DNA of 64,000 bases from Spirochaetota bacterium (GTDB taxonomy: Bacteria; Spirochaetota; UBA4802; UBA5550), in contig CAXXHB010000003.1 in the NCBI GenBank assembly GCA_963664815.2, positions 1,888,001-1,952,000 of the forward strand, read 5' to 3'. The notes beneath the pieces were generated by a model. That model saw only the letters and a list, made by a program, of their open reading frames with translations. It made no database searches and was not told the DNA's origin. The stretch's first letter is position 1, and each line of letters begins with the position of its first letter. Below, in pieces: positions 1-64,000 of the stretch. A program made the translations under genes and the position numbers.

Positions 1-1608
1 GAAGCATTATCCTCCGGCAGCCCGGCAACAGCAGTTCAGATAGGTGATCCTATAACACAAAAAAAACTCTCTGATGCCATAATCAAAGAAGCAAGAGATG
101 CCGGGCTTTACAACTCGATTACAGATAATGGTGCAGGCGGACTTTCCTGTTCAGTTGCCGAGATGGCAAAAGAGTGCGGTGGTTTTATAGTAGAGCTTGA
201 AAAGGTTCCGCTTAAATATCATGGTCTTTCACCATGGCAGATCTGGGTTAGTGAATCCCAGGAGCGTATGACTCTTTCGGTACCGGAAAACAGGACAGAA
301 GAGTTTATATCACTGATGATTAAAAGGGGAGTGGAAGCTACAATAATTGGTAAATTCACTTCATCCGGAAGAGGAATAGTAAATTACAGGAACAGGGAAA
401 TATTCAATCTTAAACTTGATTTTCTTCATGACGGTCTGCCAAAACGTAATCTGTTTACTGAAGAGCCCCGGATAATAATTGAAAACCCGGAATTCAGTGA
501 GCCGTCAGATTATAATAAGGTGCTTCACGATATGATTTCAAGACTTAATGTGTGCAGTTTTGAATATATATCATCCCAGTACGATCATGAGGTTCAGGGA
601 AACTCAGTAATTAAACCGCTGCAGGGGAAAGGGAGGGTAAATTCAAATGTTTCTGTTATACGGCCGGTATTAACTTCGAACAAAGGAGTTGTCCTTTCCC
701 AGGGATTTTATCCTTCATACAGCGATATAGATACATACCGGATGGCAGCATGTTCAATAGATACAGCAGTAAGAAATGCCATTTCTGCCGGAGCTTCGTT
801 AGAGCATCTTGCTGTTCTTGATAATTTCTGCTGGTGTGATTCAAATAATCCCTTCAGACTATGGCAATTAAAAAAAGCTGCAAAAGCGTGTTATGATTTT
901 GCAGTTGCATATGGAACCCCTTATATTTCAGGCAAAGACAGCATGTTTAACGATTTCCATGGTTTTGATGAAAACTTTAATGCGCTGAATATATCTATAC
1001 CTCCAACGTTATTAATTTCTTCAATTGGTGTTATTAATGATATAACAAAAGCAGTAACCCTTGATTTTAAAGTTCCCGGTGATTTGATATATCTTATCGG
1101 AACCACAAAGAATGAAACCGGTGGCAGTGAGTATAATCTCTATATTAATGAAAAAGAATGTGATAAAAATCGAATCCGGACAAACATCCCGGAAGTTAAT
1201 GCCATAATTTTTAAAAAGATATATAAAGCTGTCGAACAGGCAATAGATGAAAGGCTTCTTGCATCATCAATAAGTATTGAAAGAGGTGGACTCGCCGTAG
1301 CATTATGTAAATCATCCGTGGCAGGTTTGTATGGATGCAGTATAAAGCTTGCCGGTATAACAAATAACGAAATCATAAGGAACGATATACTCCTGTTTTC
1401 TGAATCTCAGGGTAGATTTCTCGTAACAGTAAATCCGGACAGAAAAGATGTGTTTGAAAAATTATTTGCCGGACTTCCTTATTTTTTACTAGGAACAGTG
1501 GGAAAGAAAACATCATTCATAATAGATGGTATTGATGGTAAAAATATTATTGATACTGATATTTATGATGTTGAAGATAGTTATAAGAAAAAGCTAAAAA
1601 AATATTAA
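1..1608 (+). CDS. purL: Phosphoribosylformylglycinamidine synthase subunit PurL (5' part lies outside the window)
   Basis: Frame 1 is open from base 1 (AVQIGDP...ITDNGAGGLSCS). It contains WVSESQERM, QYDHEV, DNFCW, ISGKDSM and LFSESQGR motifs and is followed by purQ. Confidence 0.95.
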   Translation, partial: EALSSGSPATAVQIGDPITQKKLSDAIIKEARDAGLYNSITDNGAGGLSCSVAEMAKECGGFIVELEKVPLKYHGLSPWQIWVSESQERMTLSVPENRTEEFISLMIKRGVEATIIGKFTSSGRGIVNYRNREIFNLKLDFLHDGLPKRNLFTEEPRIIIENPEFSEPSDYNKVLHDMISRLNVCSFEYISSQYDHEVQGNSVIKPLQGKGRVNSNVSVIRPVLTSNKGVVLSQGFYPSYSDIDTYRMAACSIDTAVRNAISAGASLEHLAVLDNFCWCDSNNPFRLWQLKKAAKACYDFAVAYGTPYISGKDSMFNDFHGFDENFNALNISIPPTLLISSIGVINDITKAVTLDFKVPGDLIYLIGTTKNETGGSEYNLYINEKECDKNRIRTNIPEVNAIIFKKIYKAVEQAIDERLLASSISIERGGLAVALCKSSVAGLYGCSIKLAGITNNEIIRNDILLFSESQGRFLVTVNPDRKDVFEKLFAGLPYFLLGTVGKKTSFIIDGIDGKNIIDTDIYDVEDSYKKKLKKY

Positions 1609-1618
1609 GGAATTATAA

Positions 1619-2428
1619 ATGGCAAAACCTGCAACACTTGTTCTCACCGGGTATGGAATAAATTGTGAAGAGGAAACCGCTTTTGCTTTTGAAATTGCCG
1701 GTTCTGATGCAAAAATTATTCATATTAATGATCTTATTGAAAACCGAAGAATGCTTGATGATTTTCAGGTGCTTGTTTTCCCCGGTGGATTTTCATATGG
1801 TGATGATACCGGCAGCGGGAAGGCACTGGCTAACAGAATAAAGAATAATCTTTTTGAAGAGATAAAAAAATTTGCAGAAAGAGATACATTAACTTTAGGA
1901 ATATGTAATGGTTTTCAGGTTCTTGCAAACCTTGGATTGCTTCCTCAAATTGAGGAATTCAACGGAAAAGCGAGTATAGCGCTTGAATATAATAAATCTT
2001 TCAGGTATCAGTGCCGATGGGTGGACGTGATTATTGAAAAAGATTCCCCGTCTGTTTTTACAAACGGTATTGAAAAAATGCATATTCCTGTTGCTCATGG
2101 GGAAGGAAACTTTTACGCTCCGGAAGATATCCTTTGTAAAATTGAATCAATGAATCTTGTATCGATGCGATATATAAAAAATGATGGATCAAGGGCCTGT
2201 TCGGAATTTCCTTTTAATCCAAATGGATCTATGAATGATATTGCATCTATATGTTCTCCAGACGGCAGAATTATGGGAATGATGCCGCATCCGGAGAGGG
2301 GTATGTTTTTTACGCAGAGAGATGACTGGACTTTATTAAAAGAGGAATATATACGGAAAGGGAACGAAATTCCGGTTTATAGTGATTGTATAACACTATT
2401 TAAGAATGCTGTTGAATATTTCAAATAA
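1619..2428 (+). CDS. purQ: FGAM synthase glutaminase subunit PurQ
   Basis: GYGINCE, PGGFSYGD, LGICNGFQ (catalytic Cys), PVAHGEG, NPNGS and MMPHPER (His-Glu) motifs. Confidence 0.96.
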   Translation: MAKPATLVLTGYGINCEEETAFAFEIAGSDAKIIHINDLIENRRMLDDFQVLVFPGGFSYGDDTGSGKALANRIKNNLFEEIKKFAERDTLTLGICNGFQVLANLGLLPQIEEFNGKASIALEYNKSFRYQCRWVDVIIEKDSPSVFTNGIEKMHIPVAHGEGNFYAPEDILCKIESMNLVSMRYIKNDGSRACSEFPFNPNGSMNDIASICSPDGRIMGMMPHPERGMFFTQRDDWTLLKEEYIRKGNEIPVYSDCITLFKNAVEYFK

Positions 2429-2491
2429 ATATACGGATAGTCTGATCTATAAAAGAAGCATTGAAATTCAGTAATCGGGATAAATAAAAAA

Positions 2492-3547
2492 ATGAAAAAA
2501 ATAATTCCAGTTCTAATCAGTTTAATTTTTTTACAGGGATGCACCAAGTGGTTTGTTAATTCTCTTAATTCGGAAACAGTTGCTACAATTAAAAGCGGCG
2601 ATGGGCCGGGGCAGATTCAGATTGTAAGAGATGAATATTCACTTAATGATCTGTCGTTTAAGATTGAAGTACATAAAGATAAAATTATTACTGCTGATAA
2701 CAACCTGAAAAGATTACAGATATTAAACAGCAGTTCAAATCCGGAACTGATTATAGGCGCTCTCCAATCGATTGATAAAAACAAGTATAAAACAGTAAAC
2801 TTCAATTTTAATATAATCGGCTCTTTTACTATGGATGATGATAACAACCTGTATGTCCAGAACAGACTTATTACAAAGACTGCAGCAGCAGGAGACCGGG
2901 AAGGAGCAAATTTTTCGCCATCATACATTCTTGTTTTTAATGAGAATGGTGAACTGCAATATACAATGGGTAAAACCGGAACTCCTGATATACCATTCTT
3001 CTACATAGAAAAGCTTTTCATAGATTCTGACGACAGATTATTTGTATTATCAAGAACATTCAATACATGGGAATTGTTCAGATTCAATAAACGGAAAAGA
3101 GAGAAATATGTTGATTTTTCAAAGCTTAATTTTACAGAAACGGAGAACAATAATAAATATAACGGTAAAATTGAAAACATTGTAATTCTGAAAAGCGGAG
3201 ATGAAGTTATAATATCAGTGGCGTATTATCATGATATAAGGTTTAAATATAGAAAGATATATGAGTTTTCACTTGAAAAAGATAAAATAGTAAGAGAGAT
3301 TACAAACATCCAGGATCCGAAGAATGTACTTTTCAATATAGTTGATGATAAAATTTTATATTTCTGGAATATAGAGGGGAAAGAGATCAAGTTCATGCTT
3401 GTAAATATGGATGGAAATATTATCAATAATGTTAAAGTAGAATTTGATAATAACAATATTTTTTCAAAAATTATTTATGATGAAAATGGCACAATATATT
3501 CATATCACATATATGATGACAAAATGAAAATTTTCGAATGGAAATAA
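2492..3547 (+). CDS. Lipoprotein, probable beta-propeller (NHL-like)
   Basis: Signal peptide with lipobox LQGC and repeated beta-strand units (DDDNNLYV, DSDDRLFV, DENGTIY). Confidence 0.6.
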   Translation: MKKIIPVLISLIFLQGCTKWFVNSLNSETVATIKSGDGPGQIQIVRDEYSLNDLSFKIEVHKDKIITADNNLKRLQILNSSSNPELIIGALQSIDKNKYKTVNFNFNIIGSFTMDDDNNLYVQNRLITKTAAAGDREGANFSPSYILVFNENGELQYTMGKTGTPDIPFFYIEKLFIDSDDRLFVLSRTFNTWELFRFNKRKREKYVDFSKLNFTETENNNKYNGKIENIVILKSGDEVIISVAYYHDIRFKYRKIYEFSLEKDKIVREITNIQDPKNVLFNIVDDKILYFWNIEGKEIKFMLVNMDGNIINNVKVEFDNNNIFSKIIYDENGTIYSYHIYDDKMKIFEWK

Positions 3548-3554
3548 AATAATA

Positions 3555-5072
3555 ATGAAAGTGGTAACCTCCGCTGAGATGAGAGAAATTGACCGGATTT
3601 CGATAGAAGAAATCGGGATACCCTCGTCAGTATTAATGAATAATGCAGGTAAATCTGTTGCTGAAATTATAATGCATAGATTTAAAGATAAAAAAATAAT
3701 AATATTCTGCGGGACAGGTAATAATGGAGGTGATGGCTTTACAGTTGCATATTATCTGTTAAACAATGGTATGGAACCTGTAATATATCTTTCAGGAAAA
3801 AAGAACAGGGTTTCAGAAACATCAAAAATATTTCTTGATCTCTGCGGAAATATGAATTTAAAAATAAATGAAATTGATGAAAATAACATTTCCACAATAT
3901 CAATAAATAAAGACTCTGTAATTGTTGACGCTATACTTGGTACAGGTTTTGAAGGTATTCCGAAGGGAATTCATAAAGAATTTATAAAACTGATAAATAG
4001 TTCAGATAACAAAGTGATATCCATTGATGTACCAAGTGGTCTCAATTCTGATGGTATGCTTCCATCTGGTGAATGTATTAAAGCAGATTTTACTGTTACT
4101 ATAGGACTCCCAAAAATTTCTCTTGTGACATATCCATGTAAATCATTCTGCGGTGAACTGACAATTGTTGATATAGGTTTCCCGTCATTTCTTACATCTG
4201 ATGAAAAACTGAAGGTAAAACTTATAAATGAAAGTTTTTTCAGAGATTTAAAAATTAATAATTCAGACAATGATATACATAAAGGGGAAAGGGGGCACAC
4301 TCTTTTAATCGGTGGATTTAACGGGATGGAGGGCGCTGCAATTCTGACAGCATCTGCGCTTTTTAATACAGGTGCGGGTCTGGTAACGATTGCAACTGAA
4401 AATGAATCACGCAGACTAATTGCCGGAAAAGTTCCTGAAGCAATGACTTTATCTCTGCCGGATGATCCTGAATCATTTATCCTGGGAGATTTTATTAAAT
4501 CAAAAAAAATTACAACTTTAATAATAGGGCCTGGTCTTGGAAGAACATCATATTCTGAAAAAATATTCAGGAATACAATCGGATCGATCATTGGTACAGG
4601 AATAAAAAAAGTTCTCATTGACGGGGATGGACTTTTTTTTCTGGCGGATTTTATAAAGTATGACAGACTGCCGGCTGATATAGATTTTATAATAACACCA
4701 CATTTTATGGAAGCATCAAGAATTTTAATGAAAGATATTGATGTTATAAAAAGTAACAGATTGGAGAGCTGTAAGGAACTTGCAGGTTTTACAGGCTGCA
4801 TCGCTGTATTAAAAGGTCCTGCAACTATTGTTTCAGATGGTTATAATTCATTTATAAATACAACAGGCAATAACGGATTAGCTACTGCGGGTTCTGGTGA
4901 TGTTTTGTCCGGCATTATCGGTGCATTTATGAACAGGGATATAACATGTGCAGAAGCTGCTGCAGCCGGTGTTTATATTCATGGATTATGTGCTGATATC
5001 TTTGGAAAGAGAGCTTCTGTTTCAACAATGAGCGCTGCTGATATAATACAGAATATAAGAGTAGCAGTGTAA
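3555..5072 (+). CDS. nnr: Bifunctional NAD(P)HX epimerase/dehydratase (NnrE-NnrD, YjeF)
   Basis: GNNGGDG, DAILGTG and DVPSG (epimerase); HKG..G, IGPGLG, TPH, LKG and AGSGDVLSG (dehydratase). Confidence 0.93.
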   Translation: MKVVTSAEMREIDRISIEEIGIPSSVLMNNAGKSVAEIIMHRFKDKKIIIFCGTGNNGGDGFTVAYYLLNNGMEPVIYLSGKKNRVSETSKIFLDLCGNMNLKINEIDENNISTISINKDSVIVDAILGTGFEGIPKGIHKEFIKLINSSDNKVISIDVPSGLNSDGMLPSGECIKADFTVTIGLPKISLVTYPCKSFCGELTIVDIGFPSFLTSDEKLKVKLINESFFRDLKINNSDNDIHKGERGHTLLIGGFNGMEGAAILTASALFNTGAGLVTIATENESRRLIAGKVPEAMTLSLPDDPESFILGDFIKSKKITTLIIGPGLGRTSYSEKIFRNTIGSIIGTGIKKVLIDGDGLFFLADFIKYDRLPADIDFIITPHFMEASRILMKDIDVIKSNRLESCKELAGFTGCIAVLKGPATIVSDGYNSFINTTGNNGLATAGSGDVLSGIIGAFMNRDITCAEAAAAGVYIHGLCADIFGKRASVSTMSAADIIQNIRVAV

Positions 5073-5113
5073 ATAATTTTTCAATTGATAAAAATAAAAA
5101 AAACGGAATAGTT

Positions 5114-5494
5114 ATGGAAAAATTCAGACCGCCATGTGTAGAATGCGGAGGAAGTTGTTGTGATTATATTGCTGTTGAAATTGAAAAACCAACCCGGAAA
5201 AAAGACTATGACAGCATTCGCTGGTATCTTGCTCATAAAAATGTTAATGTTTTTATTGATCATTCTAAAACATGGTATGTTGAATTTCGTACAGCCTGTG
5301 ATAAAAAAAATTCTGTGAACAAGTGCATTATCTATAATAAACGTCCATCAATCTGCAGGGGGCATGGAAATTCAGAAGGTTCATGTGAATACTATGATTC
5401 TCCTTACATGGAATATTTTTCATCTTTAAAGGAATTCGAAAAATATCTGGATAACAAGAAAATTGACTGGAAATTCAATTTTCTTAAGAAATAA
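5114..5494 (+). CDS. YkgJ-family (CxxCxxCC) cysteine-cluster protein
   Basis: CVECGGSCC ... C ... CIIYNKRPSICR pattern. Confidence 0.8.
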   Translation: MEKFRPPCVECGGSCCDYIAVEIEKPTRKKDYDSIRWYLAHKNVNVFIDHSKTWYVEFRTACDKKNSVNKCIIYNKRPSICRGHGNSEGSCEYYDSPYMEYFSSLKEFEKYLDNKKIDWKFNFLKK

Positions 5495-5657
5495 GGCCAC
5501 TTCTTGTTATAGTTCTGCTGCCTAAAAATCCGGTTAAGTTTTTCCTGTAAAAAGAGTGTATCGTTAATATTTATTTAAACATTAAATAATAAAAAAGTGA
5601 TGATAGCATCATTCTTTCTTTATAAAGTAATTTTTAAATAAATCCGATTACATATAT

Positions 5658-6749
5658 ATGAATATAAATAAATTATTTATAAAGATATTTATTATTTTAT
5701 TTATTTTTTTTATTATCAATCAGAGGATACTATCTGCAGAAAAAATCAGTGATCCCATTGATAATTCCTATATAATAAATAATCTTAAGATGGAAAGTGA
5801 CTCTGCGCCTGCATCCGGGGAACAGGATTCGGAAAGTGGTGAAATAATCTTTGATAACAGTTTTGATGATGATCTGGCTAATAAATCAAAATCAGATATT
5901 AAAAATATTTATAAAGACAGTTTAAAAAATAAAAAATCTTCTGATAAAAGACTTCATTTGAGTGAGTACCGGGTTAAAAGAAATGAAAACCTGTGGAAAA
6001 TAGCTAAAAAATCAGGAATGAATATCAATGAACTTATTGAAATAAACAAATTAAAAAAACCTGAATTATTAAAAGAAAATGATATTATTCTCATGCCATC
6101 AACAAAAGGTATCTTTTACAAAATAAAGAAGGGTGATACTCTTACAGGTATATCACAAAAATTTAAAACAGAAGTTGATATAATAGCGGAGCATAATAAT
6201 ATTGATGGACGAAGAATATTAATAGGAAAAAAAATATTTATTCCTGATGCTGTTGAAACAGTAAAATCTGGACCTGTAAAAAAGAAAGAGATTAAAACTG
6301 AAGCTGAAAGAATACCTCAGATAGCATCTGTCAAAAAAAATAATGAAAAAAACTCCGCTGAAAAAATATCTTTTAAATGGCCTATTCATGGACCGATAAC
6401 TTCAGGTTTCGGAATAAGAACGCATCCATTTTCAGGAGATAAAAGATTTCATTGCGGACTTGATATAGGAGCTGAAGAGGGAACGATAGTAAGATCGTCA
6501 GGGGATGGTTCCGTTATTTTCAGTGGCTGGAAAGAAGCTTATGGTAATATGATTGTTGTTTCTCATAAAAATAATTATATTACCATATATGCTCACAATA
6601 GTAAAAATCTTGTTGATGTGGACGAGAAGGTAGTAAAAGGTCAGAAAATTGCTCTTTCAGGTAAAACCGGTGCGGTAACAGGAGCGCATCTTCATTTTGA
6701 AATAAGAAAAGGAATTGTTCCTCTCAATCCATTAAGGATTTTAAAATAA
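5658..6749 (+). CDS. LysM-domain M23 metallopeptidase (cell wall)
   Basis: N-terminal TM, two LysM repeats (YRVKRNENLWKIA; YKIKKGDTLTGIS), and M23 motifs WPIHG, HCGLD and HLHFEI. Confidence 0.92.
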   Translation: MNINKLFIKIFIILFIFFIINQRILSAEKISDPIDNSYIINNLKMESDSAPASGEQDSESGEIIFDNSFDDDLANKSKSDIKNIYKDSLKNKKSSDKRLHLSEYRVKRNENLWKIAKKSGMNINELIEINKLKKPELLKENDIILMPSTKGIFYKIKKGDTLTGISQKFKTEVDIIAEHNNIDGRRILIGKKIFIPDAVETVKSGPVKKKEIKTEAERIPQIASVKKNNEKNSAEKISFKWPIHGPITSGFGIRTHPFSGDKRFHCGLDIGAEEGTIVRSSGDGSVIFSGWKEAYGNMIVVSHKNNYITIYAHNSKNLVDVDEKVVKGQKIALSGKTGAVTGAHLHFEIRKGIVPLNPLRILK

Positions 6750-7798
6750 TGATTAATAAATTATTACTTTCCGTCCTCTTTTTTATTTTAGGCAACGGGT
6801 TATTGTCTGCAAATATGAAATATGAAGAAGAAAGTACAAAAACGAAAATTTATTTTTCATACAATGACAAAACAGGTCAGGATGCCCTTGTAAAGGGTAA
6901 AATAATTTCGATATCCACAAGTGAAGTTTTACCGGAGAATGAATTATCAGGAGTATTACAGGAAAGAACTAAAGCAACTGTCAGGCTGATCGATAAAGAA
7001 GGAATTCATTCAGATAACATTCTTTATGTAATTGATCCGAACAATATAGTAGTTTCAAAACTCAATGTAAAATATTTATTTGATAATAAGACATTTGGAA
7101 ATATGCTGATAGGCTATGGCAATCTCAGATTAAGTAATGAAGGTTACAGAGTCGCTATGGCGGTTGTTGAAAATAAAACCGAAGATTCCTTTATATATAA
7201 ATCCAGAGGAGATTATTATTTCAGAACCGGCGATAAAGGTAAAGCTATTGCGGAATATAAAAAAGCAATTGAAATGGATAGAGGAGATCCTTCGCCAAGA
7301 TTGGCTCTGGGGATGATTTATTACCAGGATAAAATATACAATTTTGCTTTTGCAGAACTCTCAGCAGCATATAAAAGTATAAGCAGTATGTATGATAATG
7401 AAGACAGATTTATCCTGTTAAAATCACTGGCCGAGATCAGGGAGATTTATACATACAGCAATGAAGATACATTCCAGAATAAGGTAAGGTACAGGAAAGA
7501 AGGGATCAGATACTGCAAAGAAGCATTAATGATTCATAAAAATTCAATTGATGTAAATTATCTGCTTGGCCAATTTTATTACCGACAGATAGAAATAAAC
7601 AGTGATGATGATAAACTTGCTAAAGATATGTTTCTTAAAGTAATAAAACTAAACGAATTGCATGCTGGCGCCAATCTGCGGCTCGCAGAGCTTTACCTTA
7701 AACATAATAATAAGGAGAAAGGTCTTTTTTACGCAAAAAAAGCTTCAGAAGCAGATCCTTCAAATCAGAAAGCTCTTGAAATACTCAAACATGAATAG
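6749..7798 (+). CDS. Exported tetratricopeptide-repeat protein
   Basis: Signal peptide and TPR helices (RGDYYFRTGDKGKAIAEYKKAIEMD; YLLGQFYY; RLAELYL). Its start overlaps the upstream stop by 1 bp. Confidence 0.75.
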   Translation: MINKLLLSVLFFILGNGLLSANMKYEEESTKTKIYFSYNDKTGQDALVKGKIISISTSEVLPENELSGVLQERTKATVRLIDKEGIHSDNILYVIDPNNIVVSKLNVKYLFDNKTFGNMLIGYGNLRLSNEGYRVAMAVVENKTEDSFIYKSRGDYYFRTGDKGKAIAEYKKAIEMDRGDPSPRLALGMIYYQDKIYNFAFAELSAAYKSISSMYDNEDRFILLKSLAEIREIYTYSNEDTFQNKVRYRKEGIRYCKEALMIHKNSIDVNYLLGQFYYRQIEINSDDDKLAKDMFLKVIKLNELHAGANLRLAELYLKHNNKEKGLFYAKKASEADPSNQKALEILKHE

Positions 7799-7814
7799 TT
7801 AAAGCAATAGTTTC

Positions 7815-7843
7815 TTGACATTTTAATCTTCTGATGGTAGACA
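7815..7843 (+). promoter_or_regulatory. Putative sigma70 promoter (TTGACA-N17-TAGACA with TGn extension)
   Basis: Perfect -35 at 7815-7820, TG at 7835-7836 and a -10-like box at 7838-7843. This suggests the downstream gene starts at ATG 7864. Confidence 0.4.
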
Positions 7844-7863
7844 TTGAGACGGAAAGTCTTTAT

Positions 7864-8322
7864 ATGTTTATATCAATTTTATTAATTACAATTTCATTTA
7901 CATTTTGCCTCCAGATTCTTGTAATAATTCAATACCTTTTAACAAAGGGGGAAAGCTATTACAGAATTTTTCTGGGGACATTTGTAATTAATACAATTCT
8001 GATGATTATAGCCAGTATTTCCATACTGAAATATCCCTCCACTTTTGTTGCAATAGATATCAAATTTATATTATGGCTGATTTCAGGTTTTATTCTGATT
8101 TTTATTCTTTTCATAAAGATCAGTACTCTTCTGAAAATTTATAAAAGAACAAAAAATCCTGAATACTACACTATAAATTTTTTCGGGAAAAAAGTTTTCG
8201 CAAAAGGAATAATCAAACAGCATGAGTTTATTACATTGCTTCTGACGATGCCTTTTTTTCTTCTGGTTGGATCTTATTTTGTAGCAAGACTAATTAATAT
8301 TATACTTTATGGGCACCTTTGA
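7864..8322 (+). CDS. Hypothetical 4-TM membrane protein
   Basis: ORF 7834-8322 with four hydrophobic segments. Start moved to 7864 because of the promoter position. Confidence 0.65.
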   Translation: MFISILLITISFTFCLQILVIIQYLLTKGESYYRIFLGTFVINTILMIIASISILKYPSTFVAIDIKFILWLISGFILIFILFIKISTLLKIYKRTKNPEYYTINFFGKKVFAKGIIKQHEFITLLLTMPFFLLVGSYFVARLINIILYGHL

Positions 8323-9442
8323 TCTTTACAAGTTTACTTATTAATTCAATATGGTAAGTACATGGGAACATGTCAATCATTGTCAATTTCTCCAGTTTGT
8401 ATCCGTTTTTAAGAAAATCAACAATATCTCTTGAATAAGTAGATGGGTTACATGATACATATACAATTATATCCGGATTCATCGAATTAATTGTCCATCT
8501 TCCTTTTTTTGAGATCCCATTTCTTGGAGGATCAACAATTACAGTTTTAGGATTTATTCTCACCGGATTTATGTCAGATTCGGAAACAGGAAAGAACTTA
8601 AGATTATTACAATTATTTAACAAAGAATTATCAATAGCAAATTTTATGCTTGTATGATCAATATCATATCCTGTACCATGTGACGATATTTTTGAAAGAG
8701 GAATTGTTAAAAAACCGCAACCAGCACATATATCTGTAAATTCATCATTTTCTGTTAATTCACTGTAATCACATACAAGGTCTGACATTTTTTTTCTCAG
8801 AAATCTGTTACTCTGAAAAAAACTGTTAACATTTCTTCTGAAATAGTAATCACCGGTTTTTTCTTCAATAACAGAATATTTATCCTGATTATTAAATATA
8901 TTCCCTTTCCAGTCTTCGGCTAATTTTAAATCACCGGCAACATCACGTGTGTTCAATAATTCTATTCCATTAATCAGCTTATCAGAAATCAGAAGGCATC
9001 CTGAAGCAGGAAATGGAACAATTCTATTTGAGTTTTTACTGTGAAAACCTTTTATGATGCCGTCACATTTTATATTACAATGACTTCTATAATGATATCT
9101 TTCATCAGATATAATATTTATATTAACCTTATCTTCAATAAGGGCGATTCTTTTTAAATGGTCTCTGATTATTTTTATTTTAGATTCTATTTCATCTGAA
9201 TATTCTAAATTAAGATAGGAGCATCCGCCGCAAATTTCGAAATTACAGCATAATGGATTTATTCTTTTATCAGACGGCTTTAATACTTCTTTACATACAG
9301 CAAAAGAAAAACTTTTTCTTTCATCATAAACTTCTATCGCCATCTCATCACCGGGGATTGCATTATTCACAAAAACGGCTTTCCCATTTATTCTTCCAAC
9401 TCCGTATCCTCCATAGGCTATATTATCAATTTTTATTTTCAT
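8300..9442 (-). CDS. rlmD: 23S rRNA (uracil-C5)-methyltransferase, RlmD/TrmA family
   Basis: TRAM N-terminus (IAYGGYGVGR), Fe-S motif C..FEICGGC, SFFQSN, VDPPRNG, YVSCNP (catalytic Cys) and DMFPCTYHIE. Confidence 0.9.
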   Translation of the reverse strand: MKIKIDNIAYGGYGVGRINGKAVFVNNAIPGDEMAIEVYDERKSFSFAVCKEVLKPSDKRINPLCCNFEICGGCSYLNLEYSDEIESKIKIIRDHLKRIALIEDKVNINIISDERYHYRSHCNIKCDGIIKGFHSKNSNRIVPFPASGCLLISDKLINGIELLNTRDVAGDLKLAEDWKGNIFNNQDKYSVIEEKTGDYYFRRNVNSFFQSNRFLRKKMSDLVCDYSELTENDEFTDICAGCGFLTIPLSKISSHGTGYDIDHTSIKFAIDNSLLNNCNNLKFFPVSESDINPVRINPKTVIVDPPRNGISKKGRWTINSMNPDIIVYVSCNPSTYSRDIVDFLKNGYKLEKLTMIDMFPCTYHIELISKLVKIKGAHKV

Positions 9443-9502
9443 TTAACCCTTCTGTTTTATTTTAAAAGTCCAATTGATTGAATAATATTGTAAAAAATAT
9501 AA

Positions 9503-9532
9503 TTGACTTTATATTTTTCTACAAAATAAAAT
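9503..9532 (+). promoter_or_regulatory. Putative sigma70 promoter (TTGACT-N18-TAAAAT)
   Basis: Near-consensus hexamers upstream of the lipoprotein gene at 9559. The AT-rich context lowers specificity. Confidence 0.4.
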
Positions 9533-9558
9533 AATATATCATTTAGAAAGGATTATTT

Positions 9559-11112
9559 ATGAAATGCAGTAAAAAATTGATATCATGGTTATTCTTATTT
9601 TCTTTGATAATTTCATGCAAGAATTCAAAAAATTATGAGGTTGAACCGAATAATACATTTTCCAATGCCAACACAATTGAGATAAATAAGGAAATTTATG
9701 GCTTTCTAGATAGTGAAAATGATATCGACAATTATATTTTAAATGTTACTGAAGAACAGATTCTTAAATTAGAACTAAGCGGGATTAAGGGTGTAAATCA
9801 CGCCATCAATATTTATAAGAATGAAAACTCCAAACCTCAATTATTAAAAGTAATTGATGATAACAGGAAATCCGCAGGTGAAATTTTTTCAAATCTTTAC
9901 GTACAAACAGGGCAGTATATATTTACAATAACTCATGGAAGCAGAGATTTAAAAAAAGGGAACACCGAAACTCCTTATAAATTTTTAATCACTTCAAGAC
10001 CTTATATGAATGAAGAAAAGGAGCCGAATGACAATCCATATTCAGCTAACCAGATAGCTGATCAAGCCGCGATAATTGGTTATTTTTCACCGGGACAGAA
10101 TATATTGAATAATGACCAGAAATATAAAATGAGAGAAACGGACTGTTATAAATTCAATGTCATTATTTCCGAGAATGTTCCTGTTTTAATAGATATACAG
10201 TTAACGGGAGTTAAGGGTGTCGATTCAGTTCTCACACTTTTTAATAGCGGCATGGAGGAAATTTTATCAGTTGATAACGCGGCAACAGGAGAAGGCGAGA
10301 CGATCGCTGATTTCGGCATTAAAGATTCTGGTGATTACTATATACAGGTAAGTTCAAAAAATTTTCTTTTTAATAATGATATTCCATATGAACTCAGACT
10401 TAAATATAAAACATTTGAACGAAATTCTGAACTGGAGGTGAATAACAGCTTTGATAAGGCAAATATAATAACTGATAATACAATGAATGGGAAAATCAGC
10501 AGTTTAGATGATCGTGATTATTTTCTTTTTATCCCTCCTTTGAAAAACAAAAATTATAAAGCTAAATGTATCGGTGCCGATGGAATGGATATTATCATGA
10601 CTATCTTTGATAATAACAGAAATAAATTATTTGAAATAAATAATATTAAAGGTGGCGGTGCAGAGATAATTCCATGTTTTTTAATCAGTAATTCCGTTTA
10701 TTTTTTAATTTCCGCATCGGCACTCTCTACTGCTGAACCAAGATATACGCTTGAAATTGAAAAACTCGATTCAAATGATATATTCGAGACTGAACCAAAC
10801 AACACAAAAGCAACCGCAAATTTGGTCAACAGACAGGTAAAAGGTTTTATCACTTATAAAAATGATATTGATTATTATATGGTAAAATATGAAGAAAGAA
10901 AAAAAGTTAAAATTACAGTCAGGGGAGTAAAAGATGGAAAGATTAAAGTCTCAACGACTGATCCTCAGGGTTTTATTATTAAAACAAAAGAAATACAATC
11001 TGATGAGGAAGTTTCTTTAACAGAAATTTTTGATAAAAAAGGATATATTATTGTTGAACCTATAGTTCCAAATTTTGAATATCCATATACGATTACATTA
11101 GAGGAATTATAA
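9559..11112 (+). CDS. Lipoprotein with four tandem pre-peptidase C-terminal (PPC)-like repeats
   Basis: Lipobox IISC. Repeats EVEPNN, EKEPND, ELEVNN and ETEPNN are each followed by A-N-x-I/V and a DxDxY/F-type motif. Confidence 0.75.
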   Translation: MKCSKKLISWLFLFSLIISCKNSKNYEVEPNNTFSNANTIEINKEIYGFLDSENDIDNYILNVTEEQILKLELSGIKGVNHAINIYKNENSKPQLLKVIDDNRKSAGEIFSNLYVQTGQYIFTITHGSRDLKKGNTETPYKFLITSRPYMNEEKEPNDNPYSANQIADQAAIIGYFSPGQNILNNDQKYKMRETDCYKFNVIISENVPVLIDIQLTGVKGVDSVLTLFNSGMEEILSVDNAATGEGETIADFGIKDSGDYYIQVSSKNFLFNNDIPYELRLKYKTFERNSELEVNNSFDKANIITDNTMNGKISSLDDRDYFLFIPPLKNKNYKAKCIGADGMDIIMTIFDNNRNKLFEINNIKGGGAEIIPCFLISNSVYFLISASALSTAEPRYTLEIEKLDSNDIFETEPNNTKATANLVNRQVKGFITYKNDIDYYMVKYEERKKVKITVRGVKDGKIKVSTTDPQGFIIKTKEIQSDEEVSLTEIFDKKGYIIVEPIVPNFEYPYTITLEEL

Positions 11113-11552
11113 TGCATAGATATTTTATAATTATTATTTTTATTGCTTTATATTTTACGAGTTGCACAACTACCGGAAAGAGTAAAATTGTTAAACCGGA
11201 GTCAGGAAATAATTTTTATATTTCTATTAATGATTCAGATATAGAAAATCCTGAAAATGACAGAAGATGTTATTATATGATTTATATTGATAAAGCTGAA
11301 TCAGGAAGAACTTCAATTGGACTTGAATCTCAGGAAAAAGACTTTAATTTGCTTTTATCAAAAAACAGACATCTTATAAAAATAGAAAAATGGGTATTAA
11401 ATGAAAACCTGGGACGTTATGTAAAACTCAATAATATTGAACAACCTAAACCTGATTTTATTTATATTAATATTGAAAATAATAAAATTGTAAAACTTAA
11501 GGTTAAATCTTCAAAAGAAGGCATAGCTACATATAGTATGATAGCGGAATAA
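11112..11552 (+). CDS. Hypothetical lipoprotein
   Basis: Lipobox FTSC; start overlaps the upstream stop codon. Confidence 0.65.
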   Translation: MHRYFIIIIFIALYFTSCTTTGKSKIVKPESGNNFYISINDSDIENPENDRRCYYMIYIDKAESGRTSIGLESQEKDFNLLLSKNRHLIKIEKWVLNENLGRYVKLNNIEQPKPDFIYINIENNKIVKLKVKSSKEGIATYSMIAE

Positions 11553-11578
11553 AAAATGTAAAATTTTTATATTCCGCT
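11543..11578. terminator. Hairpin between convergent genes (probable bidirectional terminator)
   Basis: Inverted repeat AGCGGAATA...TATTCCGCT with inner AAAAAT/ATTTTT pairing. Confidence 0.55.
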
Positions 11579-11589
11579 GATCCTGAAAA

Positions 11590-12591
11590 TCAGTTTTTTG
11601 CCAGTGAACTGTTTTTAGAGTAGAAGTTCTTTACTACCTGGAAAGGTACATCGTAATCCTGTCTGGCATTCCATAAGAGATATCCTTTTATACCTGATTC
11701 ATGTGCTGCCCGGAGCTGATCTGATATATATTTATCATAAGGGATATCGTATAGTTTCATTCTGAAAGCCTGTATCCATGAAACAATCTGGGCATTTTTA
11801 ACACGGGCTTTTGCTCTTTTTGATGTCTGTAATACGGTAAAATACGGATCCTTCATTAATTTTTTACTCCATGTATAATGAGAAGGATAAGCCATGGGGC
11901 ATATTATATCTACAACTTTATCAAGACTTTCCATTTTTTGACCTATAATATCATCATCATTTAACGGTATTCGTCCGAAAATATCGGCAGCAATACGGAC
12001 ATTGTATTTTTTTAAATGCTCCCTTGATCGTGATAAAAAGCTTTCAATAAATGCATAACGTTGTTGTATTTTCAATTGTTTATTTTTGTTTGAATCATTA
12101 AACCTGATATAATCAAACTGTATTTCCCTGAATCCGTTTATGCATGCACTTTCGGCAATATTTAGTTTGTCGTTAATATACTCTTCAGACACCGGCCAGT
12201 TTTTTAAACCATCCGGGAATATAACTATTCTGGCAATCGGGTGAATCCCGTTATCTTTGCAGTATTGTACATTTTCAGGTGGAACTATACATTTTCCATA
12301 TTTACCATTTTGAACATCAAGTACAAACGTATTAATATTTGCTGCCTTTGCTCTGGTTGTGAACTCTTTAAGTTTCTGCATGCTATTTGCTGATGTAACT
12401 GTTAAATAAATTCCCCTGTAAAATTCCGGATATTTATAAACTTCACTGTTTGCTTCAGGTGTTCCCGTACCTTTTATAAGAGTTGATTTATTATCCTTTT
12501 TTATATTTTCAGCATTTATATAATTAATTGTAATTGTACCTGCAGTAAACAATACAACTACAGCTGAAAAGATAATTAAAACTTTTTTCAT
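11590..12591 (-). CDS. Putative glycoside hydrolase (DUF4015-like TIM barrel)
   Basis: N-terminal anchor and RGIYLT, IARIVIF, GFREIQFDYIRF, ADIFG, IGQ, PMAYPSHY, WIQAF and WNA motifs. Confidence 0.75.
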   Translation of the reverse strand: MKKVLIIFSAVVVLFTAGTITINYINAENIKKDNKSTLIKGTGTPEANSEVYKYPEFYRGIYLTVTSANSMQKLKEFTTRAKAANINTFVLDVQNGKYGKCIVPPENVQYCKDNGIHPIARIVIFPDGLKNWPVSEEYINDKLNIAESACINGFREIQFDYIRFNDSNKNKQLKIQQRYAFIESFLSRSREHLKKYNVRIAADIFGRIPLNDDDIIGQKMESLDKVVDIICPMAYPSHYTWSKKLMKDPYFTVLQTSKRAKARVKNAQIVSWIQAFRMKLYDIPYDKYISDQLRAAHESGIKGYLLWNARQDYDVPFQVVKNFYSKNSSLAKN

Positions 12592-12903
12592 ATTGGCCTC
12601 AAATTAATCTTGTTTATTGATTTATCGTCATTTACTGGATAACATAGTTTAAAATTTATTGTTGTTTTGTCAAAATTTATTTACTGAATTGTTGACAGTT
12701 AAGTTAATGATGTGTTAATTATTTTATTACATCCATTTAACATTCAGTATATCCAGATTAAATAACATGATAATTTAAGTGTTACTTACCGGTTATTACA
12801 TTTAATTTATGTCTGAAGTGAATATAGTTATCATTTTTTGTATAATAGAGCATTTTCGTTGCATAAATGATTATATTTAAATTTTTGTTCATGGTAAAAT
12901 AAA

Positions 12904-14700
12904 TTGTATCTCGAAAAAGAAATAATTGAAAAGATCAGGATGAGCGTAAGGCTTGAGGATATTGCTTCCAGATATGTTCCTTCTCTTAAAAAAAAAGGTA
13001 AAAATTATACCGGGCTGTGCCCGTTTCATAAGGAAAAGACACCATCATTTTCTATTGCACCAGATAAGCAGATTTTTCAATGTTTCGGATGTAATACCGG
13101 TGGAAATGTTTTTACATTCATTTCAAAAATAGAAAACCTTGGGTTCATTGAGAGTGTTAAACGAGTTGCAGATATAGCTGGTATTGATTTAAACAATGAT
13201 GATTCATCTTCTGTCAATATACTATCAATCAGAAGAATAAATAAATATACTATGAGTTTCTATCAGGCTTATATGTATTCATCAGATGGTGCAGAGGGAA
13301 AAAAATATCTTATAAACAGAGGTGTGTCTGAAGATGCTATAAGCACATTTAAACTCGGGTTCTCGCCCGATTCTTGGGACAGATTGAGTGTAAATTTAAA
13401 AAAGAATAAAGCTGATCTCGATCTGGCCGAGAAGATCGGATTAATAGGTAAATCACAGAAGTACCAGGGAAGATATTTTGATAAATTCAGAAACAGGGTT
13501 ATCTTTCCTATTTTTGACAGAAGTAATAATGTTATTGCATTTGGCGGACGTTCTATTTCAAAAGAAAATCAACCAAAGTATTTAAACTCTCCCGAATCAG
13601 AGATTTATCAGAAACGAAATATTTTATATGGGCTGAATTTTGCCCAGAATGATATTAAAGAACTGGACAGGGCAATTATAGTTGAAGGTTATCTTGATGT
13701 AATTGGCTGTCATCAGAATGGAATTAAAAATGTTGTTGCACCCCTTGGTACTGCACTTACTGAGAATCATATTAAGATCTTGTCGCAGTTATGTAATGAA
13801 ATAATTATGCTTTTTGATTCAGATTCGGCAGGAATAAATGCTGCGTTGAAATCAATTGATACGTCAAAGCTTTTTAATGTGGAAATTAAAATTGCTATAT
13901 TGCCTCAGGATGACCCTTTTGACTATGTTGTAAAAAAAGGTGTCAGGGAGTTGATGGCCATTATAGATACAGCTGAAAAACCTGTTGATTTTAAAATTCG
14001 TAATGTTCTCGCCAGAAACAAAGGAAAGGATAATGTGAGTTTTCTTGGTGATCTCTTCGAAATCATTAAAAACATTTCATATCCTGCAGAATCAACAAAA
14101 TCTATTGAAGCAGAGAAAAGCTTTTATCTTACAAAACTCAGTCAGTTGCTTAAAATAGATGAAGAAGCAATAAGGTCTGACTATAAACGATATTCCACAG
14201 GTAATAAAATTGAAATAAATACAAAGAAGAGCAGTTCAGATATTTTACAGTATCAAACCAGAGCTTATAGGGATCTGATACACTTAATTATACATTATCC
14301 GGAGATAACCGGTGATGTATTAATAGATTTCTCACATGAAGAAATAGATGATCCTGTATCAAAAAATATTTTTTCAGTAATCGCTAAATTATATAACTCA
14401 GAAAATGAATTTCGTGTAGATAAAATATTTGACTTTTTCTCCAAAGGATTAGAAATGGATTTTTTGAATAGTACAATTCAAAAAGATGCATCAGTAGAAG
14501 ATCCAAAAGCCGCATATACAGAAATTTATGTTAACTTAAAATTGCACAACATCGATAAAAAAATAACAGAATATGTTGAAAAGGTAAAAAATTCCGGCAA
14601 TAACCAACTGGAGTATCTTGCTGAAATTGAAATTTTAAGGCGTGAAAAAGAAAAACTCTCAAATTACATTTTTAACAGGGGAACTCTTAAAACGTTTTAA
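12904..14700 (+). CDS. dnaG: DNA primase
   Basis: CPFH-EKTPSF...CFGC zinc finger, FRNRVIFPI, KYLNSPE, and TOPRIM motifs VEGYLDV and FDSDSAG. TTG start. Confidence 0.97.
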   Translation: MYLEKEIIEKIRMSVRLEDIASRYVPSLKKKGKNYTGLCPFHKEKTPSFSIAPDKQIFQCFGCNTGGNVFTFISKIENLGFIESVKRVADIAGIDLNNDDSSSVNILSIRRINKYTMSFYQAYMYSSDGAEGKKYLINRGVSEDAISTFKLGFSPDSWDRLSVNLKKNKADLDLAEKIGLIGKSQKYQGRYFDKFRNRVIFPIFDRSNNVIAFGGRSISKENQPKYLNSPESEIYQKRNILYGLNFAQNDIKELDRAIIVEGYLDVIGCHQNGIKNVVAPLGTALTENHIKILSQLCNEIIMLFDSDSAGINAALKSIDTSKLFNVEIKIAILPQDDPFDYVVKKGVRELMAIIDTAEKPVDFKIRNVLARNKGKDNVSFLGDLFEIIKNISYPAESTKSIEAEKSFYLTKLSQLLKIDEEAIRSDYKRYSTGNKIEINTKKSSSDILQYQTRAYRDLIHLIIHYPEITGDVLIDFSHEEIDDPVSKNIFSVIAKLYNSENEFRVDKIFDFFSKGLEMDFLNSTIQKDASVEDPKAAYTEIYVNLKLHNIDKKITEYVEKVKNSGNNQLEYLAEIEILRREKEKLSNYIFNRGTLKTF

Positions 14701-14760
14701 TTAATGTAAATACGTATTAAGAAACGATCAAAATCTTATATAACAGGTTAAATACAGAAT

Positions 14761-16527
14761 ATGAGCAAAAATGATCTGGTAATTGAAAACATTGTCGAAG
14801 TAAAAAAATTAATAGAAATCGGCAAAGCCAATAATGAAGTTACTTATGATGAGATTAATGAAATTCTTCCTGATAAACTTTTAAATTCAGAAAAAATTGA
14901 TGATATTTTTATTCTTTTAAACCAGATGGGGATTGAGGTTGTAGAAGAATCTACAAAAAAAACATCCCCCGAAGTAACTACAAAAAAGAAAACAGCACCT
15001 GCAAGGAAGACTTCATATGCTGCTGAAGATACTTCCCATGTCGACGATCCGATCAGACTATATCTGAAAGAAATCGGGCGGGTATCCCTGTTATCTGGCG
15101 AGCAGGAAGTGGATCTTGCAAAAAGAATTGAAGAGGGTGAAATTCTTATAGAAAAGGCAGTTATTACGTCCACTTTGTTAACAAATGAATTAATTAAAAA
15201 TCATTCAAAAGTTACCAGCGGTAAGATAAAGCTTACTGAAATTTTAAGAATTAACAGGTTATATTATTTCTCATCAATTGATATGGCCGGTCTCGATACC
15301 AAGTATAATGAAAAAATGAAAGTAATAATCGATGAAGATTCAAAGATTATTAAATTGCAAAATAAAATAAAAAGATATGAAGAAGATTCACCTGAATCAC
15401 AAAAAATTAAAGATGATATTTTAAAATCTAAAGAAAAAATAAGACAGGCTGTTGAGGAACTTGAGATTAGTGAAGATGAAATAAGTAAATTATCGCACAA
15501 AATCCAGTCAATGGTTAAGCGGATAGATGAGACATACAAGTTTTTTAAAGAGATTGAACAGATATATAGCAAAGATATAAAGGAATTAAAACATTTTGCA
15601 AGAAAAGTTGAAAAAGATGAAGATATTGATCTGATCATAAAAGAATTGAATCTGAAGAATAAAGATGAATTACTTGAAATTGTAAAGGATGTAAGAAACA
15701 ATGAGAGAAAAATAAGACGCATTGAACAGGAGGCTGGTGCTGATGCGGATGATATTCTTGAATGGGGGAAGCAGATTACATATGGACAGCGTAAAATACA
15801 AAGAGCAAAAAAAGAATTGATAAATGCAAACCTAAGGCTGGTAGTTTCAATTGCAAAAAAATATGCAAACAGAGGGATGCACTTTTTTGATCTGATTCAG
15901 GAAGGTAATATAGGTCTTATAAAAGCAGTTGATAAATTTGAATATAGAAAGGGTTACAAGTTTTCAACATATGCCACATGGTGGATTCGACAGGCAATAA
16001 CACGCGCAATTTCAGACCAGGCAAGAACAATTCGTGTTCCGGTGCACATGATTGAACAGATTAACAAGGTAATGAGAGAAACAAGATTATTTCAGCAGGA
16101 ATTCGGAAGGGAGCCAAATCCTGAAGAGTTAGCTGATCGTCTTGGTTGGCCGATTTCAAAAGTTAAAGCTGTTAAGAATGTAGCACGTGAACCGATTTCG
16201 CTTGAAACTCCTGTTGGAGAAGAGGAGGATTCACTGCTTGGAGATTTTATCCAGGATAAAGATGTTGATTCACCGGCTAACACAGCTGCCCATAGATTAC
16301 TTAATGAGCAGATAGTTTCTGTTCTCAATACACTTCCGGCAAGAGAACAGAAAGTAATCAGGATGAGATTCGGTCTGGATGACGGATATTCTCATACACT
16401 TGAAGAAGTTGGATATGTATTCAAAGTTACGAGAGAAAGAATAAGGCAGATAGAAGCCAAAGCGCTAAGAAGGTTAAGGCATCCCACCAGAGCAAGGAAA
16501 CTGAAAGATTATCTGGATTATATGTAA
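14761..16527 (+). CDS. rpoD: Primary RNA polymerase sigma factor
   Basis: Region 1.2 [11 protein letters not shown], region 2 [28 protein letters not shown], region 4 [15 protein letters not shown]. Confidence 0.98.
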
Positions 16528-16532
16528 TTATT

Positions 16533-16569
16533 AAAAAGGAAGCAGTCATTTGATTACAGCTTCCTTTTT
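16533..16569 (+). terminator. Rho-independent terminator after rpoD
   Basis: AAAAAGGAAGC...GCTTCCTTTTT inverted repeat with T-tract directly after the stop. Confidence 0.8.
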
Positions 16570-16627
16570 AATTTATTCATATAAACAACTAAGTAAATAA
16601 TTATATGGAATCCAGGAAGTTTAAAAA

Positions 16628-18973
16628 ATGCCAGAATTATCCAATAAGACTAAGCAGATAACAATTGTTGGTGCCGGATCCTGGGGGACATCAATTGGTA
16701 AAGTTATTGCCGAGAATAATCCTGGTACGATAGTAAAAATGTGGTCGTATGAAAAATCAACTGCTAATTCAATTAATATTAAAAATCAGAATAGCGAATT
16801 TCTTCCCGGGATAAAACTACCATATAATATAAAAGCAACAACGCATTTACGCGAGTCACTACTTAACACTGATGGTGTAATAATCGCCACTCCTTCAAAA
16901 GTGACACCAGACACAATAGTGAAAATATCAAAAATTTTAAAAGATGATATACCTTTAGCTTATCTCACAAAGGGATTTTGCAGAATCAATGATGATATAT
17001 TGACTATATCACAGACAATTTCAAGATTATTTCCGGAATATATGGATAGAGTGGTCTGTATATCCGGTCCAAGTCATGCTGAAGAAGTGGTAAAATATTT
17101 TCATACTACATTATGTGTTGCAGGTAAACTGGAAAGGGATAGAGAATTCTTTTCAGAATTGCTGAATTGTTATTATCTTCAATGCAGAAAAACAGAAGAT
17201 ATAATTGGAGTTGAACTGGGTGGTACTCTGAAAAATCCTGCTGCAATTGCTGCAGGAATGATAAATAAACTTCCGGGATGCGGAGATAATCTTGAAGGGG
17301 CACTGATCGCTGAATCATTAAAAGAGATGATCAGACTGGGGAAGTTTTTAGGAGCAAAAACCGAAACGATTATTGATATTTCAGGAACTGGAGACCTGGT
17401 TGCAACAGCTTTAAGTGATCATAGCAGAAACAGGAGATTCGGAAAAGAAATTGCAAAACAGATACTGGAAAAAGGTCAAATTCTTACTTTTACAGATAAG
17501 ATTTATCTGCGTTTTAAACCTGAATATGTTCTTGAAAAAATGAGTAAAAAGTTCCATTACCTGGCAGAAGGCGCATACGCTATTGAACCTCTGATTGAAC
17601 TTGCTGATAGAAATAATATTTCAATACCTGTTTATAGATCACTTTATGAAGTTTTATTAAATAAAAAAGAACCATCTCTTCTGATTAACACAATAAAAAA
17701 TCCTGATAAATTTGATGAAATATATAACAATGCCAAAATTCATGTGAAAGATAAGAAAAAGGGCCTTGAAAAACTCAGAGGAAAAGCTTTTAAAAAAATA
17801 ATATTAAACCAATTAATGACTAAGCTGAAAAAAGATGATTCTGCACAGGGTGATTTAAGAGAGATTGTAATAAATAATTTTAAAAGTATTCTTGATGAAA
17901 ATAAAATTAAAAATGTTTATCTGCTAAAAAATGAGATCAAACTGATTTCAGAATTTACCCAGAAAAATAATGATAAGGTTTTAAAGAAATTAATAAAAAT
18001 CTATCTGAAAGAAACCATGGATAATTATAATCCGATTGCCTATAGACTTTTTATCAAATTATTAAGCTTCAGGTTTTACTGGAAAAAAATTACAGGAAAG
18101 AGTAATCGAATTACTATAACCGGTGATCTTGATAATCTCCATAGTTTAAGAAATAATGTAAATACTATTTATACCGCCAGGTATAAAAACCTGAACGATT
18201 TTATTTACTATTCTTACAGTATCAATAAATACACCCTCCCTGTCCCAAGATTTTATGTACCATCAGAAATTATCAATTCAATATTCATGAAGCATGCTTT
18301 AAGAAATTGTGGAGGATTTATAATTCACCAATCTAAGTTAAATAATATGCTTTATCTTGAATGTATTATGGAATATCTTTCAATATTAACAGCCCACGGT
18401 GTACCTTTTTTATATTTTCCTGAACTGCAGGATCTGGAATCTGAATTTAATACTCAAAATAAAAAATTTTTCAGTATGCTGAATAAAGTGATGTTTAAAG
18501 AAAATACTGAAGTTGTTCTAATTCCTTCAGAAATATCATATAAAAATAAGCTTGATGAATCTGAAGTTAAAGAACCGTTTACTGAACCTGTAAATATTAA
18601 TTTTTCCTCACCTGTTTTTCTTTCAGATTATACCAGTAAGTCTAATCTGCAAATCTCAATTTCTGAATTAATACATAAGATCTGGACATTTGATGAAATT
18701 ATACATCCTTACCATATTATTTGTGGAATATTGACTGAAAATAATTTTATAATAAAATCATCAAGATTGAAGAAAACAATAAGTAAATATATTAATGATA
18801 ATAGAATAATAATGAGTAAATCCGATAAAGCCATAATGAATGACGGTTTAAAATTTCTGCAAAAAAACTCAATTATAATTAAAAATAACGATGTCTATAT
18901 CGGACTAAAGCATGATATTATAAAAAAATATGCGGAAATAATTACAATAAAAAATACAATAAAGTTTACATGA
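16628..18973 (+). CDS. gpsA: NAD(P)H-dependent glycerol-3-phosphate dehydrogenase fused to a C-terminal PlsB-like (degenerate acyltransferase) domain
   Basis: The N-terminal ~360 aa carry GAGSWG, TKG, SGPSHA, ELGGTLKN, GTGDL and SRNRRFG. The C-terminal half resembles PlsB (P.P....., RNCGGFII, LY...EYL, YFPE, PSEISY). Confidence 0.85.
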   Translation: MPELSNKTKQITIVGAGSWGTSIGKVIAENNPGTIVKMWSYEKSTANSINIKNQNSEFLPGIKLPYNIKATTHLRESLLNTDGVIIATPSKVTPDTIVKISKILKDDIPLAYLTKGFCRINDDILTISQTISRLFPEYMDRVVCISGPSHAEEVVKYFHTTLCVAGKLERDREFFSELLNCYYLQCRKTEDIIGVELGGTLKNPAAIAAGMINKLPGCGDNLEGALIAESLKEMIRLGKFLGAKTETIIDISGTGDLVATALSDHSRNRRFGKEIAKQILEKGQILTFTDKIYLRFKPEYVLEKMSKKFHYLAEGAYAIEPLIELADRNNISIPVYRSLYEVLLNKKEPSLLINTIKNPDKFDEIYNNAKIHVKDKKKGLEKLRGKAFKKIILNQLMTKLKKDDSAQGDLREIVINNFKSILDENKIKNVYLLKNEIKLISEFTQKNNDKVLKKLIKIYLKETMDNYNPIAYRLFIKLLSFRFYWKKITGKSNRITITGDLDNLHSLRNNVNTIYTARYKNLNDFIYYSYSINKYTLPVPRFYVPSEIINSIFMKHALRNCGGFIIHQSKLNNMLYLECIMEYLSILTAHGVPFLYFPELQDLESEFNTQNKKFFSMLNKVMFKENTEVVLIPSEISYKNKLDESEVKEPFTEPVNINFSSPVFLSDYTSKSNLQISISELIHKIWTFDEIIHPYHIICGILTENNFIIKSSRLKKTISKYINDNRIIMSKSDKAIMNDGLKFLQKNSIIIKNNDVYIGLKHDIIKKYAEIITIKNTIKFT

Positions 18974-18995
18974 TTAAGATTATATTTAAAAACAT

Positions 18996-19913
18996 CTATG
19001 AGTTATTTATTAAATAAAGTTTTTCGAAAATATCATAAATTGACTGTTCGGCTTCAAGGTTAATCTTCAAACATTGATATTGCAATATTATTCCTTTAAA
19101 ATTGAAATCTATTGTTTTAAGTTTATCCGGAACGGTGTTATTAATTTCATGTGAAATACCAGATTTTGACAATATCAGGTATCTTGACAGTGATAATCTG
19201 AATATCTGTGAGTTGTTTTCAAATGTTTCATTTAATTTTTTATATATTGTATCTGAGAGTTCAATTATTATTTCCAGACCGGTTTTTAAAAAGAAATCAT
19301 ATATGTTTTCAAATTTAAACAGATAACATTCTAAACCGTTGGAAATATTTTCTGAAAAAAAGCTAAATAATCCGGTTTCTGTTTCTTCAAATAAATCGTT
19401 AAAAACTGAATCATGGGATTTATCAGTACATCTGATTATCTCCATAATAATATCCGCAAGCATGTGAAATTTACTTGGTTTATATAATTCTGATTCTGTA
19501 ATAGTCAAAATTATATAAGTACTATTTTGAATTTCCATGGATTCATATAGTAATCTGAATTTATCACTATTGATTTTTATTTTTTCAATATCTTTATAAA
19601 AACTTCTGTCACTTTCAATTAAATAATTAAATTCTTTATAGATGTTTTCATCACCAGCATATTCTATTACTTCTATATTATCAGATTTATTTACAAACAA
19701 TACAGTAAAATCAGAAAAATTATTAACGTTGAAGGTGATCAGAAAGCTTTTAATTATATTGTGACTTTCACAAGTTTTCAATATTTTTGAGTTGTAATGT
19801 ATTGCTTCAATTTTCTGCAATAATAATTCGGGTTTATCCAGGTTTGTATTATCATCCAGGATAGCATTTTTCATTTCAATAAGTTCAGCAAGTAATTCTT
19901 CTCTTGTAGTCAT
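18996..19913 (-). CDS. Hypothetical protein with a degenerate GGDEF-like C-terminal domain
   Basis: The C-terminal YLFKFENIYDFFLKTGLE...QIFRLSLSRYLIL follows the GGDEF-fold pattern but lacks the signature. Confidence 0.5.
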   Translation of the reverse strand: MTTREELLAELIEMKNAILDDNTNLDKPELLLQKIEAIHYNSKILKTCESHNIIKSFLITFNVNNFSDFTVLFVNKSDNIEVIEYAGDENIYKEFNYLIESDRSFYKDIEKIKINSDKFRLLYESMEIQNSTYIILTITESELYKPSKFHMLADIIMEIIRCTDKSHDSVFNDLFEETETGLFSFFSENISNGLECYLFKFENIYDFFLKTGLEIIIELSDTIYKKLNETFENNSQIFRLSLSRYLILSKSGISHEINNTVPDKLKTIDFNFKGIILQYQCLKINLEAEQSIYDIFEKLYLINNS

Positions 19914-19916
19914 AAT

Positions 19917-21194
19917 TTATCCTGAAGATCCATTTTTATTATTAAATTGTTTAACAATATTAATCGCTGAATTGTAAATTCTAAATGTGCCTGTGAAAAT
20001 AATCATTGTATCATTAGTAGTTTTTTTTAAAATATCAATGATAATATTATCATTATTTACTAATAATGCAAATTCTCCACTCTCGGGAATATAGGCTCTT
20101 TCATCATTGAGAAGATAAAATATAGTTTTTTTATTTTTAAAAAGATTGAGTGTACTACTGTCTGCCTTATCTCTCATCATTGATATTATATACGTTTTAC
20201 TTTTTTCTGAGTAAAATTCATCCAGACCATCTATAAGATTCTTTATAGCATTAAAATTATGAGCCGGATCATAAACAATCAGCGGATTTAAATTAAGAGT
20301 CTGGAATCTTCCCGGTACACTCAATATTTCCAGTTCATTGTAAATTATATCGTCTGCAATACCAGGGAAACCATTTTGTTTCAGAAATGATAATGAAGCC
20401 AATACTACAGATGTATTTTTTATCTGATGAATAGGAAAAAGCTTAAGCTTAATATCGTAGAGACTATATTCTTCTGATTTATAATTAAAAATAAAATGAT
20501 TATTCTCCCATCGTATAGATTGTGCTGAAAAGTTTATATTGTATGCATATAGTCTGGATTTTTTTTCTTTTATATGATTTTTTATAATATTTAAAACTTC
20601 AGAATCAATGTTGGAAGTAATTACAGGTATACCTTTTTTGATTATACCACATTTTTCATTTGTAATATCTTCAATAGAATTACCAAGGACATTCGTATGA
20701 TCAATTGAAATGTCTGTTAATATTGATAATTCCGGTGTTATTATATTTGTAGAATCCAGTCTTCCACCAAGACCTGTTTCAATTACTGCAATATCAACAT
20801 TCTCATCATTAAAATAATTTAATGCTACTGCTGTCAATATATCAAAATATGTTGGCATTAGTTTATATTCTTCAACAACAGAATCGATAAAACTTATATG
20901 TTTTAATAGTAACGAATCGGTAATATCTATCAGATTTATCTTAATTCTTTCATTAATTTTAATCAGATGAGGTGAAGTGTATAGTCCGGTTTTATACCCA
21001 GATTTTTTTAAAATTGATGAGAGCATAAAAGCAGTAGACCCTTTACCATTTGTTCCTGCAATATGTATTGTTTTAAATTTTTTATGAGGATTCTGAAGAT
21101 AATGTAATAATTCAGATACATCTCTTAGTGTATAATTGGAAATATTTCCTGTTTTTTCATTATTCAGATATTTTTTTAGTATTTCATTAATCAT
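19917..21194 (-). CDS. folC: Folylpolyglutamate synthase / dihydrofolate synthase
   Basis: IHIAGTNGKGST, YTSPHL, ETGLGGRLDSTN, DHT, PGRFQ and DPAHN motifs. Confidence 0.95.
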   Translation of the reverse strand: MINEILKKYLNNEKTGNISNYTLRDVSELLHYLQNPHKKFKTIHIAGTNGKGSTAFMLSSILKKSGYKTGLYTSPHLIKINERIKINLIDITDSLLLKHISFIDSVVEEYKLMPTYFDILTAVALNYFNDENVDIAVIETGLGGRLDSTNIITPELSILTDISIDHTNVLGNSIEDITNEKCGIIKKGIPVITSNIDSEVLNIIKNHIKEKKSRLYAYNINFSAQSIRWENNHFIFNYKSEEYSLYDIKLKLFPIHQIKNTSVVLASLSFLKQNGFPGIADDIIYNELEILSVPGRFQTLNLNPLIVYDPAHNFNAIKNLIDGLDEFYSEKSKTYIISMMRDKADSSTLNLFKNKKTIFYLLNDERAYIPESGEFALLVNNDNIIIDILKKTTNDTMIIFTGTFRIYNSAINIVKQFNNKNGSSG

Positions 21195-21461
21195 AATATT
21201 TTAAATATTTATTGAATTTTAAATTATCTATATTTACTGAGTATTTATGAAATATTAATATTAGAAATTTTATTGTTATATTATTTATTTAACAGTAATG
21301 ATTCCTGAATTTTTAATAAAGAATTTTATTCTCTCGTACAAATTCCGTACCGGAAGATATAATAGTTTATTTAGTACTGAAATATACTTTAAAGAATTAA
21401 CATTGTTTATTTAAACAATAATTACCGAAAGGATATTATTTATTAATAACGGAGATTGTAA

Positions 21462-22388
21462 ATGAAAAATATAGGCATTATTATAAATCCTAATGCAAAA
21501 AAATTCAGAACAGGGAAAGCCTCAATTGATCAATATATGAATTTAAAGACAGAGAATGTTTTTGTTAGTGCACCAAAGAATTTAATCGAACTTAAAGAAA
21601 CAGCAAAAACATTTAAAAAAATGCATCCTGATTATCTTTGTATAGGCGGTGGAGATGGAACTATTCAACTTGTATTAACAGAGCTATTAAATGAATTTTA
21701 TCCTGATCCGATTCCTCCAGTTCTTATTCTGAGAGAAGGCACAATGAATAATATTGCGAGGTCCGTAAATTTAAAGGGGAGGGGCCCGGCTTTATTAAAA
21801 AAAATGATACAAAAGATAAAAGAAGGAAAGGATATAGAATTTGAAGAACGTTTTACAATAAAAGTATCAAACAGTTATTGTTTTCTTTTTGGGACAGGTT
21901 TTGTGACTAATTTTCTTAATAAAGCATATTCTGGTAAAGAAAAAGGTTTAAAAAGGAATCTTCAGGTTGCCCTTATGTGTATATGTGATTCATTTAGAAA
22001 AAATGAAGATTGTGAAATTTTTAAATTAACTGAACAGGCTGTTTTTGTTGATGGGAAAAGAATTCTGATTAATCCTGTGTCTGGAATTCTTGCAGGTACA
22101 GTTGAGCATATTGGAATGGGATTTTCTCCGTTAATTGACGCAGTCCAACCTAATGGTAAATTTCAGATTATTGTTATTGGTATGAATCCAGCTGTAATTG
22201 TAAAATCACTAAATAAACTCAGAACAGGAAAAAAAATTAAATCTCCAAAGTATTTAAATATAACCGGAAAGACCTTAAAAATTAAGCAGAAAGGAATTTT
22301 TGAATATACTATGGATGGTGAATTATATAATACGGAAAATGAATTGATAATTTCAATCGGTCCTAAAGTAACGCTTGTGAAAATTTAA
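21462..22388 (+). CDS. Diacylglycerol/lipid kinase family protein
   Basis: IINPNA, GGGDGT, GTMNNIAR and MDGE motifs. Confidence 0.85.
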   Translation: MKNIGIIINPNAKKFRTGKASIDQYMNLKTENVFVSAPKNLIELKETAKTFKKMHPDYLCIGGGDGTIQLVLTELLNEFYPDPIPPVLILREGTMNNIARSVNLKGRGPALLKKMIQKIKEGKDIEFEERFTIKVSNSYCFLFGTGFVTNFLNKAYSGKEKGLKRNLQVALMCICDSFRKNEDCEIFKLTEQAVFVDGKRILINPVSGILAGTVEHIGMGFSPLIDAVQPNGKFQIIVIGMNPAVIVKSLNKLRTGKKIKSPKYLNITGKTLKIKQKGIFEYTMDGELYNTENELIISIGPKVTLVKI

Positions 22389-24096
22389 TTAAAAAATAAA
22401 AAACAATCATTATGAAATAATTAAAATCAATTATAAATTCATATCTTAATGAAATAAGATAGTCTGTTTTCTGTATTTTTTTCAGTAATAATAAATAATA
22501 GACAATACATAACAGCAGAATAAGAAAAACAGATTTCCCGGATATGATGGATATAAAGGTAAAAGCAGAAGCACCTAATGCTGTAATAATGTAGGATATA
22601 ATAATAACATTTTTTACACCAAGCCATGTTGGTAATGTATCTCTACCCAGTATAAGATCTCCCTGAAATGCCACAAAATCAACAATAAGGTGTCTGATAA
22701 AGACAAATATGAAAAAAAACAGACTGGCTGAAAGATATAACGTCCATGATACTCCATTATTAAAATATGGTATTACTATAACAGCTACAAGCCATCCAAG
22801 TCCTGTAACAATCTTTGTGTTATAAATTTTTTTTAAAAAATTAAAATTAATATTTTTTACAATCTTTTTAATTGTTGGAGTTGAGTATATTAAACCAAGT
22901 ATGTATGGAATAAGTATTAATAAAGCCAGAGATATTGATATTTCAACAGCAAGATATAATGAAACAACAAACGATACTATAGAAAGGAACAAAAGATGGG
23001 ATCCATATTTATCGTAAATCTTGTATTTATATGAATTACTTTTAATTAAAAAATCTCGATCAAGATAATTATTAACGGAATACATTACAAAAATAAAAAG
23101 TGCAGAAATTATTCCATATCGAATGTCAAATGAAATATCAGCATACAGCTGTGCAAGTAATACCATAAAAATTGTGGCGATTGAGGAAACAATATTGCTA
23201 CGCACTAATATTTCGATATAATGCTTTATCGTCTTAATAAAAAAATTACTTCTTTCATTTTTAATTATATAAAGCTTTTCCAGAACGTTGTTAATTATCC
23301 ATCCAGGAGTTGAAGCACCAGCTGTTACTAAAACATATTTGCTGGTTTTAAAATCATCTTTGTTTAATTCGATATCAGTTTCAATATGAAATGTCTTTAT
23401 TCCGTTATCCAGTCCTATTTTCATGAGGCGGGATGTATTGGCTGAATTCTTTCCACCTACAACAACGAGTGTATCTATCCCTTTTTTAATTCCGTTTTTA
23501 ACATCATCCTGTCTTAACCTTGTAGAATCACATATTGTGTCTATCACATATATATTTTTTATTTTCCTCGATATTTCAAATACAAGCTGTTCAAACTGGT
23601 TTCTTTCATGAGTAGTCTGTGATACAATAATATATTTTTCCGCTTCAGGTATGTTTTCAATCATAGGTAAGTCAGATACAACACAGACTCCTGCGCGGGC
23701 ATAACTTTTCAATCCTATAACTTCTGCATGATCTTTGTCACCGATTATAATGGTGTAATAACCTTCACCGGAATATTTTTTTATAATGGATTGTACTCTT
23801 GCTACTCTGGAACAGGTAAGGTTTATAGTTCTTAATGCGTCTTTTCTTATTCTTTGATTTTCATCAACAGGTATTCCATGAGTTCTGATTGCTATTTGTC
23901 TGCCTTTCAAATTTTCAAGAGAGTTTATGGTAATCAATCCTCTGTTTTTTAAAACATCTATTGTTTGAGGATTATGTATCAGCGGCCCATACATGTAAAT
24001 TTTGTCTTCAGATGAATTAAGTTCGTTTACAATTCTAAGTATGGCCTTTCTGACACCCATGCAGAAGCCTGAGTTTTTTGCCATCTCAATTTTCAT
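22363..24096 (-). CDS. ispH: IspH (HMBPP reductase) fused to a UbiA-family prenyltransferase domain
   Basis: GFCMGV, IHNP, HG, TC, HAEV, SQTT, DTIC, SANT and TAGASTP motifs. The C-terminal multi-TM domain has NNYLDRD and D...QGD..LGRDTLP. Likely start is ATG 24096, overlapping the end of gspN. Confidence 0.9.
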   Translation of the reverse strand: MKIEMAKNSGFCMGVRKAILRIVNELNSSEDKIYMYGPLIHNPQTIDVLKNRGLITINSLENLKGRQIAIRTHGIPVDENQRIRKDALRTINLTCSRVARVQSIIKKYSGEGYYTIIIGDKDHAEVIGLKSYARAGVCVVSDLPMIENIPEAEKYIIVSQTTHERNQFEQLVFEISRKIKNIYVIDTICDSTRLRQDDVKNGIKKGIDTLVVVGGKNSANTSRLMKIGLDNGIKTFHIETDIELNKDDFKTSKYVLVTAGASTPGWIINNVLEKLYIIKNERSNFFIKTIKHYIEILVRSNIVSSIATIFMVLLAQLYADISFDIRYGIISALFIFVMYSVNNYLDRDFLIKSNSYKYKIYDKYGSHLLFLSIVSFVVSLYLAVEISISLALLILIPYILGLIYSTPTIKKIVKNINFNFLKKIYNTKIVTGLGWLVAVIVIPYFNNGVSWTLYLSASLFFFIFVFIRHLIVDFVAFQGDLILGRDTLPTWLGVKNVIIISYIITALGASAFTFISIISGKSVFLILLLCIVYYLLLLKKIQKTDYLISLRYEFIIDFNYFIMIVFYFLIKFSQALL

Positions 24097-24961
24097 TTTT
24101 AGCCGCACTAACAAGTTTCAACTCAGGTTTTCCAATTGTTCCTTTAATTGTGACTGAGAGAATGTTATTTTTTATAAATGAAGAAAGTAAATCCTGATAT
24201 TGTTCCAGAACAGCAGAAGAGGAATCAATATTAATCAGCAGATCAATTTTTGAATTGTTTTTTATTTCTGATAATTCTATATTCCCGTTAATATCACATA
24301 ATATATCATTACCCGTAATTTTAAAATTATTGAATTTCAATATATGATTGGAAACTGTGGCATCAATACTTCCACTCTGAATATTTAAAAAATCAATTTT
24401 TAGTGGAAGCGGACCAAGAGGTCCGGGGATATTTATTTTATTTAGCTTTATATTTACATCACTTAAAATTATTTTTACCAAACCATTTTCTGGAAGGTTA
24501 TTTTGTTTGTTAAAAACAAGATCCGTATTACCGTTTATATTTAATATTACTTCGAAATCTTTATTCACATATTTTAAAGAATCGAACTGAATATCAGATT
24601 TAAATTTGTTATTAAATAAAAAGGCATTGAATGATATGTTAATGATAGAATTTTTAAATGTTATTTCACTATTATCATTTAAAACTATCATAAAATCATT
24701 AATATATGTTTCTCTGAAGATACTAAAATCAAGACTGGGGATATCAATCACTTTAAACGCTTTTCCTTCAAGGTCGTATATCTTTTTTTTAATCAGAAAA
24801 TCGTAAGGAAATGTAATAACAAAAAATAAGAATAAAAATAATAATGATAATAATAGATATTTACCTGAATGAGGTAAATTGTATATAGTTATTAGTATAT
24901 GCTTAAATCTTGAAGGTGATGTCCTGATAAATTCTACTATTTTTTCTTTATTAATTTTCAT
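24086..24961 (-). CDS. gspN: Type II secretion protein N
   Basis: TM followed by TFPYD, C-terminal I.GTIGKP, and position after gspM. Confidence 0.75.
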   Translation of the reverse strand: MKINKEKIVEFIRTSPSRFKHILITIYNLPHSGKYLLLSLLFLFLFFVITFPYDFLIKKKIYDLEGKAFKVIDIPSLDFSIFRETYINDFMIVLNDNSEITFKNSIINISFNAFLFNNKFKSDIQFDSLKYVNKDFEVILNINGNTDLVFNKQNNLPENGLVKIILSDVNIKLNKINIPGPLGPLPLKIDFLNIQSGSIDATVSNHILKFNNFKITGNDILCDINGNIELSEIKNNSKIDLLINIDSSSAVLEQYQDLLSSFIKNNILSVTIKGTIGKPELKLVSAAKNEN

Positions 24962-24970
24962 CAGATTTTA

Positions 24971-25495
24971 TTATCTCTTGCTTAAACTGACAATTGTTAT
25001 AACAGAATCATACCTGCTTCTTTCCTTAATCCCGGAAAAAATAACAAGGCTTTGAATTTTTAATGGTGTATTTGAGTTTTCCAGTTTGTTAATAAATTCC
25101 AGCAAAGCTTTAATAGTGATCCCTTCGAATTTAATTTCTGTTGTCATTTTTTGAAAACCATTCTGTACAACTCCAGGGTTTTCTTTTAAATAGACTTTAT
25201 TACTTATTATTTTAAGATTTAAAGCTATATCATCAACCATAGCACCTATACCGCTGTTTGATGATACAACAGAATTAAGTTTGTTTTTTTCTGATATTAT
25301 ATCTTTGTAATCAGAATATAGTTCATCAAGTTTGACTATTTTAAGCCGGTTTTTATTATATATATTATCTGAATTTTCTTTTAATTCTATTATTGGAGAA
25401 ATTAAAAAATAGTAAATAAATCCGGTTATCAATATCCCGGCAAGTACAAATAATAATTTTTTCTCTCTATTGTTCAGATTTATCATTTTTATCAC
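24971..25495 (-). CDS. gspM: Type II secretion protein M
   Basis: LNNREKKLL plus TM, coiled coil and ferredoxin-like C-terminus (LLEFINKLE); position in operon. Confidence 0.8.
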   Translation of the reverse strand: MIKMINLNNREKKLLFVLAGILITGFIYYFLISPIIELKENSDNIYNKNRLKIVKLDELYSDYKDIISEKNKLNSVVSSNSGIGAMVDDIALNLKIISNKVYLKENPGVVQNGFQKMTTEIKFEGITIKALLEFINKLENSNTPLKIQSLVIFSGIKERSRYDSVITIVSLSKR

Positions 25496-27100
25496 TTAAA
25501 TTTTCTGTTTTATTGACATTGTAAATAAACTTCTACTGTTACTGGTGTCTCTTATATTAATTGTAATACTTTCAAATTCACCGGAATTGAGCAAGCTTTT
25601 CTTAAATTCTTCAAGATCTGACGTTTTTCTTGTTTCTCCATCTATAACCATACTCTTACCATCATAGTTGATTTTTTTTATGTCAAAACCTTCAGCTCCG
25701 GAAAAATTTTTTATTACAAGATTAAGTAAAGGAAGAAAAAGAGTCTCTTCTCCAAGCATTTCTTTTAAAACAGAAAGTTCTTTCTTTTCCTTTAATAATA
25801 TACTAGTAGCATCTTTTACAGGATCTTTTGATACCGTCTGTGTGTTAAAATATTTTTTATATTTCTGCTGAAGTATACTGTCCGTATAATTATTACTTTT
25901 AATTACAAAAAAAACCATGTTTAAGATATTTATTAAAAGAAAAAATGCAGATAGTGAGGCAAAAAAGATAGCCAGATAATACTTTTTAATTATATTATTA
26001 CCGGAATCAGGAATAAAATCACCTTTTAAAAAATTTATTGATGATGAGAGATTATTCATATAAACGAGTAAATTACCAAGACATACTGAAAATCTGCTTC
26101 TGATGTTTACATCCAGATATCCATTTAAAAATGGCATGAAAACTACGGGTATCCCGGATGTATCCTGAATAATTTTTGATACCCCTTTTATATTGGCCCC
26201 ACCACCTGTGATGATTATCCTGCCGAAGTTTGAATAATCAGAATATTCTCCACTTGCTTTAATTGTAAAAGCAATTTCATTTAGTATTACTGATATTAGA
26301 TCATTAGCCTCAAGATAAATTGATTTTAATTTTTGTTTACTTATACTTAAGTTTTTATAATTATCTGATTTAAGGTTTAATTCATACGAAGAGATGTCGA
26401 GATCCAATGATTCCATTATTTTTTGAGCACTGGATAATGGTATATTTAATATATCAGAAATTTTTTCAACAAGTTTACCCATACCTGAAGAAACGGCACG
26501 AGTATACATCAGCCTGTTGTTTTTTACAACATTAACAACTGTTTTTCTGTTTCCCAGATCTATCTGGATTATAGTTTCATCATTTACTGAATTGAAATAT
26601 TCATAGCACTTTAACAATGAATTAGATTCAATACCTGCATAAACCGGATGAAGACCAAATTTATTAAATATATCAATAATATTTCTCAGAAAATCATTAT
26701 TTACTGCCGCAAAAATTACACTTCTACTTCCTGAATCATCATCGGTTATAGTCTGAAAATCAATCGATACCATATCAACAGGATAAGGTATACTTTCTTC
26801 AGCTTCATATGGCAGAACTTCCCTGATTTTTTTAATGTCATTAAACGGGAAACGTATATTACGCAGTAATAATCTATCTACAGGTAAAGAAGTAACGATT
26901 TTAAAATCTGACAGGTCCTCTTTTTCAAAGATATTATGAAGTGCACTTTCAACTGCAGAAATATAATCTTTACTGTACATATCTGTATCAATGAATTCAA
27001 TTGCAGTTGAAATCATTTCGAACTTTTTAAATCCTCTTTTTACTTTAATTAATTTAATTGAGGATGTTCCAATATCTATTGAGGCAATATTATCAAACAA
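25496..27100 (-). CDS. gspL: Type II secretion protein L (PilM-like cytoplasmic domain, TM, PilN-like periplasmic domain)
   Basis: IDIGTSSIK and IDLG/TGGGA actin-like motifs, INF motif, TM and periplasmic domain. Confidence 0.8.
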   Translation of the reverse strand: MFDNIASIDIGTSSIKLIKVKRGFKKFEMISTAIEFIDTDMYSKDYISAVESALHNIFEKEDLSDFKIVTSLPVDRLLLRNIRFPFNDIKKIREVLPYEAEESIPYPVDMVSIDFQTITDDDSGSRSVIFAAVNNDFLRNIIDIFNKFGLHPVYAGIESNSLLKCYEYFNSVNDETIIQIDLGNRKTVVNVVKNNRLMYTRAVSSGMGKLVEKISDILNIPLSSAQKIMESLDLDISSYELNLKSDNYKNLSISKQKLKSIYLEANDLISVILNEIAFTIKASGEYSDYSNFGRIIITGGGANIKGVSKIIQDTSGIPVVFMPFLNGYLDVNIRSRFSVCLGNLLVYMNNLSSSINFLKGDFIPDSGNNIIKKYYLAIFFASLSAFFLLINILNMVFFVIKSNNYTDSILQQKYKKYFNTQTVSKDPVKDATSILLKEKKELSVLKEMLGEETLFLPLLNLVIKNFSGAEGFDIKKINYDGKSMVIDGETRKTSDLEEFKKSLLNSGEFESITINIRDTSNSRSLFTMSIKQKI

Positions 27101-27118
27101 AACAAAACTCCATGTCTT

Positions 27119-28333
27119 TTAATGTTCACTGGAACAATACAAGATTTTTTTATTATCTCTGTCATAATATGCTATAAAACGACAGAATCCTTCATTATCA
27201 TAAGCTGTTACCGAAATTTTGAATATTTTGGATTTAACTGTTATTAAATTTTTTAAAACGTCCGGTTCTTTAACGAATTCATTAATCTCATTAATATTCT
27301 TAAATGGTTGAATCTGCCTTTTCCTAATTATTTCTGTCACAACATCTTCAGTCATTTCGTTTGATAATGAAGTTAAAACCCTGAAGCTTGCAGTATTTAT
27401 ATTGATCTTGTTAACTTCATCAGTGAAATCTGATTTATTTCCATAAACTCGTAAATAATTAAATAATGACCTGTCTTTTTCTTTCCCGATTTTTCGTTCT
27501 ATGTTTTCTTTAGAATTCGAGTCTGATTCTTTTTTACTCTCTACAGCAGATAAATTTTCCAACTTGTAAAGAGGTATTTTAACATCTCCCTTATTATCTT
27601 CAACCAGATTTTTTTCCAATCCATGATTTCCTCCTCCAAGTCCATAATAATTTTCAGGAGTTATTAATTTTACCAGAAGCAATTCATCAATACTCTTCAT
27701 TTCATCATTCTGTGCAGAATATGGTGGAGTAAGAGTAAGATAATAATCTGAGGATTCTGCACCATAAGGGAACCTTACATTATCAGGATCAATCCAATCA
27801 ATGATACAATCAGCGATATCGATTGAAAATCCCATATTGCCAAAAAATCTCTGAAGGATTCCATAGTATGGTGTTTTTTCAACAACTTCATTGGCCAAAG
27901 CTGATATATTGATTTTTGAATTTTCATCATCAATTTTTATTTTTACAGTACCACCGGGAAAACTCATTTCCGGGATATCGAGAGCCCATATGTCTTTATA
28001 TGAATCAATATTTCTGTCACTTGAAAGATTAGGCATAAATGATGATGCAAGTCCTAGACGGTCAACATCGAGAATTGCTTTTGCAAATTCATAGCCTGAA
28101 TATGCAAGATATTCAGAACTAATATCAGACTTGAATCTTTTAATATAACTGATATAAATATGAGTCTGATAAAAGAATTCGGATGTAAAAGATACCAGGA
28201 AAGCTGAAATAACTAAAACAATTAATAAAATATATCCTCTGCTGTTAAATATATAACTTAAAACACCATAATGTTCCAATGATACTTTTCGTCCAAAATA
28301 GTTTTTTTTTATATTTAAAATATATTTATTCAT
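27119..28333 (-). CDS. gspK: Type II secretion minor pseudopilin K
   Basis: RG|YILLIVL prepilin site without E5; DENSKINI, DWIDPD, GAESSDYY and KININTAS motifs. Confidence 0.9.
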   Translation of the reverse strand: MNKYILNIKKNYFGRKVSLEHYGVLSYIFNSRGYILLIVLVISAFLVSFTSEFFYQTHIYISYIKRFKSDISSEYLAYSGYEFAKAILDVDRLGLASSFMPNLSSDRNIDSYKDIWALDIPEMSFPGGTVKIKIDDENSKINISALANEVVEKTPYYGILQRFFGNMGFSIDIADCIIDWIDPDNVRFPYGAESSDYYLTLTPPYSAQNDEMKSIDELLLVKLITPENYYGLGGGNHGLEKNLVEDNKGDVKIPLYKLENLSAVESKKESDSNSKENIERKIGKEKDRSLFNYLRVYGNKSDFTDEVNKININTASFRVLTSLSNEMTEDVVTEIIRKRQIQPFKNINEINEFVKEPDVLKNLITVKSKIFKISVTAYDNEGFCRFIAYYDRDNKKILYCSSEH

Positions 28334-28484
28334 AACTCACATTACATAGTGTAAAGAATTCATATGTATCTTTATTATTTAATGAGTATACCGAACAGAA
28401 CATTACAAGAATTACTGAAGATACTTTTGCGACAACAAGCATTTCTACTAAAGTGAATCCGTTATTATTTCTGTAAGAATGCAT
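28326..28484 (-). pseudogene. gspJ: Truncated (52-aa) gspJ: prepilin N-terminus joined in frame to a short C-terminal tail
   Basis: Translated by hand: MHSYRNNNG|FTLVEMLVVAKVSSVILVMFCSVYSLNNKDTYEFFTLCNVSYE*. It occupies the gspJ slot between gspI and gspK, and its end overlaps the gspK ATG by 8 bp. Confidence 0.8.
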
Positions 28485-28504
28485 ATAACAATACCACTTA
28501 GGTC

Positions 28505-28897
28505 CTATTTTACCTGATATACCATGTTTAATTTGTAGTTATTCTCGACTCCTTTATACTTCCATTTAATTATTATTGATGTTTTATTTACAATCAGTGG
28601 ACCAAGCATTGGATTATCATATCGTTCACTAATCCTGTCGTAATTAAAATCCGGATAGTTTTTTACTGGTGCATTTTTCATGTCAACACCCTTCATATGC
28701 TCGCTTCTGAATTCATTCATCAGGGATTTTGCTATAATCATAGCGCGTGTATAATTTCTGCTGTTTCCGATAATATTCATTCCGGATGATATTCCTGAAT
28801 AAACACTTAGCAAAATAACAGAAAGAATTGTTACAGCTATCAAAACTTCTATTAAAACAAACCCATAGTTCTTTTTTTTATTTTTGACATATCGCAT
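28505..28897 (-). CDS. gspI: Type II secretion minor pseudopilin I
   Basis: G|FVLIEVLIAVTIL N-methylation motif, small size and position. Confidence 0.82.
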   Translation of the reverse strand: MRYVKNKKKNYGFVLIEVLIAVTILSVILLSVYSGISSGMNIIGNSRNYTRAMIIAKSLMNEFRSEHMKGVDMKNAPVKNYPDFNYDRISERYDNPMLGPLIVNKTSIIIKWKYKGVENNYKLNMVYQVK

Positions 28898-28908
28898 AAG
28901 ATTATTAA

Positions 28909-29445
28909 TCAGAATTCATTATCCAGTAAAACTTCTTTATTGACCTTATTTTTAGTAATTATAATATTTGTATCTCCGAAAAGAATTTTCAACACGAAAC
29001 TTTCACTTGTCCCATCAGAAAAAAAGGGTATTATAACATTCCCGGAATTAATATTTTTGCCACCATTCAGAGTTACTTCATTTAAATTTAACGAGGTACC
29101 TAATTTTCTACGTTTTAAAATATTATTTTTATTCGGAATAAATTTACCATCATGTAATTCATAAACACTTAAAACATTGGTATCATTATATTCATCATTG
29201 AATAATTCTGAATTTTTATTGCCTGTTTTTGATAACTGAATGCATAAATAATTATTTTTTCTATGAACAAATGAATCATCAGTAACTGCTTCAATATAAG
29301 ATTTGATTATTGATGATTCTTTACGTCCGTTCCCAAAAATACCGGATAATGTCGGCAATGCAATAACACTTATGACAGTAAGAATTGCTATCACAACTAC
29401 CAGTTCAATAAGAGTAAAACCTCTGTTATCATTAAATAAAAACAA
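28909..29445 (-). CDS. gspH: Type II secretion minor pseudopilin H
   Basis: G|FTLIELVVVIAIL and FFSDGT near the C-terminus; follows gspG. Confidence 0.82.
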   Translation of the reverse strand: MFLFNDNRGFTLIELVVVIAILTVISVIALPTLSGIFGNGRKESSIIKSYIEAVTDDSFVHRKNNYLCIQLSKTGNKNSELFNDEYNDTNVLSVYELHDGKFIPNKNNILKRRKLGTSLNLNEVTLNGGKNINSGNVIIPFFSDGTSESFVLKILFGDTNIIITKNKVNKEVLLDNEF

Positions 29446-29448
29446 TAA

Positions 29449-29883
29449 TTATTCCCAGCTGTTTATATCGGCATTAATTCCTTCGCCGCCCTCTTTTCCA
29501 TCTGCACCGAAACTCCAGATTTCAGGACTATCACTAAATTTGCCTGGATATCTGTATTGATAGGGATTATTCCATGGATCCATTAATGTGTCTTTTTTAT
29601 TTTTAAGCAGACCGTCAGAAGATAGTTTTTGCAGACCTTCTTCTGTTGTAGGGTAGGTATTATGATTGAGATAATAGGCATCAAGAGCCGTTTCAAAAGT
29701 CCCGAGATCTGTTTTGGCAGCTGTTATTTTTGTTTTATCCAGTATTCCGGTAAATTTTGATACTGCAAATCCTCCGAGTATTGCAATTATTGTAATTACA
29801 ATCATAAGTTCGAGTAATGTAAAACCCTCATTCTCATCAAGAAAATTTTGAATTTTCATTAATATTTTTCCTATTCGATTCAC
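29449..29883 (-). CDS. gspG: Type II secretion major pseudopilin G
   Basis: G|FTLLELMIV, YPTTEEGL, DPWNNPYQY and SFGADGKEGGEG.NADI motifs. Confidence 0.95.
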   Translation of the reverse strand: MNRIGKILMKIQNFLDENEGFTLLELMIVITIIAILGGFAVSKFTGILDKTKITAAKTDLGTFETALDAYYLNHNTYPTTEEGLQKLSSDGLLKNKKDTLMDPWNNPYQYRYPGKFSDSPEIWSFGADGKEGGEGINADINSWE

Positions 29884-29916
29884 AACATCTCTCCTCTTTT
29901 ATAATTAATAAAATTA

Positions 29917-31158
29917 TCACTGAACCATCAGGTTCATCTCCATAATAGGCATCATAACCGAAAGTACTATTACACCAATTATTATCCCCATTATTATAAT
30001 AATTAAAGGTTCAATCATTCCGGTTAGGCTTGTTACTACCATATCTATTTCATTTTCATAGACATTCCCTATATTTAACAACATTTCATCAACCTTGTCG
30101 CTGGCTTCACCTGCAGCAATCATACCTATAACCAGTTTGGGAAGAAATTCATATTTTTTTAAAGATTGTGCTATTGACGCTCCTTCCTGAATATTTTTTA
30201 TTGCATTATCAATTTTTTCTTCAACAACAACATTATTTACAATTTTTTTTACTATTTCAAAAGATTTTAATAGATCCACCTTATTAAGAAGCAAAACACC
30301 AAGATTTAAAGTGAATCTATAAACAATTATTTTATTATATAATCTGCTTACAAGAGGTATTTTCATCAAAATTTCATCAATTTTTTTTCTTCCTTCTTCT
30401 GTTGCTGAGTATTTTTGATAAAAGTAAAAAAATACTGCAATGAATATGGGAATAAGAATCCAGTAATGTGTTAAAAAATTACTTACACCTATTACTATTT
30501 GTGTAGGAATAGGAAGTTCTCTGTTTTGTTCAACGAATATTTCGGAAATTGTCGGAATAATTTTAACCATTAAAAAAATAACAATCAATGAAGAAAAGGT
30601 CAGCATAAAGACAGGATACCATAATGCAGCTCTTATTTTATTTTTAAGGAAGATATTTTTTTCTTCCATTTCAGCCAATCTTGCAATTATCTCATCAAGT
30701 GATCCCAGGTTTTCACCAACTCGTATCATGTTAATATACATTTCAGAAAAAAGCTCTTTATTTTTTGACAGAGCATTTGAAAATGAAGATCCGGCTTCAA
30801 TTTTTTCTTTAACATCAATTATAATATTTTTAAAAATTTTATTATCTATCTGTTCAATAATATCATTAAGTGCAACCATCAATGGCATTCCTGCCTTTAA
30901 AAGAGTGGATAGTTGTCTTGAAAAGAGACCTACCTGTTTTTTTGCGGAATTTTTTCGGATAGATATAAGTATTCTGTCAGATAAATCTTTGAGGTCAAAT
31001 TTCTTATGATCAATATTACCAGTGTCCTGATTTTTTATAGATGTAATATAAAGTCCCGATTTTTTTATTTTTTGCTTTGCCGCGATTTCACTGGGAGCAT
31101 CAATATAATCAGTTACTTCTTCTCCCTTGTTGTTCAGAGCCCTGTAACGATAGAGCAT
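29917..31158 (-). CDS. gspF: Type II secretion inner-membrane platform protein F
   Basis: FSRQLSTLLKAG, GENLGSLD, YP, GEAS and EP motifs with three TMs. Confidence 0.95.
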   Translation of the reverse strand: MLYRYRALNNKGEEVTDYIDAPSEIAAKQKIKKSGLYITSIKNQDTGNIDHKKFDLKDLSDRILISIRKNSAKKQVGLFSRQLSTLLKAGMPLMVALNDIIEQIDNKIFKNIIIDVKEKIEAGSSFSNALSKNKELFSEMYINMIRVGENLGSLDEIIARLAEMEEKNIFLKNKIRAALWYPVFMLTFSSLIVIFLMVKIIPTISEIFVEQNRELPIPTQIVIGVSNFLTHYWILIPIFIAVFFYFYQKYSATEEGRKKIDEILMKIPLVSRLYNKIIVYRFTLNLGVLLLNKVDLLKSFEIVKKIVNNVVVEEKIDNAIKNIQEGASIAQSLKKYEFLPKLVIGMIAAGEASDKVDEMLLNIGNVYENEIDMVVTSLTGMIEPLIIIIMGIIIGVIVLSVMMPIMEMNLMVQ

Positions 31159-31174
31159 ATCCTTTCTCCATTAA

Positions 31175-32875
31175 TCAGCATACTCTTAATACTTCCTCCA
31201 GTGTAGTTAGTCCTCTGGCTGCTTTTTGTACTCCATCTGTCAAAAGTGTGATCATTCCTTCTTTTATCGCCTGTTGCTTAATAGTGGAAGCATCAGCTCC
31301 GGACATCATCATTTTCCTGATGTTATCTGTTACTGTAAGCAGTTCAAATATACCTATCCTTCCGGTATATCCTGTATTAAGACATTTATCGCACCCTTTG
31401 CCCCTGTAAAGATTACCTTTATCAAGCGATGATTTTGTTATTTCTGCGCGATTTAATTCCTGCTGAGTCGGTTTGTACGGAGTTATACAATCCTGACAGA
31501 TCATTCTTACAAGGCGCTGCGCAAGAAAGGCATTTACGGATGAAGAGATAAGATATGGTTCAATTCCCATGTCAATAAGTCTTGTTATTCCTGAAGCAGC
31601 ATCGTTTGTATGGAGTGTAGAGAAAACACGATGCCCTGTTAATGCTGACTGAATGGCAATTTCAGCTGTTTCAAAATCACGGATTTCGCCAATCATTATT
31701 ATATCCGGATCCTGTCTTAGTATAGATCTGAGTCCTGAAGCAAAAGTAAGTCCAATTTTAGGTCTTATCTGCATCTGGCCGATTCCGGGAATCTGGTATT
31801 CTATCGGGTCTTCTACTGTGAGGATATTCACATCATCATGATTTAAACTTGTCAATACACCATATAGTGTTGTGCTTTTACCACTCCCGGTAGGTCCAGT
31901 TACAAGCACTATGCCATGAGTGAGATTTATAAGATTATTAAATCCCTGAAGAACATCTTTTGAAAAACCTATAGAGCTAAGTTCAAAATTCATATCAGAT
32001 TTGTTCAAAAGCCTTAATACGATTCTTTCACCATAATATGTCGGAAAAATTGATACCCTGATATCAATCTCTTTCCCTCTGATTTTTATCTGTATCCTCC
32101 CATCCTGTGGCATTCTGTTTTCAGCAATGTTCAGATTAGCCATAATTTTTATTCTGGAAATTATTGAATCCTGGTACTTCTTTGGAGGTGTGAACATCTT
32201 ATAGAGTATTCCATCAATTCTGAATCGTACAATCAGTTCCTTTTCATAGACTTCAAAATGAATATCACTTGCTCTCTCACTTACAGCCTGTCGTATAATT
32301 GTATTAACTAGTCTGATAATTGGTGCATCATTTGCCATATCCATTATATCAGAAGTTTCAGATGAAGTTCTTGAGAGAATTTCAAAATCAGATTCTTCAA
32401 GATTTTCAATTATTTCGTTTGTTGTGGCAGATTCTACAAGCTCATAGTGAGTATTGATTATCTTAAGTACTTCACTTGTAATTGTCATTACAATTTTAAA
32501 TGAATATCCTTTAAACAGCAGTTTTAAATCATCAAGCGGCTGTACATTAAGAGGGTCGGAAATTGCAATTTTTATAGTTCCTTTACCTGAACTGAATGGA
32601 GCAATTAAATTACATTTTAAAAAATTAACCGGAAGACCTTTAAAAATTGAGTCAGAATCATTGTATTCAATATGAGCTTTAAACTCAATGCCATTCTGTA
32701 AGGCTAGCGATTCAAGGAGGTCAGCTTCCGAAAGATGTCCTTTTTTGATTAATAATTCACCAATCTTTAGTTCTGAATTCTGCTGAAGAAGTAATGCTTC
32801 CTGAAGGTTTTCAGGCGAAATTTTACCTTTTTCAATAAGTATTTTTCCAACTGGCCTATTTTTCATTACTGACAT
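31175..32875 (-). CDS. gspE: Type II secretion ATPase E
   Basis: Walker A GPTGSGKSTT, TVEDPIEY, LRQDPD, GEIRD, STLHTN and tetracysteine motif. Confidence 0.96.
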   Translation of the reverse strand: MSVMKNRPVGKILIEKGKISPENLQEALLLQQNSELKIGELLIKKGHLSEADLLESLALQNGIEFKAHIEYNDSDSIFKGLPVNFLKCNLIAPFSSGKGTIKIAISDPLNVQPLDDLKLLFKGYSFKIVMTITSEVLKIINTHYELVESATTNEIIENLEESDFEILSRTSSETSDIMDMANDAPIIRLVNTIIRQAVSERASDIHFEVYEKELIVRFRIDGILYKMFTPPKKYQDSIISRIKIMANLNIAENRMPQDGRIQIKIRGKEIDIRVSIFPTYYGERIVLRLLNKSDMNFELSSIGFSKDVLQGFNNLINLTHGIVLVTGPTGSGKSTTLYGVLTSLNHDDVNILTVEDPIEYQIPGIGQMQIRPKIGLTFASGLRSILRQDPDIIMIGEIRDFETAEIAIQSALTGHRVFSTLHTNDAASGITRLIDMGIEPYLISSSVNAFLAQRLVRMICQDCITPYKPTQQELNRAEITKSSLDKGNLYRGKGCDKCLNTGYTGRIGIFELLTVTDNIRKMMMSGADASTIKQQAIKEGMITLLTDGVQKAARGLTTLEEVLRVC

Positions 32876-32882
32876 ATAATTA

Positions 32883-34679
32883 TTATTTTTTACTGTTATT
32901 CTGAATCTTTTGAAAATCCTTCTGTTTCTCTTCAGTGATTTTCTTTATCTTGGCCGGATCTGTGACAACCCTTGGTGTAATAAAAACAAGAAGATTTGTC
33001 TTTGAGGTTTCTTTGGATTTATTTTTAAATAACCATCCCAATAACGGGATATCTCCCAGCAGCGGAACTTTGGTTTCTGTATCTGTAACAGAATTTCTCA
33101 TAAGTCCGCCAACTACTATAGTAGCTCCATCTTTAATAGAAATTTTTGTTTTAATATCACGTTTTGCAAGATCAGGAGGAATAACTGTATTAGTAGTAGT
33201 TGTTGTTGTTGTTCCAAGAACAGAATTTACTTCAACAAATAGTTCGAGAGTTATTTTTTCTCCTGTAGTGATATGAGGAGTGAGCTTAAGTTTTAATCCC
33301 ACCGGTTTATACTCATATGTATAATAAATATTATTGTTTGTATCCACTCGACTATTGGTTGGAATTGCAATCTCTTCACCAACATTAATTTCAGCTTCAT
33401 GATTATCTATTGTTAAAATATGAGGAGTTGAAAGAATATTTATATTTTTATCCTGACCTGTTGCATTAATTAATGCAAAACCGAGTATTGACGAATCGCT
33501 TAAATAACCGAGAGTCATTGTTTGTGCTTTCAAAGGTACTGCAACCGTTTTATCTGTAATCCCGGTTGGGAGTGAATAGCTTGGAACACTTCCCATAATT
33601 GAGGAACCTCCAAAGATATGTGAACCGGTCTGTCCCCCCAGTGTCCAATCTACACCGAATCCCCAGTTTGATTCAACATCAACCTCAACGATCAACGCTT
33701 CAATAAGTATTTGCGGTCTGACGGTATCAAGCTGTTTTATTACCCTGAAAATTTCTTTAAACTCCGGTCCTGAAGCATTAATAATCAGAGAATTAGTTTC
33801 TTTATTTGCAATTATTGAAAGTTTCGCTGGTTGATTTTTAGGTTGATTAGGCTGGGCTGCACCTTTATTCTTATTTTCTATATCAGGTACTTGAACAGTT
33901 TGAACAGGATTTGTATTAATTACAGCATATTGTGAAAATGGTATTCTTGATAATACTTCAGCAAGGTTTGTGGCATCTGCATTTTCCAGGTGTACAACAT
34001 GTATAAAATCATCTTCATTTTCCTTTTCAATAGCTACATCACCTGTCTTTGATGGATTTTTATCCAGTGACTGGGCAATTTTTACAAGTCCTCTTATGTC
34101 TGTTGAATTCCCGCTGAAAATAATAATATTGAGTGTTTTGTAAACTATTATATCAGTATCAGCAGTTTTTAATGATTTTAAAACATTTGAAACATCATTG
34201 GCATCAGCATTAATGAGTTCCAAAAGAAATGTCACAGTATCTTCTTTATTCAATTTAATCTTATCACCGTCAAGTATAACTTCAACATTTTTTTGAACAG
34301 CTTCTTTTATCGGAACTACTTTTATCAAGTTGGTTGTTTCAATTACTGCAAATCCTTTTATTTCAAGGATAGATTTCATAAGATCGTATGCCTCAGTAAT
34401 CGGAACTTTTTTTGCTGAATTTATTGTAATTTTTCCTTTAACCTTATCGCTAAGAATAATATTTTTTCCAAGAACCTGGCTCATTACATTTAAAAATTCA
34501 GATATTTCGACATCATTAAAATTCAGAGAAAAACTATCTTCTTTTAAATTTTCCTTTACTTTTTCTTTTGATTTTTTTGCAGCCCATAAATAATTATAGT
34601 TATAATCTACTGACACAGTAAATATAAGGATAAACGCCATTGTTAAATGGATTGGGATCTTTAAATATTTTTTATTCAT
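32883..34679 (-). CDS. gspD: Type II secretion secretin D
   Basis: N0 domain, QILIEALIVEV, STPHILT, VGGL and KVPLLGDIPLLGWLF motifs. Confidence 0.95.
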   Translation of the reverse strand: MNKKYLKIPIHLTMAFILIFTVSVDYNYNYLWAAKKSKEKVKENLKEDSFSLNFNDVEISEFLNVMSQVLGKNIILSDKVKGKITINSAKKVPITEAYDLMKSILEIKGFAVIETTNLIKVVPIKEAVQKNVEVILDGDKIKLNKEDTVTFLLELINADANDVSNVLKSLKTADTDIIVYKTLNIIIFSGNSTDIRGLVKIAQSLDKNPSKTGDVAIEKENEDDFIHVVHLENADATNLAEVLSRIPFSQYAVINTNPVQTVQVPDIENKNKGAAQPNQPKNQPAKLSIIANKETNSLIINASGPEFKEIFRVIKQLDTVRPQILIEALIVEVDVESNWGFGVDWTLGGQTGSHIFGGSSIMGSVPSYSLPTGITDKTVAVPLKAQTMTLGYLSDSSILGFALINATGQDKNINILSTPHILTIDNHEAEINVGEEIAIPTNSRVDTNNNIYYTYEYKPVGLKLKLTPHITTGEKITLELFVEVNSVLGTTTTTTTNTVIPPDLAKRDIKTKISIKDGATIVVGGLMRNSVTDTETKVPLLGDIPLLGWLFKNKSKETSKTNLLVFITPRVVTDPAKIKKITEEKQKDFQKIQNNSKK

Positions 34680-34694
34680 AAGAAAAATATCCTG

Positions 34695-35525
34695 TCAGTC
34701 TGTAATATTCAATTCAAATGTAATAATCTGTTCGTTCCTTTGAACATCAATTACCATCTTTGATTCATTTTTCATACCCTGCCACATGTTAAACAATTTT
34801 TCTGTGCTATCAATTTTTTTACCATTAATTCTCTTGATTATATCACCACTTCTTATTCCGTATTCATAGAGTATATTATATGGTCTTATCCTGATTATTT
34901 TAAATCCTTCAATCTGATCATTCTCCCGATGAGGACCTGCCTGAATTCCCTGCATGGCATTGTCAATATTATTCATAACCTTCTGCTGCATTTCAGATCT
35001 GCTTATACTTTTCTTTACAACTCCGCCACCTGTTTCAGCGGTACCTCCGCTGTCAGATGTAGCAAAATCTTTTTTTTCAAATAGATCTAAAACATATTTT
35101 TCACTATTTTTTTTGAGATATATTTTGGAAGAATCAATTCCTGTAATGGAAAAACCATAAACGTCATTCAAGATTTTAAAGACTTTAGGCTGCTTTTCAC
35201 CTTTTTTCATGATTAGGGCTCGCGCTATTCCGGGAGGGCCTGTAACAGTACCAATAAGCTTCAGATCGCTTAATGCTGAAGATAAATCCTCTTTCATCTC
35301 TGAAACATTTGATGAAGCTGTTCTGAAAAATCCTGATTCGATTATCTGATTAATATCAATATTCATGTTTTCTTTTTGGATCTGCTTTGATATTTTAATT
35401 CTGTTTTTTTCAGAGGGATACACTGCAAGATTATTTCTTATAATTCCATTAATTGTAACTGCTAAAATATATGAGAAAAGTATTACTGATGCTAATGAAA
35501 TAGCATGAAATTTAATATTCTGCAT
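34695..35525 (-). CDS. gspC: Type II secretion protein C (HR + PDZ domains)
   Basis: TM, LKLIGTV HR domain and PDZ domain (GFKI..., GDIIKRING); first gene of the operon. Confidence 0.88.
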   Translation of the reverse strand: MQNIKFHAISLASVILFSYILAVTINGIIRNNLAVYPSEKNRIKISKQIQKENMNIDINQIIESGFFRTASSNVSEMKEDLSSALSDLKLIGTVTGPPGIARALIMKKGEKQPKVFKILNDVYGFSITGIDSSKIYLKKNSEKYVLDLFEKKDFATSDSGGTAETGGGVVKKSISRSEMQQKVMNNIDNAMQGIQAGPHRENDQIEGFKIIRIRPYNILYEYGIRSGDIIKRINGKKIDSTEKLFNMWQGMKNESKMVIDVQRNEQIITFELNITD

Positions 35526-35765
35526 TTTTTCTTCAGGTTTTTCTGATTAATTTAATATTATTATCTTTGTAGTAAACATAGTATCATTCATTCTAAAAAC
35601 ATAAGTCAAGTAATTATTGAAACATATTTTTCAAAAAATTTTTATAATAAGAATAACCGAAAAATAAAAAATATTCTCATTGAACTATTTCTTGTAATAA
35701 TTCACGTAATAAAGATAATTAAAATGCAAAATTATAAAAATTAATCTCAGTATTATTAATACGAG

Positions 35766-36089
35766 TCATACAATAAATGTTTCGGATTTCACCGCCATTG
35801 TACCTTTCTTTACCCATATACGTATCTTGTATGTGCTTTTATTATCACCGGATGTTACAGTCCCAATTTCTTCAATAGCGATTATTGTATCCAGATGGAA
35901 TTCATAAAACTTTTTATCCTCTTCAAACGGATTTGTTATTAGTATCAGAATGTTTTCATTAGTTGGGTGTCTTTTAGGGGAGCCTTCAAATGGATGGAAC
36001 TCATCTCTGTAATTTATATTCCTTAATTTATCTATATTATAGTTTTTTGAAATCCCCAGAAGCTTTTGTACATAATTTTTTTCATCCAT
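35766..36089 (-). CDS. Conserved hypothetical protein
   Basis: Compact ORF with FEGSP.RHP, FYEF and RIWVKKG segments. ATG 36089 has a GGAG RBS. Confidence 0.6.
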   Translation of the reverse strand: MDEKNYVQKLLGISKNYNIDKLRNINYRDEFHPFEGSPKRHPTNENILILITNPFEEDKKFYEFHLDTIIAIEEIGTVTSGDNKSTYKIRIWVKKGTMAVKSETFIV

Positions 36090-36236
36090 AATTTTGTCTC
36101 CTATAACAGCTCTGTATATCATTATTCAAAATAAAATAAAAATTTAAGTGCTTGACGCAATTTAAGATGATATTTAACTAACTAACTAAGTGAGTATAAA
36201 TAATTTAATAAAATGATTGAGTAAATAAGAATTTCT

Positions 36237-38483
36237 ATGAACCAGAATAAAAAATTTATTATTTCGCTCGGTGTAATTTTCTCGGTTATGCTCTTAAGTT
36301 TCAGTATACTGAAAATATCAATTAATATTTTATATCCGGTAAATGAACTTTCCAATTCTTTAAAAGATACTTTCAAAGATATCTTTGGTAAAGCCATTAA
36401 ATTCGATTCTCTCCATTTTAAATATAATGGTGATATAGTACTTCAGAATTTTTATCTCTCGAATACTAATGATTTTAATGACAATATAAATTTAATAAAA
36501 TGCCGGGAAATAACAATTGATACATACTTATTAGATTTAATCCGAAAAAAAGTTACATTTTCCGGCGTTTATATGTCTGAACCCGAAATAACTATAATTA
36601 AAAATTACGGGAAAACATATAATGAAACATTTATTGAAGAATTAATTAATGGAATAAATGAGAATAAAATTAAACAGTTTATTACTGAAGGTTTTCGTTT
36701 CGAATTAACTGATTCAAGTTTAGCATTCAGAGAAACTCTGAAAAACTCTAAATCTGAGTTAGATTTATATAATCTGGATTTGATGATAAAATATAAAAGT
36801 GACTATATTACATACAGATCATATGGTACAATTCAGGATAGAATAAATAATAGCTGGTTTAAGAAAAGCAGATATAGGGTAAAGGGAAAAATATTTTTAA
36901 ATAAAGATCATTCAGAATCGGATATCGAACTTGAAAATTTTGATTTGTCTCACTTGAATAATTTACTGAATGACAGATTGACAACACGGACATTAATGGC
37001 AGGTACATTTTCGGGTGAACTGAAATTGATAAATGAAAATGATGTCATAAAATGCAAAGGGAGCACTGATACATCTTCTCTTAATATATTATATTACGAA
37101 AATGACACACCATTTCCTTTCATAAAAGATGAAGATTTCGAGACTGAATTCAGTTTTAATATTTCCAGAAATTGTGAAAGATTAACAGTGGATAAGCTAG
37201 TAATAGATGATGATATTGTTGAGTTATCAACATCTGTAGATTTTCTTAAAAATGATTTTATATCCTTTCAAATTAAATCCAATATAATAAATCTCGATGA
37301 ATTATCTGAAAAATTTTTTATTTTTAAAAATTGCAGATATGGCGGTAAATTATCTGTTAATGGAATATGTAAATATAAGCTGAACGAAAATAAACCTGAA
37401 AATATAAACCTTGATATGATACTGGATAAGTTTAGTCTTGTTTCTTTAAAACAATCTCCTGATGAATTTAAAAATATCAAAGATGCTAATATTTTATTAT
37501 CTGCAAATAATGATAAAATTGCAATTACTACAAATTTAAAGACCGGAAATTCAGATTTCAATGTTTCATTGAACAGTGCAATATCATGCTGGAATCCAAT
37601 TAAAACAACAAACACAATTGAGATAGTATCTAAAAAGATTGAACTTGATCTGTTAAGAGAATTATTTACTGACACAATTAAAAAAGTTTATAGTTTAGCA
37701 TATGTTGATATGTTCCAGAATTTTGACGAGCAAAGAAATTTCCTGAAAGAACCCGAAGGAATATTTATAAATAATAATGACATATCTCTCAAACTTTTCT
37801 CCGAAAAACTAATCATCTCAGGCAAATCATACCTTGATAATTTAAATATAGATATTTCTCTTCTGAAAGGGACATTAAAAACAAATAGTTTCTCATTATC
37901 AGGATATAACGGTACATATAGTTTTGATCTTTTTTCATCTTTAAAACAGGAATACCCCTTTTTCAAGTTTAACTTCAAAGTAGATAAACTCGATCTAAGC
38001 CAGATATCTAATAATGCAGGGCTTGATTATTCTTTAGGAGGAATTTTATCATTAAATTTAAGCTTTGAAACAAGTGCCTACCGGATAGGACAAGTTATTG
38101 AAAACGGTAAGGCTGTTTTTGATGTTTCCATTAAAGACGGTTACATTAATAATATGCCGATACAACGTAAGCTAAATGAATTTATGAGTCAAAATAATTA
38201 TAAGAATATTTTTAATAAAAGGATGGATTTTACAAATTTTTCAGTAGGTTTTATGCAATCAGCAAACACATTTTTTATCCGAAATTTAAATTTTAACTCT
38301 AATATTATTAATTTTACTGCATATGGAAATTTTACGGAGGAAGAAGGATTAAAAGTTCCGCTTAATCTGAATATAATTAAAGATAATAATATAGAAAGGG
38401 TGCCTCTTGAAATAACCGGTAGTTTTGAGGCACCCTGTATAAATCTTAAAATAAAAAATAAATCTGAATCAGTATGTTTTTAA
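36237..38483 (+). CDS. AsmA-like envelope protein
   Basis: N-terminal TM, long beta-rich body, and C-terminal VPLEITGSFEAP typical of the AsmA C-terminus. Confidence 0.65.
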   Translation: MNQNKKFIISLGVIFSVMLLSFSILKISINILYPVNELSNSLKDTFKDIFGKAIKFDSLHFKYNGDIVLQNFYLSNTNDFNDNINLIKCREITIDTYLLDLIRKKVTFSGVYMSEPEITIIKNYGKTYNETFIEELINGINENKIKQFITEGFRFELTDSSLAFRETLKNSKSELDLYNLDLMIKYKSDYITYRSYGTIQDRINNSWFKKSRYRVKGKIFLNKDHSESDIELENFDLSHLNNLLNDRLTTRTLMAGTFSGELKLINENDVIKCKGSTDTSSLNILYYENDTPFPFIKDEDFETEFSFNISRNCERLTVDKLVIDDDIVELSTSVDFLKNDFISFQIKSNIINLDELSEKFFIFKNCRYGGKLSVNGICKYKLNENKPENINLDMILDKFSLVSLKQSPDEFKNIKDANILLSANNDKIAITTNLKTGNSDFNVSLNSAISCWNPIKTTNTIEIVSKKIELDLLRELFTDTIKKVYSLAYVDMFQNFDEQRNFLKEPEGIFINNNDISLKLFSEKLIISGKSYLDNLNIDISLLKGTLKTNSFSLSGYNGTYSFDLFSSLKQEYPFFKFNFKVDKLDLSQISNNAGLDYSLGGILSLNLSFETSAYRIGQVIENGKAVFDVSIKDGYINNMPIQRKLNEFMSQNNYKNIFNKRMDFTNFSVGFMQSANTFFIRNLNFNSNIINFTAYGNFTEEEGLKVPLNLNIIKDNNIERVPLEITGSFEAPCINLKIKNKSESVCF

Positions 38484-40765
38484 TCTTTAATAGCCATTAA
38501 TTCATATATTTTTACTGGCAATGCTTTTCCTTTAACACGGATTAAATCAAGTTCACGCACAATGACCTGGTCCCTGACATATTGATAAGTAAATTCACTG
38601 ATAATAATGTGTGTTTTATAAAACTTGTTAGTTCCTTCAAGCCTTGAACCGAGATTTACATTATCACCCATGAGGGTATAATCCATTCTCGCTGCTGATC
38701 CCATATTACCAACAATCATATCTCCAGTATTTATACCAATTCCTATTTCCAGTATTGGTTTATTTTCGATTTCCCACTTTTTATTCATTTCTTTCAAAGC
38801 ATCCATCATTTCTATTGATGCTTTACATGCATTAAGTGCATGATCTTCCATTTCTATTGGAGCTCCCCAGAATGCCATTACTGCATCGCCAATATATTTA
38901 TCAAGCGTTCCATAATACTTTATAATAATATCAGTCATGGACTGAAGATAAATATTGAGATGTTCAACAAGCTCTTCCGGAGTAAGTCTTTCAGATATAG
39001 ATGTAAAACCTCTGATATCAGAGAAAAGAACAGTGAGTATTTTTTTATCTCCACCAAGCTTTATCTTACTCGGATCCTTTAGAAGTTCGTCAACAACTGA
39101 TTTTGAAACAAATTTAGAGAATGTCTGTCTTATATATTTCTTTTCCTGTTGTTCATTAACAACCCTATATGTTACCAGCATGGAATAGGTAATAGCTGTT
39201 TGTATAACAGGTGTGGCCAAAGCTGTTATAATACTGAAATAATCGAAAAGAATATATGACAAAACAGAATATGCCAGTAAAAAAACGACTGTGGTAACCA
39301 GTGATGGTCCTATTGACATTTTTGGAGTTATAAAACCAACAAGGAGTGCTATAAAAAGCATTATTAAGATATTCTGCAGATCAGAAAGTTTAAAAAGGAA
39401 ATCCTGGTTTAAAATTGTATTCAGGGCATTTGCATGATGCTCAATCCCGAAAGTAGCTCCATATGGCGATTTGTGTTCGTCTGTTGCTACACCAGCTACT
39501 GCATAGGCTGCAATAAGAAGAATTTTATTTGTTAAAGAGGTGTTACCCTCCATTGTCCCGTCATTGGCAAAGAGATAATAAGGATAATGTTGAAAGCTTC
39601 CAGAACCTCCGATATAATTAACGTCCATAAAACCAAATCCATCAATTGGAATAAGGACTTCTCTTTTCTCATTGGGTTTTGCCATTTTTTCTTTTGGAAG
39701 ATTTTTAAGTTTGATATATTCTCCCATTTTTATCTCTACATTTTCAGGCCCAATCCCATAATAACTCATTACAATAGAAAGGTCAATGTTTGGATAATAA
39801 GCACCTTTGTATTTTATAATGAGCGGCATTGTTCTGTTAATATTGTCTCTTCCGGCAAATACGTTTGCAAATCCAATACCTTTAGCGGCCTTGATGAGAT
39901 CAGGTGTTGGAGGTGAAACATCGGATACAATACTCCCGCTTCTGTCATTGGGATTTAGAGGGAATTTTACTTTATCAAGCAATTCCAATCTTTCCTTCTG
40001 ATCCGTAAATTTTACATCAACTTCATCAACATCAAACTTGTAATCAAGAAATGCTACACCGGATTCTTTAATGGCTTTTGCAAGCTCAGCTTCACCAGGT
40101 TTGTGGTCAAGAAACATGATATCATAGAGTATTGCGAGAGGTTTTCCTGAAGCTATATAGTTGGAAAGTTTTGCGTGAATTTTCCATGGAAATGGCCATT
40201 GTATCCCCTGATTTGAGAAGTCATTTATTGTTTCTTCATCAATCCCGATTATTACAATATCTTTTCTGGCTCTGGGATTAATTCTGTTCATTTTTACACC
40301 CTCTTCAAGTTTTACTGTTTTTTGAGAGGGATCCCTGATAAAATATCTGAAGTCAATCGAGCCCCATTCCATTCCTGAAAGAATTGTTGTCTGTGTGAAT
40401 AATACTACCATTAAAATAAAAACAGACATGGAAATGAACAAGCCAATAAGTTTTTCAGGGAGTTTTATAAAAAGAAAAATGAAAATTAAACCAAAAGGTC
40501 CGGTTAAAAAACCTATAATAAATAACAGGATCACATTTTTTTCATTTTTTAAAGCAATATATTTCCCCAGACAACCAAAATTAACCATTATAATCAAAGT
40601 AATTAATATAGTTAATATGCTTATTAAAAAAGAGTTACTTTGCGTTAAAGCAAGTATAATAAAAGATATTAAAAATGTATTTATAATCGATAAAAATATC
40701 ACATCTTTCTTTAGTCTCATCTTATTATCCAGTAATTTGTATTTGTTATTAATCTGATATATCAT
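38480..40765 (-). CDS. CHASE2-domain class III adenylate cyclase
   Basis: CHASE2 (IVIIGIDE, WPFPW, YDIMF, GIEHHANAL), 3 TMs, then FSDIRGFT, DKYIGD, GINTG and YTLMGDNVNLGSRLEG. Confidence 0.92.
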   Translation of the reverse strand: MIYQINNKYKLLDNKMRLKKDVIFLSIINTFLISFIILALTQSNSFLISILTILITLIIMVNFGCLGKYIALKNEKNVILLFIIGFLTGPFGLIFIFLFIKLPEKLIGLFISMSVFILMVVLFTQTTILSGMEWGSIDFRYFIRDPSQKTVKLEEGVKMNRINPRARKDIVIIGIDEETINDFSNQGIQWPFPWKIHAKLSNYIASGKPLAILYDIMFLDHKPGEAELAKAIKESGVAFLDYKFDVDEVDVKFTDQKERLELLDKVKFPLNPNDRSGSIVSDVSPPTPDLIKAAKGIGFANVFAGRDNINRTMPLIIKYKGAYYPNIDLSIVMSYYGIGPENVEIKMGEYIKLKNLPKEKMAKPNEKREVLIPIDGFGFMDVNYIGGSGSFQHYPYYLFANDGTMEGNTSLTNKILLIAAYAVAGVATDEHKSPYGATFGIEHHANALNTILNQDFLFKLSDLQNILIMLFIALLVGFITPKMSIGPSLVTTVVFLLAYSVLSYILFDYFSIITALATPVIQTAITYSMLVTYRVVNEQQEKKYIRQTFSKFVSKSVVDELLKDPSKIKLGGDKKILTVLFSDIRGFTSISERLTPEELVEHLNIYLQSMTDIIIKYYGTLDKYIGDAVMAFWGAPIEMEDHALNACKASIEMMDALKEMNKKWEIENKPILEIGIGINTGDMIVGNMGSAARMDYTLMGDNVNLGSRLEGTNKFYKTHIIISEFTYQYVRDQVIVRELDLIRVKGKALPVKIYELMAIKD

Positions 40766-40939
40766 AATTAATATTAGTCAAGATTTTTTTAACTAACTCT
40801 GAATTCCTAATATTAAAGCCTGATAAAAAGGCTGTTAAATATGATTGACAAAAAGTTGGATTTTTAAGGAATTTAATGTAAATTAAATCCTCCACAAATT
40901 AATTTCGCAAATATTTATTAAAACAATTATGAGGAATAA

Positions 40940-42610
40940 GTGAATATAAAAAATAAAATAAATAATATAATAATTAACTCGTTCGAAAAAGCTATTTCTG
41001 AAGGAAAACTTCCCGTTGCTGAATATCCTGTAATAAAAATTGAATATCCACGAGAGTCAAAGTTTGGAGATTATTCAACACCTATTGCTCTTGAATCAGC
41101 CAGAATTATTAAAAGATCACCAATGGAAATCGGTGAAATACTTAAAAACTATATTTGTAAAAATAATGATCTTATAGGGGAGGTATATCTTGCAAAACCT
41201 GGATTTATTAACATTTTCATTTCGCTCAATTATTTAAAAGAAAACATGCTGGATGTAATAAAACAAAGAGAAAGCTACGGGAGACAGATTAAAGATAATC
41301 CTCTAAGATATAATATTGAATTTGTATCGGCAAATCCGACAGGCCCCATGAATGTTGTATCTGCAAGGGCTGCTGCACTTGGAGATACAATCGCAAATCT
41401 GATTGAAACAAATGGTGATCTGGTTGATAGAGAATTTTATGTAAATGACTTTGGAAACCAGGTAAATCTTCTTGGTATTTCTGTTCTTGCGAGAATAAAA
41501 GAATTAAATAATGAACCGTTCCACTTCCCGGAAGATGGTTATCATGGAGAATATATCAAGGATATTGCCAGATGGATTATTGATAATTACTCAAGCGAGT
41601 TTAACGGATTTAAAGATGATGAAAGTAAAGCTGTTTTTGCCGCAAATAAAGCTATAGAGTTTAATACATCAAGTCAGAAAAAGGACCTCGCGGATTTCAA
41701 TGTTAATTTCAAAACATGGTTCAGAGAAAGTTCACTTCATGCAAAAGGTGAAGTAACAAAAGCTATGAAAAGGCTTGAACAGTATGATCACATATATGTC
41801 GAAGATGGTAAGAAAATATTCAGGTCAACAGTATTCGGAGATGACAAAGATCGTGTCGTTATAAGAGATGATGGGCGTCCTACTTACCTGATGGCAGATA
41901 TAGCATATCATAATGATAAACTTGAAAGAGGATATGATCGTTTAATTGATATATGGGGTCCGGATCATCATGGTTATATTGCAAGATTGTCAGGAGCTGT
42001 TCAGGCTTTGTGTGGAAGAAATGATATGTTCCGTGTACTGATATCGCAACAGGTAAACCTAATCATGGAAGGTGAAACAGTAAAAATGTCAAAAAGACTG
42101 GGTAATTTTTCGACAATGCGGGAGTTGATAGATGAGGTAGGTGTTGATGTTTCAAGGTTCTTTTTTATCATGAGATCTATGGACAGTCATCTTGACTTTG
42201 ATCTCGCTCTGGCAAAAAAGAATAGTTCGGAGAATCCTGTTTTTTATCTTCAATATGCGCATGCAAGAATTTGCTCAATATTTAAGGAAGCAGAAAGAAG
42301 AAACATCTCTCTCAACCCGGAGAAAGCCGATTTAGAAACACTTAGCAATAATGAAGCTGTAGTTATACTTAAACTTATAGCAAAATTTCCTGAAGAAATT
42401 TCTGATGCGGCAGAAACATATGAGCCTCATAAAATTTCTACTTTTCTGATGCGTCTGGCTCAATCTTATCATAGATTTTATGCAGAACACAGGGTTCTCT
42501 CCGAGGATGACATCAAGACTCAAACCAATCTGGCTCTTTGTGATGCAGTAAGAATTACTATAAAAAATGGTCTCCATATTCTTGGAGTATCTGCTCCTGA
42601 GAGTATGTAA
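40940..42610 (+). CDS. argS: Arginine--tRNA ligase
   Basis: FGDYST, EFVSANPTGP, YVNDFG, WGPDHHGY, KMSKR and YLQYAHARI motifs. GTG start. Confidence 0.97.
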   Translation: MNIKNKINNIIINSFEKAISEGKLPVAEYPVIKIEYPRESKFGDYSTPIALESARIIKRSPMEIGEILKNYICKNNDLIGEVYLAKPGFINIFISLNYLKENMLDVIKQRESYGRQIKDNPLRYNIEFVSANPTGPMNVVSARAAALGDTIANLIETNGDLVDREFYVNDFGNQVNLLGISVLARIKELNNEPFHFPEDGYHGEYIKDIARWIIDNYSSEFNGFKDDESKAVFAANKAIEFNTSSQKKDLADFNVNFKTWFRESSLHAKGEVTKAMKRLEQYDHIYVEDGKKIFRSTVFGDDKDRVVIRDDGRPTYLMADIAYHNDKLERGYDRLIDIWGPDHHGYIARLSGAVQALCGRNDMFRVLISQQVNLIMEGETVKMSKRLGNFSTMRELIDEVGVDVSRFFFIMRSMDSHLDFDLALAKKNSSENPVFYLQYAHARICSIFKEAERRNISLNPEKADLETLSNNEAVVILKLIAKFPEEISDAAETYEPHKISTFLMRLAQSYHRFYAEHRVLSEDDIKTQTNLALCDAVRITIKNGLHILGVSAPESM

Positions 42611-42613
42611 GAA

Positions 42614-43843
42614 ATGCCTGATGTAATAATTATTTCAACGGGTTATGAATTTATTTATGGAACTACTATTAATACAAACTGTTCATTCATAAGTAATCTG
42701 TTTTGGGGAAGTAATTTTAAAGTTCTTAAACATATTACAATTGGTGATGAAATCGAATCGATTGTCTCAGTATTGAATCAATCTATAAATGAAGCTGATA
42801 TGGTTATTACTACTGGAGGTCTCGGTCCTGCAGATAATAATAATACTGTGGATGCTGTATGTAGTGTTTTAAATATTCATCCGGTTTTAGATGAAGAATC
42901 GAATAATAAGTTCATTGATTATTACAGATCCATGAATTGTTCAATAAATAATAATGATCATAAAATTTCTACTGTACCCGAGAACTCGCTGGTTATACAA
43001 AACATATATGGTCCTGCTCCTGGATTCATTGTCAGACATATGAATAAAATTATAATATCACTTCCCGGTATTCCATCTCAGGCTGAGAAGATGATGATTA
43101 ATGATATTTTGCCATATCTTAAAAAGTTTTCTGAATTTTATAATAAATTTAATCTTAATTATAAAATATCAGACATAAAAGAATCAGATATAAATAGACT
43201 AATTAATGAATTAAGTTTGCCTGATTCTGTAAAAACATGTATTATATACAGGTCTGGAGTTTACGATGTATTAATCACCGGTTTCACAGAATATTCTGCA
43301 GATAAAGAAAGAATTGATATTTGTGTAAGAAATAAATTCTACCAATATCTGGTCGAATATAATACTGCATTTCCCGAAGAGGAACTGATTTCATTGCTTA
43401 TTGCAAAGAAATTAACGATATCAACGGCTGAATCCTGTACAGGTGGGCTTATAGCAAAAAAAATCACTGATATTTCCGGAGCATCTGAAGTATATAAAGG
43501 TTCTGTTATTGCCTACAGTAATGATATAAAAAAATATTTTCTGGATGTTCCTGTTGAAATTCTCAACAGTTTTGGAGCTGTGAGTGAAGTCACAGCGGCA
43601 AAAATGGCAATTTCAATTAAAAATAAATTCAACACAGATATATCAGTTTCAACTACTGGAATAGCCGGACCAGGCGGAGGTAATGAAACAAAGCCTGTCG
43701 GTATGATATGCTTCGGTTTTAAAATAAAAGAATATCTTTTTACTACTACAAAATTTTTTAAAGGAGAAAGAGATACAATACGAAATCTTTCAAGTCTTTA
43801 TTCTATAAATTATTTAATAAATTATATTAAAAATACATATTAA
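42614..43843 (+). CDS. cinA: CinA-type protein: COG1058/MoCF-like N-domain plus PncC NMN deamidase
   Basis: TTGGLGP and SLPGIP in the N-domain; TAESCTGG, AYSN..K, GAVS and TTGIAGPGGG in the PncC domain. Confidence 0.88.
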   Translation: MPDVIIISTGYEFIYGTTINTNCSFISNLFWGSNFKVLKHITIGDEIESIVSVLNQSINEADMVITTGGLGPADNNNTVDAVCSVLNIHPVLDEESNNKFIDYYRSMNCSINNNDHKISTVPENSLVIQNIYGPAPGFIVRHMNKIIISLPGIPSQAEKMMINDILPYLKKFSEFYNKFNLNYKISDIKESDINRLINELSLPDSVKTCIIYRSGVYDVLITGFTEYSADKERIDICVRNKFYQYLVEYNTAFPEEELISLLIAKKLTISTAESCTGGLIAKKITDISGASEVYKGSVIAYSNDIKKYFLDVPVEILNSFGAVSEVTAAKMAISIKNKFNTDISVSTTGIAGPGGGNETKPVGMICFGFKIKEYLFTTTKFFKGERDTIRNLSSLYSINYLINYIKNTY

Positions 43844-43927
43844 GAAAATAATTATCATATTTTAATATTATGATTTACTCAGCTAGATACATCAGTATAG
43901 ATAGATTTATACTTTATATAATAAATA

Positions 43928-46786
43928 ATGGAATTATTAATGAAACGAATAATATATTTTATAGCTTGTTTTCTTATAATTTCTATAAATAGTTATTCTG
44001 CTTCAGAATCGAGAAATATTTTTAATCAGGGAATTGAAGCATTCAAAGCGGGTAATTATGCATCAGCAGAACTATTATTCAGAAAAACCGAAGAAAATAA
44101 TGATGATTATAGAGACAGGGCATGGTTCTTTCTTGCTAAAACAATTTTTCAACAGGGTAAATATAAAGCAGCTATTTTTGAATTCAATTCTTTTCTTAAT
44201 AAATGCCGAACTGAAAGTTTAAGAATTGAATCACGTTTCTGGATAGGAGAGTCATATTTTAATTTAAATGAAAATCTTAAAGCAATAGAGGAATATAATA
44301 GATTTCTTGAAAAAGCCGATGATCTGAGTTTAATTATAACAGCTCATGATAGAATAGCCACTATATATTTTAAACAGCAAAGATATGAAGAATCAATAAT
44401 TGAATGGGAAAACGCTATAAAGAAAAGTTCTGATAAAGAATTGAATGCATCACTTGTTCTGAAGATTGGTCATGCACTTTTTAAAAATGAGAAATATGAT
44501 GAAGCACTGGAAAGGCTGAATCCTCTTTTAAGTTCAAAAATAGATTCGAAAAAAAAGAGTGAGATAAGGCTGATTATAGGGCAAATATACATGATTCAGG
44601 ATAATCATAAAAAAGCACAGACTACATTTAACGCTATCCCCTCGGAGCTTGCTGAAACCTATCCATATCATGATATGTATTACTTCAGAGCGAAATCTTA
44701 TCTTGATACTGAAAAAAATAATCTTGCTAGAAATGATTTTGAACTTTTTACAATAATTGGTAAAAAGTCAGAATACTACTATGATGGGATGTATGAATAT
44801 GGAAAAATTTTACTTAATTCCGGAAAGCCTGAAACTGGAATAGAAATTCTTGAAAAAGTCTGGGAAAACCAGGAAAAAGTTGATTTATCAATAAAAAGCG
44901 CACTCTTAATGTCTAATTATTATATTGAAAAAGATCACTTAAGAGCGATTAAATATCTCGAAAAGTTCGTATCTTATGACGATGAGGAATTAAAAAAGAG
45001 CATAATTATAACTATCAGTAAAGCTTATATAAAAAATGAAAATTATGATAAAGCAGAAGGTCTTTTAAAATATTACATTGAAAAATTTCCATATGAACAA
45101 AATATTGATGAAGTTAAATTTTTACAGGCACGCATTCTTCTTGAAAAAGGTGATTCTGATAATGCAACAGTTATCTTTAATGATCTGAAAAAGAATAATC
45201 CATTTTCGAAATTTTTAAATGATTCAGATTATTATTTTGCACTTGTAAGTTTTAAAAAAGGCAGGATAGGTGAATCAATTTCATATCTTAAAAGATATGT
45301 TTCGATGAAAGACATAAATTACAGATTTGAGGCTCACCGGTTATTAACTGAACTATATCTTTCTACAGAGGATTCAAAAAATGCTGAAAAAGAAATCAAT
45401 CAATTAATAAATTTATTCCCCAATTATTCAGGTGTTGATAAATTATTGTATAATTTTTCTATATATCTAAATGAAAAAAAAGATAAATCTACATTTAAAT
45501 ATTTTAATATACTCCAGCTTCGCTATCCTGATTCAAACTATGCTTTAATGCTTAATGTTATTTATGGAAATAAATATTTTGAAGCTAAAAATTATAATAA
45601 AGCAATATCTTATTATGAAAAATTCCTCAATAGTAATATTGAGGAATCAAGAGGAATTGCTTACTTTAATATTCTTAAATCTTATTTTTATCTACAACAA
45701 TATGAAAAAGTTATAAGTTTAATAAAAAATGTTAGAATACCTCCGCTTGATGAAAATCAATGGAGAGAATTACCATTGCTACATGCCCGGGCCTGTTATA
45801 AAATTTCAAGATATGATGAAGTTTATAATATTTTGAAATGGGAAGAAATTAAAACATTTAATGATGAAGATGCAAAGATGCTTATAGAAAGCACAATAAA
45901 AACAGGAGATGTTGAAGCTGCAGCTAATTTTATAGATAGAATAAAAGAACGCAATCAATTTCATGGTGAACAATTACTAATACTTGGAAGCTATTATCAG
46001 ACTAAAAAAAATTATATAAAAGCAGAAGAGGTGTATAGTACTCTTCTTCTATCTGAGACTTCCGAAAATATCAAAGAAAAAGCAAGAATTGAACTTGCAA
46101 TAATAAAAATGGAAAATGATGATTTCGATCTTTCCATAAATTATCTCAATCAGGTTGAGATGAATGAAAACATACCAGAAAGAGATTCATTAATTATTAT
46201 TAATCATTTTAATATTGGAAAGGATAAAATTGCTTCAGATATAACAGACTCAAGAATAAAATATTTATTGAAGAATAGGTTTACAGAAAAGGTTTTATTA
46301 TTGAATCTTGAATATAGTTTAAAAAATAAAAATATAAATTCATTTTTAAGATATTCTACATATCTTAAACCTTTCAAGGAAAATGAAAACTATCTGGATT
46401 ATCTCACTGGATTTTTATTTTATAATACAGGAGATTATAAAAGATCATTTAATTATTTTTATAAATTATCTTTAAAAGAAAGTGAATATAAAATGGAATC
46501 AAATTATTATCTTGGAAGACTAAGTCTTTTAAATAATAAGAATAAAATTAATGCGTTGAAATATTTTTTAAAAGCAATTGAGACTGAATCTGAAAACGAT
46601 TATTATTATAAAAGTAAAATTGAAGCAGCAATAATATATTATGAAATGAAAAACATAGAAAATTCTTTGAACTTTTTAAATAATATTATAAAAAGCGGTG
46701 CTAGCAGTAAATACAAAAATGAAGCTGAAAATCTTTTAGAATATTTCAGTTTTACAAATAGTACAGTCGGAGGAAAAGATTCATGA
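43928..46786 (+). CDS. Large exported TPR protein
   Basis: Signal peptide (start perhaps ATG 43940) and many TPR pairs of YfiO/CpoB style (AWFFLAKTIF, RFWIGESYF). Confidence 0.75.
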   Translation: MELLMKRIIYFIACFLIISINSYSASESRNIFNQGIEAFKAGNYASAELLFRKTEENNDDYRDRAWFFLAKTIFQQGKYKAAIFEFNSFLNKCRTESLRIESRFWIGESYFNLNENLKAIEEYNRFLEKADDLSLIITAHDRIATIYFKQQRYEESIIEWENAIKKSSDKELNASLVLKIGHALFKNEKYDEALERLNPLLSSKIDSKKKSEIRLIIGQIYMIQDNHKKAQTTFNAIPSELAETYPYHDMYYFRAKSYLDTEKNNLARNDFELFTIIGKKSEYYYDGMYEYGKILLNSGKPETGIEILEKVWENQEKVDLSIKSALLMSNYYIEKDHLRAIKYLEKFVSYDDEELKKSIIITISKAYIKNENYDKAEGLLKYYIEKFPYEQNIDEVKFLQARILLEKGDSDNATVIFNDLKKNNPFSKFLNDSDYYFALVSFKKGRIGESISYLKRYVSMKDINYRFEAHRLLTELYLSTEDSKNAEKEINQLINLFPNYSGVDKLLYNFSIYLNEKKDKSTFKYFNILQLRYPDSNYALMLNVIYGNKYFEAKNYNKAISYYEKFLNSNIEESRGIAYFNILKSYFYLQQYEKVISLIKNVRIPPLDENQWRELPLLHARACYKISRYDEVYNILKWEEIKTFNDEDAKMLIESTIKTGDVEAAANFIDRIKERNQFHGEQLLILGSYYQTKKNYIKAEEVYSTLLLSETSENIKEKARIELAIIKMENDDFDLSINYLNQVEMNENIPERDSLIIINHFNIGKDKIASDITDSRIKYLLKNRFTEKVLLLNLEYSLKNKNINSFLRYSTYLKPFKENENYLDYLTGFLFYNTGDYKRSFNYFYKLSLKESEYKMESNYYLGRLSLLNNKNKINALKYFLKAIETESENDYYYKSKIEAAIIYYEMKNIENSLNFLNNIIKSGASSKYKNEAENLLEYFSFTNSTVGGKDS

Positions 46787-47211
46787 AGAATGCTGAAAAG
46801 GGAATGAATGTTCCAGATGATTTAAAATATAATGATAATCATCAATGGATCAAGATGATTGATGATATAACCGGTATATGCGGCATAACAGATTTTTCAC
46901 AGAATAATCTTGGTGAAATAACTTTTATTGAATTTATCAATAATATTGCGAATTGTGAAGTTAACGAAAAAGAAAAAATTGCTATCATCGAATCTATAAA
47001 AGAATCTTTGGATATATATTCTATTGTTTCAGGGAAAATAATAGATATTAACAGAAATCTTGAGGATTCACCAGAAATTGTTAATAATGATCCATACGGT
47101 GAAGGCTGGATTTTTAAAATTGAAGTGGAAGATATTGACAATATTGATGATCTTATGGATCCTGACGAATATCTCGAAATTATAATGCCCGAAGATTTTT
47201 TAGATATATAA
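46783..47211 (+). CDS. gcvH: Glycine cleavage H-like lipoyl carrier protein
   Basis: GITDFSQ..LGEI, IESIK (lipoyl Lys), SG.I and N.DPYGEGWIFK motifs. Confidence 0.88.
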   Translation: MKNAEKGMNVPDDLKYNDNHQWIKMIDDITGICGITDFSQNNLGEITFIEFINNIANCEVNEKEKIAIIESIKESLDIYSIVSGKIIDINRNLEDSPEIVNNDPYGEGWIFKIEVEDIDNIDDLMDPDEYLEIIMPEDFLDI

Positions 47212-47279
47212 AATATCAACTTCCGATAAGATATATTATGTCTCTTTAATTTTTTTTATTCTCTTTTTTAATTTAGCCG

Positions 47280-47768
47280 TTAATCATAATATAAAAGTGA
47301 TACAGTATAAACAGCTATACCTTCTCCTCTACCTGTAAATCCAAGTTTTTCTGTAGTTTTTCCTTTAATTCCTATACAATCAGATTGAATCATTCCATTT
47401 GTTGCTTCAGATATTTTTTCTTTCATTTTCTGAATATAAGGACTTATTTTTGGAGCTTCACAAACAATTATTGAATCAGTATTAATTACTTTAAACCCAT
47501 TAGCTTTTAGCTTTTCACAGACATTTTCGAGAAGGTGTAAACTGCTTATGTTTTTATAAGCTGGATCAGTGTCGGGAAATAATCGTCCAATATCGCCAAT
47601 ATTCGCAGGACTTAAAAAAGAATCTATTATTGAGTGAACTAAAACATCTGCATCTGAATGACCAAGCAAACCGAGATGATAATCTATTTTTACACCACCA
47701 ATTATTAAATCTCTATCTTTTATTAAAGAATGTACATCAAATCCATTACCAATTCTATAATTGATCAT
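47280..47768 (-). CDS. ispF: 2-C-methyl-D-erythritol 2,4-cyclodiphosphate synthase
   Basis: RIGNGFDVH, GHSDADV, GDIG.LFPD and KTTEKLGFTGRGEG motifs. Confidence 0.96.
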   Translation of the reverse strand: MINYRIGNGFDVHSLIKDRDLIIGGVKIDYHLGLLGHSDADVLVHSIIDSFLSPANIGDIGRLFPDTDPAYKNISSLHLLENVCEKLKANGFKVINTDSIIVCEAPKISPYIQKMKEKISEATNGMIQSDCIGIKGKTTEKLGFTGRGEGIAVYTVSLLYYD

Positions 47769-47774
47769 ATTTTG

Positions 47775-48086
47775 TTAAAGATTAAACACATCAGACAGAG
47801 AGCTTAATTTAAGAACATTCAGGACTTTAGAACTGACTTTTTCAATATTCAGATCTTTTCCTTTTTTTTTCTGTAGTTTAAGAAGACTTATAAGAACGCC
47901 AACTCCGGAAGAATCAATATAATCAACTTCAGAAAGATCAATTTCAATATCTTTATCCGTATTTTGGCCAATCTCAAAAAGTTTTTGTTTAAAAGCTTTG
48001 ATCGACATCATTTCTATGTCGCCATGAACTTTTAAAAAAACAGTATCATCACGTTCTTGAACATCAATTTCCATATAATCATCCAA
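47775..48086 (-). CDS. STAS-domain anti-sigma-factor antagonist
   Basis: IDLSEVDYIDSSGVGVL with the conserved phosphorylatable Ser. Confidence 0.9.
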   Translation of the reverse strand: MDDYMEIDVQERDDTVFLKVHGDIEMMSIKAFKQKLFEIGQNTDKDIEIDLSEVDYIDSSGVGVLISLLKLQKKKGKDLNIEKVSSKVLNVLKLSSLSDVFNL

Positions 48087-48160
48087 TATTAATTATAATC
48101 ATATTTAAAATAACACCAATAAACTATAAGTCAAATTAATTTTACAGAAGCATATTAAAA

Positions 48161-50224
48161 TTAGTCGGAAAAATCAATATCAATTATTATCAATCTCGGG
48201 TACAATTTTCCCATATATTCATTGTTTTCCAGTTTAAAAATTAAATCAATATCTTTTTTAGAATTATAAAAAAATGACATAATATCAGACATATTCCAAC
48301 CAATTGCGTGAAGAGATTTATTAATAATATATTTCCCATGATTTTCCTGATTACCGAAAGTGGAAAAGTTTTCTATTCTAATATTATTAGATAAAAACAA
48401 TGGTTCATCATTTCCTTTACCAAATGGCTCAAGGATTGATAAATTTTTAATAAACCCGGAATTTATTTCCTTAAGGTCAATAAATGCATTTAACTTAAAA
48501 CTTTTGTTAGAAATAAATTTATCAACAATGGAATTATTTAATCTGTCAGCAATTTCCTTAATATTTTTTATATCAGCAGTGAATCCAAATGCCTGTGCAT
48601 GTCCCCCTACTCGTTCAAACAAATGATGAAAATCAGCAGTATAATTAAAGAAATCAAAATTTGCTGTGCTTCTGGCGGAACCTTTAAAAATTCCATTCAT
48701 ATCTGTACCAGTTGCAATTACAACAGGTTTTTTATAATCATCAACAAGCCTGTTAGCGATCAAACCTGCAATACCCTCACTTATTTCATCATGCATATAA
48801 AAAAAAATTTTATCGTCTATTATAATGTTTGTTTTTTCACTGGCAATTTTTCCAATTATTTCTAAAACAAGTTTTTTTCTTTCTTTATTAATTTTCTGAA
48901 TTTTCTTTAATATTAATTCTGTTTTAGAATTATCCTTCTCTAAAAAAAAATTAACAGTTAAATCTGTTTCTCCCATTCTGCCTGGCGCATTTAATAGTGG
49001 AGCAATGTCCCAGCTTATTGTTTTTGATGTTGTGGATGATTTATTAATTATTGATAAAATTCCAATATGTCCTTTTTTGTTATTCATAAGTGAAAGCCCA
49101 TATTTAACAAACTGTCGATTTTCACCATGTAATGGCATAATATCTGCTATTGTACCAATAGCAACAAGAACAATATATTCGCTGAGAATAGAAATTATTT
49201 TTTTTAAACTTCTCGCTTGCAACTCCTTGAAGATTTTGTAATATAATTCAAATTCACTTTTGATATTTTTATTGTTAATATTAAATTCTAAAGAAAGCAT
49301 ATTAATCATTTGATTGAAATCGGAATAATTAGTTTTGTTGAATGAAGATGCTATTTTTCTAATATCAGTAATTATAATATTACTATAAATTGATTTTAAT
49401 ATTGATTCCAATTCCAAACTTTCAATGTTTAATAAAACTACCTGATCAGTAGTTTTTATAAAAGTTGTAATTGTATTAATCAGATCATCTTTCTCTATAA
49501 TAAACTCATCTGTTGAAACTCCATTTTTTACAGATTTAATTGTATATAAATGGTTTTTTTTGTAAATAAGTACAAAATTTACATTATAAATGGAAGTGAA
49601 ACTGAAAAGAAAAGCATGTGCAAATTTAAAAGCTACACCAACACCGGCCAGTTCTTTGAATGGATACAAACAATTATTTTTTTTTGGATTAATAATTATT
49701 GCATCGGGTAATGATTTACCCTGCTCATGATGATCTGTTATAACAAAATCAATACCATTTTTTTTCCCATAATTTATTTCTTCAACATCACGAATTCCGG
49801 AATCAACAGTTATTACAAGGTTTACTTTTTCCTTAATAAATTCATCGATAATATTACATGTGAGACCATAACTTTCTTTTGCTTTTGGATATCTGATTAT
49901 TGCATTACACCCTGCTCTATTCAAGACACTATGAATAATTGTTAATGATGTTATACCATCGAGATCTGAATCTCCAAAGATTGCAATTTTTTCACCATTT
50001 TTTATAGCTGTTTTAAGACGGCTTACTGCATCATAGATTCCATCGAGTAAGAAAGGGCTATGAAGATTGTTAAGTTCTGGATAAAGGAATTCTGTAATCT
50101 CATTAGATGTCTTTATTCCCCGGGAATAAAGTATTGAAACAATATTTTTATCAATGCCAATATCTTGTGAAATATTTTCGATTTCCAGAGAATCTAGTTC
50201 CGGAAAAAGCCAATCGGACTTCAT
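48161..50224 (-). CDS. recJ: Single-stranded-DNA exonuclease RecJ with an internal insertion
   Basis: GDSDLDG, YGL, TVDSG, TDHH, LAGVGV, GTIAD, NAPGR, GSARS, GGH.QA and LEPFG.GN motifs. Confidence 0.93.
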   Translation of the reverse strand: MKSDWLFPELDSLEIENISQDIGIDKNIVSILYSRGIKTSNEITEFLYPELNNLHSPFLLDGIYDAVSRLKTAIKNGEKIAIFGDSDLDGITSLTIIHSVLNRAGCNAIIRYPKAKESYGLTCNIIDEFIKEKVNLVITVDSGIRDVEEINYGKKNGIDFVITDHHEQGKSLPDAIIINPKKNNCLYPFKELAGVGVAFKFAHAFLFSFTSIYNVNFVLIYKKNHLYTIKSVKNGVSTDEFIIEKDDLINTITTFIKTTDQVVLLNIESLELESILKSIYSNIIITDIRKIASSFNKTNYSDFNQMINMLSLEFNINNKNIKSEFELYYKIFKELQARSLKKIISILSEYIVLVAIGTIADIMPLHGENRQFVKYGLSLMNNKKGHIGILSIINKSSTTSKTISWDIAPLLNAPGRMGETDLTVNFFLEKDNSKTELILKKIQKINKERKKLVLEIIGKIASEKTNIIIDDKIFFYMHDEISEGIAGLIANRLVDDYKKPVVIATGTDMNGIFKGSARSTANFDFFNYTADFHHLFERVGGHAQAFGFTADIKNIKEIADRLNNSIVDKFISNKSFKLNAFIDLKEINSGFIKNLSILEPFGKGNDEPLFLSNNIRIENFSTFGNQENHGKYIINKSLHAIGWNMSDIMSFFYNSKKDIDLIFKLENNEYMGKLYPRLIIIDIDFSD

Positions 50225-50910
50225 TAATTTTTTTTATCCTGAACCTTTTCAGACATTTTTGTTGCAAGAAAAACAGCTTTATCATTTGAACTTTTTGCAA
50301 TATATTCTAATTTAAATTTATCAATTTTTTTAATTAACGGAGCAACTTCAGACAGAAAATTCTTTATCTCAGAATCTTTGGTTTTAAAATCTGAATTCAA
50401 CTGCCTGAAAAGGGTCTCAGAATCTGTCCTGATTTTTATTTCGCTGACTTGAAAATATTCGGCGAGTTTAAGAGCTCGTATAAGTACAAAACGCTCAGCG
50501 ATGAAAGTTGTTCTTTTTCCTATATACTCGGAAACCTTACCAACCTGTCTGTCCTGCTGATCAAATATGACTATACCTATTCCCGCATGTCCTGGATTTC
50601 CAGTGGATATTCCGGCTATATTCATTGTTAATTGTGCATTTACAGGAATAGCGTTCAGCTCTGCTCCGGAAAGTATCTCCTTGATATAGTTCTGATCAGA
50701 AATTATGTTGTTATCAGTATTAACAGTCGTTTTCTTTTTTAAAACAACTTTTCTTTTTGAAATATTTTTTTCATGTTTTGCAAGGAGATCCCTTGCTTCT
50801 TCAATAAGATTTACTACATCAGCAGAATCACATTCTGCAAGTTCAGCAATTTTTTCAATTGTTTTGCCTTCTGATACCAGCTGTAGTACACGATCTATAC
50901 TTAAAAGCAT
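50224..50910 (-). CDS. N-terminal HTH fused to an RNase HI-like domain (catalytic Asp residues substituted)
   Basis: HTH-like GKTIEKIAELAEC. RNase H pattern AGISTGNPGHAGIG...AE...TDSE...N..A..LA. Confidence 0.75.
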   Translation of the reverse strand: MLLSIDRVLQLVSEGKTIEKIAELAECDSADVVNLIEEARDLLAKHEKNISKRKVVLKKKTTVNTDNNIISDQNYIKEILSGAELNAIPVNAQLTMNIAGISTGNPGHAGIGIVIFDQQDRQVGKVSEYIGKRTTFIAERFVLIRALKLAEYFQVSEIKIRTDSETLFRQLNSDFKTKDSEIKNFLSEVAPLIKKIDKFKLEYIAKSSNDKAVFLATKMSEKVQDKKN

Positions 50911-50934
50911 TTTTTATTCTCCGGTTTTGGTGAT

Positions 50935-51630
50935 TCAATAGATAAAACGTCCACAGTTAGTGCAGATCTCAATTTTCTTATAACTTAATGCTGATACAGC
51001 AATTGCTGAAGGAATATCAAAATTACAATGACTGCACGTTTCACCATTTAACTTAGCTATTGCGATTCCATCTTTTGAAGTGATCAATTTGGTAAATCTT
51101 GATTTGTTTGCAGGGGAAAGAGATGGTAAAAGTTCATTGAACCTGTTTTTAAAAGATTCAGATTCTTTGATATTGTTTAAGATTTTTTTATTTAATTCAT
51201 CAATGTCTGTTTTAATCTGTTTATCTGACTCGTAAAACTCATTTTTATATATTGAAAGATCAGACTCTGTTTTTTCAAGATTATCAATTAACTCAAATAT
51301 TTTTTCTTCAAGGGCCTCTTTAGAATCGTTAAGGAGAATGACTTCATTGTTTTGTGCCTCTATCTCTCTTTCAGATTTTAACTGGTTTATTCTTTGTTCG
51401 ATTTTTTTTATTTTTAATTCAGTATCTTCAAGATCTAGTTCATTTTTTTTTAAATTCATTTTCAGAGTTTTAACTCTTGATTCATTGTCTGAAACTTTTA
51501 ATGAAATTTCATTTAACCTGCTTTCCCAGGTCTTAATAGATTTTTTAAACCTGTCATTTTCAGCTTCGGATTTTAAAACATTATCCCAATAATGCTGTAG
51601 TTCAATCATTATACTGATTTCATTTTTCAT
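50935..51630 (-). CDS. Coiled-coil protein with C4 zinc ribbon (COG1579-like)
   Basis: Long coiled coil, then CSHC...CTNCGRFIY; sits between the Nif3 and RNase H-like genes. Confidence 0.88.
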   Translation of the reverse strand: MKNEISIMIELQHYWDNVLKSEAENDRFKKSIKTWESRLNEISLKVSDNESRVKTLKMNLKKNELDLEDTELKIKKIEQRINQLKSEREIEAQNNEVILLNDSKEALEEKIFELIDNLEKTESDLSIYKNEFYESDKQIKTDIDELNKKILNNIKESESFKNRFNELLPSLSPANKSRFTKLITSKDGIAIAKLNGETCSHCNFDIPSAIAVSALSYKKIEICTNCGRFIY

Positions 51631-51632
51631 TT

Positions 51633-52427
51633 TTATTTATATACTTGAAATGGATTTTTTTCTACATCTGATATTACTATTTCAATTTTTTCATCATACA
51701 ATACATTAGCTACGCTTTGAGCAAGCAACTTTTTAAAAATAAATTCAGTTCCGAAGTGGCCGGCATCAATAAATGCTGTACCGGAATCAATGGCATATTT
51801 AGCATGATGATAATTAACATCTCCGGTAATAATACAATCCGGTTTGTGTGAAGCAATTACTTTTTCAATTGAGCTGCCACCCGATCCATTTATAAATGCA
51901 ATAGATCTTATAATTTTATTTTTATCGCCTGAATAAATAACAAAATCCAGTCCAAGTTTATTTTTTGTATTATATAGTATTTCTGAAAAATATTGAAATT
52001 GATTGAGAATAATATATGATCCAAATCCGGTTATTGTATCAGGCAGTTCCATGGTATTATTCAATGGAATACTGTCGGGATATCCCAGAAAATCTGATAG
52101 TGCTTTATACATAATCTTATCATAATTTGTATGCAAAGCAAATAATGAAATTTTTTCAGTTATCAAATTAATCAGTATTTCGGATCTGGATTCATTTGAT
52201 ACAATTTTTTTCACAGGTTTAAATATTAATGGATGATGGCAGATTATTAAATTACAATTTTTTTCTTTTGCATTATTAACTGTATGGTGATCAGCATCAA
52301 GACAGATATATATTCTTTTTAATAATTCCTCATCGAATATTATCTGAGTTCCGGTATTATCATATGATTCCTGTATATTATCAGGAAATTCATTATTAAT
52401 TCTTTTTATTATTTCATTTATTTTCAT
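51633..52427 (-). CDS. Nif3-like dinuclear metal centre protein (YbgI/DUF34)
   Basis: YDNTG, HHPLIF, HTNYD, TGD..YH and DAGHFGTE motifs. Confidence 0.92.
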   Translation of the reverse strand: MKINEIIKRINNEFPDNIQESYDNTGTQIIFDEELLKRIYICLDADHHTVNNAKEKNCNLIICHHPLIFKPVKKIVSNESRSEILINLITEKISLFALHTNYDKIMYKALSDFLGYPDSIPLNNTMELPDTITGFGSYIILNQFQYFSEILYNTKNKLGLDFVIYSGDKNKIIRSIAFINGSGGSSIEKVIASHKPDCIITGDVNYHHAKYAIDSGTAFIDAGHFGTEFIFKKLLAQSVANVLYDEKIEIVISDVEKNPFQVYK

Positions 52428-52442
52428 AGATAAATACTTCCG

Positions 52443-53489
52443 CTAAATTATAAACATTGCATCACCATATGAAAAAAACCTGTATTCTTTTTTAACAGCT
52501 TCTTCATATGCTTTCATAACAAGTTCATATCCGGCAAAAGCAGCAACGAGCATAAGAAGTGTTGATTCAGGTGTATGTAAATTTGTAAATAGAGCATCTA
52601 CAGATTTAATTTCATAAGGCGGATATATAAAAATATCTGTATAACCTTCACCGGCGACATTCTTACCATTTTTAAATGTGCTTTCAAGAACGCGCAGAGA
52701 TGTTGTACCAATTGCAATAATTCTTCTGCCTGCAACTCTTGCGGAATTTATTTTTTCCGCAGAATACTTATCAAGAATAAATTTTTCCGAGTGCATTTTG
52801 TGTTTTGCAATAACGTTGTGTCTTACAGGGCTGAAGGTTCCCCATGAGACATGCAGTGTTGTAAAAATTAATTCAACTCCTTTGTCCTTAATCGAGTTTA
52901 AAACATCATCAGTAAAATGAAGCCCTGCGGTTGGTGCAGCGACAGCTCCATACTCTTTGGCATAGATAGTTTGATATCTATCAGCATCAAAACTGTAACT
53001 TTCTCGTTTAATATATGGCGGGAGTGGTACCTCTCCTATTTCAAGGAGAAATTCTTCAGTAAGTTCAATATCGGTATCAATTTCAATATATTCTCCGGAT
53101 CGACCAACAACAGTAAAAATTAAATCCTGATTCTTTAAAGGTGAGAAACAATCATTGATTTTTAATTTTTTTGATCTGTTTGAAATGACAAACCAGCGTT
53201 TTCCGGAGATTTTTTGAGTGAGAACTATTTCTAATAATGCGCCTGTTTTTTTTAAGCAATATATTCTTGCGTTGATTACTTTAGTGTTATTAAAGACAAG
53301 AATATCATCTTTATTTAAATATTCTATGAATGATTTGAAACCTGAATGTTTAAATTCTCCACTGCTTCTGTTTAGTAAAAAAAGCCTGGAATCATCTCTT
53401 GATTCAACAGGTTTCTGAGCGATTAACCTTTCCGGCAGGTTATAGTAGAAATCCTTAAGAGTATATTCTTCTTTTTGTACTTTCATCAA
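52443..53489 (-). CDS. queA: S-adenosylmethionine:tRNA ribosyltransferase-isomerase
   Basis: LIAQ.P, NNTKVI.AR, PLPPYI, YQTIYA, AAPTAGLHF, TNLH.PEST and YRFFSYGDAM motifs. Confidence 0.96.
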   Translation of the reverse strand: MMKVQKEEYTLKDFYYNLPERLIAQKPVESRDDSRLFLLNRSSGEFKHSGFKSFIEYLNKDDILVFNNTKVINARIYCLKKTGALLEIVLTQKISGKRWFVISNRSKKLKINDCFSPLKNQDLIFTVVGRSGEYIEIDTDIELTEEFLLEIGEVPLPPYIKRESYSFDADRYQTIYAKEYGAVAAPTAGLHFTDDVLNSIKDKGVELIFTTLHVSWGTFSPVRHNVIAKHKMHSEKFILDKYSAEKINSARVAGRRIIAIGTTSLRVLESTFKNGKNVAGEGYTDIFIYPPYEIKSVDALFTNLHTPESTLLMLVAAFAGYELVMKAYEEAVKKEYRFFSYGDAMFII

Positions 53490-54679
53490 TATACATGATT
53501 ATTTGAACCTTTTTTCTGTGCAAGATAATTATTGCCAAGTTTTTGAAATTTTATATTTTTATAATAACTTTTCAGGATATCATCATATTTAATCCCACTC
53601 TCTGCTCTCCCCTTTGCACCCCATTGACACATGCCAACACCATGACCCCATCCATGGCCAGAGATCAATAGTATTTTATTATCTCTTTTAGCCGTGAAAA
53701 AAGTACTTTTCAATTTCTGTGATGGAAATAACATTCTGAATTCATTACCGGAAAGCTTAATTGTGCCGTTTTTATGCATTATTGTTACTTCAACAACTCT
53801 GTCGTTACTTTTCCTGAATGTAATTTTTTGTATATTATCAATACTTTTATACTTCCGTGAAAGTATTTCTTTTATCTCGTTTAATGACAATTCTGTTTTC
53901 CATTCATAATGAGGAGAATTTTCATCGTATTTACATTCAACACTTTCAAGATAAGGTAAATCCTCCCCAGGCCAAACATCTTTATCATCAGCAGTTTTAC
54001 CACCGCTGGTTGAATGAAAATATGCAGCAATAGGTTCATAATTATATATCATTATTATACCTGATGTTTTCTGTACAGCTTCAATCGAAGATGGTGTTTC
54101 AGATGATATACCTTTATAAACCTGAAAATTTGTTGTTGAATCAAGGTCGTAAATATTTTTGTTTTTATTGTTAAGCAGATGGTAACATGAATATGTTCTT
54201 GCAGCAACTGCCTGAGCCTTTAACGCTTCTAAATGCCATGATGAAGGCATTTCTGAAGAGACAACACTGTATAGATATTCTTCAAGATTTATTATATTTA
54301 TAATATAAATTTTTCCAAGAACATTATGCAGCTCGAACTTCCCTCGATATGCGGCTTTATTCAGATAAAGAATATTTTTATCTGATTCTATTAAATAAAC
54401 ATTTTTAATTTTTTCTGGATAAAAATTTAAGCCGCCATTTTTAGACTCATATATAATTCTTGATGATTTTGTATCAATAACTCTCACACCTGAATCTGAA
54501 TTTATTTTGAAAGAATTATTTTCAGTTTTAATCAGCACTTTTATATAATTAGTACCAGTTGACATTCCCCGGTTTTTTGACCTGAGATATTTTTCCGAAG
54601 GCGTGCAGGATATCAACAGGATACCTGACAATAAAAAAACAATAAAATTTAAATATATTCTTCCCACTACTGAAACCAT
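53486..54679 (-). CDS. SpoIID/LytB-domain peptidoglycan lytic transglycosylase (probable lipoprotein)
   Basis: EEYLYSVV.SEM, ALKAQAVAARTY, QVY.G and GHGWGHGVGMCQWGA motifs. Likely start is ATG 54679 (MVSVVGR...LISC), just after the xerD stop. Confidence 0.88.
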   Translation of the reverse strand: MVSVVGRIYLNFIVFLLSGILLISCTPSEKYLRSKNRGMSTGTNYIKVLIKTENNSFKINSDSGVRVIDTKSSRIIYESKNGGLNFYPEKIKNVYLIESDKNILYLNKAAYRGKFELHNVLGKIYIINIINLEEYLYSVVSSEMPSSWHLEALKAQAVAARTYSCYHLLNNKNKNIYDLDSTTNFQVYKGISSETPSSIEAVQKTSGIIMIYNYEPIAAYFHSTSGGKTADDKDVWPGEDLPYLESVECKYDENSPHYEWKTELSLNEIKEILSRKYKSIDNIQKITFRKSNDRVVEVTIMHKNGTIKLSGNEFRMLFPSQKLKSTFFTAKRDNKILLISGHGWGHGVGMCQWGAKGRAESGIKYDDILKSYYKNIKFQKLGNNYLAQKKGSNNHVY

Positions 54680-54680
54680 T

Positions 54681-55577
54681 TTATCCTTTTGGATGATAAC
54701 TCTTATGTATCTTCTGAAGCTGCTTCTTTGCCATATGTGTATAAATCTGTGTAGTCGATATATCCATGTGACCCAGTAATTCCTGAACCGAACGAAGATC
54801 AGCACCATTCTCAATAAGGTGAGTTGCAAATGAATGTCTGAGCGTATGAGGTGTTATATTTTTCTGTATCTCTGTTCTTGTTACATAATTTTTCAAAAGA
54901 CGCCATACTGATTTTCTGTTAAGCTGGGAACCTTTTTTACTTACGAACAGGAACTCTGATTCTCTGCTACCTATAATTGCAGGCCTTGATTCTTTCTGAT
55001 ATTTTGTCAGCAGTCTTACAGATTCTTTTCCGATAGGAACCATCCTCTGTTTATTACCTTTTCCAATAACTGTAACGAACATATTTTCAAAATCGACATC
55101 TCGATTAGTAAGATCTATTGCTTCAGATATACGCAATCCACTTGAATATAAAAGCTCAAAAATTGTTTTATCACGCAATTCATAGCAGTCTTCTTCAGAT
55201 ATCGAATTGAAAAGTTTATTAAGCTCATTAACAGTTAAAAAATCGGGCAATATTTTTTCAACATGTGGTGTTTCAATTTTCTCAGTCGGATTGATAATAC
55301 TAGTATCTATATTGTCTGATATAAAATTATAAAATTGTCTTATCGCAGCCAGTGATCTTGCAAGTGTCCGTGATGAATTCTTTTTATCATTTTTCTCATA
55401 CTTGAGAAACTGCTGAATATCCTCCTGCGTTGCATCGAGAATAGTTTTACTTTTTATCTGTAGAAATTCACTGAACTTTTTCAGATCATAAGTGTAGGAA
55501 TAGATAGAGTTTTGTGAAAGGCCTTTTTCTACCTGTAGAAATTTCTTAAAACGTTTAATTGCAACTACTTCTTTCAC
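54681..55577 (-). CDS. xerD: Tyrosine recombinase XerD
   Basis: GLS.NS..SY..D, LLYSSGLRISE, GKGNKQR, TPHTLRHSFATHL and LGH....TTQIY. The R-K-H-R-H-Y set is intact; AGGAG RBS before the GTG start. Confidence 0.9.
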   Translation of the reverse strand: MKEVVAIKRFKKFLQVEKGLSQNSIYSYTYDLKKFSEFLQIKSKTILDATQEDIQQFLKYEKNDKKNSSRTLARSLAAIRQFYNFISDNIDTSIINPTEKIETPHVEKILPDFLTVNELNKLFNSISEEDCYELRDKTIFELLYSSGLRISEAIDLTNRDVDFENMFVTVIGKGNKQRMVPIGKESVRLLTKYQKESRPAIIGSRESEFLFVSKKGSQLNRKSVWRLLKNYVTRTEIQKNITPHTLRHSFATHLIENGADLRSVQELLGHMDISTTQIYTHMAKKQLQKIHKSYHPKG

Positions 55578-55903
55578 CGGGATACTCCTGTTTTTAAAAT
55601 TTCAAAGTCCAGGACATGTAATTTACAAATTTAATTTTAATTTGTAGATTCTAATTACATTATATGTATCGGTAGTGCTGAATTATGTCTTAATATGGAT
55701 ATTATTTTTTGTTACAAAAAGACATAATTTTTTTAAAATTATTGATATTTATCAATTGTTTATTGATAAATTCTTTGATTTGCATTTGAAGAATGTTGTA
55801 AAATAATATTATAAAATGTTATACAGGCTATCTGATTTTTGTTTATAACAGGTGAAAGAATAAAAGCATTTTCATTGAAATACTGTTTATTATATTTGGG
55901 ATG

Positions 55904-56629
55904 CTATTTTTTTTTCTTTGATGGTTTTTTGTGCTTAACCGGGGAATCATCAATAATTTCACCATCTTTAAAGAGTACCTTCCTGTCTGTAAATTCAGCA
56001 ACATCAGGTTCATGTGTAACCATTATAATGGAAATACCGGTCTCTTTATTCAATCTCGTAAAAAGATTCATAATTTCGACAGTATTCTTTGAATCAAGAT
56101 TACCAGTAGGTTCATCGGCAAGTATTATCGCCGGATCGTTAATAAGCGCACGAGCTATTGCAACACGCTGCTGTTCACCACCTGAAAGTTTATTGGGATG
56201 ATGATCGTACCTTCCCGATAAGCCAACCATATCAAGAAGTTCTTTGGCTCGTATAGTCAATTCTTTCGCAGTTACTCCACCTTTATAAAAAAGGGGTAGC
56301 TCAACATTTTCAATAGCGGAGGTTCTTGAGAGCAGATTGAATCCCTGAAAAACGAAACCAATCTTTCTGTTTCTTATCTCCGCTTTCTGGTCGCTGTTAA
56401 GCATTGAACAGTCTATACCCTCAAGAAGATAAGAACCTGTAGTCGGGGCATCAAGAAACCCTAAAATATTCATAAAGGTTGATTTTCCTGATCCGGATGC
56501 ACCCATAATAGAAACGAACTCACCTTCATGGAAATTAAATGTTACACCTTTTATGGCTTTTACACTCACCTCTTCACTCAGGTTGTATATCTTTACAAGG
56601 TCTTTAATTTCAATAATCTTACGGGTCAT
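55904..56629 (-). CDS. MacB/LolD-type ABC transporter ATP-binding subunit
   Basis: [38 protein letters not shown] and VTHE motifs. Confidence 0.93.
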
Positions 56630-56639
56630 ACTTCAGTCA

Positions 56640-57722
56640 CTATTTTTTTTCTTTTACACGTACAAGAATTTCATCATTCTCTTTAAGCCCACCGAGTACC
56701 TCGGTATACATGTCACCCTGAAGTCCGGTCTGTATTTCAGTTTTAACATACGATTTGCCATTGATAAGACCAGCTTTTTTCCATACAATCTTTTTTGATT
56801 GGCCGGAATCACTATCATCTTCCGGAGAAACAATAAATGCCTGGTTAAGCACCATCAATATATTTTTCTTCTCATCTATAATTACTGTTGCTGTTGCTGT
56901 CATTCCCGGCCTTAATAAAAGCTCGCTGTTGTCGCAAAGAACAGTTGCCTGATAGGTTACCAACCCACCCGCTTTGACAGGATTTATTCTTACCTGGCTT
57001 ATAGTGCCGGAAAACTTTTTATCAGGAAATGCGCTTACTGAAAATAAAACCTGCTGTCCGTTTTTGATGTATCCGATATCAGATTCATCAATACTGATGG
57101 TCAAAATCATTTTGTTAAGACTCGGAGCCAGAAGCACAAGTGGAGTTGTAACTCCTACAGGTATATTTTTTTTAACATAAATAGCGACAACGATACCGCT
57201 GATTGGAGAGTGAACTTTGGCATATTCTCTCTCCTGAACTATCATATCGTAATCAATCTTTACCTGTTTATATTTATTCAACACTGTATTATATTCAATT
57301 TCTGACAAATCCATTGCCTTTTTCGATATAAGATTGTCCTTAAAAAGATTTTTCTTTCCTTCTATATCTCTTTCGGCAGTAGTTATTTCATATCTGGCAC
57401 TCTGAAGCAGGCTTTGAGCTTTAACAATTCTCTGCTCTATTCCGGATGAATCAATTTTTATAAGCAGCTGCCCTGATGATACATTCTGGTTGAAATCGGT
57501 ATAAACATTTTCAACAATTCCACTTGTTTTACTGAGTATCGTAACCGGATTCAGAATATCAAGTTCACCTGTTACGGAAATTGTTTTCTTTACCGTCCCT
57601 TTTGTAACTTTTTCATAAATAAGTTCCTTGGTGCTGCTTTTCCCGCACCCCCTGTTGATTATAATAAATATAATTACTAAAACAGATAACAATATAATAG
57701 TTTTTAATCCTGGTCTTTGCAT
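56640..57722 (-). CDS. MacA-like periplasmic adaptor (membrane fusion protein)
   Basis: TM, lipoyl halves (SG.VE.VY.DFN, SPISG), alpha hairpin, IDESDI, V.F.VSAFP and LRPGMTA. Confidence 0.9.
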   Translation of the reverse strand: MQRPGLKTIILLSVLVIIFIIINRGCGKSSTKELIYEKVTKGTVKKTISVTGELDILNPVTILSKTSGIVENVYTDFNQNVSSGQLLIKIDSSGIEQRIVKAQSLLQSARYEITTAERDIEGKKNLFKDNLISKKAMDLSEIEYNTVLNKYKQVKIDYDMIVQEREYAKVHSPISGIVVAIYVKKNIPVGVTTPLVLLAPSLNKMILTISIDESDIGYIKNGQQVLFSVSAFPDKKFSGTISQVRINPVKAGGLVTYQATVLCDNSELLLRPGMTATATVIIDEKKNILMVLNQAFIVSPEDDSDSGQSKKIVWKKAGLINGKSYVKTEIQTGLQGDMYTEVLGGLKENDEILVRVKEKK

Positions 57723-59044
57723 AAAGCATTCTCTCCAACACCTATAATTCCGCTCAATTTTGCCAGAGTCAATAAATAACCGTATTTTGCTTCGAGAAAA
57801 CCGATATCCGCATTTATAACGCTTAATTCGGCATCCTGCAGTTCAAGCTGAGATCCGCCTCCGTTCTCATAACTTCTCTGTGCCAGCAGAAGGTGCCTCT
57901 GGGCATTTTTTGTGATAAGGTGAGATATTTCAATCTGCTTTTTTATCTCTTCAATACTTTTAAAGCTATCCCTGATCTTGTTTTTTGTTTCAATTATAAG
58001 TTCCTTTTCTTTATATGTGATTTTATTAAAATCAGTTACTGCAGAATCGACTGAAGCGGATATTCTCCCACCTGTATAAATTGGTAATGCGGCTACTATC
58101 AACCCGTAAAAAGTAGGAGTCCAGTTCTTGAAATTTAAATTTTCAGATGCCTGAGCTGTGCCATATATTTTTTCCTCTGAATATCCGAAGCCAAGAGAAA
58201 GATCAACCGTTGGATAATGCAAAGCATCACATTGGGACACCTGCAATCTGGCAGTTCTTTTTTGCAGTGTTATTATTCTTATCTGAGGACTATATACCTC
58301 AGCCATTTTATATAATTCATCGAGAGAACATTTAATTTCAGGTAATGTATCGATATCTTTGGGATTTATGGATAAAGATTCTGTCTCTTCAAGCCCCATT
58401 GAATGGAAAAGGCTGAGTTTGGTTTTTCTCTCATCGTTTCTTGCTTTTTCAAGTTGAAGCTGTGAATCGGCCACATCAACTTCAGCTTTACTCACATCAA
58501 GTATCGGCCTTGAACCCTGCTCAAATAGCTGCTTTGCGAGATCGGATTTTTTTTTATATTTCTTATTTATCTCTTCCCTTATAATCAATATATTTTTTGA
58601 AAGAAGATACCCGTAATATGAATTTTTAACTTCCAGTATAATATTGTTTTTAGTTTCCTGGTTTTTTAACTTTGAAATATCAAGACCGGTTTTGGCAGAT
58701 TCCTCAACATATTCTTTCTTTGCATCATAGAGATTGTATGATATGGTTATGCCTGCAAAAAGGCCAATATCCGTATCTTTACCCGGTATTTTAACTTTTG
58801 AATTTGTTGCCGTACTTTCTTTATCAGTTTGAATAGTCTGGAGTTGACCGTTAACAATGATACTTCTCTGTGATTTGGCAATACGGTAATCAGCCGCACT
58901 TTTTTTGTTGTCTTCAATCGAGAGAAAAATATCTGGATGATTCTGGAGTGCAATATTAATGCATTCGTCAAGATTAACATTACGCTCTTCCGGGAAAGAA
59001 ATTGCCGGTATTAAAAGGATGAAAATAAGAAAGATTTTTTTCAT
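57704..59044 (-). CDS. TolC-family outer-membrane efflux protein
   Basis: Signal peptide from ATG 59044 (MKKIFLIF), LDECINIALQNHP, YPTVDL, PIYTGG and YENG...LEL.DA motifs. Confidence 0.9.
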   Translation of the reverse strand: MKKIFLIFILLIPAISFPEERNVNLDECINIALQNHPDIFLSIEDNKKSAADYRIAKSQRSIIVNGQLQTIQTDKESTATNSKVKIPGKDTDIGLFAGITISYNLYDAKKEYVEESAKTGLDISKLKNQETKNNIILEVKNSYYGYLLSKNILIIREEINKKYKKKSDLAKQLFEQGSRPILDVSKAEVDVADSQLQLEKARNDERKTKLSLFHSMGLEETESLSINPKDIDTLPEIKCSLDELYKMAEVYSPQIRIITLQKRTARLQVSQCDALHYPTVDLSLGFGYSEEKIYGTAQASENLNFKNWTPTFYGLIVAALPIYTGGRISASVDSAVTDFNKITYKEKELIIETKNKIRDSFKSIEEIKKQIEISHLITKNAQRHLLLAQRSYENGGGSQLELQDAELSVINADIGFLEAKYGYLLTLAKLSGIIGVGENALCKDQD

Positions 59045-59463
59045 GAAAAATATATAATCCCATCTATATAAATAAAAAATAAATAAAAAATGCATTAAAA
59101 ACTATATTCAGTTATAATACCCGGATAAAAAATGTTTATAAAAAGATTATTTTTACCCGCTGATTACAACAGGAAAATCAAAACTTTTTTATAATAAAAA
59201 CCAGGGATTTAATGCTGTGCAATATTATTAATTAAAATATACTATATATGTCAAGACAATAAAAGTGTATGATTATTTCATCACATCCGAGAATACTCAT
59301 TTTACTGCTTTACTATTTGAACGCTTTTATCTTCATAAAGGTAAAACAATAAAAACTTTATAAACAGATTATTATTTAAGAATATTTAAGAATACATGTA
59401 GAGTCATTAAAAAATCAGAACTGTTACATTAAAAAAATAAAAAAAATAATTATTAAAAAAACA

Positions 59464-59492
59464 TTGACAGTTAAATTATATAAAAATATTAG
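59464..59492 (+). promoter_or_regulatory. Putative sigma70 promoter of the tRNA pair (TTGACA-N17-TATTAG)
   Basis: Perfect -35 at 59464-59469 and a -10-like box 15 bp before tRNA-Thr. Confidence 0.55.
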
Positions 59493-59507
59493 TTACATCG
59501 TTGTTTT

Positions 59508-59580
59508 GCTAGCGTAGCTCAATCGGTAGAGCAGCTGATTTGTAATCAGCTTGTTGGGGGTTCAATTCCTCTCGCTAGCT
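59508..59580 (+). tRNA. tRNA-Thr(TGT)
   Basis: Acceptor stem GCTAGCG/CGCTAGC, D arm GCTC/GAGC, anticodon arm GCTGA-TTTGTAA-TCAGC, T loop TTCAATT. CCA is not encoded. Confidence 0.96.
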
Positions 59581-59585
59581 AACAT

Positions 59586-59667
59586 GGTGAGGTTCCCGAG
59601 CGGCCAAAGGGAACAGACTGTAAATCTGTCGTCAACGACTTCGAAGGTTCGAATCCTTCCCTCACCA
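59586..59667 (+). tRNA. tRNA-Tyr(GTA)
   Basis: Acceptor stem GGTGAGG/CCTCACC, anticodon arm ACAGA-CTGTAAA-TCTGT, long variable arm GTC-AAC-GAC, T arm GAAGG-TTCGAAT-CCTTC. Confidence 0.97.
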
Positions 59668-59698
59668 AAAAGTCCTGATTTAATCAGGACTTTTTTTT
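59667..59698 (+). terminator. Rho-independent terminator after tRNA-Tyr
   Basis: AAAAAGTCCTGAT-TTA-ATCAGGACTTTTTTTT perfect hairpin with T-tract. Confidence 0.9.
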
Positions 59699-59766
59699 AT
59701 TAATTTTAAATTGTTCTTCTATTTAAATTAAATACTAAAATGAATAATTGTTTTTAAACGAAAAGT

Positions 59767-60189
59767 ATGAAAAGAAAAACTGTTATAAAAACAATAACAT
59801 TGATTATCGTGCTGATTGCTTATATTATTATAAGGGCCGATGCATGGAGTCTGCTTCTTTTTTCAAAGAATACATCGGGACGGATTGTAAAGGTTGATAA
59901 AATAATTTATGATCCTCACACAACGACATTGAAGGCTAAGGTCGGATATACCTTCAGTAATGAAGAGGGAAAAGTCTATAGTGGTTCCGGAGACCGGGTA
60001 TTTATGGAGGGAGAAAATACAAGTAATCTTACATGGTTGTTAAATACCGGTATTGAAATTGTCTACTTAATAAACGATCCTGAAATTAACGGGATCAGCG
60101 GGTGTGAGTATGCAGTTCTTTTTCCGCTGATACTTATACCTTTTGTAATTGCTATGGAATTATTCATTCCCAGTCATTCACGTTCATAA
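59767..60189 (+). CDS. DUF3592-like membrane protein
   Basis: TM, then G.IV....V.Y.F...G..Y....I.Y...DP beta domain, then a second TM. Confidence 0.6.
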   Translation: MKRKTVIKTITLIIVLIAYIIIRADAWSLLLFSKNTSGRIVKVDKIIYDPHTTTLKAKVGYTFSNEEGKVYSGSGDRVFMEGENTSNLTWLLNTGIEIVYLINDPEINGISGCEYAVLFPLILIPFVIAMELFIPSHSRS

Positions 60190-60255
60190 AATAAAAAATT
60201 TTATAACGTTAAGGCAGAGTAATCCTGTCTATATTAAATTATATTTCAATCATTC

Positions 60256-60283
60256 TTGACAAAAAATAACCTGCACATATCAG
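60256..60283 (+). promoter_or_regulatory. Putative sigma70 promoter of the cytochrome/MetVF cluster
   Basis: TTGACA at 60256-60261, TATCAG 16 bp downstream, and a GGAG RBS before ATG 60324. Confidence 0.4.
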
Positions 60284-60323
60284 TTAATATCAGATTTTCA
60301 GAATCACTCCGGAGAAATAATTA

Positions 60324-61025
60324 ATGCATCTTCCAGTCTTCGATCTTTTTGATTTTTTAAGAGGCCCGGGATTTATTATTTCAGTCACCGTTTTTTTTTC
60401 AGGATTATTCTGGCGTACAATTTTAATGATTCGGGCTACTCACAATTTAGAAAGAAACAGAATTTTGACTGGGAATACTGTTCCTGATCTGTATATATCG
60501 GCAAATACAGATTCTAAAAAAAAGTTACCGTCTTTAATCGGAATTAAAATGAGAAATACAATTTTCTTCTCACACCCAATTATGGGTGTAGTCAGCCTTA
60601 TTTTTCACTTATTGCTCTTCATAACTCCCCTGTTTCTCTCTGCGCATAACATCATTGCAGATATGACAATAGGTTTCAGCCTATCCACATTACCCGAACA
60701 ACTGACTGATATTTTTACTGTAATACTTATTGCTGCCTGTGGATTTTTTATGGCAAGACGGATTTTAATTTCTCAAGTGAGAATTATTACCACTCTTCGT
60801 GATTACCTTATTCTTTTTATTGTTATGATGCCGTTAATTAGCGGATTTATGGCATATCATCATTTTTTTAATTATCGCATTATTGTTTATGCCCATATGA
60901 TAATAGGAGAAACGGCTATTATTGTAGCCCCATTTACAAGTCTTGCTCATATGCCGTTTGCTATCTTTTCTCGATTTTTTATTGATGGAGAATATACATT
61001 TTTATCAGGAAGTCGAAGATGGTAA
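60324..61025 (+). CDS. NarI/HmcE/DsrM-family membrane diheme cytochrome b subunit
   Basis: About five TMs, N-terminal F.RGP, and candidate heme-b His ligands in IFH...L.AH and YAH.I.GE...PFTSLAH. Also RR.....R..T...DY and SGFMA. Confidence 0.85.
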   Translation: MHLPVFDLFDFLRGPGFIISVTVFFSGLFWRTILMIRATHNLERNRILTGNTVPDLYISANTDSKKKLPSLIGIKMRNTIFFSHPIMGVVSLIFHLLLFITPLFLSAHNIIADMTIGFSLSTLPEQLTDIFTVILIAACGFFMARRILISQVRIITTLRDYLILFIVMMPLISGFMAYHHFFNYRIIVYAHMIIGETAIIVAPFTSLAHMPFAIFSRFFIDGEYTFLSGSRRW

Positions 61026-61092
61026 AATGTATACGTCAGCTTAGTTAAGCCGGAAACTCCATTTTACAGAGACATATAACAGGATAAACATA

Positions 61093-61512
61093 ATGAAAAT
61101 AATGAACAGAATGGACAGGATAAATAAAGATAATACCGAAAAAAACATGATAAAAATGATAATTGATAAGAAAAAAGATATGATAAAATTATCCATGTCG
61201 GCATGTATTCATTGCTCAATCTGTTCAGATAGCTGTTTTAAATATACTTCAAACAGGAAAGATCCGACTTATACCCCATCTTATAAAGCTATTAATTCAA
61301 TTGGTCGTATATATAATAAAAATGGAAAATTGTCTGATGAAGAATACCTTGAGATCAGCGATTTAATCTGGAATAAATGTGTTCTATGCATGAGGTGTTA
61401 CTGTCCTCTCGGAATAAATATACCATCGCTGATTGCAACTGCGCGAAACATATGCAGAGAAAAGGGATTTTACCGCAAATATGACAATTTTGAGGATATT
61501 TCCGGTTTATGA
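61093..61512 (+). CDS. 4Fe-4S dicluster protein (HdrC / HmcF / TmcB N-terminal type)
   Basis: CIHCSICSDSC and CVLCMRCYCPLGINIP motifs; no CCG domain. Confidence 0.85.
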   Translation: MKIMNRMDRINKDNTEKNMIKMIIDKKKDMIKLSMSACIHCSICSDSCFKYTSNRKDPTYTPSYKAINSIGRIYNKNGKLSDEEYLEISDLIWNKCVLCMRCYCPLGINIPSLIATARNICREKGFYRKYDNFEDISGL

Positions 61513-61889
61513 AAAAATACGATATAATATTTATAATTTTTTTACTTATATTACCGGTATTACTTATTGCACAGGTTGAGGTTTTAATCATTGATAATCC
61601 CCTCTTTAAATCCCGAAGCCGCTCACCGGTGAAATTTAATCACTTCAGGCATATGTCTATAGATGGTGCTGCCTGTACTGACTGTCATCACAGGTACGAA
61701 AAAGGCCGAAACATCCTTGACATTGCGGAACTGACTAATGAAAACAGATCGGTTTACTGCAGCAGCTGTCATTCGAAGGCATCAGATCTTGAAAAGGCAT
61801 ACCACCGATTATGCATAAAGTGTCATGAATCAGCTGTTAAAAATAAAAAAACAGCCGGACCCAGACTCTGCGGTGAATGCCATGAATAA
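61509..61889 (+). CDS. Secreted tetraheme cytochrome c3 (class III)
   Basis: Signal peptide, four CxxCH motifs (CTDCH, CSSCH, CIKCH, CGECH), distal His ligands (FNHFRH, CHH, AYH), and GP before the last heme. Confidence 0.92.
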   Translation: MKKYDIIFIIFLLILPVLLIAQVEVLIIDNPLFKSRSRSPVKFNHFRHMSIDGAACTDCHHRYEKGRNILDIAELTNENRSVYCSSCHSKASDLEKAYHRLCIKCHESAVKNKKTAGPRLCGECHE

Positions 61890-61907
61890 ATTTTTCCGGA
61901 GAAATCT

Positions 61908-62585
61908 ATGATCAAAGCAAGGCAGAAACCACTTGAGGAAATTTATAATCTTATAAAAAGTTATTCACGGATACTCTGTACAGGTTGCGGAGGATGTACC
62001 TCGGTTTGTCTTGCGGGTGGTCAACGTGAAACTCTTTTACTTAAAGAGGAATTATCTGAATTATCACGGGATCAGGGAAAAAAAATTAATCTGTCGGTTT
62101 TTGTAATAGAACGCCAGTGTAATCCGGAATATATTTCAGATATTGAAGACATGGTGAATGATTACGACTGCATTTTATCAACGGCATGCGGAATCGGGGT
62201 ACAGTTTCTTGCAGAGAAATATAGTTCAAAACCTGTATTTCCGGCACTTAATACAATGTTTATCGGGCTTGACCGGAGCACGGGATTATATCAGGAGAGA
62301 TGCCGTACCTGTGGCGACTGCCGGCTTGGATTAACCGGGGGTATATGTACTGTAACATGTTGTTCCAAGAATCTTTTTAACGGACCTTGCGGAGGAACAA
62401 ACCTTGACGGCAGCTGTGAAGTTGACAGAAATATTCCCTGTGCATGGAACCTGATATATGAAAGGTTAAAATCCCAGAATCGCCTGGAAAGCATTCTTTT
62501 AAATCATCCACCAATGGAATGGAAAAGTAATGGGCCTGCAACGATGATACAGTCCGGATATGAAAAAAGATATACAGTTAAATAA
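61908..62585 (+). CDS. metV: MetV: Fe-S/Zn subunit of methylene-THF reductase (MTHFR C-terminal domain protein)
   Basis: GCGGCTSVCLAGG, ERQC, ACGIGVQ, ERCRTCGDC.LG..GGIC, CSK.LFNGPCGG and CEV....CAW motifs. Confidence 0.92.
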   Translation: MIKARQKPLEEIYNLIKSYSRILCTGCGGCTSVCLAGGQRETLLLKEELSELSRDQGKKINLSVFVIERQCNPEYISDIEDMVNDYDCILSTACGIGVQFLAEKYSSKPVFPALNTMFIGLDRSTGLYQERCRTCGDCRLGLTGGICTVTCCSKNLFNGPCGGTNLDGSCEVDRNIPCAWNLIYERLKSQNRLESILLNHPPMEWKSNGPATMIQSGYEKRYTVK

Positions 62586-62761
62586 TAAAATTTCAGTAAT
62601 ATTTTTTAACGTATATTTTATTGCAAAATATACATTTATTTCTCAACACCGAAGGCGGCTGTGAGAATAGAGTATTTCATGTTATTAAGAGTTAATGCAT
62701 ATTTATTGACAAATCATATTGAAACAAAGGTGCAATCGGATTTTAAGGAGAAACAGATATA

Positions 62762-63688
62762 ATGAATTCTGGGAGTAATCTTGAGAAAGTATTGAATGCC
62801 GGATATTTTTCAGTAACATCAGAGCTTGGGCCTCCGAAAGGAACAGATATTTCATCAATTAAAAAAAAAGGTGAATTTCTTCGTGGACACGTTGACGCTG
62901 TTAATGTAACCGACTGCCAGACTGCCGTTGTAAGGATTTCAAGTATAGCAACCTCTGTAATACTTATGCAGATGGAGCTGGAACCTGTTATGCAGATGAC
63001 CTGCCGCGACAGAAACCGGATAGCAATACAAAGCGACATACTCGGTGCATCAGCTCTCGGAATAAAAAACATGCTTGCACTTTCAGGAGATCACCAGAGT
63101 TTCGGAAACCAGAAAAATGCGAAGGGTGTTTTCGATATAGATTCAATGCAGATGTTGTCACTGGTAAAAAGAATGCGCGATGAAAAGAAGATAATGAGTA
63201 TAGATGAATCCATACATGGTGATCTACCTATGTTTATTGGCGCTGTCGCAAATCCATTTGCTCCGCCTGTCGAATTCCGGGCCATGCACCTGAAGAAGAA
63301 AATTGATGCCGGTGCTGATTTTATCCAGACTCAATGCATATTTGATATTGATAAATTCCGTGAATGGATGAAGATAGTATGTGACATGGGACTGGACAGG
63401 AAGTGCTATATATTAGCCGGTTTAACTCCATTGAAATCACTGCGGATGGCGGAGTATATGGCGTCCAGTGTTCCAGGAATCTATATTCCTGATACATTAA
63501 TCAAACGTATGTCCGGTGTTCCGAAAGATAATGCGGCTGACGAGGGTATAAAAATTTTCTGCGAACAGGTCGAACAGTTAAAGGAAATTAAAGGTGTATC
63601 CGGTGTTCATATAATGCCGATCGAATGGGAAAGCAGAATACCTGAAATTACCGAAAGAGCCGGGCTGCTTCCACGGCCGGTGATATAA
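62762..63688 (+). CDS. metF: Methylenetetrahydrofolate reductase catalytic subunit (MetVF type)
   Basis: ELGPPKG, AVNVTD, QMTCRDRNR, L.LSGDH, KKIDAGADFIQTQ and GVHIM motifs. Confidence 0.93.
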   Translation: MNSGSNLEKVLNAGYFSVTSELGPPKGTDISSIKKKGEFLRGHVDAVNVTDCQTAVVRISSIATSVILMQMELEPVMQMTCRDRNRIAIQSDILGASALGIKNMLALSGDHQSFGNQKNAKGVFDIDSMQMLSLVKRMRDEKKIMSIDESIHGDLPMFIGAVANPFAPPVEFRAMHLKKKIDAGADFIQTQCIFDIDKFREWMKIVCDMGLDRKCYILAGLTPLKSLRMAEYMASSVPGIYIPDTLIKRMSGVPKDNAADEGIKIFCEQVEQLKEIKGVSGVHIMPIEWESRIPEITERAGLLPRPVI

Positions 63689-63689
63689 C

Positions 63690-63706
63690 CGGAATAAACT
63701 ATTCCG
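63690..63706 (+). terminator. Small hairpin directly after the metF stop
   Basis: CGGAATA-AAC-TATTCCG; no clear T-tract follows. Confidence 0.3.
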
Positions 63707-63900
63707 TGACAATCTTCGTCATTGAATAGTTTATTATCATATTTATTAAATGTACATATCGAGCTATATTATTTAACAATCCTGCTGCACAATTAACTCA
63801 ATACAATTTAAATTTATATTAATAATTAATAATACCTTGTTTTACCGGAATGATTTATTATATTTATTAAAATAAAAGTCATTACTATTCAGAGGAAAAA

Positions 63901-64000
63901 ATGAAATCACTTAAGTATAAAACAATGATTCTCATTGCGCTTACAGTATTCATCATATCTGTAATTTTTGGTTTCATATCCTATATGCAGATAAAAAAAA
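63901..64000 (+). CDS. 5' end of a membrane sensor-type protein (MCP or histidine kinase-like), runs off the window
   Basis: GAGG RBS; MKSLKYKTMILIALTVFIISVIFGFISYMQIKK is a basic N-terminus plus TM1, typical of chemoreceptors and sensors. Confidence 0.5.
   Translation, partial: MKSLKYKTMILIALTVFIISVIFGFISYMQIKK

What the first reader, a model, noticed from the sequence alone, without database searches (positions are those of the whole stretch)
60324..63688. Candidate cytochrome-wired methylene-THF reductase: cyt b - [4Fe-4S] - tetraheme c3 - MetV - MetF
Seen: five co-oriented genes encode a NarI/HmcE-type membrane cytochrome b, a 2x[4Fe-4S] protein, a secreted four-CxxCH cytochrome c3, MetV and MetF. 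The Fe-S and c3 genes share an ATGA overlap, and only 18 bp separate c3 from metV. Established: characterised MetVF enzymes act alone, with RnfC2 (Acetobacterium woodii) or with HdrCBA-MvhD (Moorella, Sporomusa). Cytochrome c3/cyt b/Fe-S modules (Hmc, Tmc) are transmembrane electron conduits of sulfate reducers. Inference: this could be a transmembrane wire linking periplasmic c3 (or quinone) to the cytoplasmic methylene-/methyl-THF couple, giving a redox loop in C1 metabolism. I do not know this MTHFR architecture as described.
Basis: partly seen in the sequence, partly recalled or inferred. Interest (0 to 1): 0.85.

Follow-up and report, generated by a model that had tools for sequence, protein, structure and literature searches.

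The report
Cytochrome-anchored methylene-THF reductase gene cluster
Five neighbouring genes appear to encode a folate-reducing enzyme (MetVF) attached to a membrane cytochrome module, a conserved but apparently undescribed arrangement that could explain how this step of one-carbon metabolism connects to the cell's energy-conserving membrane.

Summary
Window 60324-63688 holds five co-oriented genes: a TmcC/HmcE-like cytochrome b, a ~133-aa 2x[4Fe-4S] protein matching only the N-terminal third of TmcB/HmcF, a secreted TmcA-like tetrahaem c3, MetV and MetF.

The linkage is neither unique nor a decayed fragment. Of the 80 best of 228 loci encoding the short Fe-S protein, 78 have the cytochrome b next to it and 77 have MetV. 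All misses lie at or near contig ends. At least six gene orders occur, across Spirochaetota and Desulfobacterales.

In two same-family spirochaete genomes the module sits inside a complete Wood-Ljungdahl cluster, directly after acsE.

The window's own genome and genus lack acetyl-CoA synthase. They still keep the module under purifying selection. The genome also has a Tat-exported [NiFe] hydrogenase with its own c3, Ccm and Mqn genes.

Best reading: a membrane-anchored MTHFR that wires the methylene-/methyl-THF couple to periplasmic c3 and/or menaquinone. Physical association, direction and energy coupling are inferred, not shown.

Eight literature searches found no description. I rate it a new variant of a known kind, with high interest.

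The parts
60324..61025 (+). TmcC/HmcE-like integral-membrane cytochrome b (233 aa), the predicted membrane anchor
   Evidence: NCBIfam TmcC 6.6e-43 and HmcE 2.4e-38, both below equivalog cut-offs. A profile of 16 homologues hits E. coli NarI chains at 6.6e-5. Hydropathy peaks group into about five membrane segments. His95, His108, His191 and His209 are invariant in 16 sequences. Adjacent to the Fe-S gene in 78 of 80 loci.
61111..61512 (+). Short 2x[4Fe-4S] protein (133 aa from Met7; the ORF opens at 61093). It is like the N-terminal ferredoxin domain of TmcB/HmcF/DsrK and has no CCG domains. Predicted cytoplasmic connector.
   Evidence: Fer4_8 at 4.4e-8. TmcB model positions 9-137 of 430 only. 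Eight invariant Cys in two motifs, CxxCxxCxxxC and CxxCxxCxC. 198 homologue clusters, the 120 listed being 120-153 aa. In Desulfobacterales it scores 148-185 bits, against 111 bits or less for full-length TmcB/HmcF-size ORFs.
61509..61889 (+). Secreted TmcA-like tetrahaem cytochrome c3 (126 aa); its start overlaps the Fe-S stop (ATGA)
   Evidence: PF02085 at 45.3 bits. TmcA 8.6e-22, 77.3 bits, below the cut-off of 114. Four CxxCH motifs plus His45, His48, His61 and His99 are invariant in 15 sequences. Hydrophobic N-terminus. Present in 63 of 80 loci.
61908..62585 (+). MetV, the Fe-S/Zn subunit of MetVF-type MTHFR (225 aa), 18 bases after c3
   Evidence: PF12225 at 9.6e-33. An N-terminal CxxCxxCxxxC motif and many invariant Cys. 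Forms one clade with the 77 other module-linked MetV rows, SH-aLRT 99, against 6 unlinked MetV. A C-terminal motif is present in 74 of 76 linked and 0 of 6 unlinked MetV.
62586..62761 (.). 176-base metV-metF spacer
   Evidence: No Rfam match at E<=1 and no terminator-like site. The spacer length is not conserved: metV and metF are 0-126 bases apart in L001-L004.
62762..63688 (+). MetF, the catalytic MTHFR subunit (308 aa), acetogen/MetVF type
   Evidence: PF02219 at 2.6e-43. Best NCBIfam match is the MTHFR half of PRK08645, 1.5e-64. One of three MTHFR homologues in the genome; a canonical MetF scoring 323 bits lies elsewhere. dN/dS against the closest relatives is 0.04-0.07.

Best explanation
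The five genes encode one membrane-anchored methylene-tetrahydrofolate reductase.

Proposed anatomy:
- MetF (flavin and folate site) and MetV (Fe-S/Zn subunit) form the cytoplasmic catalytic core.
- A ~133-aa two-cluster ferredoxin-like protein connects MetV to the membrane subunit. It is the N-terminal domain of TmcB/HmcF without the catalytic CCG domains.
- The membrane subunit is a five-helix, four-histidine (dihaem) TmcC/NarI-type cytochrome b.
- A tetrahaem c3 sits on the periplasmic face.

In effect, MetVF replaces the CCG (disulfide-reducing) half of a Tmc/DsrMK-type complex.

The wire links the methylene-/methyl-THF couple (about -200 mV) to the periplasmic c3 pool and, where c3 is missing, probably to menaquinone.
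- Inward flow: periplasmic H2, then [NiFe] hydrogenase, c3, cytochrome b, Fe-S protein and MetVF. This would make methylene-THF a respiratory acceptor and build a proton-motive force through a redox loop.
- Outward flow: methyl-THF oxidation feeds the c3/quinone pool, with the membrane potential helping. Complete-oxidising sulfate reducers would need this direction.

What is shown: gene content, conservation, the linkage, its placement in a Wood-Ljungdahl cluster in relatives, and the presence of the periplasmic partners in this genome. What is inferred: complex formation, cofactors, direction and energy coupling.

In this particular genus, which has no acetyl-CoA synthase, the source or sink of the methyl group is unknown.
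For: 1. All five families are present with intact cofactor motifs.

2. Linkage. In the 80 best of 228 loci encoding the short Fe-S protein, the cytochrome b is adjacent in 78, MetV in 77, c3 in 63 and MetF in 52. The 2 and 3 misses of cytochrome b and MetV lie at or close to contig ends. At least six gene orders occur. Some are interleaved (c3-MetV-TmcC-FeS-MetF, 12 loci), so the Tmc-like and Met genes are not two separable blocks.

3. No flanking gene family is shared by more than 15 of the 81 loci, once antisense shadow ORFs are set aside. The module is therefore the conserved unit.

4. The Fe-S protein has no catalytic domain of its own. It is a distinct orthologue group from full-length TmcB/HmcF.

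5. In G243 and G208 (same family, genus g4) the order is fhs-folD-acsD-cooS-acsB-acsC-acsE-[TmcC-FeS-c3-MetV-MetF]-DUF3786-radical SAM. The TmcC start overlaps the acsE stop.

6. All 3 Desulfobacterales genomes tested that carry the module have an AcsB-length hit.

7. The module-linked MetV rows form one clade (SH-aLRT 99) and carry a private C-terminal motif, in 74 of 76 linked versus 0 of 6 unlinked.

8. The own genome encodes a [NiFe] hydrogenase whose small subunit has an RRxFLK Tat motif, next to a second c3 and a maturation protease. It also has CcmF/CcmC-like genes and MqnA/MqnD-family genes.

9. dN/dS is 0.04-0.23 wherever it could be computed for the five genes in the closest relatives.

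10. No terminator-like site is predicted inside 60324-63688.
Against: - No experimental or transcript evidence exists. No RNA run holds the locus.
- The 176-base metV-metF spacer and the 67-85-base gap before the Fe-S gene leave room for internal promoters.
- All three Tmc-like proteins score below NCBIfam equivalog cut-offs.
- This genome has no AcsB, CooS or AcsD, no MttB, and no short corrinoid protein: the only B12-binding hits are MetH and eight ORFs of 459-650 aa. It has a single GcvT. It also has a separate canonical MetF. So no catabolic route that makes or uses methyl-THF is visible here, and a bioenergetic role in this organism is unproven.
- MetF is not adjacent in 28 of 80 loci, and c3 was not found in 17 of 80 (12 of them loci where MetV directly follows the Fe-S gene). 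The five-gene form is therefore one variant of a TmcC-FeS-MetV core.
- Only 6 unlinked MetV sequences served as outgroup in the tree.
- Only 80 of the 228 loci were examined.
Confidence: 0.72

Rival explanations
1. The same complex works mainly against the menaquinone pool (methyl-THF:menaquinone or menaquinol:methylene-THF oxidoreductase). The cytochrome b is the quinone-reactive subunit, as in NarI/DsrM, and the c3 is an optional accessory rather than the main partner.
For: In 12 loci MetV directly follows the Fe-S gene and no c3 was found in the locus: 9 Spirochaetota (TmcC-FeS-MetV-MetF) and 3 Desulfohalobiaceae. The cytochrome b family is related to NarI, and weakly to DsrM and QmoC. The own genome has MqnA/MqnD-family genes. 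Quinone involvement between hydrogenase and MTHFR was proposed for Sporomusa ovata, and menaquinone for Thermacetogenium phaeum (passages of PMC9430772 and PMC8578096; PMC6895022 seen only as a search listing and start of abstract).
Against: c3 is present in 63 of 80 loci, and in this window it is translationally overlapped with the Fe-S gene. The best matches of the cytochrome b are TmcC and HmcE, subunits of c3-linked complexes. Menaquinol at -74 mV is a poor donor for a -200 mV acceptor (potentials as quoted in PMC8578096), so this reading only fits the oxidative direction. No quinone site can be read from the sequence.
Confidence: 0.3
2. These are two independent systems that merely sit side by side: a minimal Tmc-like transmembrane conduit serving some other cytoplasmic acceptor, and a soluble ferredoxin-dependent MetVF.
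For: Purified MetVF enzymes are soluble and use reduced ferredoxin in vitro (passages of PMC8760232 and PMC9430772). There is a 176-base spacer before metF. MetF is not adjacent in 28 of 80 loci.
Against: MetV is adjacent in 77 of 80 loci, across two phyla and at least six gene orders, including interleaved ones. The Fe-S protein lacks any catalytic domain. Linked MetV forms its own clade with a private C-terminal motif. The module takes the place after acsE in a Wood-Ljungdahl cluster.
Confidence: 0.07
3. In this genus the module is an evolutionary leftover of a lost Wood-Ljungdahl pathway, or serves only anabolism: an H2/c3-driven supply of methyl-THF for methionine or other methylations. 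It has no respiratory role.
For: No AcsB, CooS or AcsD in the genome. In the four genomes of genus g1 there was either no CdhC hit or only a weak hit in a 259-aa ORF. No methyl-donor methyltransferase system was found. MetH is present. An hgcAB-like pair that would draw on methyl-THF is present (the role of methyl-THF is recalled).
Against: All five ORFs are intact, with invariant cofactor ligands. dN/dS is 0.04-0.23 against the closest relatives. All 4 genus g1 genomes searched with the Fe-S protein (G000 and 3 others) keep it. A canonical MetF already covers biosynthesis, so a second, membrane-wired enzyme is hard to explain by anabolism alone.
Confidence: 0.15

Closest known systems
Type IV (Hdr-type) MTHFR: MetVF with HdrCBA-MvhD (Moorella thermoacetica, Sporomusa ovata)
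   Same: A MetVF core is encoded next to extra Fe-S electron-transfer genes, inside or beside the acs cluster. One partner is a two-[4Fe-4S] HdrC-like protein. A link to the membrane has been proposed (passages of PMC9430772 and PMC8578096).
   Different: No HdrA, HdrB/CCG or MvhD gene lies in the cluster. Instead it has an integral-membrane cytochrome b and, usually, a periplasmic c3. The membrane link is therefore encoded rather than hypothetical.
Tmc complex (TmcABCD) and Hmc complex of Desulfovibrio
   Same: The cytochrome b (TmcC/HmcE), the tetrahaem c3 (TmcA) and the N-terminal dicluster domain of TmcB/HmcF are the best family matches. The presumed logic is also shared: electron transfer between periplasmic c3 and the cytoplasm.
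   Different: The Fe-S subunit covers only model positions 9-137 of 430 and lacks the CCG domains. No sixth conserved gene (TmcD) exists in the loci. All scores are below equivalog cut-offs. MetVF takes the place of the disulfide-reducing half.
Two-subunit membrane modules DsrMK / HdrED / HmeCD (NarI-like cytochrome b plus an HdrD-like protein)
   Same: A NarI-family dihaem cytochrome b is paired with a cytoplasmic Fe-S subunit whose N-terminus is the same dicluster domain (DsrK 1.3e-7).
   Different: Those modules carry a CCG catalytic site and act on thiol/disulfide substrates. This one has no CCG domain and is tied to a folate enzyme. The comparison rests on family matches and on recalled knowledge of those complexes.
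H2-to-methylene-THF membrane electron transport of Sporomusa ovata ('third way of energy conservation')
   Same: The proposed function is the same: periplasmic hydrogenase, membrane cytochrome b and possibly quinone, with MetVF as terminal reductase and scalar protons (abstract and passages of PMC9430772).
   Different: In S. ovata the cytochrome b belongs to the hydrogenase, and the link to MetVF is attributed to MvhD/HdrCBA. No dedicated cytochrome b or c3 is encoded with metVF.
metF next to [NiFe] hydrogenase genes in haloalkaliphilic syntrophic acetate oxidisers
   Same: A second metF copy is genetically linked to a hydrogenase, in one case with a c3-containing small subunit. It is read as coupling methyl-THF oxidation to H2 formation (passages of PMC6295475 and PMC10608574).
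   Different: The partner set differs (hydrogenase subunits rather than TmcC, Fe-S protein and c3). No MetV/TmcC linkage is described there.

Membership tests
MetVF-type methylene-THF reductase | MetF subunit of the MTHFR family | tested here: met
   PF02219 at 148.9 bits, cut-off 24, covering model positions 2-287 of 287.
MetVF-type methylene-THF reductase | MetV subunit (Fe-S/Zn protein with the MTHFR C-terminal domain) encoded with metF | tested here: met
   PF12225 at 112.2 bits, cut-off 23. metV lies 176 bases upstream of metF. Invariant Cys motifs.
MetVF-type methylene-THF reductase | Catalyses methylene-THF reduction or methyl-THF oxidation with a low-potential donor and not NAD(P)H | not testable with these tools
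   Needs an enzyme assay.
Type IV Hdr-type MTHFR | hdrA, hdrB (CCG) and mvhD encoded with metVF | tested here: not met
   None of the five proteins hits HdrA, CCG or FlpD/MvhD families. A separate MvhD/HdrCB cluster elsewhere in the genome surrounds a different MTHFR homologue.
Tmc complex (TmcABCD) | TmcC-type membrane cytochrome b | tested here: inconclusive
   NF045723 TmcC at 6.6e-43 and 146.7 bits over model positions 3-212 of 218, but the curated cut-off is 240. Four invariant His.
Tmc complex (TmcABCD) | TmcB: HdrD-like protein with the dicluster domain plus two CCG domains (~430 aa) | tested here: not met
   Only model positions 9-137 of 430 are matched. The protein is 133-139 aa, as are the 120 listed homologues at 120-153 aa.
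Tmc complex (TmcABCD) | TmcA: acidic tetrahaem type II cytochrome c3 | tested here: inconclusive
   NF045722 at 8.6e-22 and 77.3 bits, below the cut-off of 114. Four CxxCH motifs and four further invariant His.
Tmc complex (TmcABCD) | TmcD subunit | not tested
   I did not search with a TmcD model. No sixth gene family recurs with the module in the 81 loci.
Class III (c3) cytochrome c | About 100-130 aa, four CxxCH haem sites with bis-His ligation, and a signal peptide | tested here: met
   PF02085 at 45.3 bits, cut-off 22.9. CxxCH at residues 56, 84, 102 and 121. His45, His48, His61 and His99 are invariant. A hydrophobic N-terminus is seen in the sequence; no signal-peptide predictor was run.
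NarI-type dihaem cytochrome b | Five transmembrane helices with two His pairs ligating two haems b | tested here: inconclusive
   Pfam PF02665 scores only 16.3 bits (cut-off 22.9). The profile hits NarI chains at 6.6e-5 over 37 residues. Hydropathy peaks group into about five segments, and His95/108 and His191/209 are invariant. The correspondence with the NarI haem ligands is recalled, not tested.

The most novel reading that the evidence does not exclude
This is a fifth class of methylene-THF reductase: a respiratory enzyme whose MetVF core is permanently wired through a dedicated Fe-S connector to its own dihaem cytochrome b and a periplasmic c3.

If so, methylene-THF is the terminal acceptor of an H2-driven redox loop in Wood-Ljungdahl spirochaetes. 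In the reverse direction, methyl-THF feeds the c3/menaquinone pool in complete-oxidising Desulfobacterales. That would supply the long-sought encoded membrane link between the MTHFR step and chemiosmotic energy conservation.

In the acetyl-CoA-synthase-free genus of this window, the same module would support a stand-alone 'methylene-THF respiration' or an as yet unknown methyl metabolism.
Probability: 0.5. Interest if true: 0.9.

Novelty: new variant of a known kind. Interest (0 to 1): 0.8.

Why it matters
Whether the MTHFR step of the Wood-Ljungdahl pathway is coupled to the membrane has been debated for decades.

What the reviews say:
- One review states that genome sequences gave no evidence for membrane localisation and that a membrane-integral partner is still required (passages of PMC8578096).
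- Published classifications list four MTHFR types, none with a membrane subunit (passages of PMC9430772 and PMC8760232).

This cluster is direct genomic evidence for such a partner. It is conserved in two phyla and, in some spirochaetes, embedded in the acs cluster.

It also offers a candidate answer to a second question: which acceptor takes the -200 mV electrons of methyl-THF oxidation in complete-oxidising sulfate reducers. That this question is open is recalled, not taken from a call.

The module occurs in genera with cultured members, by the MAG labels (Desulforapulum, Desulfotignum, Desulfobacula, Desulfococcus, Desulfosarcina). The hypothesis can therefore be tested directly with membranes, proteomics and genetics.

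Tried and rejected
- Complex prediction. MetV (alignment A2) with the Fe-S protein (A1) as partner scored 0.21 and 0.27 against a mark of 0.32. The verdict was 'no answer' and the controls were not folded. I use it neither for nor against binding.

- Expression. The look-up of sequencing runs listed 9 runs. Six hold the stretch or part of it and none is on record as RNA, so no RNA holder is listed. I did not run read laying, because contigs cannot show transcripts.

- Riboswitch or attenuator in the gaps. Rfam at E<=1 over 59000-64000 found only the two tRNAs and two sub-threshold chance hits.

- Solved structures by sequence. None for MetV. Only a chance hit for the Fe-S protein. NarI only for the cytochrome b.

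- Methyl-donor systems in the own genome. No MttB. B12-binding hits are MetH plus eight ORFs of 459-650 aa, which I took to be radical-SAM-type enzymes without checking them. One GcvT. The second Pterin_bind hit lies in the MetH-length ORF.

- Conserved neighbours. None beyond the module; the flanks hold PAS sensors, MCP, MFS and histidine kinase genes.

- A weak AcsC-like tblastn hit near the canonical metF turned out to be an HgcA-like gene, not a Wood-Ljungdahl gene.

- Literature. Eight searches found no paper that links metV/metF with TmcC, HmcE, a NarI-type cytochrome b or c3 genes. The Desulfobacterium autotrophicum HRM2 genome paper (PMC2702500; passages and section 13 read) mentions two 'TmcBCA' clusters and a figure abbreviation 'MetF-ABC', but no text link. 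Its figures and supplements could not be seen and may bear on priority. Pereira et al. 2011 (recalled) was not held. Subscription-journal papers are not searched, so prior description cannot be excluded.

Full report
**What is in the window**

Window 60324-63688 carries five ORFs on the + strand:
- 60324-61025, 233 aa
- 61093-61512, 139 aa
- 61509-61889, 126 aa
- 61908-62585, 225 aa
- 62762-63688, 308 aa

The raw sequence confirms the ATGA overlap of the second and third genes and the 18-base gap before the fourth. It also shows a 67-base gap after the first gene and a 176-base spacer before the fifth.

Upstream lie two tRNA genes with a terminator-like hairpin, then a 140-aa ORF with no family match. 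No terminator-like site is predicted inside the cluster, and no Rfam family matches its gaps.

**What the five proteins are**

- *Protein 1.* Its best matches are the membrane anchors TmcC (6.6e-43) and HmcE (2.4e-38), both below the curated equivalog cut-offs. A profile of 16 homologues reaches E. coli NarI at 6.6e-5. Hydropathy peaks group into about five membrane segments. His95, His108, His191 and His209 are invariant. That pattern fits two bis-His haems b; the comparison with NarI is recalled.
- *Protein 2.* It is a dicluster ferredoxin domain that matches only positions 9-137 of the 430-position TmcB model, and likewise the N-terminus of HmcF and DsrK. It has eight invariant Cys (CxxCxxCxxxC and CxxCxxCxC). 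Its homologues start at its Met7, so the likely start is 61111.
- *Protein 3.* It is a class III cytochrome c, closest to TmcA. It has four CxxCH motifs, four further invariant His and a hydrophobic N-terminus.
- *Proteins 4 and 5.* These are MetV (PF12225) and MetF (PF02219).

**Not a decayed fragment**

The short Fe-S protein has 198 homologue clusters, and the 120 listed are 120-153 aa long.

In a sample of 151 Desulfobacterales genomes the scores are bimodal:
- 27 genomes, plus one partial hit at a contig edge, have a match of 148-185 bits (127.5 bits for the partial) in ORFs of 120-220 aa.
- TmcB/HmcF-size ORFs of about 290-550 aa score 111 bits or less.

The tally of 119 of 151 at E<=1e-20 includes those long forms.

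**The linkage is conserved**

*First scan, with MetV.* It returned 12 loci. The four closest (70-78% identity) have all five genes in the same order. The other eight have MetV, with or without MetF, but none of the Tmc-like genes.

*Second scan, with an alignment of the Fe-S protein.* It found 228 loci, of which the best 80 were kept. I scored those 80 by tblastn with the window's five proteins. A hit counted if it was on the same strand and within 3 kb of the Fe-S gene, with c3 at 30% identity or more and MetF at 45% or more.

| Gene | Adjacent in (of 80) |
|---|---|
| cytochrome b | 78 |
| MetV | 77 |
| c3 | 63 |
| MetF | 52 |

The 2 loci without the cytochrome b and the 3 without MetV all have the Fe-S gene at or near a contig end.

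| Gene order | Loci |
|---|---|
| TmcC-FeS-c3-MetV-MetF | 20 |
| TmcC-FeS-c3-MetV | 14 |
| c3-MetV-TmcC-FeS-MetF | 12 |
| TmcC-FeS-MetV-MetF | 9 |
| MetF-TmcC-FeS-c3-MetV | 8 |
| c3-MetV-TmcC-FeS | 8 |
| TmcC-FeS-MetV | 3 |
| single cases | 6 |

By record titles, the loci are Spirochaetota and Desulfobacterales and their relatives. They include a MAG labelled Desulforapulum autotrophicum (L062), annotated.

All-against-all clustering of flanking ORFs found no further family in more than 15 of 81 loci, apart from antisense shadows of the core genes. The families I annotated were PAS sensors, histidine kinases, an MFS transporter and Pyr_redox_2 proteins.

Co-localisation that survives repeated reshuffling, including orders in which MetV and MetF are separated by the cytochrome b and Fe-S genes, is the main argument that the products work together.

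**Link to the Wood-Ljungdahl pathway**

- In a sample of 401 Spirochaetota genomes, 19 (G000 included) have the Fe-S protein. All 19 belong to the window's own order: families f1 13 of 39, f4 4 of 5, f6 1 of 9.
- In 101 genomes of that order, 62 have a CdhC-domain hit.
- Cross-reading the two tables by eye, for the 19 carriers:
  - 6 have an AcsB-length hit (E<=1e-67, ORFs of 735 aa or more).
  - 8 have only weak hits in ORFs of 251-366 aa, which I do not take for AcsB (inference).
  - 5 have none.
- In G243 and G208 (genus g4) the module lies in a full cluster: fhs, folD, acsD, cooS, acsB, acsC, acsE, then TmcC-FeS-c3-MetV-MetF, then DUF3786 and a radical SAM gene. The TmcC start overlaps the acsE stop.
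- That embedding was seen in only these 2 of 84 loci checked, plus one locus (L052) with an AcsE-like gene upstream.
- Three of three Desulfobacterales carriers tested have AcsB elsewhere in the genome.

**The window's own genome differs**

It is 5.2 Mb in 3 contigs and 96.2% complete.

Missing:
- No CdhC hit.
- tblastn with the G243 pathway proteins finds no AcsB, CooS or AcsD at E<=1e-5. It does find Fhs, two FolD copies and a MetH-like region.
- In one search, three genomes of its genus (G322, G394, G420) show no CdhC hit. The fourth, the one-contig genome G310, has only a 3.7e-8 hit in a 259-aa ORF.
- No MttB, no short corrinoid protein and only one GcvT.

Present:
- A canonical MetF scoring 323 bits, elsewhere in the genome.
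- A third MTHFR homologue in an MvhD/glutamate-synthase-like/HdrCB cluster.
- A [NiFe] hydrogenase small subunit with a twin-arginine motif, its large subunit, a maturation protease and a second c3.
- CcmF/CcmC-like genes.
- Two MqnA/MqnD-family genes.

All five module genes are intact. Against the closest relatives, dN/dS is 0.04-0.23 wherever dS could be computed. Many comparisons are saturated, and c3 and the Fe-S gene mostly could not be computed.

The module is therefore maintained without acetyl-CoA synthase. What supplies or removes the methyl group here is unexplained.

**Evolution**

In a quick maximum-likelihood tree of 84 MetV rows:
- The 78 module-linked rows form one clade (SH-aLRT 99) against 6 unlinked rows.
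- Within it, 31 rows form a clade (99): 26 labelled Spirochaetota, one labelled Syntrophus and 4 unlabelled.
- 45 rows, mainly Thermodesulfobacteriota, form another clade (92).

The outgroup is small and long-branched, so monophyly against all MetV is not established.

A C-terminal motif occurs in 74 of 76 linked MetV ORFs and in 0 of 6 unlinked ones. It may be an interface, or simply a clade marker.

**Mechanism**

The most economical reading is a Tmc/DsrMK-like membrane module in which the CCG catalytic half is replaced by MetVF.

The proposed electron path is: periplasmic c3, dihaem cytochrome b, two [4Fe-4S] clusters, MetV clusters, the MetF flavin, then methylene-THF. The path can run in either direction.

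Potentials are as quoted in PMC9430772 and PMC8578096: H2 -414 mV, methylene-THF -200 mV, menaquinone -74 mV.
- Inward flow from periplasmic H2 is exergonic and would build a proton-motive force through a redox loop.
- Outward flow from methyl-THF to c3 or menaquinone fits acetyl-CoA-oxidising sulfate reducers.

The 12 loci without c3 argue that the cytochrome b can also work with another partner, most simply the quinone pool.

All of this is inference from anatomy. No tool result shows binding, cofactors or direction.

**Comparison with what is known**

- Published schemes list four MTHFR types: MetF alone, MetVF, MetVF-RnfC2 and MetVF-HdrCBA-MvhD (passages of PMC9430772 and PMC8760232).
- An H2-to-methylene-THF membrane chain was shown in Sporomusa ovata membranes. 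The link between MetVF and the membrane was attributed to Hdr/MvhD proteins.
- A review notes that genomes had given no evidence for membrane localisation of the enzyme.
- Papers on syntrophic acetate oxidisers note metF next to hydrogenase genes.
- None of eight full-text searches returned a paper that describes metVF with a TmcC/HmcE-type cytochrome b, the short Fe-S protein and c3.
- The HRM2 genome paper lists two 'TmcBCA' clusters without linking them to metF in the text I could read. Its figures and supplements were not visible.

I therefore rate the finding a new variant of a known kind. The concept of a membrane-coupled MTHFR is old. The encoded architecture appears to be new.

**Verdict**

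- Observation: confirmed.
- Interpretation: supported at the level of conserved genetic linkage and genomic context.
- Mechanism: plausible but untested.
- Role in this particular genus: open.

Noticed in passing
outside the window: G000:C3:1443979-1452557 (L019:7979-16557): A third MTHFR homologue (305 aa, PF02219 at 105.6 bits) sits between an MvhD-like gene and three glutamate-synthase-domain genes, followed by HdrC-like and HdrB (CCG) genes. Upstream lie amtB, a P-II gene and a sigma-54 activator. This is an unusual MetF-like/Hdr/glutamate-synthase cluster in a nitrogen-assimilation context.
   Followed up: partly
outside the window: G000:C3:3894268-3896079 (L117:6269-8080, minus strand): An ArsR-family regulator, a 390-aa protein and a 96-aa ferredoxin-like protein lie together. 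The 390-aa protein has a partial CdhD match, a WCAAGK-type stretch and a hydrophobic C-terminal half. The 96-aa protein has two CxxCxxCxxxC motifs, a C-terminal CC and an ATGA overlap with the gene before it. The pair looks like hgcAB (mercury methylation), about 2.3 kb from the canonical metF. The motif identity is recalled, not tested.
   Followed up: partly
outside the window: G000:C3:2961377-2964826 (L020:6378-9826, minus strand): A periplasmic-type [NiFe] hydrogenase operon in the order c3 (128 aa), maturation protease, Tat-signal small subunit and large subunit. An FmdE-family gene lies upstream of it.
   Followed up: yes
window 59508-59580 and 59586-59667: Two tRNA genes followed by a strong terminator-like hairpin (59667-59695), then a 140-aa membrane-like ORF (59767-60189) with no Pfam or NCBIfam match, directly upstream of the cluster. 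This ORF has no counterpart in L001-L004.
   Followed up: partly
L027:3955-4248, L040:3929-4126, L044:3962-4189 (also L002 and L003 upstream of TmcC): Some spirochaete loci carry an extra small c3-like gene (23-31% identity to the window's c3) just upstream of the cytochrome b gene, giving a six-gene form of the module.
   Followed up: no
L092:5924-7366 and 7764-9104; also L050, L055, L057, L072, L073: In six Desulfobacterales loci, one or two Pyr_redox_2 (pyridine nucleotide-disulfide oxidoreductase) genes of about 390-480 aa lie close to the module. They may be a further redox partner.
   Followed up: no
one search hits, e.g. G328:C4:154974-155396 and G310:C1:3514239-3514640: Many genomes of this spirochaete order have ORFs of about 237-370 aa with a weak CdhC-domain match (E 1e-7 to 1e-16, above the Pfam cut-off) that are far too short to be AcsB. 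Their nature is unknown.
   Followed up: no
L003 (record titled 'uncultured Syntrophus sp.'): The MetV of this locus nests inside the Spirochaetota clade, next to L027 (SH-aLRT 95), and its gene order is the spirochaete one. This suggests a binning or labelling error, or a recent transfer.
   Followed up: no
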